The notes beneath the pieces are model-generated. The model saw only the letters and a list, made by a program, of their open reading frames with translations. It did not search any database and had not been told where the DNA came from. A stretch of DNA of 64,000 nt, taken from Podarcis pityusensis (taxonomy: Eukaryota). A program made the translations under genes and the position numbers. Below, piece after piece: positions 1 to 64,000 of the stretch. Each line of letters opens with the position of its first letter. Positions within the stretch are counted from its first letter, which is position 1. Where the stretch lies: the NCBI GenBank assembly GCA_964106645.2, contig OZ067045.1; one strand, written 5' to 3'.

Positions 1-350
1 TTAGAAATGGATGTAAAAAATGGACGGAATGTATATTGGAAACTGAATAAAAATTAATTATAATTTTTTTTTTTGCTGAAACTGCAAAAGCTGTGGGGAA
101 TCTTCCTCAACCCACCATACTTTCATGCAGAAATGCCACCTGCCTGCTTCATTAGAAAGGTTGGAGGAACTGGAAGATGAACTTAAAGTGCAGGATTGTG
201 GGGACTGCACCACCCCCATCATCCCTGATCTGTGAGCCTGCTGGGAGCTTGGAGTCTAGCAACATCACCTGTAAGGCTATTGGTTCCCCATCCCTGTTCA
301 AATTCAAGGAGGATCAATTCTGCCTGCTCCCAGCAAGATTTGTAAGGAAG

Positions 351-595
351 AAGAAGAGTTTGGATTTGATACCCTGCCTTTCACTCCCCTTCAGGAGTCT
401 CAAAGCGGCTAACGTTCTCCTTTCCCTTCCTCCCCCACAACAAACACTCTGTGAGGTGAGTGGGGCTGAGAGACTTCAGAGAAGCGTGACTGGCCCAAGG
501 TCACCCAGCAGCTGCATGTGGAGGAGCGGAGACGCGAACCCGGTTCCCCAGATTACGTGACTACCGCTCTTAACCACTACACCACACTGGCTCTC
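351..595 (-). mobile_element. tRNA-derived CORE-type SINE (Squam3-like), full length
   Basis: Minus strand begins GAGAGCCAGTGTGGTGTAGTGGTTAAGAGC (A box), GGTTCGCG (B box), CORE-like GGGTGACCTTGGGC, (CTT)n tail; AAGGAAG at 344-350 and 596-602 as probable TSD. Confidence 0.85.
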
Positions 596-1194
596 AAGGA
601 AGCAGCTTTTACCTTCATGGTAACAGAAAGCTGGAGTTAGTGAAGAATGTTAGGCAGGGTGAGATTCTTTTGGTGTGTGCGCACATGCATAGAAGCCCAT
701 TGTTTATGACGGCTCTGTTGACATCAGTACTTTTCATAGAACCATTTTAAAAAGGACTCGAACCTTCCTGACCCAAAGCTGCTCTCTTTCTCTTTCAATA
801 CACACAGAAGTCATGGTTGCTAAGCTAAACCAAAACCCAGAAATGCTGGCTTTAAAGCCAGTTGGTATTAATAACTTTGGGGCTGCAATTTTGCATGTTC
901 TGCTCACTTCTCTATCAATACTCCCATTTCTTCAGACCTGCTTCCTTCAGCTGTAAAATTCTAAAAACCAAACCGTAGAGCCACAGGAGGCTGTGCCATT
1001 TTAACTGAAGCAAACTGTGCCACTTCTAAAACACCCAAACTGTTCAATAGCTCTAAGTGTTTGAATGTGGCTGTGGCTTAATTAAAATCCTTTCACAGCC
1101 ACCAGCCGCCACCAGCAACTTCTATATTTTTTAGCTTCTTGCAATAAGGTGGCTGCCAGCCCCCAGGAGTTGAAAGGAGAAAATGATACAGAAT

Positions 1195-1215
1195 GCGCGC
1201 GCGCACACACACGCG

Positions 1216-1251
<36 letters not shown>
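1195..1251. repeat. Compound (CG)n/(CA)n microsatellite
   Basis: Seen directly. Confidence 0.95.
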
Positions 1252-2213
1252 GGACTTGGGTTGCCTGAAGGCAACAGTGTGAGAATCCCCAAGGAAGTGC
1301 TGTAGAAGACCTGTAGGTGCCAGCATAGTAAAATTAGCAAATGTCTGTGACACTCTTTGCAAGGCAGCTGCCTGGGTCAGCTTGTAGGCCCTGCTGAAAG
1401 CCTGTGCACCTGTACCCCCGCTTTAAATTCCCTGACGCCACCCCAGGGCTTTTCAAGTCTGGAAATCTAACTTCTTTGGGCTTACTGCTTATGAGGAAGC
1501 AGAACCCCCTCCTCAAAATACACACAGTAGTTCCAAGTAAAAGCGTATTCATTTCTGACTGTAGGTCTTGTGCTTCTGTGGAATGGGTTAAGAACTAGGG
1601 CACACTGCTTCAGGTGTATGGTCAGAGACTGCTGGCAAAATGGGATGTTTGCCCATGATATCCAACCAGTGTTCATTATTTTCCAGATCCACAGATAGGA
1701 AATGAACGCCATACAGCATGCAGAAATAAAAAAGCAAGGGTAACATATTCAGAGTAATGTTGGGCTCGAGTGCACCATCTCTTCCAAAAAGAAAAGAAAG
1801 AAGGAATATGTATCTTGGTTCTACTTGCATACAAAGGAAAAGTTCACACCCTGCAACTAACAACATGGCATAATTCTGTAGTCTCAAAATGTAGTGCAAA
1901 ATGACATCTACCCTTCCAACATGGCACAAACAGTGTAGATAGTAGTCTGCTACACCTGTTCCCATTACCTCTGTGGTAGAAAAGTAAAAATAAAACCCGC
2001 ACATACCAAAAAAAACCCCGCCCTCCAATCATGACTACTAACACTTTTGAGATTATATGATGGTTGCAAAGTTCTAAGCCTAGGACTCTCCAGCTAATTT
2101 ACTTTTAGTCAGACTTTGAACTTAAACCTTTTGTTGCGGTTGCAAGCTTTCAACTGGCTGTTATTGCGACTGCTGATAGAGCTTCATAAAGGGACATTTC
2201 AACCCAAGTAATC

Positions 2214-2796
2214 TGAGTGAGGAAGTGACCAAGTTCCACGCAGCTTGCTTTACGATAGTGAACGGAGAGAAAGAACCTTATTCCAGGCGTTTTTGTTACT
2301 AGAGTCACCTCTGGACTACGACAACTAGGCACTCCTTTGAATACTTAACAGGTTGAACAATTCCTATAATGGTATGGGGTTGCTCGTGCGTAAGTTGCCG
2401 CCTCTCCTGGCTATGTTGCCTTGTTAAACCTTTCTGTCTGGACAGCCCTTCAATTCGTGGCTGCCTCAGTCGCTAGCAGAATCCGTCAGTGGGCGTTTCT
2501 TAAACCTTTTCCAACATAAAAGTTGTTTGACACCCAGTCTCCTCCTACTTTCTCTGCGCGGAAGTCTTCTGCGCAGGGAGGGCGTGGGTAGCGGAGGACC
2601 CGTGCTCTCCCCGCTGGTGTCCGGTGAAGAGTCCTGGAGCCCTCTCGCCGATTCCCCTATCTGCCCCTCCTTATTCCTGGTGTTGCACTGAATTGCTTCC
2701 CCATCTGCTGAGCTGCCTCTCTCCCTGCTGGGCCCTTCTCCAGCATCATTAGAGAGCCTCCCCTCCACCTCTAGCTCCGATGTCAGTTCCCTGACA
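2214..2796 (-). mobile_element. Probable solo LTR
   Basis: Minus strand TGTCAGGG...CTCA termini, CpG-rich body, AATAAG near the 3' end, imperfect 4-bp flanks AATC/ATTC; family not identified. Confidence 0.4.
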
Positions 2797-4179
2797 ATTC
2801 CCTTTCAAAGGAAGCGAGTGTGGACCCACTTACTTATCTCCACTGACTTTGCCATAAGAACACTGACCAATGCCAGGAAGAACAAGGTTGTCAGCCTTAC
2901 TGGAAGCTAGCAGGACTGGCACCTGCTTGCTCAGAGAAAACCAGGCCTTCATTTCTAACAATGCCGTGAAGAGTAACAGGGACCCTGCAAAGCTCCCAGT
3001 GAAAAAGACAAAAACTCTCAACTCCTTTTCTGTTACTACTAGTTTCAGCAGCAAACAATTTGAATCACACCCATTTTCCATACAGAAGATGTAACAATGC
3101 TTCTTTATGCCACTGCTGCAGTAGAATTTTCATCTTATGGAAAGGTGAGTGGCCTTGACCCAGTCACTCCTTGGCTGAAGAAGGCAGGGTCAGGAGCAGA
3201 GCTCAGTGTTCCTGCACCGTTTAAAAAAAAAAAATTAAGAGGGGGAAAATACCGTACAGTGAGAAGAAGGCTTTTGAAACGCACCCCCTCGGCCTGACTT
3301 GCCTTGAAGCACGATCGGATTAAAGCCTGCTCCTGCAGAAGCCTCCCCAGCAATACTTAAAACAGTTTTCAGTTTCCGGTGATCACATGTAAACACAGCA
3401 ACCCAGTAACAAATGAAGTAAAACAAGGGTTATTTTGCATTTTCTTTTGGAATGACAAGGCGAGGCCATCCTAGACTTCCACAAATTGCAAAAAGCAGCC
3501 TGAGGGGGGGGGGCTCATTTAAGAGCAGATGAGCCATCACAGGGAGAGCCAGCAGCTGGTTATCTCAGGCGGCCAACAGAGATCAAACTTGTTCAGATGG
3601 AGAAGGTGCTTTACAGAGAACAATCTACAAATGGAAAAAGCTTCGTGGAGGTGTATTGGGATGTGCGGACACAGCACACACACACCCCAACCGGATAAAA
3701 TTGGCCAAGCAGAAATTCTGACACCGCGAACCATTAACCACATTATGTACACTCCTTTCACCTCAAAGGAAGGGAAAGCAACACACTCCCTTAAGGGCAG
3801 GCGGGAGGTGTAAGAGATTTAATAAGCACCTTATTGGAGGATAATGCTCACAAGGAAGCTGCAGCCGTACTGAGCCTTTCTGCACACTGTAAATCGCCTG
3901 CAGCAGAGTGCAAAGGTTGGTGAACACACTCTGGCATGCTGCACAGAAAATCCATCCGTAACAAAACCTTTCCCAAAGAGTGACCCACCTCTTCTTTATT
4001 TACTCCTTTAACTTCCTCCCTCCCTGCTTGCCCAATAGATTTGGGCAAACAGGCCACGGGGGCAGTTCAGGTCAGAAATCTTAATGCCCCCCCTCCGAGG
4101 GAGGCAGCATGCCATGGCTTGAGGGGGCCCGGCACCTTCAAAGCTGCCATCAAAAGAAGCCACTTTCTTGTGCTTTTAA

Positions 4180-5003
4180 ACTTGCAAGGTTTGTCTTTAT
4201 TTTGTTCTTTATATTTTGAAAGTGAAAAGAAATAGTATCGAGTCAATTTCTTTCTTTTTTTAAATATTTGTTCTATGTATTTACAAGCCTTAAAGTTGCT
4301 CTAAAGGTTCTGAAAGTATCACTAGTACTTTTTGCTGCTTCTTTTTTCTTCTTTCTCCAGGATAGCACTGTTTTGCTTTGAGCAAGTTATTTTTCCAAGC
4401 AGTCTGGTCCACAGCCGTTTTCTCAAACGCGGTTTTCCTTCAGCTCCAAGGTTATGCTTTGTTGCTTTTGATTTTTTTAAATTGTGGAAAGCAAGCTGAG
4501 AGGCAGGCGGAAAAAAATGATGATTTTTTTTTCTTTTTTAAAAAAAGTTCATCTCCCTCATCCTAGTTCATTCCCAAACCCCTTTAGAATTTAATACACA
4601 GATACCGTGCTTTGAAACAAAACTGAGGTGGCTCTGAAAAGGGAGGGAAATTTATTTATCTGTTTTTTTTTTGTCTATTATACAATTTGCTACAGAAACT
4701 GCAAATTTAAAAATTACACTGACATTTGCAGTTCTTAAAATAATAAATTAAAGTTCTCACTTTTTGTCTAAAGAGATTTGTTTCTTTTTAAAGTAGGAGT
4801 CCTTGTTTAAAAAGGAAAAATAAAAGATTAAAACAGAAAATATTTTTCTATAAATAGATGTATTTTGGTTTAGTGCTCCTGCCCTCAGGTTTGAAGTGGA
4901 CTTGAATTTTCAAGTACTTTTTGTCCTCCATGATCGCCTTTGCGTTTATATCGGTTTTTTTTGTCTCCTCTCCCACTCGTGCACATGTGGGGGAAGGGGG
5001 GGG
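4180..5003 (-). other. EIF4G3: EIF4G3 3'UTR (AU-rich); distal boundary approximate
   Basis: AT-rich tract directly downstream of the last coding exon, ending near an AATAAA. Confidence 0.7.
4196..4201 (-). terminator. Polyadenylation signal AATAAA (alternatives at 4651-4656 and 3995-4000)
   Basis: TTTATT on + strand at the end of the AT-rich UTR. Confidence 0.55.
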
Positions 5004-5144
5004 NNNNNNNNNNNNNNNNNNNNNNNNNNNNNNNNNNNNNNNNNNNNNNNNNNNNNNNNNNNNNNNNNNNNNNNNNNNNNNNNNNNNNNNNNNNNNNNNN
5101 NNNNNNNNNNNNNNNNNNNNNNNNNNNNNNNNNNNNNNNNNNNN
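5004..5144. other. Assembly gap (141 N) covering the EIF4G3 stop codon and start of the 3'UTR
   Basis: N run seen directly, next to a G homopolymer. Confidence 0.99.
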
Positions 5145-5312
5145 ACTCCTCTTCGGCTTCTCGTAGCCACGTGAAGAATGCCGTGACCGATTTTAATGCT
5201 ACGCCTTTCCCGTTCTGTTCCGCAGGGTCTTTGCTGCTTTCCCACTTGTAGAAGGCATCCTCTGATATCACCTCCTCATCATACAGGCAATCAAAAAACA
5301 TCCGTAACAAAT
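5145..5312 (-). CDS. EIF4G3: EIF4G3 last exon, coding part ([14 protein letters not shown]...WLREAEEE), truncated by N gap
   Basis: ccacag acceptor, phase 1; acidic/aromatic W2 boxes (Mnk-binding region). Confidence 0.97.
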
Positions 5313-8300
5313 CTGTGGGGGAAGGAAAGGAAGAGGTGAACACTCCCCCCTGGACAGCAACCAAAGCAGACACGACTGGCTAGCAAGCTCAGTTCAAAAT
5401 GTGAATTGCAGTGTGCTGAGCCTTCAACCCAACCCTCCACTTATATTTTATAAATTTACTCCGCCTGACCCCTTTTAGTCCTTCCTCAATCAGGGAGCCA
5501 ATGAAACACAAATATCATTGCTCTTCAGAGCTCAGAGGGCTCTCCCAGGTGAGAGGCCTTTCTAGGGCTCCACAGTGGGTAGGTTTTTGTTCAGATGGTG
5601 TGGCTAAGCTGAAGGAACATCCTGCATCAGGGCAGGTTTAGAATCCAGGCTCCCAACACTGAAAAAAACTTTCAGATAGATAGATAAATAAATAATATGT
5701 GGATGATATAAAACTGAGGAGAAATTGCCATATACTTGACATTTCCTCCATTTCTCTGGATGACAAGGGTAATAGGACTGGAAACAGAGAAACTGGAAAC
5801 AGAGGGCTGCCTTTTTTGGTTGCTGACTGGGAGCCACATTCAAACTCAGGAGGATTTTCTGTGGCCCTTATTCATCCTGAACAAAAGCAAAATGACGCAC
5901 CCCAAGAAAATCTAGTACAAATTGGCTTTGGGGTACCAGCAAACGGCCCTACAGCCAGTGACAGCACATCATGTTCCGTCCTATTTTACACAAGCCCAAT
6001 TCAACGGACCAAGGCCCAAAGACCACCCTGACCCTGAGTACACTTACTCGGAGGTTGATCAAGTTTTACTATTGATGCTTGTAGTGCGTAAAGTGCTTGT
6101 AGTTCCTTCTCTGTGTCCGCGTCTAGGTACTTAAGTAAGATCGGCACTCTCTGCTTGATAACAGCAGTGTCCACTCGCAAGCTAGAACTGTCCACTAGAA
6201 AAGAGAAGAGATTCAATGTCAGCGTTTGGTTAAAAGCTGGCCAGGAAGGAGGAAGGCAGGCAACTCTTATCCTCTGTCTTCACAGACAAATCTCAATTCA
6301 AGGCAAAAAGGATAGCAGCAGCAGAAATTAAACATTCTTCAACGTCTGGACTGCTTATGCAATTGGAAAGGTTTATTTCACCAGCTCATCTTCCAAAAAT
6401 TAGAAGCTTTGAAAGAAAGAGGCTGTGTCACTTCATCCTACCTCCTGCAATTTTAGGTACCAAAAATATAAAAGATGGAATACATCACTACCTGTATCTG
6501 GGATCTAAAAATATTTAGGCTTGACTCTCACTGGGCGGTACCCCTTCACACTATAGGAGTGGGGTTCACATTGTGGAATGCTCTTCCATATCCCTCCCCC
6601 CAATATCTCTGCACACAGAAAGCTAGCATGTCAGGACAGAAACCTGACACACTTGTTTTCTATATGCAGGGACTCATTAGCTGGTGTGTTAATGTTCTCC
6701 TCTCCCCTCACAGTTTTACTGAACTTCTGAAGTGGCCACAAGTATGGACTTTAGCCAACTAAATCCCCATTCAGCTACACTACAAAAGCACAAAAAGGTT
6801 TAATGCACAGAAACTGGAAGGCAAAAAGGCAACACTCTCACTGGCACCCCTGCCCCAAATCCATGGGGGCCACTGCTGGCTAGAATTCAAAGATCTCCTT
6901 ACACACACCCTCAAAATGAAGAACTGCCATTGGAACAGTTATCACTTGATGTTTTCTAATGGAACAACTCAGGATATAAAACAACTGGTGGAAACGGTAA
7001 TAAGGTAGGTGATTTCTCTTCTTCCAACCATAGTATGCTTCCAAATGATATGGATTGGATTCACAGAAAAAACGGATCTGGAGAATCCCAGAAATCCCTG
7101 GGATGGAAGACACATTAACATGACCTGTTCTGGTCGCTCATTATCTGTGTCTCATCAGTGGGACATTTCACGCAGAGCGCAGGCTTAAAAAGAGACTGTG
7201 GCGAAGAATTCAAATTCCATGCAAAACAGAGGAAAGATATTGATGGCTTCATGTCTAAAACTTCTGGATGAACGTTACTCACCTATAATAGCGGCTTTAC
7301 AAACTGCTGTCATTAAAGCTCTAAGGAATGTAGGTGAACTCATCTGGCTCTCGTCTAGATTAGCCTGAAATCAAGAGTATTTGCAGAAGTCAAAAAAGCC
7401 CACGAGTTGCATCACAGCGCCTCGTCTGAAGAACTCGCTGATGAAGGAATCTTATAAGCTCACTCATTAAAGTGCTTCCTACCAGATCAGCTCACCCCAA
7501 AGTGCTCCTGGGAGCAGGAAAATGGCTTATATTCTCTCCCCCAATTCTGCCTTCTATGGTGCTATTTATTCAGCAGGAAAAACAGTCTGTTGCTGGAGAG
7601 TCACATAAAAAAGGCATTCTAGGATGGAACTCAGTGCTACAGATCAAAACCCTCTGGCATCTGTAAAAGCAATAATTTCTCTCTAGCCCTACAATGCAGC
7701 CCTCTAGGCGAGCAAAATTGTGTTCTGGTGACAAGCAGCAATCCCCAGGGGCGAAACCAGACTCTGGTGAAAGTGAGGGTCAGGAAAGCAGCGTGGAGAC
7801 AGGTGAGGGCTGTGGTGAAATGCTCCCAACCCCGTGATTCTGTAAGAACCAAGAGCGCACTCCTGAGAGCTGCTCTTTCCAAGAGCCCAGGCTCCAGGAA
7901 CTGTAACAGATGGGTTCAAATAACTCTTAACTTATTAGTGTACGGGCATAGATGGACTTGGGCTTTGTACCTCTACCCAATCAAAGATCTGCTCATCATT
8001 CGCCTTGTCCTCGATAATGAGTTTCTCCAGCTGTTTGTTCAACTCTTCAGCAGAGAGCTCCTTCTTTGAAAGTGCTTCTGAGGAACTGGAACTATCAGTC
8101 TCTGTGAAGTCCAACTTCTGCAGTGTTACAAGAGAAAAGAGAATGGCTTTAGTTTGGCATGACATGCAGGGTTCCCCGCCCACACCGGTGAACACCCTGA
8201 AGTGGGGTTTAACCATCTATTCTTCCAAAGGGTTAAAGACCTTTTGCAGTGGAGGCTGGTCCCATCTCAAGGGTCAGAAGGGACAACATAGCATCTAGTC

Positions 8301-11300
8301 AAACCTCCTCCCCCTATCAGAAGTGAACAGAGTGACCAAAAGGTCAGAGTGACCCTGCTCTGGCTCCCAACTCACCTGCTCCATGAGAAAGGTGTGGACA
8401 TCTTCCTCTTCAGGTAAGAAGTCTTTCCAACTGAGGCCAGCCTCCCTCCATAAGGCTGCCACTTTCTTATGGCTCTAGAACACAGAAGGAATTTGAAAAA
8501 TCAAAGAAAGGAGAGCAGCGAGACCCAAAACAGCCACGGTGTTCAACGCAAGCTCCAACCCCACCATGACAGTTCTTTTTCGGGGGTGAGGGGGAAACCT
8601 GGGTGAGTGCAAAGTATCACATTCAATATCCCAACTTTAGGATGTTCTTTTCCAACAGGAGGGTTCAATCCAATGCTGCTGTGGGGTCAACGGGATTCAG
8701 CAATCAGTGGGGCCAAGAAAGTGCCACCCTTTCTAGGGTAGGGGCCTGCTCAGGTTGGGACAGCAACCGGGAACATCTCTGAATTAGAAGCATCTTCAGA
8801 ATGAGGCTGTCCTTTGTGATTCCTGCTCCTGATCAACTAAAGGCAGCTTCAAAGCCTTTTCAGGCAAAAGGTGAATGCAACTCACTGACTTGGGAGTCTT
8901 GGGCAGGCTTCTTGACATTTTTCAATACACTACAGATTCCCTTTGCACACACACATCCAGATCTGCAAGTGACCTAGAACACTTACCATTTGTTTGCATA
9001 GAAGGTGCAATATTTCGGAAAGCAAGATGCCGGCTCTTCCCACAGGGAGCAAGGGTTTGCTAAATTCTCTGCAATAGGAGAGAGCAAGAGAGCAGTGTAA
9101 GCTTTGCCACCTGACAGGCAACTAGCACATGGTGAAAGGCCACCATGAAGGGGGGTGAGGGCTCTGGCCTTCACTAAGTTCTACTTCAATCTTCGACCAC
9201 AGAAGCAACTCTATTCTGGAGCTGGAGGGAGACCACAGCAGACAAGGTTTGACAGGCAGGATATTTGGGGAGTTGCCACCCTCTGCTGGTTCAGCCCTTA
9301 AGGCAGGGGTGGCAAGCCTCTGGCCTGCTGGGAAACCTTATTTAGCCTGCCAGACTGTTTCTGGTAAACTGCACCCACCTGCCATCATATGAGACATCAG
9401 GTGTGGGACCAGGGCTAGTGTGGCTTAAAATGAGCTCTTAAGCGTTCCTTTGCTGGAGGTAAGGCATGTTCCCACTGTCCAACAGCTGAAGCACACCTTG
9501 CTCCAGACTCATGATGGGTTTACACTGAAATCTCTGTGAAAGCCCCTGTTTTAGCTGAGGTCTGTGCAAATCCCTTCGTGATCTGGGAGTGTGCCTTCAA
9601 AAAGAAACATTGCCTGACGTCATTTTAACTGGTGGGCTCTGTACACGTGACAAATTAGGCCCATGAGGGGTTTAAATCTGGCTTAACCGGGGTGTGGAAA
9701 TTCACTGCCCCAAGGCAATAACAATACAGTTTGTAGCAAGCAACAGGTCTCGCATAGGTCACTGTGGTTGACTGTGGCTAGCTTGACCTTATCTATGCAA
9801 GGAGTTCCAAGGGCAGCCGGTGCAAGCATCACCCCACAGCTAACGGAGAAAGAGTGCAGCTTACGTCAGAAGTTCTCTCATAGAGATTCCTCCTTCTTTC
9901 AACATAGGCGTCACCAACTCAGCCAGGTATAACCATATGTGGGGTATATCGATGGCCATGTCGTCTGCCGTCTCTAAGGTGTCTGCAAACCTAAGGAGGG
10001 AAGCAGAGTTGCTCAAGGCACATTCCATCTGGGAGGCAGCTGGTCACTCTCTGCATCCAGCCCAAATGTAACTGTTTGTAGTGAGCACCCATGAAAGAAA
10101 GAAAAAATACCCAGAGATCTTGCTTCCTTCCCTGGCAGACTACCAACCCCTTGAAAAAGTCCTGCTTGCTGAGCTTCTCCGACTGCACCAGCTGATACAG
10201 CAACTGGCCCATGTGGTCTCTGGTGATCTGACTCCGCTCCAGGGTTGACTCCACGCCCACCTGCACAAACATAGGCAGCACTCCCGGTATGCTCAGCTCC
10301 TCCACGCACTGCATCGCTTCCTGTCCAGACAATACAAAAGGAGGTTTCTCTGTAGTCCGTGGGCTAAGAGACTTTCCTTGTGCAAAGCTCCTCAGCTGAC
10401 CTTAATAAAGGTCCTTCTTGCTCTCTGCACTGATATTGTAAGATCAGCGGCCACAAAGCCAGACCTCAGAAAGGGTGGCTTTTAAATGCTTAAGCCCTCC
10501 ACCCCAAGAGAAAACTTCAATGCACGCCACGATGGGCCCTGCTCTCCTTACCTTATAATCGTTTATGTGCAGGAACTCGTCAATGATCGATTTGCACTTT
10601 CTCTCTATTTCCTCTTCTGACAATGCAGGTTTTTCTTGGGCTGGGGATGTGGAAATTTCAGGCTTGGCTGTTAAGACAGTTGAATGGGTAAGGGGAGAGG
10701 GAGAGAAAGAGGCAAGAAATGTAGAAGGCTTACTTCAATGCAATGCCAGAGAGGCATTTTTCCCATGCAAAATGCCATTGTCATTACAGACAAGTCCTTA
10801 GGTTGTGTCCTGCCATTCTTCGTAAGTCCTACATGCAGCTACACACTCTAGGATCTGTGGTGTAATTCATCCCAGAGAGAGATCTGCACAGAATACCTCG
10901 CTTTAGATCACCACCATTTTGACTCAGAAGGGGCAACAAATGAACGTGGATGAAATAATGCTATGAGCTCAAGAGGGAATGGACATAAATTAAAAGTAAA
11001 GGTAAAGGTACCCCTGCCCATACAGGCCAGTCCTGACAGACTCTAGGGTTGTGCGCTCATCTCACTCTAGAGGCTGGGAGCCAGCGCTGTCCGCAGACAC
11101 TTCTGGGTCATGTGGCCAGCGTGACGAAGCTGCTCTGGCGAGCCAGAGCCGCACACGGAAACGCCGTTTACCTTCCCGCTAGTAAGCGGTCCCTATTTAT
11201 CTACTTGCACCCAAGGGTGCTTTCGAACTGCTAGGTTGGCAGGTGCTGGGACCGAGCAATGGGAGCGCACCCCGCCGCGGGGATTCGAACCGACCATGCG

Positions 11301-14300
11301 ATCGGCAAGTCCTAGGCGCTGAGGTTTTACCCACAGCGCCACCCGCGTCCCTGCAGGACATAAATTAGCACCAACCAAATCAGTCACAAAATATTTCTGC
11401 TCATCCAGCACGAAGTACAGCCCAGAGTTCAGAAGCCCCAACTTGGAGGAGGAAGAGGAAAAGCTCACCAGTTTCCTTGGCCTTGCTCCTCTCTGCCTCT
11501 GTGCTGTTCCAGTCGCTCTCCAGCCCCCCTGTCAGCTGCTTCACAGTCTCCAGCATCTCCCGCCGCTGTTCTTCCTGAGCCTGGTTGTCCAAGAGCTGCT
11601 CCTTGCTGCTGCTGACCCGCAAGAAGGTGTTGGGTCGTGAGGCTGGAGAGGGGAGCAGCTTGTCGTTCTTCTCCCTGCCTGTGCTCCCCCGACTGTGGGA
11701 GCAAAGACATTTCTCAGGAAAATTCCTTACTCACTCACTGCTTGAAAAGAAATTAACCCCCAACTCGGCTATGTGCCAATTAGCTTTCAAGTGATAGTAA
11801 ACACAGACATCAAGTGCTAAAAACAGAAGAGTTTTATCGGAGAGGCAATTAAATCTCTGCTTTCCCCCCACATTTCATTACGTGGACAGAAGTCAGCTTA
11901 ATCACATAGAACACTTCATTCAAGGCAATTACTACTACTACTACTACTACTACTACTAAATGAAGTGGGAGATAAGCACCCATGGGTGGCCTGAGACTTA
12001 CCTAGTTAAGGCCCTGCGAGAGTCCAACTCTGCGGATGTGGCTGAGGCAGACACAGATGATGCGGGAGGCTGCAGTGCAGAGAATCGGTTCAAACTAGTG
12101 GCACTTGGTCGTAAGGAATCTGCAAGAGGATGTTGGGGAGAGTAACAGCTGCCTCAAGGGCTCCAGGAAACCCATCAGCCAGAGGCCGAGAAGCTCTTAA
12201 ACCTAGCGCAAGTTTAACTGTGTCAAGTGGATGCCTTGATGATCTCTCTCAACCTTCAGGGCAGAGGGTTTTTGCAGAGAGATGGGTCACCTACAGATAC
12301 AAGAAACCCTTTAAAGCCTTAACTGGCTTGGGTGTCTCCTAAGGACCAAATCCTTCCCTAGAAACCAAGCCTTATGAGGAACAGTTGAGTATGTTTAGCC
12401 TGGAAGAGATTGAGAGGAGATAGCTATCTTTAAATATCTGAAGGGCAGTCAAATGGAAGTTGGATTCAGCTTGTTTTCTGCTGGATCCGAAGGACAGGAC
12501 CCAAACCAATGGATTCCAAATGACAAGAAAGGAGATTCTGACTAAACACCAGGAAAAACCTCTGACAGTTAGAGCTGTTCGACAGTGGAACAGACTCCCT
12601 TGGGAGGTTCTGGACTCTCCTTCAGTGGAGGTTTTTAAGCAGAGGTTGGAAGGCCATCTGTCATGGATGCTATGATAATTTGCTCTGATTTCTTGTTCCA
12701 GGCACTGATACTGAGTGAAACTCAGCAATCATCCAATCAGGGCAGAGTCTTTGCAGTAGAGACGTCAGCACTGTGGTGTGGACTCCCCAAAGATATTTGC
12801 CAAGCTCCCACACTGAGCTCTTTCCGGAGCCAAGCAAAAACCAGCTCTTTCAGGAGACTCTCTAGCTAACTTAATCATGCTATTCTCAGCTCTTCATCGG
12901 TTTCCGACTGTAGTACTATAGTGTGTTGTCTACAGACTGCTGCAGCACTACAGTCGGAAACGGATCAAGCGCTGGTTTGATCTACCAATTCAATTACTTT
13001 GGTGAAATATTTGAATGTTTAAGAAAAAGAAGAAGTAGAACATGGGAGTTATATCAGGCTAAGTCCTTCCCAAAGTAAATCCACTGAATTTAATGAACCT
13101 AAGATAGTTGTAACCATTTAACTTTAGTGGGTGTACCAAGAGGAGGGCTAGCACTGAATATGGAGTTTGCACAGCCCATTCATAACAGGAAGGAGGCCAA
13201 GACTGGAAATTCCAAAAAAGGAGAAATGACAAGGAGATGTATTTGACGAGGAACAGCAACAGCCAGCACTTTTCAGGGTGCACAGAGCAAAATGCAGGGT
13301 GGGGGGCCTCCACACTCACCAATCTCACTGGCCTTGGCTCCCCCACTGCTGCCTTTTCCCCAGCTGCCCAACTGGGCTTTAGGCACAAGCTGGATCTTCT
13401 CATCTATTGTGGGCTGAAAGACACACAGACAGGAGCACAAATCAGGGAGAGCCTGCTGGGGATTGGAACCGCCCCACCCAATCCTGTTTCACAGAAGGAA
13501 ACAAATCCTCCCACCCTCCGGCTCACTGCCACCCTCTCTCCCACTTCCCAGTTCAAAATGCCTAGATGCACAGATAGACAAACAGCTTTCTTGGAGGGCA
13601 GGGCAGCAAGAAAAACCAAGATTCCCCAACCAGGCACACTCCAGGCATTTTGAACTACAGTTCCCACTGGCACCAGCTACTGTAGGTGTATGAAGCTGGA
13701 GCCTGTGGGAACTGCAATCCAAAACATCTGGGAGGGCTGATGTTGAGGATTGGGAATGTGGAAGATGACCAACCAAAGGAGAGTTGGTTTCTCAGGATTC
13801 CTCTCAGAAAGAGATTCTTCCTCCATACAAACCTTGGTGATTTTAAGGAACTTGGTGGGGTCCAGAACACGGGTATTTTTCGCCCCCTGCACCGTGTTCC
13901 AGCCACCCTCCTCTACCCTCTGAACACCTGCAAACAAAACAAACAAACAGGTTACTTTTTATAAACCCTGATATAGTAGCTAAAGTGGTCTGGGATGAGT
14001 TGTATGTGTAAAGCGAAGCTTGAGAGCCTATGGGAATAAGGCTGCTATGTTTCCTCTGTCGCATCTAGCTGAAGAGTGCATTTCAATTTGCATTTCTGCC
14101 TAAGCAATTGTGTGGCAGGTTTTTAAAAAAATTATCTGTGCAGTTTCACCATTTGCCTATTCTGTGCAATGGTCCATGCACACGCTAGTAGAACAAATGG
14201 CTGGAGGTTGCTCCCCAATATGCTTAACAATATATATTGAGGCATATGGGCAGAAAGAGATATTCAACCTGGACAGGGCGCTCTATAATCAAGACACCGG

Positions 14301-17300
14301 AGGCAATTCTCATGACATGGACCCTTGTTCCTCTCTCCTCCTGGTCAAGCATCAGATGGGAACTCTGGGAACTTACCAGGCCTCCTCTTCTCTTTGGTCA
14401 TTAGTTGCTGGACTTTCCGCTGCTCCTCCTGTTCTTCAATTTTTGCTTCTTTATGGATCTGCTCTATCGTCTTGGGGCCTTGATCTGCCCTCCGTGAGAC
14501 CCAGTTACACTGTGGAAGACAGGAAAGAAAGGACGGATGAGGCCTTCTTTCTCCCCTGCACACTGTGGGGTAGTTGTGGTTGATGCAGACAGAGGAAGCG
14601 GGATATTCTACTGAGGGGAAAACTGCTCGCAAGCTCCTTCCACAAGCGTGACACAAGTCGATTGTAAAACCACAGCTACCCCATGACAGAAGCCCATGAT
14701 GCAGGAGACAGCAGCTCCACTGCCCATCATCAAAAGATGGTCTCTGGCAGCCCTTTAAAAAACCAAGAACTACCCTCTCAAGGTAAGACTAAGAGCCAGG
14801 TGAGGGCAGTACCCCTTTTCTCTTGTGGACAATTACTCATCTGCTTCCCTTGCTGGACACGTACCTGCCTGAGGTCTATGACATCTTGAAGCATGAATCG
14901 TATTCTGGAAGAGGTTTTCCTCTCTTTGACTATCTTTTCCATCTGATTGAAATACTGGTCCATTCGAGGCTAGAGGAAACACAGATGCTCTCACCATATT
15001 TCATAGGAACATGAAAAACTGCCTTACAGCGGGGGATGGGGAAGGGGATCCTTTCCAGCCTCTCCTGGGAAACCATTCAGGGCCTGGAGAAATGAGGGTG
15101 ACTCTTACCTTTGGACAGGGGCTAATCCCAGCCAGGCAAAAGTAAAGAGGTTTCTACGTAGAAATACATAAAAGTCACCCACCCGCCCCTGCACTTTCCA
15201 AGTGGCCTCACATTCCATCCACTCCTGGCGGGTATGAAGAAGGGCCAGTAAGGGGTATGGATCTAGCTTTTCTGAACACTTAAGTTCTTTTCAGAACCAA
15301 AGAAGATGGATTTGGGTGTTCACTCTTCCCTGATGACACAAGGGGCAAAGCAACCCTACTGCCCCATCCTCTAGGGGAAAGCACGAGCGCCACTAAGCAG
15401 CCCACAGAAAAGGCTACAGCCACCAAGGGTCTTCGTGTGGGTGCCAGGTTCTTCTAACCTTGGCTTTCTCAAAGTCCAAGTCTTTGCCAATGGTAGTCAA
15501 GAGGCGGCAGAGGCACTCAAGGGACTCCTCGTCGTGGTTCTTCAGCAGCTTCACCACACAGTCGTGCATGATGGCCTCTGTCAGCATCTTCAGCTTGAAG
15601 AGCTCCCCAATGAACTTTATGTTGCCAATGGAGCGCCGCCGGGCCTTGTCCTTGGCTTCTTCCAGTTCATCGTGGAGCCGCGTCCTCTCCTCTGGCTGAG
15701 GGGCAGAGAAGGAAGGGGTGGTGAGAAAGGGCTGCCTGCCACACCACAAGCCCATGGCCTCGCTTCCCAGGCCAGCAACACCACAGGACTCCCATGTCTT
15801 GGGCTCCCTGCTCCTGGGAGCGCACAGAGGGTGCTCTGCAGACACTCACCGTTGTGGAAGCTTCCAGCTCCTTCTGCTTCTTCTCAAAGACATCGTCATC
15901 AGCTTTGTCCTTTTCAAATTCCTTCTGGCAACGATTCAGGAGTAGCTTCCGGAAGTTGACAAAGCTCCCGGGCTTATCCGCCATGGGCACCTTCAGCTGT
16001 GTGCAGCACGTGTCAAAAGGGCCAAGGAGGAGGACGGTGAGCACAACACAGGCAAAACAGGGCACTCTCATCACTTGCTGCATTCCTAACCAGCATTTTA
16101 TCATTTTATTTATAAAAATATTTACGGGCCATTATTCATAAAAACATATTAGAGCAAACAGACTGGCTCACAGCATTCATACTGAAAACAACACAGTAAT
16201 ATATACATATACATAATATATATAAACTTTTAATATCAAAGGTGAACTATTATGGAAAGGTACTATTATTATTTGCCTGCATGAGCCTGGTTCAGATAAG
16301 CATCTTCAGGACAACCTCCCCATAAACCCCTTTTCATTCTGGTGTCTAAAAGGCAGCAGATAACAGACCAGAGCAAACTCTTTGTCAATTCAGCCCAGTA
16401 TTGTCTACCCTGAATGGCAGAGTACCGTATTTTTCCCTCTATAACACGCAGATTTTTTCTCCTAAAAAGTAAGGGGAAATGTCTGCGCGTGTTATTGAGC
16501 GAATGTGTGGTCCCTGGAGCCGACAGGCGCGAGTGAAGGCAAAAATCAGACAAATATCAATCGTCCGGAGAAGGGAAGCCTTGAAAAGAGGAAGCTGCTG
16601 CTTTCCTGCATTCTGCCTCAGGGTCTTACTGCCCACCCGCTTCTGTTTGTTACTGTGTTTGCTCAAACGGAACAAAGAGCAGAGAAAACCCCCTCCCCTC
16701 CAGGCAAGCAGAGGGGAAAGCAGAGCGTCCTTCCTTCTAATTCCTCTCCGTGCTCCGGTGCTGCAACATGCGGGGGGGGGGGGGGAGAGAGAGAGAGCTG
16801 GCTGGCTTGGGTGGGTGCGTGGGGGGAACTTTTGCCTTCCTTTCCTCCCTCCGGTAAAACACCTCTCCTGCATTCTTAGCCAGCTGCTTCTCCGCACACC
16901 CCTCTCGGTGCTCCTTGTCCCTTCTATGTTTTTCCTTCCCTCCCCACTTAAAACGTGGTTACAAAGCACGGATCCACATGGATCCTCAGGATCTTTGCAT
17001 TGGGGCACCCCAAATTCACCATCAGATCACATAGCAATGATCTGATGCAAAAACAGGGCTGCAGTGGTGCAAAAACGTGGTTACAAAGCACGGATCCACA
17101 TGGATCCTCAGGATCTTTGCATTGGGTCACCCCAAATTCACCATGAGATCACATAGCATGTCCATGGCTACAGCCTGCACCAAAAAAATCACGCACCCAC
17201 TGTTGCCTGGGGCTGCAATGGTGCAAAAACGTGGTAACAAAGCACAGATCCACATGGATTCTCAGGATCTTTGCATTGGGCTACCCCAAACTCACCGTCA

Positions 17301-20300
17301 AATCACATGTCTGTGGCCACAGCATGAAGCACAAAAATGATACATCCACTGTTTCATTCAGAATTTTTTTTTCTTGTTTTCCTCCTCTAAAAACTATGTG
17401 CGTGTTATGGTCAGGTGCGTGTGATCGAGCGAAAAATACGGTATCTCCTGAGACTCAGGCCAATAAGGTCCTTTTCAAATCATCCTTTTAACAGCAGATG
17501 GCAGGGATCAAATCTGGGCTTTCCTGCATGTTAAGAAGGAGCTCTGCCATTCCCCCGCTCCCACTGGGTATTTTCCTCTTCCAACTTCCCACACCACACT
17601 TACCGTGACGAGACACCTGCACATGTTTGCATAGGCCACAGAGAAGCTGGGTTCATCAATGGCTTTCTCGAACACAAGGTCGATGACGCCTTTCAACCTC
17701 TCTTCCGTGTCCACAGTTAGATCAGTCACTTGCTTCATCAGTTGATTGAACATCTGTGGTGTCAACTTATTCAAGATGCTTCGGACCTTGCGGAATAGCT
17801 CCTGAAGGGAAAATGCAGGTGTTAAGGTGCAAAACTCAAATGAGGCCAAAGGCCTAGGAGAGCAACGGCCCAAGACAGCTGCTTTCAGTACCCAGGCATG
17901 GACGCTTCATTGCGCCGTATGCCCAAACCATCCCATGTCAGCTTGAACAGCTCCACCCATGTTCATAGCAACTCCAGGAGGAAAGGGGAAGACAGGCAGA
18001 CAGGGAAGTTCAGACACAGCCAGGTTGAAACAACCAGACTCCAGAGCAGCAAAAGCTTTCTACAGCGGCAGATCAGAATGCAAATATATTCCACACAGGA
18101 AGTCTGTCCTCTGTGGGATCCCCTTTCTTTCCTCCCCCAAGGAAAGGCAGAAACAGTCAAGTAGATAACACAGAGAAAATACACCTGCCAGAGAGGTAGT
18201 AGGTTGTCTGGTATCCTCACTTGTCCTTTTAAGCCAGGGAGGTCCAATTTTTCGTATCAAGTGGGCCGCAATCGTATTTCAACAAGGAACCCGTGTGTTT
18301 GGGGAGGGAGGAGGAGCGAGGCCAAAATTTGTGCTGCCTTCCCGTAGCCGGGTAAGTGAGTCCCTCCCACCCCCTTCCAAAGCAGGAAAGCACTAACCAG
18401 GCTTTGGGAAGAAGGTGACAGAACTCTAGGACCCTGTTAGAGCACCTCCCTCCCCCAGCCCAGCACATCACTTGCTCAGCTTGGGAAGGCAGCACGAGGG
18501 GTGGGGAGGTGGGGGTGTCAAATGTTTCCATATGCGGCCTTTGGGCTGCACGTTGGACCACCCTGTTCTTAGCCATGCAAATCATGCTACAGCTAAGGGT
18601 GGGTGTTAAAGTGGGGAGTAGGGCCAGCCCCTCCGCAGCCCAGCCAGGAGGCTCATGTTCTTGCCTCACCTGGGTTTTGATGCTCTCAGAGTCTTCCGCT
18701 TGCGTCTCACGCTTCAGACTCGGCTTCCAGGCATTCTCAGCTTTCTTCAGGTGTACATCCTCTTTGACACAAACCGTGATGATCTTCCTGGGCTCCCGCC
18801 TCTGGCCTGGCTGAGATCTCCGCTGTCCAACGTTTAACAGCTAAGAGAAAAACCAGTCCCTTGAATGTTAAGTCCCTTTTAACACAAAGAGGCTCAAACA
18901 GCACATACAGGACATCCAGCATCAAAGCAACCCTGCTCTGCCAACACTACTTGGGAATTTATGCAGGTGAATATAGGAATGTAGCAAACTGCCTTATGCA
19001 AAGTCCATCTTCAGGGTTTCAGACAGGGAAACTCTCTCAGCTCTACCTGGAGATACCACTGAGGACTGAAGCATGGAGTTACAGACCTTTCCCACAGAGA
19101 GAATATGAACCAAGACGGAATGCTGCCGGCAAGCAGTCCCTGCCACACAAAAAGCAGCCCCTCCTTTGCTACCTGAGGCTGAGCCTTCCTGACCATGTTT
19201 CACTGTGGCTGTGATAAACAACCCCAGTTTTCAGGATACTGCACCTTCTGAGGTACAAGAGAACCAAACATATAAGAAGGGCAAGGTAGGAGGAGGAAGA
19301 AAGAGAAAGAGTGGGGGTTTTTTTGGGTTTTTTAAAAGGTGCTGGAGAACACACCTCCCCCTGCTGTCTGGCAAGTGAGCACAACAGCCCCAATCCTGCA
19401 ACATGAGGTCCATATCCAAGCAAATAATCAGGACTTTGCCTGAGAGGCACACCAGAGTACACAGGCCAGTGTGATCCAGACGCAGCTCCAACCGGCCCAT
19501 GGTGCTGCTGAGGAGACAGTGCCAACAAGAAACCTGACTGGTGGGACAGGGCAGCAAACCACCAGCTCGCTCCTCCTGAGGTTTCACCATTCGCACATGT
19601 TCTGCACTAATTAAGGCTTGCACGCAGGCACCAGCACCACATCAACTCCTTTGAGAATCCAGCCCTTGACATCCAAAATGCAGCAAGGAGCTCCTCTATG
19701 TGCTTAAATTCTACACCAGCAGCTTGAGCTGTAGCACCTGCTACTGTAGGTCCCTTTCTACAAATCTTGGGGGAAGCAGTGATCATTATGGGATACCCTA
19801 ACAGGCAGCAGGATACCTTTATTTTGGCACTTCAAAAAGTGTTTCACGGACATCCCCCAGCAGGAGTCTCTGCTCAACACAAAGCAGAGCAAAATCATCT
19901 CCCAGTCCGGGCAGGAATAAGCAGCAAAGGAGCTGTTACAAACTTGTGAAGTTCACGATGCCGGCCACATCAGGTCTGATGCAGACACAAGATTTTCGCT
20001 TCTGTCCCCCTGCCCCCTCCCCATACCTCTCACTCCCAACCACTGCTCCCAACCACACATTCCCAAACACCACCCAAGAATGTTTAATATTTTGCAGTCA
20101 GACGTAAGGGCTGCCATTTCATGGTAGCCCTCAGCCAGCATTCACCTATCAGCACCACAATCAACAATAATTCAATCCTCTATCTCCGGCACCTTCTGTA
20201 ACATAATGTCCCTTGCATTCTTTTCTAGCGTTAGAAAACTGAGCCACTGAGTTAGATTAAGGCCTTCCTCCTGGTGCATCTGGGGTGGCTTTTACAGCAC

Positions 20301-23300
20301 AGCAGCTGGCTATTTTTCTTAAGCTATTTGTACCTATTTCTACTTCACCTCACCCAAGTCCTTTTTGAAAATAAGATGCATTTTTTTAAACTTGTTACCC
20401 GATTAACTGTGCCACCAGGTACCAAGGTTAGTGAAAAGCTGTTACTTTCCAAAATGCAGAAGGGGGGGAAAGCTGCCATTCAGCAAGGCTGAGATGGAGC
20501 ATCCACGAGCTGCTAAATGCTCCAAGCCAAAAGAAAAACGAAGACAGGCCAAGCAGGACTTACCTGGTCTCCCCCTCTACACAGGACTGCGAAGAGCAGC
20601 CCTAGGGCAGATCCAGCTCAGGCCAAAGTCCCAGTATGCCCTCTGCTGGTGCTGTCCCACCCACCACTGAAGAGACGGCAGCCTAGAGAAGAGTACAAGG
20701 CAAGGCTGGTGCCATTTCCATTACAGGCTTGTGCTCTGTGGGGTTGTTTGCTAGCTCCTCTGAAGACAGGAGGGCAGAGGAGAAGGCTTTGCAAAAAGAC
20801 GCTCACAGTGAGGGAGGAAACTGGGGGTGGGGGCAGGATGGCTTACCCCTATGGTCAGGTTCCTCAGCTGTGGGTGAGATGAGACCAACAAAGGGCATGC
20901 TGGGGGCCCACACCGAGCAAGGGGCTGGAGTCCAGGTGGGGGCTGCACTTTGCAGGCCTGTAAAAAGAAAGAAAGGGGTGGGGGAGAGGAAGGTATTATC
21001 CACAGGCTGACACAGAAAGACCTGACATGCCCAAGTAGGTGTCTGTTACAGCAGATGGGCATCACAACTTCAGAAGGTAGGTCTTTAGCTTAAATTTAAC
21101 TCCAAACCCCCCCCCCATTTTTTGTCATTTCCCATTAAAAACCCATTAACTGGATGGCTATTCTGCAAGCCAAGAAGCAGGTGCCACTTGCAAAGAACTT
21201 CTTTCACCTGACTCCCCATGATTATTTTAAGAAGATTTCTCCTCTTCTTTTTCTTCTTCTCCCCCCCCCCCAGCCCCATATCGCCCCTGCTTGGCCTCCC
21301 CCTCCCCATTTCCAGGCCCCCACTATACAGAAACCAAAGGAGCTCAAGAAGCAGAACCTCAGCAGAATACTAAGCTGGTGGCCATGTTCCTGCCCACCTG
21401 TGTCAACAGAACCAATTGACTCCTTCAGAGGGGAAAAACACTATTTTCCAGTCAAATAGAGTCAAGGAAGCACGGGAGGAGCCTTACAGGTGATAGAAAG
21501 ATGCGAGAACAAAGTAAGGGATGGGAAGAAAGACAGAATGAGGAAAGGCACAGACCAGCGGAGGGAGGAGGAAAAGGGAAGAGGAGGAAGGAAAGAGAGA
21601 AACTGAGAAAACGTGACTGCAGAAGAGCTCCCAAATTGGGAGCTGCTCCAGATTCTGGAGGGAAAAGGCAAAAGGTCATTTCTAACTGTGGATGTAACTC
21701 TGACACTTACAGGTGTGCCCCGCCCTCCAGGGATTTGTCTTCCGAAATCAGCAAATGCTGGTGTGAAATCTGGACCCCGTGCCAATATCCGAGGATCCAA
21801 AGTTCGAAGAGGCAGTTTTGGCTGATTGATCTGTATTAGTAGAAAAATGTAAAGTTACGGGTAGCCATGCAGCAACCGTCTGCACAGACAGCAGCATTTG
21901 GTAGATACTCCCAAGTAGCCTCAAGAGCTACAGCTGAAAACAAAACGCACAGCCAATGACTCATCCTGCCCATCAAGCTCCATTTCTTTTCTTACTTAAC
22001 CTCTGAGGGGGGTGCCTGCTAAAGCTGAGCAAACTGAGGCATGGCAGTTCAAGGCCATCTAACTACCCCACCACCAGAAAGCAAAGCTTCTTCATGTCTG
22101 TTGACAGAGAGGCAGCTCAGGGGAAGGGAACTGGGGGTTTTCTGCTTCCTGGGGCTAGAAGAATGTTTTGGGGAAGCTGCATACATATCATCTAGTTTTA
22201 AACCCAGTCCAGTGGCAGCATCTCCTCTTGTGCCTTATTAATTCGGACCAGGTCTTCAAAATGTTGCAAAATCCAAGTTCTCAGTTTAAAACACTAGGCA
22301 TGCCTTTCTCTCGACCTTCAGCCGCCACCACAAACTCACTTCCTCTGCCTACATACTAGCCCCATACCTTGTCAAGGACCACATCGCTGATGGGCGGCAG
22401 CCCCTCTGGCTTCTGGATGCAGGCAGGCATGAACTGGAAGTCTAAGAGGAACTCCCGGTCGTACTGCTTCTTCCCTTCGGAGTCCTGGGGCTTCCACTGC
22501 TCTGTAATGACACCACCAGCCTCAGGATGGGGCAATTCATTGCGCCATGTTTTCCCACCAAGGCCCCCTTGCTCCAATTAGAATTGTGGTCATGGGGGTC
22601 TTTCTCCTTTGCCTCACCCTGTCCCCATTTTGTGGGGAAGTCACGAAATGGTCGAGCGAATGAGTGCATGGCTCCGTGGAAAAAGAATGTTGCACTCTGA
22701 TTGTGGAGGTCTGGCTTTGCATCCATTTGGTCACATGGAGCCTTGCTTGAGCCCTTTCTTGACTGAGGGACACCCCCCCCCCACCCCGCATCTCTTTGCA
22801 CAGAAGGAAAAAAAGAAGGGTTTGATGCTGAAGGGGAAGAAGCAGGAGCAGGACAGCACCGGGACAGCCGTCCACAGGTTTTGTAGCTTTGTTCTAAAGA
22901 ACCCTTGGGAAGCACAGTACAAGCAGCAGCAGAGCATGCAGCAGAGGGACAGTTGTGCACTCTGCTCTGTGCAGATGCACCTGGAGGCTCAGGGAGCATA
23001 GGTTGCCCAAAGAGCTACAGGTGGTCACTTTTATCACACAGAGGGGCAACGCAGCAGAGATTTGTAGAGAAGACGGTAGTCTAGGCCCAGCAGATATTCT
23101 ATAAAGAATTTATATGTTTCAGTCTTTCAAAGGGTCATTTTCAGGAATTAACCACCAATGAAGTGCTCTTTAAAGGGAGGCAAACATCTGGAGCCACAAG
23201 TTTGACATCCTGGAAACGAGAGCTCTGGCACCACATGAAAAATTAAAAGGCCTGGAAGGGAGTCGGGAGGCGTAAGTGCAGTGACGGCTGCCAGCTAGGG

Positions 23301-26300
23301 CCCTGGAGGTGCCAGCGTGGGCTCCACCACGTGCCCTGCTGAATCCACACAGATTCAGAGTCAGAATCTCAGGGAACCAAGCAGCAAAGGCAGGTTTCCA
23401 GGCAGGAAAAGCATTGACATGGCGTGATGCCTTCTTCTCCAGAAGCCACCTCACAAGGGGCTCACTCCACCTGCAGCCAGCTACTTCTTTCAAAATACTG
23501 GCAAGTCATAGCCAACTGTCCATTTCCGGCTCATGTGTACAATGCCTGCCAACTGCATGAAGCAGCCCTTAAACTCCGGAGGTGGCCTGGAGATTTGAAT
23601 CAAAGAATCACCCTCTTAGTCCAGAAGCTGCATCTTACACCACACCAAGCCCTCTCCTAGGAAGGCTCCCTCTCTCTCTCCCTCTCTCTCTCTCTCTCCC
23701 TCTCTCTCTCTCTCCCTCTCTCTCTCTCTGTCAGCTTGCTCAACATTTTCCTGGTTACATAGGAACAAAGCAAGCTGCCTTACTCTGTTGATCTAGCTCA
23801 GTATCATCTACACTGACTGGCAGCAGTTCTCCTTGCCCTGGAGATGCTGCCGAGGGCTGAAGCTGGGGCCTTCTGCATGCAAAGCAGGTAACTAGGGCCC
23901 CTTTCCCATTGCTTTCTCTTACCCCTTTGCTAAGAGAAATGCTGTTTCCCCCAAAGAGGCAGAGGAGTAACAGCCCATGCCACGGAAAGGCAACACTGCT
24001 GAGGATGCCACAACTTCTAGGGTAAGATGAGCAGAGGGTGACTGGGACTTACCTGGCTTATACTGGCAGGCCGGGGTTTCACTGGGACTCTCTGTGCAGC
24101 CTGAATTCCCCTCACCTCCTTCCCCCTCGGAGATGTTCTCAGCACCGTTGCGAATGGGCTCCCCTTCCTGCTCACCATTCTCCTCCGCAGCTTTCGCTAC
24201 CTTAAGGTCAGAGTGGGAGTCCCTCCTAGGGCAAGTCTTCTGGCTCATTGCCTCTTGTTCAGATTCAAGTATCCTGTCACCTCCAGGTTCCACTTCTGCT
24301 TTAGGCTGAAACAACAAGCAAGCCCCAAATCAGCGCCCTACTCTCTGCCAAGCACTCAATAGACAAAGCTCCACTGCCTCTAATCTAAGGACTGGAAGTC
24401 GCATGTGGCCCTCCAGACTCCTCTCACTGGTCCTTGGGACTCTTCCAAGGAAATGCCCCTTTCCTTAGCTCTGCTGCTGCACACCTGGTTGGAGCCGTGA
24501 GAATACTTCTCACTTGCCTAGATGGAGTGGCGTGTAGAATCCTGCATGACTGTACAAAGGGTGGGAGTTGCATCTACTGCCCTGCCTTCTTTTTTATGCC
24601 CCTGGCCCTGCCCTCCACTGGCCCCTGGAAGGCTGCCCATGAGGGAGAAAGGCTCTCAGTCTGAAAAAGGGAAATACTGGCCAAACAGAGATTATGGATT
24701 TTTTTTTGAAAAAACACACCAGGCATTCTCCAGTTTCTATCATTTTGGAATAGTTTCCAAAGTACTGACACTGCTCTGTTGCTGTAAAGCATCCAGAACA
24801 GCCCAAATGATTTTTTTAAAATGATTTTGTTTTTCAATTGACCCCCCCCCCACCAAATCAACACTTCCCCATCAGAACTGATTAAAAGCTCCACTAGCAA
24901 ACAATACTGCAGCCTCTGCCAACCTGGTGCCTTCTGGATTTCCTGGACTGCCAGTCCTAGCTGGCTAATGGGAGTCTGGAGAGGAGTCTGATGAAGGTTG
25001 TAGCACTCTTAACATTTTCCTCAACTTATCCCTCTCTACAAGGGCAGTCACTCAAAATCAGAAACTAGGCAAACTTCTGGGGCCCCTGGCTTAGTAGGTT
25101 CACCTCTAGGGCCAGAGAATCCCTTGAAACTTGGCAGCACGATGGCTCCTGAGCACCCCACCTCTCCGCCCTCCTGCCCACCTTACCTCGGGTTCGGCCT
25201 CCACCCCCTCCTCGGCGGCCTGGCTCCGCTCTTTTGGTTTGTTCCACATCTTTGGTGCAGTTGCAGCTGTTTGGGCTACAAGATAAAGTTGGACAGGTTA
25301 TTTGTCAAATCCGGAGCCTGCTTGGAACAGAACAGCCTTGAGCACGGGCTCCCTTTTTCCAGTAAACTTAAAACTATGGGGAGGGGAGAAACTTGCCTCA
25401 GCCTCACAGAAACAACCTGAAGACAAGGGGAAAGGGGTCACATTGACAGCTGACATTAGGAAAACAATTCAAGAGATTCTAGAGGTGCAAATTAACCAAG
25501 AGGTGACACTTCTGCCCCTCACTGAAGTTCCTCTGACTTCCTGACAATTTACGGAAGCGTGGCCCTGGCCCTGGCCCTGTTGCCTCTTCCTTGGTCCAAG
25601 GCAAGACACAGCAATAGGCAGCTGTGGGGTGCAGTGGGGACACAAAGCGGCCTATGTAAGTCCTCTTGTATGACTCTTGGCTGAGACTTTGTAAATGAAA
25701 CATTGAGAGCAACTGATTTTTGCAGTGTAATTTTAAATGCCCCTTGAAAAGATGATTCATTGTGCTTCCAACCTGGAAGATCAGATTCCCCCATCCCAAT
25801 TATCTCTTTCTCTCATGCACACCCACACCAAGTCAAAACACAGCCACAGTGCAGTTCTACACCTCCAACACCAGAGGGCAAACACCAACAGGGCCTATAT
25901 AGAGAGGTGGCTTTGGAGAACCATGAGTGCAGATTCTTCTTTGCTTAATATTGTTTCTGTTGCCAACAAGAGCAGAAATAGGTCTAAGCACCTTAAAATG
26001 TGCCAAAGGGTTAGCAGCTTGTTAACAGCATCAGCTTGGAAGAGACGGTGGACCCAGAGAGCTGTGACAAAGCACGAGGGGACAAAGAGCCTGGCCAGCT
26101 TTGACCCAAGGAAAAGAACTTAACCCTCAGTCCTGCTGTTCTTCCCCAGCGATTGCTATTTAGTGAGGATGGGGATTCTCAGAAGCCAGGTCTACCGACT
26201 GAAATGCATGGGGGTTCCTGGTCTACTCGCAGAAAACCACAGAGATTTTTGGTGGCCTGTTCTACCCACTGGTATTCAGAAGCAAGAGGCCTCTGATCTG

Positions 26301-29300
26301 GAAGGAAGCACATAGCCACTGTGTCCTATTGGTGGTCTTATCCTTCCAGGAATGAGTGCAGCATTTCAGCTGGTGAAATCAGTCAGGCCCATCTCAGTAG
26401 GGGAAAAAAAAAAACTATCTACAAAGAGCTCACCACCTACTTACTACCTCTGGAGGCTGGTGCGAAATGTGCTCCCCACACCCTGCCCTGCTGCAGCCAC
26501 AGTGGGCTCAAACTCACTTCCCCCAGTTCAGAAAATGGTCAGGGCTTTCCACAGAAACTAGTTACTGGTGGACACACAAATGACCTGCATAACTGTGCAA
26601 CAGGCAACTTTTCACCTACTCCTCAAAACAAGCCACAAAGCAAAAGTTACCCCCCGTCTGTGCATTAAATTGTAATAGGCTTAATTACCCTAAACCTCCC
26701 TCCTTCCTTCTAATTGCAATATTTAAGCATGATAGAAACAGAGGATAGTGGAGAGGGGCCTCCTTGTGCGGCGGCTTCTTTGAACGCCCGTAAATAAAGG
26801 CAATGAGGACTAATAAAGCAACACCGGATGCTTCTCAGCGGCACCTGACAGACCAACCCAAGATATTCTGGACTTTAGCAATTCAGAGCCAGCCTAAGTA
26901 GAAGTCATTAGAACTGCAGAACAGCCATTCATACGCCTGGAGTCACGGTTATTAAAACATTCCCAGATGCTTCTCTTTTTAACAATTGATGGCCATAATG
27001 CCCTCTTAAGTGATTTCTCTCTCCCCACTCCCCCCAGAGTCCCCTTCAAGTTAACTGCAGAGTTCAGTAATGAACCCAGTGCTTCCTCCCACGTAGGGAG
27101 ATGCCCAGAAGACAAACGCCACTGCTTAGAAATGCTAGTGGTGAACTGTCTTAAGCACATACCTGGGATTCTCCCACCAGGACAGGAACTGCAAATTCTG
27201 TGGCTACCCCACAAAGCAGCCCACGGCCTCCCTTTCCACTAGCACTGGCCACCAATGACCAAGGACGAAAGGATCGCAGGGAGGTCCGAGGGATGAAACT
27301 TAAGGCTTGACCGGAGCATAGCCCTGTTGCCATGTCATAATGCGATGGCAGAAGACTATGACATACTGCCCTGTCAGGCAAGGCTCAGGAGGAACCCTGG
27401 GAGGGGTGTGTGCAAGTCCAGGCCATGCCCACATGAGGCACCCCATGGCACTGGGTGAGAGGGGGGAGGAGCTACCATCTACTTCCGTCTGTGGTGGCAG
27501 CAGCCCCCATGTTTGCAGAGGAGGAAGGAATGGCATCAGCATTCAGACAATGGCAGTTGGGTGCGAAGAGCCATTTCAGAGACCCCCAAGTCATGTCCTG
27601 GTGCTGTCAGCATCTCTGCTGGCAAGGAGGCTCCACTGCCAAACCAAGTCCTTTGCAGCACTACAGAAGCTGGCTTCCCTACTTTCCACCACTTCAGCGC
27701 ATGCCCACACAGGGAGCTGCAACACAGATGAGAGGGAAAGCTTTGCAATCTTCCCCAGATCAAGAGCGTGATTAAGAGACGTGCTTGTGAAGGGCCCAAG
27801 TCTGAAAGGACAACAATCCAAGCACACCTTCTAAGGCACCCAAGCACCCTGGAGAGGCAGCTTCCAACTCACACAAAATATTGGTGAGAAGCAGGAACAA
27901 GCAGGTGCTACACTGACACAAGAAAAAAAGAGGGGCTTTTCCTAGTTCCCATCTAAACTCCACACCCCATATGCTGCTGCTGCTGCTGGCTGACTTTCCT
28001 CAAATCCTCACAAGCCACCAACATCCCATAATTGGCTTCTATGGGGCGGAAGAAGGAAGGAAAAGAGAAATTATTTTGGCAAAGCTGTGCAACTAGAGAA
28101 AATTAAAAGAAAACTACCTCAAACTGGGGCGATGATCTCTTTGATAAGAAATGCAATTCAAATACCATACATATTTCTCAGAGACACAGTGAAACTTTTA
28201 ACATTAAAGCGGTGTTGGCAAGTAATCTCACAAATCATTTGGGAGCAACTCGGGGGACTGCTTGGGTTTCTTTTTATGTAAAAGGAAAGGGAACAGTGCA
28301 AAGGTAAAAAGCCCAATCCTAAAGATGTAGGATAAAAATAACTTAAAAATGAGTAATATGGGAAGTGATTCTGAGCCAGAAAAGAAGGTGGGTTTTGTGA
28401 ATTATTTTTTTACGAGAGAGAGAGAAGCAGCAAAATGCCAAGCATTTGAACCATCCCAAGTCTGCCACCCACCCACCAATGCAGCTCTCCCTAAATGGTT
28501 GTTCTGCCTGCTTTCTGCTAGATAAAGCAGGAAGCATAAAAACAAACCACTTTCACAGGCTGTTTCTCGCTTTTGCTCATCATACCATAGAAGCCCTGTT
28601 CATTGTGGGGAAGGAAACAAGCCTACCCCGTCCCCATCAGTCCCTGTCTCCCCTTCAGGATTTGAAAAAAATCTAAGGAACTGGGCAAATTTCCCACCCA
28701 TCCGGCCTCCTCTGGGCCTACTTAGCTGCCCTCTGAAATACACATTTCTGGATCCTTTTCCAAGTTGCAACCGAACAGGAGAAAGCACACACTCACACAT
28801 GGAGTTGAGGCAACTAATCCTATTTCCCCTGTGCAGCCAACCTCCCCCCCCCCCCGCAACCCCGCAAAGCTGTCCAGGCTCTGAATAAACTGTACCACAG
28901 ACTTTTAAGTTGGGAGAGACCATTGTGACCCCCTGTGAGGATACTCACCTGCTCCGGGGCCCTTCTTTGAATTCAAGCCCTGAGAGTCTGCATTGTCCTC
29001 CGGTTGTCCGTCTACCTCCACCTCTTCTTTCTCCAGATTTTCCTGGGTGTCTTCGCCAAGGGTAGTTCTTGTGGCCTCCTCTCCTTCTAAATCCCCCTGA
29101 AGGGCAGGGAGGGCACCAGGTAGTGGGAGAGGAGAAGCAGATGGTGGCGGAGGAAGAGGGCTCATCGCTCTAACAGTAGCAGCGGCAGAAACGGGAGGAG
29201 GGCTGGGAGGAGGAGATGGAGGCAGAGACGGAACAGCGGGAAGAGCGACGGAAGCTGGAAGTGGCACACTTTCTGCCTCGTCCAGAGGTGCCTCTGGGCT

Positions 29301-32300
29301 CTCCAGATCCACAGCCAAGGGTCCAGCTGCCTCTGGTTGATCTGGTTCCAAGATGCCATCAGTCACTGTGACCCTTTCACTAACTCCGTTCAGTTCAGTA
29401 ATTAGATTAGTACTAGCAGTCACTTGGAGGTCGTTGGGGACTATTCTAGGGGGCTCCCTGCCTATATCCGCGCTGGCGTCATCTGTTGGGGGGCAGACGG
29501 GCACTTCCATGCAGGGCACAGCACTGTGAAGAGGTGCGGCTTCCTGTTTTGAGGAAGCAAGTTCACATCCATCCTCTGAGTCTGGTGCAAACGTTGATGT
29601 AGGAGGCAGAGGAGTGGTGGCGGCAGCAATGACCACCGCAGGGGAGGGCAAAGCCGTGAGAGGAAGCTCTGTTGAGGTCTCGGAGGAGGAGGTGGTCGGG
29701 GTCTCTGCTGTCAGGCCCATTTGATCTTTCCTCTCTCCACTAGGCTCTGGTCTGAGGGCAGGGGAAGGAGATTTTAATACTGGATCTGCTTTAGGCTTCT
29801 CTTCTGGGGGGAAAAAATGGAAGAGTTAGAAAGGGCCATTTAACTCGTCAGATCAGAATGAATTTGCATCAATTATCTATGCACTCCCACTTTCCAAGAG
29901 GAACTGCAGAAACCCCCACGCACCTCCCTGCCCAGAGTCCTCAATTCTCAGCCCAGAGGTTACTGAAGGAAGAAATGGGGATTAAGCAAGCAATGTGCTG
30001 CTCTTTTCTGTCAAGTTTGCTTGCCACCCATTCGGCAATACAAAAGGAGTCTGAGCCCCCAAACCCTAGCTGTTCTCTTTGGTGGTTCCTAATAGGGCAG
30101 TTTGGCTTCAAGGGCCACTTGCCTTGGCACTAAGAACCACCTCCTCACAGAGGAGGGGACTTTTTGGAGCCACAAAGGGCTCCCATGTGCAAGCAGTGTA
30201 GCTGTGAAAAAAGTGAACTACGGGCCCTTTTGTGGATTTCTTTGCCAAGGTTGCTTCGAAGACGCTGATTAACAACATGGATGTGCATTTACAGGATAAA
30301 TCAAAAGACAATGTCTCAAGTCCTGAGAACTATGTTGGAGCTCCCTCCGCCCCACAGCATTCGTTTTTTACCCTAAAGAGTCTTGTTATGTGCATGAGGG
30401 GTGGAGATGCAAGATGTACAATGGGAATCTTGGGATGCAAGCCCAATTCAGCAGCCAATGCAACGAGTGGAGCGCATGCATCGCCCCCAACCCCCACAAG
30501 CTAGGCTGGGCCTGGTGTCTCCTGTCACTACTGTCAAGGGACCAACTGAACTTCCCCCTTTGGACTCTTGGTGCCTTTCTAAACTCACAGTCAAGAGGGC
30601 CAGTCGCTATTTACAAAAAAGGTTTTGCCACTAATATCTGAAACCCAACTGTCTTGCACAAGTCAGTAAATAAGGGACTGAACACTGGAAGGCCACCTCT
30701 GCTATAGGGTCACCAAAGACAATGGCAGCAACTGAGGGGATTGGTTCAAGGGCACTGAAGCACCACTAGGAAAGAAGAGGACTAGTTTTGTGGGAGTCGC
30801 AAGGCTGAGAAATCTTCTGGCTGCCATTTTCTCAAAGCTTTTGCAGCCAGCCTCTGACTTTCAGATCAGCTATCATGAACTGACTGAATGCAACATCTTC
30901 ATTTTTTTATTTTTTGCCTTTGGCCAGACATAAAGCAGAATGTGGCTCACTCCCAGTAACTACAGTCTCTCACATGAGGTCTGGACGTCAAGATTTTCCA
31001 GAGGGGCTCTTCTTTCTGTCCTGTGAACACCCAAAGGACATTTGGTGGGCTCCTAATTGGGGAGCCCCTTCAGCGTCTGCTCCCAATGTCTAGAGCTCCC
31101 ATATCAAGGGGAGTCTATATAATCCCTTCTGCCAGCAAGAAAATACAGGTAGATCGCACCTTAGGCTGATTTCACTTTCTTGATCATACCTTACACGGAT
31201 CACTGAATTTTTTTAAAAATAAAAAGGGCCAGAAGAGCAAGAAAAAAACCCTGGAAGCCTTGTCCAAGATCTCATGAGCACCCTTGCAAGACCTTTATAC
31301 AGCTTAGTGAGAATGATGAGGTGTCTTACATGGAGGGGCAGGGGCAAGGCCTGCTCAGCACTGCTTGTGGACAGGTAGGGATGGTCTTGCAGGACCATTC
31401 CAGAGGCTGTTCTAGTTTTACATGCTTTTGCCTTTGCACGTGACAGCCAGGATCATAACCCCGACGTAATGTGAGATGCACCTGTGCATTTTTATCCTGA
31501 CAGGTGTTTGACCCCAGTACCTATAAATTGTTTAAATTTATTCTAGTGCCAGTGGTATTTAATTAATTCTATAGAAGTGATTTTACCTGCCTTGTTTATT
31601 GCCATTATTATTATCCAATTTTAACTGCCTGGGGCACCAGATGGGTTATGTATTTAAGAAATAAAGACTAAAAATTGCCCAGTCACCGTTACCTGCTCCA
31701 CCCCTTGCCCAGAGTCTTACCCCAAGGTGACCCTGCATATGCCAGAAGGAGGAGTTACAACCCAAAGCCCCATTGTACAGCTGGGGGAACTCAAGAAATG
31801 TGCAAGGTGTTCAAAGACCAGGTTTAATTTCTAATCTTGACATCTACAAGCACAGACTGTTTCATGGATACATCAAGTCTCAACAAGGCTCTTAGATATA
31901 TTCTAAGTTATATTGCAAAAACAGAAGTAAAGACGTGTATTTTAAGAGCATTTACTGTTGCAATGTTTTTATAACAACCAGAAAGAGAACAAGCGACAGC
32001 CCACCCATGCATAATTATAAACAGCGAAATGAATATTAAATTAACACCATCATTATTAAATTAAGAGCAACAACTATGAATGCCTGTCAGCCCAGGCAGC
32101 CCTACAAACACCCCCCCCCCCAACCAGACTCCTTCCTACTTGGCCAAGAGAGTCATAGCAGCTGCAGTGACTCAGAACCCTGCCAACAACGCCCCTAAAA
32201 TGTATCATTCCCCCAATGTCTTCTCCATCAGCCACCCCACAGAATACCAACAACCTCAGCTACACCTGCCTCCCTCCTCAATGGAGAACCCTAAGGAGTG

Positions 32301-35300
32301 CAGCTGGGTCCCTCTAAGCACTCAGCAGAGCAGCAACTGGGCAGCCCCTCCAAGCTGGCAGTTGCTGCCCTCCTTCCAGGTTCAGAGTGGCTGTGCTGGG
32401 TCACAACAGAACTGGCCAGAACTGTGACCACGACCGCTCGCTGCTGCAGCCACCTACGTCAACCACCCCTGCGGAGGTGTTGGCAGCAAAGAAGCACTTG
32501 GTTCTATTGAGCATTCAGTGGGGAGCAAGTGTGAAAGGAGCTGCCCAACGGGCCAGCAGTCAAGCTGCGGGGGGTAACTGATGGCTCTAGGGTGCCAAAG
32601 AAGGGGCTTCCTTGTCACAAAGAATTTACAGCTCATTTAAGCACTAGCTTGAGACTGCCTTTGCCAACCTGGTGCCTTCCAGATGTTGTGCTCCTATCGG
32701 TGATAGGTCATTCATGACACATTTTCCCCCTAGTCTGCCTTGGCCAAAATTCAGAAAACTTGTTAACTTCATGTGTTTTTGCCCAACAGGCTGCTTGTGA
32801 AAGCGCTACAGAAACCAGCAAGGTGGGTCAATGTTATCATCACCACCAACTTGCAGATGGGAAGCTGAAACGTGGTGCTTTCCACAAGGTCAGAAGTGAT
32901 TCAGTGTTCAGGCTCACAGATTCACCAGCTCTCGAGGCTCCTCACAGAGAGAGGGAGAGCACTTCTCAAAACTGGGACAAAGAGATCCGTCCACCCACCT
33001 TGCTTCAGGTCGCTTGTCACAGCGATGGGGGTGCTGGCAGCGAGGTGAGAACTCTCCATGGCCCCGAACGCCACAGGGCTGTGCTCGGGGACCTGGCTGG
33101 GCAGCTGCTGGGATTTGAAGTACAAAAAAGGGTGATAATGAGCATGCGAACATAAAAACTAGCAACATGGAACACAAGCGAGCAAGAGGGGCAGAAAACC
33201 CAGTTGGGTTGGAAAGGAAAAAAAAATCAAGAAAAGGAAGAAATAAGATATACGGTCATAAAAAAAAAAAGCGCATGGGGGGGGAGGGAGAAAAGCAGCA
33301 GGAGGAGAAAGACAAATTACTATTCACAGCAGCGAGAAGGGAGAAGGCACAACCAGTTATCTGGACACCCCCCATGCCATGGAATTTGGGGGGAAAGCAT
33401 GCCTCTCCCCTACCCAACTATTTAAAGGTTGCCACAATTCAACTGAAAGCCTTTCAAAGCACTTTGTTAAAAAAAAAATCAAGTGTTGAATAACAATAAA
33501 CCGAGAGGAGCTACAATTGGGGCATGTTCCACAACCCAAGTCCTGGAGACCCTCCCGCCTGAAGCAGCCAAGGTCCTTCTCCAACTTTCCTTGCCCTCAG
33601 AAGCTGGCTCATCTCTGGCAAGAAGTTTTCCAAGGACGACTGGCTTTGCCTTGCAGCTGATGAGAAGGAGAGGGTGAGGGCAAGAAGCGCCACCGGGATA
33701 CAGACGCTGCGCAAGGAGGCTACAGCAGAGAATGAGTGCCAGCCTCCTACCACCATGTGTCCGTCCCCACGCAGTTACCTGGGGTGGGGTGGGCGTGGAC
33801 GAGGGCCTAACCGTGGGAGGTGTGGGGTTGCGGCTTCCTCCACCAGACATGATCTCTTCCGTTATGTCTTTGCCCCCTTGGTTGGGATCTCGGATGCGGA
33901 TCTGGAAAGGATGGAACGAAGCACCCGCTCAAATCACCTCCCCCAAAAAGTGGCTTGGCTGGGGGTCCAGCCTCATGCTGTGAGGGGAGCATGACACTCG
34001 CAACTCACAGTTCAGAGGGCCGCACCAAGGGCCACAGCAGCACATGGTGGAAGGAAACCCCACCCCAAGAGGTGCCCCTTTTATAATGTTACACCCCCAC
34101 CCCTAAAGGTACCCCCATTATAACGCCCACTAAGGTGTTGCCAAGAGGTATTTTTGTTCCGAAAAGCTTTCTAAGTGGCTGAGGTCTCCACAATGGGTGT
34201 TTCTTTTTAGGGTTTTCCCATTCGTTTGCTGCTATTTTAAACTGTTTTGATTATATTGCATATATCACCTTAAAACACATAGGAGGAAGGTGAGTAAATA
34301 ACAACAAAGGCTTTAAACAGAACACCTGTGAGAGAGACTCCTCCCATGGTGAGGGGAGTGTCAACTTCCCCAGTTTCCAGCTTCTCCCTTCAACCCACAG
34401 GGCTCAGCGTTCAGCTGCAGAGCTCTCTTACCGTTTTCTTCTCCCGCTTGGCTGGTGGGATTGGCTGCTGCTGCTGCTGCGTAGGCACTATGATGGGTGT
34501 GGACTGATACACCGGGGGAGTTGGGTAGAAAGGTGCCCCTGCGGTGGGTAAAGGGGGACAAGGAAAATCTTAGGCTCACTCCTTTGGCTGCCTGCCTGTG
34601 GCAAAGCGCTCAAAGCCACGTCCCTTCACCCAGGACGAGCTACCTCAAAGTGTGACTCCTAGTTTTCCTCTTTCAAGGTCAGGGAAATGAGGGGCCACTT
34701 GCTCCCTCTGCTTGGGAGTGCCCCCCCCCCAGGCTTGCATATGTGTGTGTATATCACAGCAGCTTACTACAATGAAAAGCCATACAGTAAAACCATAAAA
34801 AAAATAAAAACAAGCATTATTAGACCACTGTGGAAGGATGTACTATTAACTGCCTGCACAGGCTTAGTGGAACAGAAGAGTTTTCAGTAGGCATTTAAAA
34901 GTTGGCACAGAAGGCGCCCGCTGAATCTCCAGTGGCAAAGAGTTCCATAGGAATGGGCCAATGACATGACAGGCTCAGTTTCTTTCCTGGAGGAACAAAG
35001 CCACCTCCTCAACCTCTGCATGAATGCACACACACACACACACACGCGCGCCCACACACACACACACACACACAAAATTGCCACCAGAGCCAATAAAGCA
35101 AAGTGCACCCTCTACTCCTAAGAAAGTAAAGACCTCAGAGTCTCCTATTTGCCAAAGGTTCTAAGCAAAGTGGTGAACATGCCCCAATTTCACAAGAAAG
35201 CTGGGCAGACTCCAGCTTCCAGAGATTTTCAGCCCCCAATCCACTCCCATACCTCTTTTTTTAAAACACCATTTTACGCCTTCTGATGGCAAGGCTGGCT

Positions 35301-38300
35301 CTGACCTCAGGTGCCAAAGGAATATCTCCAAGCAAGCTCTCCAGCAGTTAAGTGCTTTGGTTGTCCTTGCCTAACTCTCTTCCTGCCCCCTCTGCCCCAG
35401 GATGACCAGAGCGCACCAATAAGGCAATGCAGCCAAAGTGACAGAATTCATTCATCAAAATTAAAGAGGAAAATCTACTCAAGTCACAATTTAGACCTGC
35501 AACTTACATGTGATTTATTTGCACAACTGCAGCTTTGTGCAGATGGCAGGAAAATAAACGAACTGGAGGGGGCAGGCAGCCATAAGGGCTCATACAAGAT
35601 CTCATGCAACCTTCCCAGATCTTGATAAGCAAGGTGAAGGCTCTGGGAAGGCTGTGCAACACCTCTGGAAGACTGTGTGAGACTCCAGCAAGATCTCACA
35701 GAAGCTCCCCCGCCTCTTCCAGAGGCCTCGCATGACCTTCCCAGAGCCCAGTAAGACAGGGACAGTTAAACGGGGGTGATTCTGGGGTTTTTCCTGGCTT
35801 TGCATGATTTTGCATTTGCATGTGAACCCCTGGAATGTAACCTGCAGGCCTCCTGTATATTCATTTTAACACAGAGAAGCCAAAATGGGAATGCTACAGT
35901 GCTGAAGGTGTGGAATACGAACACAGGAAGCCTGGTTTGCATAAAGGTCAGTCTACAGGGTGAAAGGACCATATCAAATGGCCCTTGCTCTGCTACCCAT
36001 CCCCCTTCAAAGGAAACCTCTTCTTACCATAGGCGTTGGGGAACTCTCCGGGTCCCGGTCCTGGATAAAATGGTCCAGGCCCTGGCGGCTGAACGGGATA
36101 TTGTTGTGGGGGGCCCACATACGGAGGGCCGCTATGACGATACTGAAACAGAAATGGCACAAGAGGCTCAGAAAATGGCGCACGGCGCTTTATGAGCAGG
36201 AAAAGCTATCCTGCTAACTTATTAATGATGCCATTAATGCAGTTCCCCACTTGGCCCTGCAAATGCCAACTCTTGGCCTCATGGCAAGTGCTGGGCAGTT
36301 TGTCGCCCACTTCCTGACCTGCTGGTCCCTTGGCAGCAGGGACTAAGTCCACAATCAATACAATTCCAGACTACTTACTGGCCTCTCTTCCCACACCAGG
36401 CAGAGCAAAGAGGGAAAAGATGCAGCAGTGGAGGGCAATACAAAGGGCGCAGCCACCTACTTCACAGGGTTGTTGTGAAGACTTAAAAAGGGGGAGACTG
36501 AACATCATGGGTTGTATCCAACAGTAGGCCTGCTCAGAGGAGATCCATTGGAATCAACAGACTTGGTTAACCTAGGTGTGTTCATTTTGATGGGTCTACT
36601 CTGAGTAAAACTTAGCTGGATACAGTCCCATGCGATGCTGCTCTGAATACCTTTGAGGAATGCTGGGAGCTAAAAAAGCAATAAATAAATAAAACAAATA
36701 TATTGAAGATTCCAAAATTCCAGGGGAAGGGTCTCAGCAAAGTGGCAGAGCCCCTGCTTGGCATGCAGAAGGCCCCCAGGTTTGATCCCTGGCAGCATCT
36801 TCTTTTTTTTAAAAAAAATAATATTTATTATAGTTTCACAAAAAAAGAATCACATTAATAAAAAAGAAAAATTTAAGAATAAAAAGAAAAATACACACTA
36901 CAAAATACAAACGGGGAAAAAAAACAAAGTAAAAAGAAAAAACAGTTAAAAAAAAAATTCCGTCTTTTCATGACTTCTTTTACATTTACTTGTTTCCCGG
37001 ACCTCCTCATACCTCCCTCTTTTGTATTCCAATTCAGTTTGTTAATCCAGCAATTTCTTTCCCTCTTTTTTAATCCCAATCCTTAATCTTAGTATATTAT
37101 AACATTAAGTTTTAACCTATTAAACACCAATTTTTCCATTCTTTTAACCTTTTTAATCCTAATCCTTAATCTTGATATATTTATAACTTTAAAGCCTGTA
37201 CAGCTAGAAGCCACTTAACTTCAATCCAACATCACTCTAACATTCATTAATTTTGCAATATTTCTGTAAATAATCTTTAAATTTCTTCCAATCTTCTTCC
37301 ACCGACTCTTCTCCCTGGTCACGGATTCTGCCAGTCATTTCCGCCAATTCCATGTAGTCCATCACCTGGCAGCATCTTCACATAGGGCTGGGAAAAGACC
37401 CCTTCTCCTGAAACCTTAGGGGCCATTGCTGCCAGTCAGTGTAGACAATACTGAGCTAGGTGGGCCAATGGCCTGGGTAAGGCAGGTGCCTGCATACCAA
37501 GTGCCAGAGATTCCTCCCAGACCTGCCCCGATTCCCCTTTTCCACCCAAGGACTGAAAACTCAGGGGAAGGAGGGAAACGGAAGCACACCTGTGCTGTGG
37601 ATTTAACTTGCACCCAGCTGAGTCACAGGAGGGCTGACATTGAACACAACCTGCAGGCAGCTGCAGATACATCGTCACCACCAGCCGAATTAAAGAACAG
37701 GAGCACTTACATGCCTCCCTCCCTGACTTGCCCTACCTGCCATTAATGGCAAAACTTTACAGTCAACTCGCAACTTGCGCCGCGGTTCCTTTCTGGGGAT
37801 GTCACATAAAACCAAAATTGCTTATAGTCAAAACAACCCTGGAAACACCGTGGCATGAGCATCGCTACCTTGCTGAAATGCCAGTGCATTGTGTGGGTCT
37901 TGCCCTCCCCATGCAAGGCAGAGAGCTTTTAAGCTCTCTCACTTGCTTACCAGGGACTGGGAAGCTCTCACACAGGCTTAATGAGTTCTTCACCTTGCGT
38001 AGGTTTAATTTGTGCCCTGTTAGCTGGCTGGGTGCCAAGCCTGTGAAGCTGCGATTGTGCAGGTTAACATGCAAGTCAACTGTATCATTTTAAGGGTGCT
38101 GTGACCTTACCTGTGGTATACAGTACTGGGGGCCCTGAGGCATTGGATACGGCATAGGAAGGTGGTTCACCATCATGATGTGCTGATTGGTCTGATAGAC
38201 AGCGGTTGGCGTCTGTGCACCAGGACGGATGGAAGGGCTGCTATTCTGGATCGTTGCTCTGGGAGGCTGGATTTGAGGCCTCTGGAAAAACTGGAGGAGG

Positions 38301-41300
38301 GAAGCAAGGAGCCCCATATTTTAGCCGGCCATCTCCTGGAAGAGCAGTGCGCCGCACTCATGGTGCTTTCGCCATGCACCTGATCAACAACTAGCTGGCC
38401 CTCTCTGGCCAAGGGTCTTCTGCCTCGGAAGCCCACTTGCCCCACGTGCAACGCAGGTGGGGGGAGAAAAGTGATGAGTCTGACCAGGATAGTCTTTGCA
38501 TCTAACGAGTCCTGCCCTGGAAGTGAGGGGGCAGGGCAGGAATGGTGATGGGTGTCATTTGGAGATGGACTGTATAAGGCCACTTCTCTAAAGGGGATGC
38601 CAAGAGAAACCTGACACCTGCACTGGCGTTCAGTCCTAGGCTAACCACACACTTACCTTCCTTGACCTGCCTGAAACTGGGGAAGCTTCTTCATCACTCC
38701 GGGCATGATCTAAGTAGACGGCAACCCCTTCCTGGATCTAAACTTAACTTCTCTGACCATACAAATGTCAACCAGAGGACTAGGGACGTGTGACGACGAC
38801 ATCTCCCAACGCTCAACATTCAATGTGCGAAATGATGCGTCAGGCACTAAGACACCTGGCCGCTAATGGCGCATGTGATCGAGAGGCAGTGAGGCCATGC
38901 AGAACCAGTAGTGAAAGTTACCTGGATGGGTCTGAATCCTCCCTTCAACAACGAAGCAAGAAAGCAGCAGGAAATAGAAAGAAAGCCAATGGAACAGCTG
39001 ACAGGTCAACAACAGGAGGGGTGGGTGGGGTTCCAGCATGCAACCTAAGGCCCTCCTTCTGCCTAGCCCCTCCAGTAGGCATCGAGGACTCCTCCATGGC
39101 CCGAGTCACCATCATGCAACAGTCTAGGGCTTTCTAAAATTAGTATTTGTTTCACTGACATTAGCTTTCCTCAAAACACAACAAGGGACTAAAGCTTCAG
39201 TGGAAAGAAAATGGTTGGGAAAAGTTGCCCTATCGACAACTACCCTTTCCTGGGGGTCCCTTCTCCTCTCCAACAGAAACAGCCCAATGATCATCAGAAC
39301 CCTGCTAAAATCCTCTTGATGGTCTCAAAAAAAGATGAGAGAAACCAGCCCCAAGTTTAGTGGTCAAGCAGGAAGGGAAGGGAAGGGAAGGGAAGGCTCC
39401 CTGCCTCACAGCCACAGGTTGTCTGCAGAGGACAGAATGAGCCACCTGTCTGAAGAGATCCACCTCCAGGGTGGATAGGGAGGAGGAGAGATGCAGAAGA
39501 CAACCCCTGGGATGCGGCTACAGGCAGGGACAGACAGCTATGCTGGCTATCAAGAGCAGCCTTGCTGGCTTGCAACTCCAGGTTTAGATGGCCATGAGGC
39601 CTCCTCTTTCAATCTTCTGCACAGAAACCAGGACACACAGCAGGCCACTGACAAATTTTGTCCTGCTCTAAGCAGTGCAAGGGGGTTGAGCTCAGGGTCA
39701 AGTCAAACCACAGCCACCAGGGATGTACCGGCTGGCCTCGGACAAGCCTGCCTCAGTTCTCTCTCCTTGGAAAGCAGCCTTGCTGACAGAGAAATCTCAA
39801 GGCTGCGCAATACATCAGCTGGAAAGCTCTCCAGGCATGTAAAACTGGCACAGATGGGATCATAAGGAATTCGGAGATTGTCTGGGCCACCCCTCAAAAG
39901 AACCACTTTCGACCTGCTGAGACAGCCTGTGGGGCGGAGAGAAGGAAAAGTGATGCTTTGGAGCTTTGCATTTTGTTTCCTGTTTAGAGAGCAGACCAGG
40001 TCCAGCAGCCGCTCAGGGACTCAACTAGCCAAAGTCTCTTTGATGATCAAGCAAACACAACGAAGTACCTGACCAGCTTCAAGAGCTGGAAAGAAATCCC
40101 AAAATGCTGCTCTGAAAACAGCACCAGAAAAGGGTCTGGAAGGGGAACATGCAAGACTCCTGCAGCTGCTACTCCCCTCCCAGATCCCAACTCCTGCAAC
40201 TTGCAATACTAACAGACTAGTGAAGAAATTCAGGGTTCCAGACAAGATGATGGAGGCCATGGCTGCAGCAGAGAGCCAGAGATGAATTGGTGTTCTTTTC
40301 TCTGTTTTATAATCGTTCTGTCAAACAGTTCAAAATACCAGCCCCTGTTCCAAATCCCACTGGAGGAGCACTTTGTGCTAAATCAGGAACACAAAGAGTC
40401 AAGGCCAACCCTATGCAGCAGGCCCACTGGCTTGTCCCTGGCCCTCACGGCTGGTGCTGTTAAGACGCAGGCTTTGTGATGGTGGTCATCAGTGGGATGC
40501 CCAGACACACCAAACTTCCCAAGCCCAACAGTTTCAGCTGCCTGACAGAGCAGCCTCCGAATGAGAGGATGAGCAAAACTGCTTCCATTAGGCAAGAGAT
40601 AGGGGGCCTCAGACCCAGGGCCTGAACACAGCTCTCCAGGCTTCTCGATCTGGTGGCCCTCAGGACTCTAGGCAGCACCAATCACTAGCCCTTGCTTTGA
40701 ACCCCAAATGTTTTAGCCTTTCTGGAATGTGCCCTTGACCACTAGTCACACTTCTTGTTTGCCTGAATGGAGGGCAGAGTGAGTGTGTGAACAAATAGCT
40801 CATTTTCTTCCAGCATCAGAGGAGGGGTGGATCTGGCTCAAGGCACCTAGCTGCAGTTTGAGGACAACATCTTGGCTGGGTGGTGGGAAGGTTACTCCCC
40901 TGCTACTGCTTTACTCTCTAACATGGTATCTTGGGACCCTCAGATACTATCTAAGGAAGGGGGGTGGGAGAGAGAAAGAGAGGAAAAAAGAAAGTAAGTG
41001 GAAATGGGAGCTTGAAGATCTCAGAAGAAACCCTGCCCTTTGGAAGGTGACAGAGCCAATCGGGGAGGGCAGGGATTGTTCCACCTGTGTACCACACCAG
41101 AAGTGTGTAGAAGGGACCGAGCCTGCTGGAGAAACAAGACTGGCACAAGAATCCTTGCTCAGCAGTCCCGAAACTAAGAGGCCTGACAGAATTCACAGCA
41201 TCTGCCCAGCGGGAACTAAAATAGAAATTTTCTTAAATAGAAAATGTGATTCCCTAATGAGGCAGGAGTCAAAGGCTGCCAAGGAGAAACCCCTCCCACT

Positions 41301-44300
41301 CTAAGGCAAACCTCAGTTCCTGGTAAGCAGAGTGTTTTCACACCCTCCCTCCTTTCCTTGACAAGGTTTGCTGCTCCTCCCCACAGGGGAGTTCACAGTT
41401 GCTTCCAACAGCTTTGTGTTGCACATCTTTGTGCAAACACTTTGCGCTAATTGAATGAGCGCAGAAGCAAGAAGGGCCCCAGGAATAGCGCTCCTCCTGG
41501 AGGAAGACGTGCCCACAGCCCCCTCGGTCTTCAAATAGCAGTTGGCAAGTTCAATGAGCCTCACCAAGTGTCACAGCAGCTGGGCCGGAGGAGCTGCCAG
41601 TTAATGGCGCGAGCACATGAGTCACACTGACCTGAACATCTTATGACACAATAACTGCAGGAAATGATGCCTCTGAGAGTGCTCTGCATTAGACTATCAG
41701 AGTTCCTGTCATTTTCAATGGCAGGAGAGAGGGAAGGAACCTCAAGCTGCACCTGATAACCAAGAAGCTCTCCACAACTCTCCATCAATCCAGTTGCCTC
41801 CTCATCACCCATTTGCTTTGAGCCATTTGGTAACATGTGAAGTTAAGCTGAACTCTGGTTCCAAGCTAACCCTTGATTATTTTGAGTTGGGTTTCTAATC
41901 AATGGGACACCATAAAGGTTTACGGCAAGTTACAACACTTTTCAAAGCCGTCTCTAAAGCTAACCTAACTGTAACCGCGTCTAGCACTGAAGATGGTAAA
42001 AGGATATTTGAAAATCTACAGCACCAGCCAGGAAGCCCAGTACTCCCCTGCCCCCCACTGATATGGACCCTTTTAACAGCCACAGAAAATATGGGATCTG
42101 GCATCTCCAGCATGTAGAACTGAAGAAACCACAACATTTTAACCAGAAACAGCACCTCTAAAAGCCACACCCCTCCACACAGCAAGTAGCAGCCACAAGA
42201 GTAACTCAGGCTGTCTGTTGGGGGGGGGGAGGGAGAGAGAAGATGAGCACATCATAATTAACTTATTCCCTGATGATTTAAGGCTACATGGGGAGGAACC
42301 CCCCTCCTATGATGTGACTTGTGTGATGGGCTACACAGACCTACACTTTCACCACTCCAGTATGCTTCGGCTCAGATGAAACAACAGTGCAACCCCCTTC
42401 TCATGAGTTGTTTCTGACCAAGGATGGGTTGTAGAAATGTGGCGGACTCATAGGTCCATCCACAGCAGTCAACCTCAGATGCTGAACACCTCCCCTAGAT
42501 GCTGCCTTGAAGGGGGCATGGATGGTGGGCTGGGCCAGCCCCACAAGACCAGAGAAAAACCCCTGAACCCAGAATCCAATTTCACTATTCAAGATTTTTC
42601 TCGTGTTTCCAACTTAGCATGGCTCTATTTGGTAAAGAAAATCAAGCAGTCTCCTGACTGCGGTAGACGTTCATAGTGTTTTTATTTCAGGTGGAATGTT
42701 GCCATCCTCAGAATGGAAAGTACTTGGGAGTATTGTAATGTGGCAATTGCTCCGGGCAAGTCTTTTGGATTCTGACCCCATTTCCCCTGGTGCCCAAGAG
42801 AACTAGATAACCAAACTAAGCACACACACACACGCACGCACACCCCTGACCAAGCAAACATCAAAGATCCCAGACCAACAGCCATCAGAAAGCTTTGTGG
42901 CAGCAGCAAAAGCCAGGGAGCACAGTTAGTGGGGTTGTTAATTGATGCAACAGAATTAGTAACCGTTAGAAGCTGAAGCTTGACTGTGCCATGGGGTTAG
43001 GGGGCTCTTTAGAAAGGGGGGGTTCTAAGAAAGCAAGGTGCAGGACATGGCCTGCGGAATTAGTGGAGGGCCAGCCAAGTAACACCCCCCCCCGCACATT
43101 TTCCTCCCAACCAGTTGGCAGCAAAGGGGAGGCGTAGTGAAGAGGGGCAAGGAGGGTACTGTACCTGATGATGATGGGCAGGTCGAGGCCCCGCTGCAAA
43201 CTGAGGAGAAGCAGGAGAAACAAAAACACAAAAAGGAAAGGCACAGAGAGTCAGAAACACCACAACAAAAGGCAAAAACTGTCACACTGTATGCAAAAGA
43301 AACCCACAAGGGGAAATCAAACAAAAAACCCAACACACATACACACACACTCTCAGGGTCAAAGCTGTGCTGCAGGACAGTGACAGACAGGTACCAAAAA
43401 CCCAGAAGGTAAAACTCTGCTGCCAGGTGAATGCACTGCTCAAAATGTGGGTGGTGGAGGTGCCTGCCAAAGTTGTTAGATAGCCAAAAGACACCCTAAC
43501 ACTAACATAGTTGAAGGAGGGCAGGGGGAGAAGGGTTTGCTGAAAAACCAAACACTAAGTTATTATTTTAAAAAAGCAAGGCAGGCCAGCCCTTGCTGAT
43601 GCGCATCAAAGCTGAGTGCAGGATGGAGAGCCCTGTCTGTGGCACAGCCACAACTTGAAAGACAAGTCAGCCTCACCTAGGGATACTGATATCTTGGCAT
43701 ATATGAAGCTTTCTAAGTGCAGCTGTAGAAACCTCTAAAAACTTCACTGGGCTCTCCTTCCTTTTTTAACGGAAAGCAAGCAAAATCCTGCGGCATATTC
43801 AGTGCAGCTGAGCGTGTGGGGACGGGTAGACCTGCAATGCTGTGGAATCAACTCAATGTTTCTCCCCTATCCTCTCCCACAAGAGAAAAGCCACACTCAC
43901 TATTCCCCCCCCCCCCCGGAACATTAACAGAAAATCTGCTATGAACAATAAAGCAAAAAAGGAGACTGCAAATGAGTTCACAACAACAACCAACAAGCAG
44001 AGAGAGTGTCATCAGAAATCAAGGAAACTACCAGAGCCTTCAGATCAACTGCCACTACCTTGCGGAAACATCTGGAGAGTTCAAGCTCTTTCTCAGCAGA
44101 AACCAGCTTTCCTAAGTGCCAAAGTTTACTGTGATACACTTAAATAACCTACTTTCTACACCAAATATAATATTCAGAAACAGAAACGGCAGACAGTCTC
44201 TCACTAGCATACAAACCTACAGAACAGGCTGCAGCGTCTATTTCAGGCAGAAAGAGATCACTTGTTTTCCATCAAAACGCCTAACAGATAAGTGTCATTT

Positions 44301-47300
44301 TTTTCTCAAAACCTCAATGTGCTCCTTGAAACTTCCTAAACACTTTAACACAGCTGAACGGACAGTTTCTGGCCCGTTTGCTCAACTCTGCCATTCTACT
44401 GATCCTCTAGCTGTTGAGAAACACACAAATTGAGAGCAAGAATTGGCTGCTAGTTCTTATATTAAATTTGGCACAGAAATATGGTTCAAAATTTGCTCTG
44501 CCTCTAGTGTGAAAAGTGGGGGCACAAGCAAAGTAGGATGGTAAATATCTGACCAGAGAAGCATAAAGCATTAAGCATGTCTACTTCTGGTTAAATAGGT
44601 TGAGGGATAGAAAGTCTATATTCCCAGAAAATCAGCAAATGCACACCAGTAACAGACCAAAAAAACTGGTGTTCATCTGTCCAAAAGCAAAAGTACCTGT
44701 CTTATCACTGTTCCACAGGAAGTATCACTTCTAAACAGCTCAGAAATCAGAGCCAGATAGTTGCAACTTAATAAAATTATGTGAAAACCAACGGTCCAGT
44801 AAATATGTTATATGAAAAATAAATAAAACTTCAACGTTAGTGGGAGGAAAAAAGAAAGACCCTAGTCTATTTTGCACTTGTCACCATTGGCTATTGGCTG
44901 CATAATTCCTGCGGACAGAATTCTTTCTCTCTGCCTCTCTCTCTGCCCCTCTCTCTATTAAGTAACTGTAAGCAACAGAACAAACTGTAGTCACTGCTGG
45001 CTCAGATTAAAAATAGGTTTCCTTTTTCCCTTTGCCTGGAGTTACAATTTTTGCCTGCCAGATGCTGGTCTTGCTTCCAATTCCTTCTGTGAATATTTGG
45101 CAGGGGGCCCCCTCTCCCGTCATGGGTTAAAGCTGCGTTGTGGGCACACTGGCTGTGGCCATTTGAAAACAAAGCCTCCCACTATAGCTCTTCTCTTCCC
45201 CACTTCAGCATTTTTGCTACGATGGCCAAATTGCTTTAAAAAGAAACAAAAACCTGTTGCAATTTAGAAATTCACTGAAAAGTTTTTAAAGTCTTCCCAA
45301 CTGGAATTAGCATGCAGAGTGTGAGGCACTGGCCCTGCCGTAACAGAAAACTTGCCTGGGAATGACACCAAGCTACCTGAATGGCAAAGGTAGCCGTGTC
45401 CAGGCAGAGGCTGTGCAATTGCCAATGGCCCTTGAATGCAGAAATAGATTGGAGTAAGCTGAAGGGCAGCTATGGGAAGAAGAACTAGGGTCCCTTCATT
45501 TGCCAGCACAAAAACAACTCCAGGGCCCACCAGCTCCCTCAGCTGGGGCTCTGGTGCCATAGTGGGTGGGGGGCTGTCTCTCTTTCTCTCTCTCTCGCTC
45601 TCCCTCGCTCACCCTCCCCCAAGCCTCCCTTCAGGGCCACAAAGGGGGGACGGGGAGAATAAACCAATGGAAACCAAGCCCAGAACGAAATGCAAGAGCT
45701 GCTTAGCCTAGCCCATTTTGCATTTGTTTTGGACTTGCGAGGGGAGGAGGAGAGGTGAGTGGGGGAAATGAAATGTTATGTGAGCAATTTTTAGTCATGG
45801 GGTGGTAATGATCACAAAACGTGACGATGGCAGAAGACTGCACGCAGGGTAATATTTTAGAGGGGGGATTGTTCATGACCACAGAAAAATGGCTGACGTT
45901 ATAGGTAGCTTCTTCTGTCTTAAGGTTTCTGCCAAAATTGGGGAAAGTTCCTGTTTTGAGGAGTTCTTGCCAATTTCCCTTGAGTGACTAATCCAATCAA
46001 ATGCAAATCCCCCACAAGGGCTAGAAAAGTAAATCTCAGGTACCTGATCACTCAGACCACCTGAAAAATTTGTAATAGGGTTATTGGGTTGTGGCTGTTG
46101 TGGGTTTTTTTTAAGGAGGGGGCACCCTGCCTCAATTTCTTCCTGCCACCACCTTCGACAGCCTTGGCCCCTTCCAAACTGCCGCTGAATGTGGCAGCCC
46201 GCAAGACACAGCGGCTTAAAGCAGAGATCGGATCAGTGCTTTTCTGTAGATCAGTCAACAATGTGGTCAAAAAATGAAACCAAAAAAAAGCAACAGAACT
46301 GAAAGGGGTGCCGCGGGGGCACGACTGCCTGCAAGAAGGGAGTACAGTTTGTTATATTGCTTACAATGCAGTATTTTATCCAGCCTCTTCCCGCCAAGGA
46401 CCTGTAAACCGGACTCTGTTCCAAAACCTTCCTCCGCTTCCAGTTGTCTGGGCAATGTACTGGCACTGCTCTGCTGGGCTGTCAAGAAAACTGGTTTAGA
46501 GACACGGCTCTCGAGTCAGACTCTCCCCTCTCGTTACAGCCATGAATGTTTCAGCTCTTGCTTTTTGCGCATCGTAACAGGGAGGAACATGCCCTACTAC
46601 AGTAAGGGTGGCTGGGGATGGAAGGGTGTCCCTTCTGCTGCTCAATACCAGTTTGTCATAGAGCAGGATTGTGGCCAACTACTGGGGCTGAGTGAGGAGG
46701 GAATGAGCTGGAGGGTCCTTTTCTAGACAAAAAACAAGAGTGTGCAGCTGGAACCAGCAGGGCTGTGAGCACAGGAGCCCAGAATTGCATTGGCCGCAGG
46801 AAACAAGTTTCTCCTTCCCCACTCGCTACAAGCCCTTTAAAGAAGGGGGCAGTAAAAGGTAAAGACACAAAGGGAGGGGTGTCCATGCATCTACCACACA
46901 ACAGCCACCACCAGAAGACACACCCTTGAAAGGCACAGGTTGTATCACTCAAACTTATGATGCAAGGTGGTATGGATCAACACAAGAGATTGAAGCCGGG
47001 CTCAGGGCCCCCTCTGGCAGCAGGGCACCAGTACCGTAGGCAATGACAGAAGTGCCCAGGAGTAGGCATTTACAGGCTTCTGGAGAGCAGGCAGGCAACT
47101 CAAAAAAGGATCTGACTCTTCATCTCTGAGAGCCCCAGAGGGCTTCAACACTACGTCACTTGTGCCACCTGGAAGCAGAGGGGAAGTCCTTCGGGTGCCT
47201 TTTTCTCAGGGAAGCTACTCGCAGAAAGGTTAGGAAGTGCAACGCAATGGCTTTGCTGGACGGCTGGACAGATGCAGCACAACACGCAGGCGAAATAAGG

Positions 47301-50300
47301 GCTCCCTTACCGGCGAGCGCGTCTGAGGCTGGGTGCTCATCGTCTGAGGGGCCTGCGGGTACACCAGCGTAGTCGGTGCGGCGTTCTGTCCAGAGGGGTA
47401 AGGGGCCTGCCATGGGAGAGAGAAGAAAGATGGTTAAAGACATGACAAGCAACGGCAACCGGGATGGAAACTGCCTTCCCGCTGCTGCCTCAACTCTCAA
47501 CTAGACTCACACTTTGTACCTTCAGACATATGCCATTGATGCAAAAGCCCGGATACAAGGAACTAACCTTAACTTCAGGTTTTCAACAGGGGTGTCTACT
47601 ATCTCACTTAAAAGCAATGGTTATCTTGAAGGCACTTAACTGCAACATTTGCCATGTTGGGTCAAGAGCAAGAATCTGTCCAGCCCAATGTTTCATCTCC
47701 TGAATGATGCTGGGGGGGGGGGGGGGGCTGAACCATGGCAGAGATAGCTGTCCTCTGTGTCTGCCAGCAGTGCCTGTAGGCCAAACCATTTGCTTCTGAG
47801 ACTCTATACACCAGGTACTCCCACCCTGCTGGCTTGCTCACCTCACTGACACAGAATCTCACACACCTCATCCTCCTCCCTGCTGGATGGCTCAGTGGCA
47901 CACTTAGTGCCAGAAATGTTTTGCTAATTCATGCCAAGAAGCAGCAGAATATTCAGCCCGTTACAATATTCATCAGGAGACTATTTGGCTCGAGAAAAAC
48001 ATTTCCGGATTTATGTCACAGTGATGCGACTGAGGCTTAGTGCCTCTTTATAAGACAGGACAATGGCAGCTTGCACATCTGACACCCACACAGTTTTAGA
48101 AGACTTTAAAAAAGAAGCTCTACTGTTGCCCTTTGACTCTATGTGGCCAGGAGTTAAATGCACCTTCCTTCTTGCTCCCATTAACAGTCCAAGCCTCCTT
48201 GTAAGACTACAGCAAACAGCCCCGTTCCCAGGCCCCTTGGTTGCTCCAGGGCCCTGTAGAGGAGGAAATAAGGGCCTTTGCAAAAGGCAGCAACACAGAT
48301 AAAGCAGGGAAACCTCTTGCAGCCAGTTAAGTCTAAGCAATGACACCTCAACTGTCATTTCACAAGAAAAGCAGTGCCTTCTCCTAACAGGCCCCTGCGT
48401 AAGGCCAGCTTGTTGGTAGGAGGGGAAGCCTGCCCAGCAACAGAGCTCATAACACAGGCTGGAGGACCCATTCACATAAGCAAGCAAACTCCCCATCACC
48501 CCATTTCAACAGAGGCAGCCCACTCAACAGAACACCACACCCTGAGCCCCGGAGCAGTCCTACAGCTTAAAGCAAGTTGCAGTGCGAGAGCAGCATACCC
48601 TTCCTCCATAGCCAGTTTTGACACACAGGCTATGAAAGGAAAAGTTCTTCCACCAAGCAGACTGGCAGAGGAGGCTCAGTTATCTATCCTGGTTGTGGAG
48701 GATGAAACCTTCCTTCCACTGCAGCTAAAACAGGACTCAAACAGACTGATGGTGGTAGAGAAATGGAGTGATCTATCCCTCCTCCGTTAGTCCATTCACA
48801 TGCCTGAACAGAATTCCCGGTCACTTATGGCTACCAGGCTAGTGCTTAACTGCAAGGCTGGTACAAAGGGTAAGCCAACTGACAACTGTATGCAGGTTGC
48901 CTGTGCGCGCCAGGCTCAATCCATAATTGGTCTCTGGGTGTTCAAACAACTGCCAGGTTTAGAGCAATTCCTGTTGCCCTTCCATCAGGGCTCACCAACC
49001 CATATGCCCCCTAAAAGATGCTATAGACACCTCCACAAGCCATTGCTCAATTCTGCCCATCCTTCAAGGCTCTCACTGAAACATGTGACACTTGCCTTTT
49101 TTCCATCCCAGCTGAATGGGATAATTATCTTGCCTACTGATCTCTGCTTGGCACAGAAAGATGAATGCACATGAGAATTTTAATCGGCTTATTTGTCTGA
49201 AAAGTGGTGGATCATTAAAGTTTATTCTGTTCAGCATTTTATGATTTGCCTGCCAGATGCAATGAGAGAACCAGGGAGTGGATCATTCTAAAATTCAGGG
49301 AGATAAAATACTGCTGTGCATATGTGTGTGCGTATGGGAGGTGTGTGTTTTTTGTGCACAGAGGTACTTTTTTTTTTTTTTTTTAAAAAGAGAGTCTCTT
49401 ATCATCAGGTACATGTGACTACAAACACTCAAAGCAGGGCATAAGGCAGTCATTTGGCTCATATTCAATGCAGAATTTCAAGATGGACCAGGCTAGGTTT
49501 CAAAGTCAGCAGCTCAAAACTGTGAGATCTTGGACCTCAAGAGTACACAGCTGAACAAAGGGATCAGTGGCAGAAATGTGGTAAAACACAATTAGTAACA
49601 CCCTCTTAGGTCCCTAGTCGGAACCCATTGCAAGGTTGCAACCTAGCCTAAAACAAGTTGCAACAGCAACAGTGCTACCACCATACAAATAAATGGCAAA
49701 AAAAGAAGTGGGTACCCTAATGCCATTCTGGGCTAAGGATAGGTGCTGAATCTGAAAAGGTTGAATGAAAACTCCTCCTAAAAGGGGTGTGTGACAATAA
49801 ATCATACTGTCCTTCCCTTATTACAGTCAATAGATTAAAGTCAAGTGCAGCTTTCTGAGACCGGGTGGATTTTGGTCCCACCTTAGCACTGGACAAGCCC
49901 AATACTCTGGAAGGGACTCTGGAAGTCATCTAGTTTAAGCTGCTGCTCAAACAGCACCCTATTTAAGAAAAGTTACTACAGGGTATGCACAGATACTCAG
50001 AAGCAGTTTGCTAATTAAAACATGCCAGAAAAACAATCACTACTGTAGTGATTTGCCTTTGACAGAGGCAAAATCCAAAGCAGGCACCTAACCACCTTCC
50101 ATGCTGGTGGAAGGGAGGGGCAACAGAGGGCAGCCAGGGCAGCCTGAAGCAGCAAAATAGCATTTTTCAGGAGCTGTTCAGTTGCATGGCTCTGGGGATG
50201 ACCAGATGTTTGAAGCCTGCAACTGTCTTGTTAGGTGGAGTGAAATGGCAAATCAGACAAAGATGCAGCAAGGTCACTTAGGAAGCAAATTTTGGCTCCA

Positions 50301-53300
50301 GCCAGGAAACATTCTGCCCATGAAGCACCCCTAACTTTTGCCAGCCTCGCTGCATCAAGCCCACTGCAATGACTCAACAACCCAATCTCTTCTCCAATTC
50401 ACTGTCTTTGTCTTGGAGTACATCAGCAAGCGGCAATTAGCAGCCACATTTCTGAGTCCAATTTCAGAGCCCAATTAGCTGGCCCAGAAGGGCGAGATGA
50501 AAGTTCCAATGTAATCCTGGGGAGCCAATCAGGGTCTGGCCTGGGGTGGGAAGAAGTGCTTCCTGCCATGCACCAAGAGCATTCCCTGCCACAACAATCT
50601 GTCTCCAGGTTAACTCCAATTCTAGCCTGTCCAACCTCAACATCTGAGCGTTGGGACATGTATTTTTTTTGTTTAAAAAAGCAGTGATTATTTCTAAACT
50701 TTACAAATGCTGTAGCACCGTGAGACACAGCAATGAGTGATGACTACAATTTGCAGAGCACTTCCCACATTCACACCATACATTCAAAGCAGGATTCTTT
50801 GGGGGAGGCCATATGCGTCAAATGCATGGTGCAGATAAGCCCATGAACATGTGGACTTAAGGAGGAGGAAGTTATTTGTGCAAATAAAAGCAATTACTAG
50901 ACAAAGTGTCTAGCGCTCCTCAACCTTTTCACGGGAGGCAATATTAACTGAACAGCTTAAACCTTTAAGAAGTTCTCTTCTCCTAGCAGCCAGGCTCATT
51001 AACAGCACCATACTGGGGGATTTTCTGACAAACTGGAACAACAAAGTGTGGCAAACTGTATTTGTGGAAAAATTAAATAAAACTGAAAATTTTTAGTTTT
51101 ATTTTAGAAAAATTAAATAAAACTGAAAAATTAAATAAAACAAGGCCTGAAGCACAAAGACTCATTTGGAATCAAATGGAACAGTTTTGTTTATGTATAT
51201 GGCTAAAAATGAAAACAGAGGACTTTCCTCACGTTACAAAACTTTGGTTAACTTAAACGGTTTATCACCTTCTATACAAACAGTAGTCTGGGATAAGAAG
51301 CTTACATTATTTGGTAGTTATTTTGTAAGTACTGCTTAAACACCAGCATTCAGATATATGTATGTAGATGTTATATGTTTGAATGAATTTAATGAAGAAA
51401 GAAAAGAAGCAGCAGCTGCCTCTTCCCGAGTCAGCCAGCTGGTTCATTTAACCCAGGGCTGTCTCCTCTTACTGGTGAGGACTCTGCAGGGTCTCAGGCA
51501 GAGAAGGGTGACCCCCAGCCCTGCAAAGAGACTGGTGAATATGGGGCTTGATGCAGGCAATGGGTGTTCTTTGCCACCAAGCAATGGCACTTCCTCCTTC
51601 CTACCTTATCTCGGAGTAAGAGGTATGATAAAGGAATTCTTATGTGTTTCAAGTTGTCAAAGAATCCTCTCACCATGGACCTTCCCCCTCATTCAACCCC
51701 CACCCTCTGTTCCTGCCAGCTGAAATAAGCAAACAACAACAAGGGGAGGATTATTTTTATCTGCATTTCGAAAGGAGTTAGACCTGCTGTGCAACAAGAT
51801 CCCCCCCCCCCGCCCTTGCACTAAATGTGCCAGGAATAAACAGGCGAAAGCCGGGCTCACGTCAGGGGGAGGCTGAGAAAATGCTGAGTCACGCACAGCT
51901 CTTGCGCTTCCTGCTCTGAGCAGCGGAGTGGAAATTTCTGCCTCGGCGCTGTGAATTCTTTCAGCACCCTGAGAACTTTCCGTGCCCACAGGAAGTCACT
52001 TGCCAGGTTAAATGCTGGGTGCATCTGAGGGACCACCAAGGAAAGACATGACAAAACCAGCAACACCTCACACCCTTACACAATCCCAGCTCTGAAATGT
52101 CCCATGGATGAGGACAGGCTTGCAGTCCCTGGGAAGGGTTAGGCCAGGGATCACTCTCACAGCATCTCATGAGCAGGCCGGACCCGGAAAAGGTATGGTT
52201 CCACTCTCACCACCTTAATGCATTTGGCAATTGAATCCTACTTCTAGCTACAAGCAACAAGGCCCCTGGGTATTTCATGCCTTCCTTCGAAAGCCAGCCG
52301 TGACCTAATGACACTTAAAATAGCTGCCTTAGATTTCAGAAGGTCTTTATGAAATTGTTGCCAAAACAGCTCACTGGAAAAGCATCCATAGTCCATAAGA
52401 TGGCTCAGTGGCTTCAAAGCTCCTTAAAGCCACACCTTCTCCATCCGTCTACACAAAGTTCCACGGAGAGCTATTTATATAAAATATAGATATTCTCTGC
52501 CTATCAATTCTGCATGCAGAATGTAAGCCAGCACTAGCAAATGCTTCATTTAAGGTTCTCAAAAGAGGGATTCTTTTTTCTTTTCTTTTTTAGGGAATGG
52601 AGTGGACCACATATCAAAATATCAGTCCAGCTGCAAGAGTTTTGCTTTTTAAAAGAAGCAAAAAGAGGAAGGCTGCATCCTGTGACTGCAGAGCTAAACT
52701 TCTCTGAGATTATTCCTCAGCCTAGCAAAGGACACTGCTGGTGATCCAGGGCAAAAAGGAAGAAGACTAGCATGTCCTTACATGAAATGGCCCAAGAGAC
52801 CTTGGTGGCACTGCTGCACGTTCCCATCTGTAGAGCTTCCTTCTAAACACAACATGCTTTTGAGTCACATTATGAATTAAAGCAAACCCCCATCTCCTCC
52901 CACTCCATTGATGAATTGCCGCAGCAGGCACAAAACAAAACGCTTTTGGGCACTGGGGACAAAAGGACAACAGTCAACATGACTTTTCCTCAAAAGCCCA
53001 CACTGAAAATGACATCCCACATGCTGTTTTCTATGGCAGCACACCGATGACAGCGTATTACATCATGCCATATTTACATGTGATATGGGATCCAAGACAC
53101 GCTGCTTTATTAAAGCAGAGTCTACCATCAGGAAGTGCTGTGGAAGGCTGAGCAAAGAGTTGGAAGAGACCCTGAGGATCATCTAGTTCAACATCCTGCA
53201 ACGCAAGAATATGCAGTTGTACCTTACAGGGATTGCCCCTGCAATCTTGGCGTTATCAGCATCATGCTCTAACCACACTGTTACAGCCAAGAGGGAACCA

Positions 53301-56300
53301 AGCTGTAGAGAACTCTGGAAATGCCTTGCAGGAAAACATGACTCACTTAAGGCACCACACAGGAGAACACTACTCACCAAAGCCTATGGCACAATTCCTA
53401 ATGCCGTTTCCACTACTACTATAGTTTACCCAGCCAAATGGGACAGGAACGGGACAATCCTAATGCCGTTTCCACTACTACTATACTTTACCCAGCCAAA
53501 TGGGACAGGAAGGGGACAATCCTAGAGTAAGGCACATAGGAAAAGGCAGTCAAGGTCACAAAACTCCAGAGTCGTGAGTGGGTGTGGAATTTCTGAAATT
53601 CAGAATCTCTTCATTTCGGAAGGCAAATCGCTGGTTCTGGGCTACCTGAATATTAAACAAAGTCTAACTACATTCTTGGGAGTTAAATAATAAACCTCCT
53701 ATTCATGAAAGCTTAGAAAACTGCAAAAACCCTTTCAAGTAGGACAATAAAAATATTTTTCCAGAAAAGCATCATGTAGATAGGGGACGTTTTATTCTCT
53801 GCCACTCAGAGCATCATTAGTTGGGCCAAGAAAACTCTAAATCAAGGGGTAAAACACTCAGATACTCAAGTGGGACACCTTTGCAAGAACTCAACAGGGC
53901 TGCACGACTATGTTAACCACAGAACAGCTTTGTTACAAAAGTTAAATGTCTTCTATGGCCCATTCTCTGTTAACCCACTTCCCTCCCTGTCCATGCCTTA
54001 CAGCACCACTTCTCTATTCTCCCTTTGTGAGCCTCTCTTTTCCCCTTTATGTGCCACACCATGTGCTTCTGGATCCAGGAAGACAAAAGGAGCAACACAG
54101 AAGTCATGATGCAAGCTGCATTTTCCTGTCCCCACCCCTTTGGACCGCTTTCAGTGGACCTTGGATAGCTCTCCGCGGCTCCCACACACCAACACATCAT
54201 AAAGGTTTGGAACCGAAACTTTCCTATTTTAATTAAACACCTTCCTAAAGGAAACATTTTGAACCTGAGCAATGAGTGAGGGCCAAACCAAGTATAAGCG
54301 ACTTTCAATGCAAGACCAGCCCTCCCTCGGCTCTGCCAAACTGAGGTTAGTGCGAAAAGCTTCACTTTCTGACCTCCTCACATGCAAAATCCCTTATAAG
54401 CAATCCTGAATAAAGGGTGTGGAGGGAAAATGGAATCCCTGCTGTTTGAGGGACAGCCGAAGTAGTCAAGAGGGTGGCACCCAATGCTCATCCTACTCAG
54501 AGTAGACCCACTGAAGTTAATGGGTATGACTAATGATAATTAATTTCAATGGGTGTACTGTGTGTAAAACAAATGTTGGACACAACCCAGAGTGTATGGG
54601 GGAGGCAGATGTGGGCCGACAGGTACAGCGACTGCCAATGGCTGGGAACACAAGTGGGCCTTTAAAATGCTAAGCCACCATCCTCAGACTGGACACGAAG
54701 CTAAGACTCTCAACCTGCACGTCTACGCCTACTCCAAATTTGAAACTTTGCCATAGAATTTAACACTTTCCAAGACAGAGCAACAGCTTTGAAGCAAAAA
54801 GTCCAGATGGCATGGTAAGATGCCTCAAGGGCAAAATACTGAATGGAGCTCCTCCATACATCTCAAGTTCTCAACGTGTTTTTAAGGCTCCCCATGAACA
54901 TTCCTTCTGCCCTGAGTCTTCCACGCCTTTGCAGGAGGGGCCTCCCCTGTAAGCCACAATGGCCCCACCCTAAATGAGATCTCCACCCGTTAGAAAAACA
55001 AGAGCCAGGCTTTTCCAGCGGGGCATCACTTAACCTTTTTTTTCCTCTTGTCACTCACCATCCCACATCCCAGAATCCTTTGCACCAGTTCCCTTGGATC
55101 TTCAAAAAGACTGCTGGCTCTTGGGTGGGGTGGAAAGCTTCTGTCCCTCCTCCCTCCTGGCTGCTGGAGCGAGAGTGAAAGAGAGCGACAGAGTAAGAGA
55201 GAAAGAAAGAGAGTGACAGAGAAAGAGACAGAGAGAGGGGGAGAGGGGGGTGGGGAGGACGAGAATGATGGCAGGTGGGTGGGGGATGGACAGGGGTTGG
55301 CACATCTCCACGTCAATGCTCCGTTCTCTCTCCCCTTCTACCAGGCTGATGGGAGCAGATGCATCCCCTCCAACTTCTCAAAATACTTTCTACACACCTG
55401 GATTGGGACGACCTCCCTTTCTACCTGCCTTTTTACAATGGGCTAAATGAACAAAAGCATCCCAGGGACATTTCTACCCATTCTTCCCCTACTCTAGGAC
55501 TAGGGAATTGTTGTCAGCAGAGCTTGGTACTCTAGATAAAAGGGTACCCATTAGTAGTGACCTGTCCTGTCATTATGCTCTCAGTGGCTTCAAGTGCAGG
55601 ACTCTGCTAATCTCAAAACAGCAATGTGAAAGGTCTGTGGACCAGTTGCCATCAATTCTCAACACCCCCTGCAGGAGACCAGCTCCTTTGTTTGACACCC
55701 CCCTCTCCAAGTCTCCTGTGAGGTTGCAGGGATCTGAATGGGGAAACCAAATGGATCTATGCAGGCAACCCTTTTTACAGAACAAGCTACTATGTGCTTC
55801 AGTAAGACTGCCTCTCCAGGGGGAAAAACGAAAAAGTGGAGAAATACGATCAGTTATCAGAGACAGGTGACCAATACATTTTCCTATGATCAGCACGCTA
55901 CACTCATGACAACATCCCAAAGATGAATGTACAAGACTTTATATATTCTTATGCCATGTATCAAAAATGTGAATTACTTTTGGTAAATTTAGGCCTGTGC
56001 CCTGGAAAGAAGCAAGAGTGCATATCCTGTTAACAACTGAGAATACGGGCAAAATATTGGTTAACAATTGCCTTAAGCCCTGAGTGGGTGAGCAATGGAT
56101 CCCCCCTTTTTGTAAGTGGAGGAAGCGGTGGCATTCAAAATTATCTGGACCCATCAGAGAAAGATCTATAACAAATGAACAAGAAGTGCCTCTTGTTGGC
56201 AGACAAAGAATTGCAAGACCTTCTGAGGCGAGGAGGACACCCCTTGCTTTTGTTTAGAATCAAACTAAGAAGACTAGCAGACTCTGTGCAGGGCTGACCT

Positions 56301-57814
56301 GCCAGACTTGGCCGTGACTTAAGTTCAGGTAAGAAATCTGGAGAAGGCGTTACACAAACAGAGGTGCAACATTCTGGAGTGACTTTCTGCGGAAGAACCT
56401 CACTGTACTCAGGACTCAACTGATAAATTCGTAAGGAATATTTGCAGTTTTTTCTGATGGTGGGAAAAGGTTGTGGCTTTCATCTCTCTTCTGGAACATT
56501 GGGGATTGACACAGGAGTTGGAGGTCGTGGAGATGCAGCTGGGCAGGGTAGCTGTTTCTGGTGCCCACAACAGTTACTACAGTAGCCACTCCACAACTTT
56601 CAGAGCACTTTTTGTCTTCTTTGGTTAGGCTCTTAACACACAAGACTACACAAAATCCTTTTCTATCAATAAACTTGGCAGCAAGTTTTGAGCTGAACCG
56701 GTGGGGTGTCATGCCTACTGTCACATGATGCACATGTCAAGTCCACTGGAAAAGGTGCAACAACTTGAGTGACTCATGCACTGTCTGGCTGGAGGAAACA
56801 GATGCAGAGGGTTCTCTCATGCCTGTATAAAAAAAGCTCAACCTCGCCTCACCCCCAATTCCTTCTTTACTAAGGAACCAAAATGGGGCCCTGCATCACG
56901 CTTGAGGGTCTGGAAGTTATCATGGGAATCAAAGCAGCTGATTATGTTCCAAGTAGGATTTCAAGCACCAGCTCATCTGTCCGAGAACCAAGACTTCTAG
57001 TCTCATGCAGGAATCTACAGAAACAAAGAAGGGGCCGATGCCCCCTCCACTTGTATGCTTCTGAAAGCTCCCACACACTCTGCCTTGAGGCATCATTGCC
57101 AAGGAGGCCTTGGTGCTCAGCAGCTCACTGCCTGAAGCTGCCACAGGTCACATTGCCTAGGCATGAGGCCCACCCTTGGACAACGCATCTGCCCTACCTT
57201 TGCTAACTACAAATACATTCCTCCTCTGCTTTGCCACGTCATCCCTCGTCTCTTGGAAACGTTTTGAGGAATTAAGTGATTAAAAACAAGTTATGGTTTT
57301 CAATTATCTAAATTCCTTGTCCACATGTATTATTTTTACTGTGTCCATTTTCTCTTTCAGCACATGCAATGAGTGCTGGTCAGAAAAGAAAAATGTACCT
57401 GCCTAAAGGCATGTTATTAAAATCACCGCCACTTAGCAAAAAAAAGCGCTTAGTCTGAAACGAGAGGCGTCCCTGCCAATTTCCAATTGAGGGGGTTGGG
57501 GTGGGGAGCGCCCTAAAGGGAACCCCTCTCCTCTTCCCCTATCCTTGGCCAGCAAGAGGAAGAGCAGCTCAAGTGAAAGTAGCATGCAGACCAGGGTTAG
57601 CACTGCGCAAAGCCAAGATCTCACCCACACCCCATAAACGTATAGAAAGGCAACTCAGACCTGAGAAGCAGGCGCCAAACCTTACCTGGGTGAGGCTTGG
57701 GGAGGAGGCATGTCCTGGTGGCGTTGCAGCAAGGGATGGGTGCCCCTTGCTTATTTCATGTGCAGAGTAAGGGGAGGGGGCAGAAGGGCCTGGCTGTCTC
57801 GCAACCTGCGTGAC
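5145..57814 (-). CDS. EIF4G3: Eukaryotic translation initiation factor 4 gamma 3 (eIF4GII), spliced multi-exon CDS span; 5' end probably outside window, stop codon in N gap
   Basis: 35 GT-AG exons join in frame. From the ATG at 47340 with all cassettes included, 5059 nt (1686 codons + 1 nt) are read before the gap. Peptides [34 protein letters not shown]4G, MA3 and W2 ([11 protein letters not shown]) match eIF4G3 rather than eIF4G1; the microexon is GGFRPIQ. Confidence 0.97.
6048..6194 (-). CDS. EIF4G3: EIF4G3 exon [15 protein letters not shown]...KLDQPP (147 nt), W2
   Basis: ttctag / GTAAGT, phase 1-1. Confidence 0.96.
7283..7364 (-). CDS. EIF4G3: EIF4G3 exon [27 protein letters not shown] (82 nt)
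   Basis: tttcag / GTGAGT, phase 0-1. Confidence 0.96.
7971..8117 (-). CDS. EIF4G3: EIF4G3 exon KLDFTE...IFDWVE (147 nt), W2 start
   Basis: ctgcag / GTACAA, phase 0-0. Confidence 0.95.
8376..8474 (-). CDS. EIF4G3: EIF4G3 exon SHKKVAALW...FLMEQ (99 nt)
   Basis: ttctag / GTGAGT, phase 0-0. Confidence 0.96.
8987..9068 (-). CDS. EIF4G3: EIF4G3 exon EFSKPLLP...LCKQM (82 nt)
   Basis: ttgcag / GTAAGT, phase 2-0. Confidence 0.96.
9865..9990 (-). CDS. EIF4G3: EIF4G3 exon [19 protein letters not shown]...RELL (126 nt), MA3
   Basis: ccttag / GTAAGC, phase 2-2. Confidence 0.96.
10148..10320 (-). CDS. EIF4G3: EIF4G3 exon EAMQCVEEL...QDFFK (173 nt), MA3
   Basis: ggacag / GTTGGT, phase 0-2. Confidence 0.95.
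10552..10667 (-). CDS. EIF4G3: EIF4G3 exon KPEIST...LHINDYK (116 nt), MA3 start
   Basis: taacag / GTAAGG, phase 1-0. Confidence 0.95.
10993..11351 (-). mobile_element. Sauria SINE (Squam1), full length
   Basis: 5' GGGACGCGGGTGGCGCTGTGGG, B box GGTTCGAATCC, (ACCTTT)n tail; 12-bp TSD GGACATAAATTA at 10981-10992 and 11356-11367. Confidence 0.93.
11469..11692 (-). CDS. EIF4G3: EIF4G3 exon [10 protein letters not shown]...KAKET (224 nt)
   Basis: ccacag / GTGAGC, phase 2-1. Confidence 0.94.
11930..11958. repeat. (TAC)n microsatellite
   Basis: Seen directly. Confidence 0.95.
12002..12119 (-). CDS. EIF4G3: EIF4G3 exon [15 protein letters not shown]...RALT (118 nt)
   Basis: ttgcag / GTAAGT, phase 1-2. 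Confidence 0.94.
12360..12675 (+). mobile_element. CR1 LINE 3' fragment (decayed ORF2 C-terminus)
   Basis: Translates as [30 protein letters not shown], typical CR1 ORF2 end. Confidence 0.88.
12740..12865 (+). mobile_element. L2-type LINE 3' fragment
   Basis: GRVFAV...[24 protein letters not shown] resembles the L2 ORF2 C-terminus. Confidence 0.55.
13320..13413 (-). CDS. EIF4G3: EIF4G3 exon PTIDEKIQL...KASEI (94 nt)
   Basis: tttcag / GTGAGT, phase 0-1. Confidence 0.95.
13625..13755. mobile_element. Short palindromic hAT-derived MITE (related decayed copy near 185-296)
   Basis: ttttgaactacagttccca ... tgggaactgcaatccaaaa inverted arms, ending catctgggagggc. Confidence 0.55.
13833..13927 (-). 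CDS. EIF4G3: EIF4G3 exon [12 protein letters not shown]...KITK (95 nt)
   Basis: ttgcag / GTTTGT, phase 1-0. Confidence 0.95.
14377..14509 (-). CDS. EIF4G3: EIF4G3 exon CNWVSRR...EKRRP (133 nt)
   Basis: ccacag / GTAAGT, phase 0-1. Confidence 0.96.
14865..14969 (-). CDS. EIF4G3: EIF4G3 exon PRMDQYF...IDLRQ (105 nt), MIF4G
   Basis: ctctag / GTACGT, phase 0-0. Confidence 0.96.
15459..15695 (-). CDS. EIF4G3: EIF4G3 exon PEERTRL...FEKAK (237 nt), MIF4G
   Basis: cctcag / GTTAGA, phase 0-0. Confidence 0.97.
15850..15996 (-). CDS. EIF4G3: EIF4G3 exon [10 protein letters not shown]...EASTT (147 nt), MIF4G
   Basis: acacag / GTGAGT, phase 0-0. Confidence 0.96.
16425..17441. mobile_element. Non-autonomous Tc1/mariner-superfamily element with 3 internal tandem units
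   Basis: TA|CCGTATTTTTC ... GAAAAATACGG|TA; units start at 16950, 17072 and 17226. Confidence 0.85.
17604..17801 (-). CDS. EIF4G3: EIF4G3 exon [15 protein letters not shown]...CLVT (198 nt), MIF4G start
   Basis: cttcag / GTAAGT, phase 0-0. Confidence 0.97.
18670..18840 (-). CDS. EIF4G3: EIF4G3 exon [10 protein letters not shown]...SIKTQ (171 nt)
   Basis: tcttag / GTGAGG, phase 0-0. Confidence 0.95.
20847..20957 (-). CDS. EIF4G3: EIF4G3 cassette exon [37 protein letters not shown] (111 nt)
   Basis: Strong pyrimidine tract + ttacag, GGG|GTAAGC, phase 0-0; same length and position as a recalled mammalian 37-aa alternative segment. Confidence 0.8.
21711..21830 (-). CDS. EIF4G3: EIF4G3 exon [14 protein letters not shown]...GGRGTP (120 nt)
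   Basis: atacag / GTAAGT, phase 0-0. Confidence 0.95.
22368..22501 (-). CDS. EIF4G3: EIF4G3 exon QWKP...YDREFLL...VVLDK (134 nt) with eIF4E-binding motif at 22443-22463
   Basis: ttacag / GTATGG, phase 1-0; YxxxxL-hydrophobic motif. Confidence 0.97.
23670..23729. repeat. (CT)n microsatellite
   Basis: Seen directly. Confidence 0.95.
23790..23890 (-). mobile_element. Decayed tRNA-derived SINE (Squam2-like)
   Basis: Reverse complement shares TTTGCATGCAGAAGGCCCC and CCAGTCAGTGTAGA..ATACTGAGCTAG with the SINE at 36723-37485. Confidence 0.65.
24053..24305 (-). CDS. EIF4G3: EIF4G3 exon PKAEVEPGG...CQYKP (253 nt)
   Basis: tttcag / GTAAGT, phase 0-1. Confidence 0.93.
25187..25275 (-). CDS. EIF4G3: EIF4G3 exon [15 protein letters not shown]...EAEPE (89 nt)
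   Basis: ttgtag / GTAAGG, phase 1-0. Confidence 0.9.
28949..29803 (-). CDS. EIF4G3: EIF4G3 large low-complexity exon [14 protein letters not shown]...SKKGPGA (855 nt)
   Basis: ccccag / GTGAGT, phase 1-1, open Pro/Ser/Glu-rich frame (ORF 28905-29720). Confidence 0.94.
32999..33107 (-). CDS. EIF4G3: EIF4G3 exon [11 protein letters not shown]...SDLKQ (109 nt; CAGCAG tandem acceptor)
   Basis: cccag|cag acceptor, AAG|GTGGGT donor, phase 0-1. Confidence 0.93.
33779..33901 (-). CDS. EIF4G3: EIF4G3 exon [18 protein letters not shown]...TPPQ (123 nt), PABP-binding motif
   Basis: ttccag / GTAACT, phase 0-0. Confidence 0.96.
34432..34538 (-). CDS. EIF4G3: EIF4G3 exon APFYPTPP...AKREKKT (107 nt), start of PABP-binding region
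   Basis: ccgcag / GTAAGA, phase 1-0. Confidence 0.95.
35027..35074. repeat. (CA)n microsatellite with CG core
   Basis: Seen directly. Confidence 0.95.
36028..36142 (-). CDS. EIF4G3: EIF4G3 exon YRHSGPPY...EFPNAY(G) (115 nt)
   Basis: tttcag / GTAAGA, phase 0-1. Confidence 0.96.
36509..36629. mobile_element. ~120-bp hairpin MITE, copy 1
   Basis: GGGTTGTATCCA ... TGGATACAGTCCC termini; internal CTCAGAG/CTCTGAG arms. Confidence 0.7.
36723..37485 (+). mobile_element. tRNA-derived SINE (Squam2-like) split by an L1 insertion
   Basis: Head GTGGCAGAGC..CTGCTTGGCATGCAGAAGG..GGTTTGATCCC resumes after 37379 with CCAGTCAGTGTAGACAATACTGAGCTAG. Confidence 0.7.
36803..37364 (-). mobile_element. 5'-truncated L1-type LINE with poly(A) tail
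   Basis: 15-bp TSD CCTGGCAGCATCTTC (36788-36802, 37365-37379); [41 protein letters not shown] resembles non-mammalian L1 ORF2 end; AATAAA at 36824-36829 then A tail. Confidence 0.85.
38111..38290 (-). CDS. EIF4G3: EIF4G3 exon FFQRPQ...QYCIPQ (180 nt)
   Basis: ctccag / GTAAGG, phase 0-0. Confidence 0.96.
38922..38942 (-). CDS. EIF4G3: EIF4G3 neuronal microexon GGFRPIQ (21 nt)
   Basis: ttgaag|GGA GGA TTC AGA CCC ATC CAG|gtaact; UGC motifs upstream and UGCAUG at 38896-38901 downstream. Confidence 0.93.
43165..43200 (-). CDS. EIF4G3: EIF4G3 cassette exon [12 protein letters not shown] (36 nt)
   Basis: Long pyrimidine tract + ctcag, CAG|GTACAG donor, phase 0-0. Confidence 0.87.
46365..46478 (-). 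CDS. EIF4G3: EIF4G3 cassette exon [38 protein letters not shown] (114 nt)
   Basis: ttgacag / GTAAGC, phase 0-0, peptide recognised from long eIF4G3 isoforms. Confidence 0.85.
47311..47406 (-). CDS. EIF4G3: EIF4G3 exon [32 protein letters not shown] containing the usual annotated ATG (47338-47340)
   Basis: Pyrimidine tract + cag acceptor, CCG|GTAAGG donor, 96 nt; corresponds to mammalian MNSQPQTRSP. Confidence 0.93.
53155..53280 (-). mobile_element. Short tRNA-head/CR1-tail SINE
   Basis: Minus strand TGGTTAGAGCATGATGCTGATAACGCCAAG tRNA-like head fused to GTTGAACTAGATGATCCTCAGGGTCTCTTCCAACTC CR1-like 3' end. Confidence 0.7.
53391..53524. repeat. Tandem duplication of a ~62-bp unit (2 copies plus a partial)
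   Basis: acaat(t)cctaatgccgtttccactactactata(g/c)tttacccagccaaatgggacaggaa repeated. Confidence 0.95.
54472..54588. mobile_element. ~120-bp hairpin MITE, copy 2
   Basis: CCTACTCAGAGTAGACCCACTGAA core, TTGGACACAACCC end. Confidence 0.7.
57686..57814 (-). CDS. EIF4G3: EIF4G3 N-terminal extension exon VTQVARQPG...HASSPSLTQ (129 nt, phase 0-0)
   Basis: ctcacag acceptor, CAG|GTAAGG donor, open frame; resembles the recalled upstream eIF4G3 extension ([20 protein letters not shown]). Confidence 0.85.
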
Positions 57815-58343
57815 CTGTGAGGAGATAAACTGTTAGTAAAACCAGAGATTAGTAAAGCTCCCTCCATGGGGGTTCATTTACATGCTGAGGCTACAGACCT
57901 GGGGAGGAAAAGGAAGCGATCCATCCTTTGGCTCACAAGTAGCTACCACTGGATACACTCACCGTCTCTCTGGCCACCCGTAAAAAAGGACAGGGAGAGC
58001 AAGAGGCTGCAGGAGCAGAGCTTGTTCACACGCCTTATCTTGCATCTCAGAACTTGAACACAGATGAAGGGTACATCTCCAATGGCAAAAGGGCGAGCCT
58101 TTCACCTGGTCAACATTGCCTTGCTTTGAGAAATCTTTAGAGCTTCAGTAACGAGAAGGCGTTTATCTTTCCTTGTAAAACTTCCCATTATTTCCCAATG
58201 CATCCCCGTCCTTGGCACATGCTCGGTCCGCATCAAGCATCCAATGGAAACAGGTGGCTGGCAATTATTTTGGAATTCTTGAATTCCTATTTGGCCCTGA
58301 GACACACTCAAAGAGGCTTCCCCCAAAAAAGATAAATCCTACA

Positions 58344-58445
58344 GTTTGTAGCCAATGCTAGTCCTACTCAAGAGTAAAGCTAATGAAGTTAATGGACACA
58401 ACTGATTTAGGTATACACTGAGTGAAACTTAGCTGGATGCAACCC
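58344..58445. mobile_element. ~120-bp hairpin MITE, copy 3 (decayed)
   Basis: GTCCTACTCAAGAGTA ... AAACTTAGCTGGATGCAACCC. Confidence 0.6.
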
Positions 58446-58934
58446 CATAAAATTGTACTGAAGGAGCACTAAACACAACCCTCATTGCAAGTCAAACAGC
58501 AGCACTCTGAAGCTGAAAGTGGGCAGAGAAGTCACTCAATGCCTGGCAGAGAAGAAAGACTGAAAGCAGGCCTGAAGGTGGTCTCCTTAGAAGGAAGTCC
58601 TAGGACACCTGATGATGCAGGTGAAGAAGCTCATCTTCCAAGAGGCAACAGAGCTGGTAACAGCAGCTCTCCCCATTTGATCTTTCACTCGCGGACTGGA
58701 GGAGCAACTTGGGAAAGGTGCTCCTGGAGAGATCCAGAGCCCAGGCTGTGCAGGGCCTGATTGGTCCAAACAATTGGAACAATTCAATATGAAGACATCA
58801 AGTTTTAATATTTTAAATCCCCAAGGAAAGAGATACTAATTTGAAATCACTCAGTTCAACTAACTTTCCCAAATTTTACTTTATTGTTATTATTTACTAG
58901 ATTCTGAGTAACTTACAGTATATTTAAAAACACA

Positions 58935-59054
58935 GGGTTGTCTCCAACAAAGTCCTACCCAGAGTAGACCCACTGAAACTAATGGCCCTAAGTTAGCCGT
59001 GCTTATCAATTTCAATAGGTTTACTTTGAGTAGGACCAATATGGGATACAACCC
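58935..59054. mobile_element. ~120-bp hairpin MITE, copy 4
   Basis: GGGTTGTCTCC ... GGATACAACCC termini with GTCCTAC/GTAGGAC arms. Confidence 0.75.
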
Positions 59055-59615
59055 ATAAGCATTAAGCAAAACATATTGTACTATCAGCACATTCACACAG
59101 AAACATATGCAATTCATTAAAAAATAATCATAATATACGAACCCACCCTTCCACAGCAGAAACAGAAAGCTTTGGCAGCACGCTAACAGATTTTGCAAAT
59201 CATGCAATTGCAATCAGTGGCTGTGAACTATCCTTTACCAATCAGATATTTAGGACTACAAATCCCATTTTCCACAGAGAGCTCCAGCATGACACAAGAG
59301 CTTCAGTCCAAAATTTCTAGAGGGCACAAGGATGGTGACGGTCACTATAAACAAATTAATGCATGTTGGTTTGCAACTAAATGAAACTTTTAGACTACCT
59401 ACCTAGTAGCATACATAAAGGAAAACCTTTTGTATCTGCTCAGAGGCAATAAAGGCAGGGAGCAATTGCAAAAACACTGTGATTTCTGTGTGGTTCTATA
59501 TACAGTACACAAGCGAAGATACTAAGGGAGAACACTGAAAGGCCACAAACCAGTGGAATGAGATGCCCTGGATTGTGGGCCAAAGTCCCAGAACTGCACA
59601 GTAGCAAGGCAGGTA

Positions 59616-61078
59616 CCGTATTTTTCGCTCTATAAGACGCACTTTTTCCCCTCCAAAAATGAAGGGGAAATGTGTGTGCGTCCTATGGAGCGAATGCAGG
59701 CTTTCGCTGAAGCCTGGAGAGCGAGGGGGGTCGGTGCGCACCGACCCCTCTCACTCTCCAGGCTTCAGGAAGCTATCCGCTAGCCATGGGAAACCCAGCT
59801 CTCCCACGGCTAGCGGAGACCTTGCCAGCACCCAGAAGCTTGGGGCGCGCTGAGCTCCGCACGCCCCAAGCTTCGGGATTAGCGCAGTGCTCCGCTAGCC
59901 CTGGGAGAGCCGCGCGGCTCTCCCACGGCTAGCGGACTGCTTGCCGGCACCCAGAAGCTTGGGGCGCGCTGAGCTCCGCACGCCCCAAGCTTCGGGATTA
60001 GCGCAGCGCTCCGCTAGCCCTGGGAGAGCCGCGGGGCTCTCCCACGGCTAGCGGAGACCTTGCCGGCACCCAGAAGCTTGGGGCGCGCTGAGCTCCGCAC
60101 GCCCCAAGCTTCGGGATTAGCGCAGCGCTCCGCTAGCCCTGGGAGAGCCGCGCGGCTCTCCCACGGCTAGCGGACTGCTTGCCGGCACCCAGAAGCTTGG
60201 GGCGCGCGGAGCTCTGCACGCCTCAAGCTTCGGGATTAGCGCAGCGCTCTGCTAGCCCTGGGAGAGCCGCGCGAAGTCGCGGGGCTCTCCCAGGGCTAGC
60301 AGAGACCTTGCCGGCACCCAGAAGCTTGGGGCGCGCGGAGCTCTGCACGCCCCAAGCTTCGGGATTAGCGCAGCGCTCCGCTAGCCATGGGAGAGCCGCC
60401 GGGCTCTCCCAGGGCTAGCGGAGACCTTGCCGGCACCCAGAAGCTTGGGGCGCGCTGAGCTCTGCACGCCCCAAGCTTCGGGATTAGCGCAGCGCTCCGC
60501 TAGCCATGGGAGAGCCGCGGGGCTCTCCCAGGGCTAGCGGAGACCTTGCCGGCACCCAGAAGCTTGGGGCGCGCGGAGCTCCGCACGCCCCAAGCTTCGG
60601 GATTAGCGCAGCGCTCCGCTAGCCCTGGGAGAGCCGCGGGGCTCTCCCACGGCTAGCGGAGACCTTGCCGGCACCCAGAAGCTTGGGGCGCGCGGAGCTC
60701 TGCACGCCTCAAGCTTCGGGATTAGCGCAGCGCTCTGCTAGCCCTGGGAGAGCCGCGCGAAGTCGCGGGGCTCTCCCACGGCTAGCGGAGACCTTGCCGG
60801 CACCCAGAAGCTTGGGGCGCGCGGAGCTCTGCATGCCCCAAGCTTCAGGATTAGCGCAGCGCTCCGCTAGCCATGGGAGAGCCGCGGGGCTCTCCCAGGG
60901 CTAGCGGAGACCTTGCCGGCACCCAGAAGCTTGGGGCGCACTGAGCTCCACACGCCCCAAGCTTCGGGCTTAGCACAGCGCACCTGGGGGGGAAATAAAA
61001 AATTTTTTCCTTTATTTCCCCCCCAAAAAACTAGGTGCGTCCTATGGGCCGGTGCGTCCTATGGTGCGAAAAATACGG
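59616..61078. mobile_element. Non-autonomous Tc1/mariner-superfamily element, same TIR family as 16425-17441, carrying a GC-rich tandem array
   Basis: TA|CCGTATTTTTCGC ... GCGAAAAATACGG|TA; about 80 bp at each end is homologous to the other copy. Confidence 0.88.
59775..60985. repeat. Minisatellite, 10 x ~119-bp CpG-rich unit with two internal palindromes
   Basis: CCCAGAAGCTTGGGGCGC occurs 10 times at ~119-130-bp spacing. Confidence 0.97.
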
Positions 61079-61455
61079 TAATTACTGAACAAAAGCTGAT
61101 TTTCTCCACAACATTTGGCTGCTAGAGAGTCATAAACACACATGAATTTACTGTAACGACACATTACTTATTGAATCATGCTTATAATGCTTGGCCTGAG
61201 AAGTCAAAACACCCCACCATGGAGTTTTCTTTTGCACAGAAAAATGGGCTTTAATTTAGTGTATATGAGAGAGGGTCATGGGCTCCAGTTTTAAGAGGGT
61301 AGGGCACAATTTAATCCCACAGCATGCAAAACAGGGCAAAAGCCTGAGTCCTAAAATTTCCGGTTTGAAACAGTTGTGAATATTAACCTAAAGCTGAAGC
61401 TGACAGAAAATGCACATCGCCATAGATGTCACCTGATTCAGGAGTGCCCTTAACC

Positions 61456-61912
61456 CATGGGTAGGCAGCCTAAGGCCGGATGCGGCCCAATCGCCTTCTC
61501 AATCCGGCCAGCGGACAGTCCGGGAATCAACATGTTTTTACATGAGTAGAATGTTTGCTTTTATTTAAAATGCCTCTCCGGGTTATTTGTGGGGCCTGCC
61601 TGCTGTTTTTACATGAGTAGAATGTTTGCTTTTATTTAAAATGCCTCTCCGGGTTATTTGTGGGGCCTGCCTGCTGTTTTTACATGAGTAGAATGTTTGC
61701 TTTTATTTAAAATGCATCTCTGGGTTATTTGTGGGGCCTGCCTGCTGTTTTTTACATGAGTAGAATGTTTGCTTTTATTTAAAATGCATCTCTGGGTTAT
61801 TTGTGGGGCACAGGAATTCGTTCATTTCCCCCCCCAAAAATATAGTCCAGCCCACCACATGGTCTGAGGGACAGTGGACTGGCCCACAGCTGAAAAAGGT
61901 TGCTGACCCCTG
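61456..61912. mobile_element. Non-autonomous hAT element with internal ~71-bp tandem repeat (about 4 copies)
   Basis: 8-bp TSD CCTTAACC (61448-61455, 61913-61920); imperfect TIRs CATGGGTAGGCA / TGCTGACCCCTG; GGCCGGATGCGGCCC subterminal motif. Confidence 0.82.
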
Positions 61913-64000
61913 CCTTAACCCATGAAAATTATTGTCAGAGGAAGTGTAACAATCATAATGCTTTATTTTATATTTTTGTAGACTGCTCAGAGGTTTTCTT
62001 ACAATCAGGTAGTATATAAATTCTCTTAAATAAATAAATATCTCCAACACAAACAAGAATACGTAAGTCTATTCTCCATATCCAGACAAGATGTATCATC
62101 TTGTCTGGATTCAGTTGCTGCTTTGAACACTGAAAACCTGTTCAAAACACTGCTGTAAATTTTTGTTATATTTTTCATAGCAGAATGCAAGTATAGTAAA
62201 TAAGTTGTTCTCTTATTGTAAGATTATTCAGTTAAATTAAGTGGCTAATTAAGAAACCTGTGCTTGTGTTTTCTGTAATACAGAACCTTACCTTGAGCTC
62301 CCTGCCCCCCGTTGGAAATGTACTTGAAATTAATTCCACAATAAATACAATATCGGATACATTAAAGTGCCAGGAAGAAGGCATTATCCTGAATGCCACC
62401 CTTCATTACTTAACGGATCTCTCTCTTTCAGCATTTTCTCTTGGGGAAAAACTCCACCCACCTGTACCAACACCAGCTTCTACCCAAAAGGAGAAGCAGA
62501 ATTGATACAAATCCAAAAAGGACAGAAAAACACTGCTGAGGGTTTTGCAAATGCCACTTTTATGAGTTAACTCCGCACCGTTTGCCAGTAAAAACAGGCT
62601 TTTCTCCACTGGGGGAAGGCTGCAAATCTGTAAATGGGATCTTAACTTTGCAGCTTTGCAGGGACAAAGCAAGACTGGGCTGCCTTTCCTGCCAGCCGGC
62701 CCTTTGTGATCTGACAAAATGGCTGTCTGTGTAGGAAGTCAATGCAGACTGGGCCAGAGGAATAGTGCAGCGTGTCTGTCACTCTTGATTCCATCACAAA
62801 GTGTGAGAGATTCTTCACCTTAGGGATGCTTCTGCATTCTACCCTGAAAACCTATTTCAACAGCCCTTTAAACACCCAAACCACCTAAGATTAGAAAAAC
62901 AACAGCTGAGAGGAGGAAGGCAGTAAGGAAGCCCCACAAGAGAGAGGCCCTCCAGTCTCAAGAGCCCAGCAGGAGGCAAGAATTACCAATAGTTCTATTT
63001 CCCCAAAGCTGAGGCATCACAGGAGCAACGGCTGGAAATGGTCCCAGGAGCTTCTGTCTGTGTGTGTTTCTATGCTGACAATACCTAGGAGAGCAAGAAA
63101 AAGGACACAAATCCCAAGACCCTCATGGAGCTCAAACTAAGGAGCTAAAGGAGGCCCTAAAAAGATACCCAGCCTTTGGGCTGCATCGCCCAATCTCCTG
63201 AGGTAGTCCTGGCTGTTCCCTTCAGAGTCATAGAACTGCATAGAACTGACTGGCTACCAATTCATAAAAACCGAAACTGCTTTTTGTTGGGAAAGGAAAG
63301 CTGCTGCTCACCTAAGGGGCTCACTGGCCACTAGCAGAAGCACTGGCAAAGGTGCTCTTTGGGGAGAAATCATAATGGGGAGAGGTTCCCTCTCTTTCGC
63401 TTATTTCAACTGTGTCAAGGTGGCTGATCAGAAACAAGGAGACCCAAAACAGGAGGCAGAAACTCTTCAAGAGACACTTCAAACAATGCCAATTAACACA
63501 TCTGCTTCAGAGGCTGCACTGCCGGATTCCTTTTGAAGAGAGGTGCTACGCTAAATGTTAGCACCTAACTTATGTGCCTCTTTGATCAGAAATTATGCAC
63601 ATTTTGCAGGTATAAAGAAAAACCTAGAATCCAGCCAGCATACAAACTGGCCCTTGCTTTTAGAGCACAGCACTGCAGTTGAGTAGCAGCAGCAGGAAAG
63701 GTCTCCTCTGTTCTGCTTATGAAGCGGCAAGAGCTGCTTAGATCACAAGAGACCAAAGTTTTTGAGAGGATGCTGGAGATTATTGCTGTGCCTTTGTTTA
63801 AATGACACCCATCTCTTAACAAGGGGCTGTAAATCCTTTGGCTCAGATCTTCAGAGCTCTACAAGTCAGCCAGCTTTACCAGTTACCTTCTACAGCAAGT
63901 GTAGGGAAATTCTCTGCATCTGCTCAGGGAATAAGTAGGCTGGGCTGGGAGAGGGCAATGGGCAGGGCCTACATTCAAAGTGGGCAGGGCTAAAGCAGCA

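Follow-up and report, generated by a model that had tools for sequence, protein, structure and literature searches.

We analyzed a 64-kb window of Podarcis pityusensis DNA and found that, on its minus strand, one intron of EIF4G3 holds two short exons that are largely reverse complements of each other. We lean toward the reading that the first, exon A, is a coding exon and the second, exon B, a poison exon, that the pair arose by an ancient inverted duplication, and that pairing between the two in the pre-mRNA tunes splicing among skipping of both, inclusion of A, and inclusion of A plus B. The EIF4G3 product serves as a scaffold in cap-dependent translation. The features of the locus are listed in Table 1.

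Table 1. EIF4G3 features around the exon pair, in window positions
Feature	Position	Strand	Evidence
Exon E_b, upstream EIF4G3 exon	21711..21830	-	Translation and splice sites; alignment of orthologous exons
Exon A acceptor (CAG) with its pyrimidine tract	20958..20975	-	Sequence; MFE and consensus folds
Exon A, 111 nt, 37 codons, hairpin arm 1	20847..20957	-	Open frame, splice sites, orthologues
Exon A donor, GTAAGC	20841..20846	-	Sequence, alignments, folds
A-B intron after the donor, hairpin loop	20683..20840	-	Alignment
Exon B (earlier "decayed copy"), 119 nt, hairpin arm 2	20564..20682	-	Inverted repeat, identity to bird, predicted isoforms
Exon B donor, CAG/GTAAGT, consensus	20558..20563	-	Conservation, contig boundary
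Exon E_c, downstream EIF4G3 exon (...IKTQ)	18670..18840	-	Translation and splice sites
Whole predicted hairpin	20564..20975	-	MFE and consensus folds, duplex, arm alignment

Exon A as an in-frame exon of EIF4G3

Exon E_b ends in phase 0 before GTAAGT and is 78 to 83% identical to the orthologous exons in three loci from other species (L001, L002, and L006). E_c also begins in phase 0. Exon A, whose length is a multiple of 3, is open in frame 0 and is bounded by the acceptor TTTCTTTCTTTTTACAG/ and the donor GGG/GTAAGC (slashes mark exon boundaries). It is 111 nt long in every species compared and 82% identical to its bird orthologue, and its donor is invariant across all species compared.

A word search with the 104-aa read-through open reading frame found one relative only. 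A profile search with the 37-aa exon A peptide found three more, among them a spliced alligator isoform. Many birds and turtles, as well as Alligator and Sphenodon (tuatara), have the in-frame peptide GGRG../ACKVQ...IG/LLNVG in their annotated full-length EIF4G3, and exon A is located between the eIF4E-binding site and MIF4G. The 111-nt segment had been put forward as a cassette exon in the original prediction. The orthologous peptide within annotated sauropsid EIF4G3 bears out that it is a genuine in-frame EIF4G3 exon, and it may be a cassette. For mouse Eif4g3, one published paper mentions a "novel muscle-specific exon" (PMC4801060).

An inverted copy of exon A with its own splice sites

Two inverted matches connect exon A with the sequence downstream of it. 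Positions 20581 to 20602 match 20940 to 20961 at 19 of 22 letters (86%), and positions 20630 to 20673 match 20861 to 20904 at 33 of 44 (75%). The matches are collinear and are separated by an 8-nt indel. The copy lies 174 to 266 nt downstream of exon A in the pre-mRNA. These coordinates and identities, reported at the outset, were reproduced exactly, as was the reported G-U bias of the 44-nt block (6 on the transcribed minus strand versus 3 on the other strand). Taken singly, each match is weak by BLAST in the 64-kb window (E values of 0.03 and 0.35). Taken jointly, the two are far beyond chance, given the z-scores of the fold and of the arms alone (see below) and the occurrence of the same repeat, at the same spacing, in orthologous loci.

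Arm-to-arm alignment established that the downstream segment, exon B, is an inverted copy of exon A that includes the splice-site flanks, as had been proposed. Exon B has an in-frame TAG, and its length of 119 nt is not a multiple of 3. The earlier description of a copy with a TAG and a frameshift is accurate, but its classification as merely non-coding intronic sequence does not stand, because the copy has conserved splice sites of its own and is used in predicted alligator and tortoise isoforms. The exon B donor sits just 3' of the helix base, the last exon base being 20564, and conservation ceases a few bases past it. The donor reads AAG/GTAAGT in birds and CAG/GTGAGC in L006. The A-B intron (20683 to 20846, 164 nt in total) differs in length between species. 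Its loop is poorly conserved (55% identity to bird, with many indels), except for the 3' pyrimidine tract and the CTCTAG acceptor of exon B. In the lizard, we placed this acceptor at 20682/20683 by homology to the alligator and tortoise isoforms.

Exon B follows exon A in predicted isoforms of four species from two orders, namely Alligator sinensis (XP_025059416.1), an Alligator species (XP_059572592.1), Gopherus flavomarginatus, and Chelonoidis abingdonii. Exon B brings a premature stop in every lineage, although neither its peptide nor its length is conserved. The stop is a TAG within B in the lizard window and a TGA within B in both birds. In alligators and tortoises, B shifts the frame, which leads to a C codon and then a TAA, two codons into E_c (...KS/C stop). 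The A+B stop lies upstream of later exon junctions. These predicted isoforms point to use of exon B as a frame-disrupting exon in alligators and tortoises. No isoform with B only was present among the 120 proteins listed, the protein searches having targeted proteins that contain exon A; a model in which the two exons share one helix predicts that B-only isoforms are missing.

Contigs of presumed RNA from related organisms cover 20474 to 20814 and 20564 to 20714. The match to one presumed-RNA contig from a close relative (X18) begins exactly at 20564, at the exon B donor, with 5 unmatched letters beyond it. One presumed-RNA contig crosses the exon B donor unspliced.

Predicted pairing of the two exons

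Because A and B are complementary, they could form an imperfect hairpin of ~100 bp in the pre-mRNA. The arm-to-arm alignment gave ~100 pairs with bulges, of which 81 are Watson-Crick and 16 are G-U. The fold of the whole lizard region reached -186.7 kcal/mol (z = -5.44), and none of 100 shuffled sequences folded as well. For the lizard arms alone, the duplex energy was -141.3 kcal/mol, compared with -109.3 ± 4.4 kcal/mol for shuffled arms (z = -7.3). The predicted hairpin is stronger in birds than in the lizard, with z-scores of -9.0 (whole region) and -15 (arms only) in bird L001 and of -8.8 and -14 in bird L002. In three species, the sense-strand duplex was 11 to 18 kcal/mol more stable than the antisense duplex, with G-U to A-C mismatch ratios of 16:7, 10:7, and 12:7. 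The stable duplex that the original prediction had called for is thus recovered against shuffled controls, both for the region and for the arms, and it is stronger on the transcribed strand.

The predicted helix encloses all of exon A. In the consensus fold, the exon A pyrimidine tract, acceptor, and donor are paired, as is the exon B acceptor region. The pyrimidine tract and acceptor of exon A form the outer part of arm 1, where they pair with exon B at its G-rich 3' end. The exon A donor pairs with the exon B acceptor region at the top of the helix. Coverage of the exon A acceptor had been noted earlier and is confirmed in the folds; however, the helix covers the exon A donor as well, which goes beyond what was noted. 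An Rfam scan of 19500 to 22000 returned a single match, to an lncRNA, which was at chance level (E = 0.81) and outside the hairpin.

Conservation of the arms and comparison of their pairing

We compared the lizard locus with a passerine-like locus over ~11 kb, and only the exons and the block from 20961 to 20551 could be aligned. The exon B arm is 85% identical between lizard and bird, which places it beside exon A and well apart from the loop. Orthologous loci of other species contain the A-B inverted repeat at matching spacing, and the arrangement recurs in five further loci. In two additional birds (L008 and L009), the arms have almost no new substitutions. Another candidate locus, L007, represents a different exon. 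In reptiles and birds, the pair may have been retained for well over 200 million years.

Conservation of this kind could also be explained without pairing. The exon B arm might be conserved solely because it is a regulated poison exon, equipped with an enhancer and silencer code of its own, in which case the two exons would be independently constrained and their complementarity would be a leftover with no role. We consider this explanation rather unlikely, but several observations agree with it. High conservation of the nucleotide sequence is common among poison exons, as is generally known and is also described by Petrova et al. 2024 (PMC10789245). Moreover, covariation is weak, and changed stem pairs remain paired at about the neutral rate. 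Between lizard and bird, 36 stem column pairs differ, of which 12 are still paired in both species and 24 are paired in one species only. The 12 preserved pairs consist of 2 double changes and 10 wobble-compatible single changes, and with effectively three lineages compared, this preserved third is about the level given by independent change. Finally, exon A, the second donor, and part of B persist in the squamate-like locus L006, in which the duplex is not significant (z = -0.3). This result suggests that the hairpin is not indispensable, unless the low-coverage L006 contig is faulty near a poly-G run.

Other observations argue against independent constraint. The sense duplex is steadily more stable than the antisense duplex, and G-U exceeds A-C in all three of the species noted above. 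In birds, a 26-nt stretch across the acceptor is 92% complementary. In addition, selected or not, a duplex of ~100 bp that spans three splice sites in a stretch of 400 nt should influence splicing.

Editing, relic, and assembly alternatives

A second alternative is that the duplex of exon A with arm 2 serves mainly as an ADAR substrate, through which codons of exon A would be recoded (e.g., AAA or CAG near its start). The arrangement itself fits, in that a coding exon forms an imperfect duplex with conserved intronic sequence lying a few hundred nucleotides downstream, and A>G was the only kind of change listed in two presumed-RNA runs. However, these changes are in plus-strand letters, in which editing of the minus-strand EIF4G3 transcript would read as T>C. 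They also number only one or two, and the RNA-like contigs do not cover exon A. Arm 2, furthermore, has conserved splice sites of its own, which a sequence needed only as an editing complement would not require. We judge recoding as the main role of the duplex to be improbable.

It is still less probable that the copy is functionless, either a neutral relic that a local inverted duplication left behind or a pair of transposon copies or a MITE. The lizard arms are just 75 to 86% complementary, and the weak single BLAST matches would suit decay. Against this, arm 2 is conserved between lizard and bird like a coding exon, and the flanks and loop are unalignable. The original prediction had named a neutral relic, and also a lack of conservation, among the findings that would speak against it; the conservation of exon B in distant species excludes the neutral relic. 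Sequencing depth at 20500 to 21000 was flat and single-copy in two related genomes, and BLAST found no further copy of the repeat in the window. The single-copy depth and the missing second copy rule out origin from a MITE or SINE pair. Elsewhere in the region, the segment from 19008 to 19058 is a true repeat, with a 10- to 25-fold excess in depth. A local fold-back misassembly, for which we found no supporting points, can be dismissed: colinear contigs from two close relatives (98 to 99% identical) span 18600 to 21900 at flat, single-copy depth, and the arrangement is repeated in the five other-species loci. The original prediction had listed a local misassembly among its possible refutations.

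A model for the exon pair

We suggest that exon A and its splice-site flanks underwent an old inverted duplication within the intron, which left a reverse-complement copy ~170 nt downstream, and that this copy became a second alternative exon, B. In exon B, the acceptor tract would then be complementary to the copied donor region, and the consensus GTAAGT just outside the repeat would act as donor. Inclusion of exon A inserts 37 residues in frame, after the eIF4E-binding site and ahead of MIF4G. Since exon B always gives a premature stop, transcripts with A+B are expected either to be targets of nonsense-mediated mRNA decay (NMD) or to encode an N-terminal fragment that lacks MIF4G.

From these elements we infer that pairing controls splicing, that the outcome depends on kinetic order, and that NMD acts on the A+B product. 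In the folded state, the hairpin would hide the exon A pyrimidine tract, acceptor, and donor and the exon B acceptor, leaving only the B donor free, and skipping of both exons would be promoted. In contrast, if exon A were recognized before B was transcribed, A would be included, and B would be unpaired and usable. The fold may in this way set the ratio of skipping to A to A+B and hence the output of full-length eIF4G3. More tentatively, we propose that in reptiles and birds the self-complementary exon pair could be a co-transcriptional folding switch that yields full-length protein, a variant carrying 37 extra residues, or else a product that is unproductive or truncated. The truncated A+B product would retain only the PABP- and eIF4E-binding parts, and its truncation point may coincide with the viral 2A-protease cleavage site of eIF4GII.

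Both the insert and the truncation point map to the linker that joins the eIF4E-binding site to MIF4G. The A+B product would therefore bind eIF4E and PABP without the eIF4A/eIF3 platform. Control of splicing by RNA structure is well established, as is the dosing of regulators by poison exons. If the model is correct, one event, an inverted exon duplication, supplied both. Encoded in RNA structure, the pair would be a rheostat for a core translation factor, and inverted exon duplication would be a route to regulation. The system is compact (~410 nt) and is conserved in chicken-like birds, and it is therefore directly testable with minigenes. In the papers searched on EIF4G3 with RNA structure, a poison exon, or a muscle-specific exon, we found no description of the exon pair.

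Comparison with known systems

Splice sites are sequestered by stem-loops at the MAPT exon 10 donor, at SMN2 exon 7 (TSL2), and at chicken beta-tropomyosin exon 6B, in each case with less inclusion. Those stems are shorter than 30 bp and cover one site each. In contrast, the predicted EIF4G3 helix of ~100 bp takes in a whole exon, both of its sites, and the next acceptor.

Inverted Alu pairs in introns form double-stranded RNA near an exon and shift it to alternative use, and antisense Alu elements are exonized by way of their pyrimidine tract. The EIF4G3 locus resembles them in having an inverted repeat capable of forming double-stranded RNA near an exon, and in the exonization of a reverse-complement sequence that provides a pyrimidine tract. 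However, the EIF4G3 repeat arose from a host exon and not from a mobile element, it is single-copy, and its conservation predates the lizard-bird split. At the GRIA2 Q/R site and in HTR2C, ADAR edits an exon that is paired with an editing-complementary sequence. The likeness to such duplexes is a coding exon paired with a conserved downstream intronic complement. The EIF4G3 complement differs in having splice sites of its own and in being used as an exon in predicted isoforms. In the presumed-RNA contigs, which lie outside exon A, no evidence of editing of the EIF4G3 transcript was found.

A human catalogue of conserved complementary region pairs, which includes exon loop-outs, has been compiled by Kalmykova et al. 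2021 (PMC8052449). The EIF4G3 pair belongs to the same general class, that of long conserved complementary pre-mRNA segments tied to splicing. In the catalogue, an exon is looped out between intronic arms, whereas in EIF4G3 the splice sites lie inside the helix. According to its Results, exons were removed from the gene sequence on which the catalogue is based, and an exon-to-exon pair would therefore be missed by design. EIF4G3 is absent from its main text. More generally, a helix whose arms are both exons is invisible to any complementarity catalogue that masks exons.

Experimental precedent is provided by BRD2 and BRD3, in which conserved complementary regions were found by experiment to control poison-exon inclusion and in which elongation rate matters (Petrova et al. 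2024, PMC10789245). We counted this precedent in favor of pairing in EIF4G3. The BRD2/BRD3 pairing is experimentally validated, whereas the EIF4G3 pair is known here from sequence and predicted folds. Both cases have a conserved intramolecular duplex beside a frame-disrupting exon in a housekeeping regulator, and the tuning of unproductive splicing and the sensitivity to elongation rate seen there are what we propose for EIF4G3. In BRD2 and BRD3, however, the arms are intronic and flank or lie near the poison exon, whereas in EIF4G3 the arms are the exons themselves, one coding and one poison, apparently made by inverted duplication.

Results

By comparison with proteins, exon A, the 111-nt exon originally predicted in EIF4G3, is a real, in-frame exon. 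A profile of its 37-residue peptide, run against protein representatives, led to an Alligator sinensis isoform (XP_025059416.1). A region search seeded with the Alligator relative XP_059572592.1 matched 256 proteins, 120 of which were listed. Among these 120, the exon A peptide sits between GGRG(..) and LLNVGPRRSQ in full-length EIF4G3 from dozens of bird orders, several turtles, Alligator mississippiensis, and Sphenodon. A long pyrimidine tract and a CAG acceptor precede exon A, which ends at a GGG/GTAAGC donor (a slash marks a junction). Both junctions around it are phase 0, so its inclusion would add 37 residues. Lizard-bird substitutions are spread 8/3/9 over the codon positions with 7 amino acid changes. 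Therefore, protein-level constraint is moderate, and there may be nucleotide-level constraint besides.

Features of the EIF4G3 locus in the window
Feature	Position	Strand	Remark
eIF4E-binding-motif exon (YDREFLLDF)	~22.4 kb	minus	EIF4G3
Exon upstream of exon A	21830-21711	minus	ends ...GGRGTP, phase 0
Exon A	20957 to 20847	minus	111 nt, frame 0 open
Exon B (inverted copy of exon A)	20682-20564	minus	119 nt, internal TAG
Exon B counterparts, two birds			113 and 114 nt, internal TGA
Constitutive exon 3' of exon A	18840-18670	minus	phase 0 start
MIF4G start	near 17.8 kb	minus	EIF4G3

Other features of the gene were also observed. The junction before exon A (window ~21711) varies in bird and crocodilian proteins (GGRN/A, GGRNV/A, GGRNVSGS/A, GGRGVA/A, and GGRGVAQ/A), which points to alternative donor use or to short extensions at the 3' end of the upstream exon. 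An annotated turkey model (P0136, Meleagris gallopavo "eIF4G3-like," 285 aa) reads through the exon A donor and ends within the A-B intron (..LRNLPIGVSHIPLSFPIF..); it represents either intron retention or an incomplete gene model. Minus-strand ORF pieces at window 46251-46466 and 43060-43275 (the latter with ..AAGPRPAHH..) match N-terminal segments of two predicted isoforms of Alligator EIF4G3 (X16 and X11) and likely represent additional upstream exons of the gene that are conserved and alternatively used. A 141-N run lies at window ~5000-5140, within the last coding region of EIF4G3.

The original prediction held that an inverted, decayed copy of exon A can fold back over it. We reproduced both inverted matches in position and score (20581-20602 with 20940-20961 at 19/22; 20630-20673 with 20861-20904 at 33/44), as well as the G-U count in the 44-nt block (6 for the transcribed strand versus 3 for its complement). 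The two matches are collinear except for an 8-nt indel. The repeat extends beyond what the prediction listed. Alignment of exon A and its flanks (arm 1) with the copy (arm 2) gave 81 Watson-Crick pairs, 16 G-U pairs, 7 A-C mismatches, and 21 other mismatches. Because this alignment spans from the pyrimidine tract 5' of exon A to past the exon A donor, the unit originally duplicated is, by its sequence, exon A together with its two splice-site flanks. The minus strand of 20550-21000 folded into a single long hairpin with an energy of -186.7 kcal/mol (0 of 100 dinucleotide shuffles as good; z -5.44). The arms-only duplex reached -141.3 on the transcribed strand, versus -109.3 +/- 4.4 (z -7.3), and -123.0 on the opposite strand (z -4.1).

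A mobile-element origin of the hairpin was rejected on its flat, single-copy depth in the genomes of two relatives. Misassembly was rejected because contigs of two close relatives (98 to 99% identical) are colinear over 18600-21900. No further copies of either arm were found within the 64-kb window, and no Rfam match at the hairpin locus. In contrast to the single-copy hairpin, an interspersed repeat at 19008-19058 has 10 to 25x single-copy depth in two genomes. This repeat is short and high-copy, and dozens of contigs end there; the loose ends (GGGATTGAACCTGGGACCTTCTGCAT) read like a tRNA-derived SINE core.

At the DNA level, we compared the locus over longer distances with bird-like loci and one squamate-like contig, L006. 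An exon A read-through ORF search found one relative, the bird-like contig L001, from a far more distant species (exons 79 to 86% identical to the window, introns unalignable). The sole alignable nonexonic block in ~11 kb is 20961-20551, from the exon A acceptor to just beyond the second donor. The window and L001 share 82% identity across exon A and 85% across arm 2, rising to 90% at the second donor; the exon A donor motif GTAAGCCA is identical at 8/8 positions. The loop (the short A-B intron) is 55% identical with many indels, and the hairpin flanks are unalignable on both sides, so the copy is itself conserved over this distance.

L001 carries the inverted repeat at equal spacing (44 nt at 77%, 26 nt at 92%), and its hairpin is stronger than that of the window (-219 kcal/mol, z -9.0). 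In a second bird-like species (L002-L005), the hairpin has a z of -8.8 and the exon A peptide is identical to that of turkey. L009 and L008 (Acanthisitta chloris, GCA_000695815.1) also carry the hairpin. Species assignment for L001, L002, L006, and L009 was by peptide matches only. Among the birds compared, the arms are near-invariant and the loop is variable, and in two birds the sense arm duplex is more stable than the antisense one (-169 versus -157; -168 versus -156).

L006 is a short contig from the species nearest to the lizard in exon A sequence; it retains that exon, the outer arm 2, and a CAG/GTGAGC donor. Its inner arm 2 is replaced by poly-G, and the duplex does not outperform shuffled controls (z -0.3). 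The run of ~13 G lies at L006:795-815; the contig is 1.1 kb long with low coverage, and the run may reflect either genuine loss of the helix in this lineage or an assembly error.

The copy had been described as noncoding and antisense to the exon. The TAG noted in it is there, but the copy is spliced in as an exon in four predicted isoforms (Alligator sinensis X16, Alligator species X11, Gopherus flavomarginatus X23, and Chelonoidis abingdonii X15). After exon A, these carry a 36-residue peptide and then C-stop. The peptide is the arm 2 translation, entered at the conserved CTCTAG/GC acceptor and left at the conserved AG/GTAAGT donor; the terminal C and stop are the next exon's first bases read out of frame (CTGTTAA...). 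Going by these predicted isoforms, arm 2 is itself an exon, exon B. Its peptide and length are not conserved, and a premature stop is constant in all lineages compared. No isoform with B and without A was found among the 120 proteins listed.

RNA-like data came from two small runs that were guessed to be RNA and that derive from organisms closely related to that of the window. Nonrepeat contigs on 18600-21900 were limited to 20474-20814, which is unspliced; 20212-20376 (162 nt, run X18), in the intron 3' of exon B, which aligns only if 14 gap letters are allowed; and 20564-20714, whose match starts right on exon B's final base, with 5 unmatched letters beyond. These contigs are suggestive only, and filtering may have removed conserved exons from that output.

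We mapped the predicted stems of the window, L001, and L002 onto their alignment. In 90 column pairs the bases are identical and paired; another 36 differ between lizard and bird (12 paired in both, 10 in lizard only, 14 in bird only). Two of the 12 retained pairs changed on both sides, e.g., C-G to A-U at the fourth helix turn. Because preservation of about one-third is expected under independent change, this covariation is no proof of helix selection. G-U pairs outnumber A-C mismatches 16:7 (p 0.047), 10:7, and 12:7, counts that are not independent. The consistently more stable transcribed strand, the excess of G-U over A-C, and the three splice signals inside the helix favor a role at the RNA level. 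The helix loss in L006 argues against a helix that would be indispensable.

Discussion

We infer a mechanism in which folding and kinetics would set the splicing outcome. In the folded state, the tract, acceptor, and donor of exon A and the acceptor of exon B would all be double-stranded, and the exon B donor alone would be free, at the helix foot. This state would give direct 21711-to-18840 splicing, read GGRGTP/LLNVG, which we take to be the junction in the canonical mammalian protein. Exon A precedes its complement in transcription by about 170 to 270 nt. If exon A were defined first, it would be included, and B would be unpaired and available, yielding an A+B product with its stop two codons inside the following exon. 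The splicing outcome is predicted to be sensitive to elongation rate, as has been shown experimentally for the BRD2 and BRD3 poison exons (PMC10789245). Definition of A first would explain the isoform set (A, A+B, and no B alone among the listed proteins).

The exon starting at window 18840 opens with LLNVG, and the rhinovirus/poliovirus 2A protease site of human eIF4GII presumably lies in PLLNV/G. In that case, the viral cleavage site would coincide with both the point where A+B products are truncated and the point where exon A is inserted. A review table places eIF4GII 2A cleavage at 699/700 (PMC12709193).

Public annotation already includes exon A as well as a small number of A+B isoforms. 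The A/B complementarity and its conservation appear undescribed so far: the literature searched on EIF4G3 with RNA structure, poison exons, or muscle-specific exons yielded no description of the exon pair. A novel muscle-specific Eif4g3 exon is mentioned in a mouse study (PMC4801060). The human catalogue of conserved complementary regions left exons out of its search space, and EIF4G3 is absent from its main text (PMC8052449). The EIF4G3 pair is akin to such complementary regions that regulate splicing and to poison exons. Unlike in those systems, both arms of the EIF4G3 pair are predicted exons, one derived from the other.
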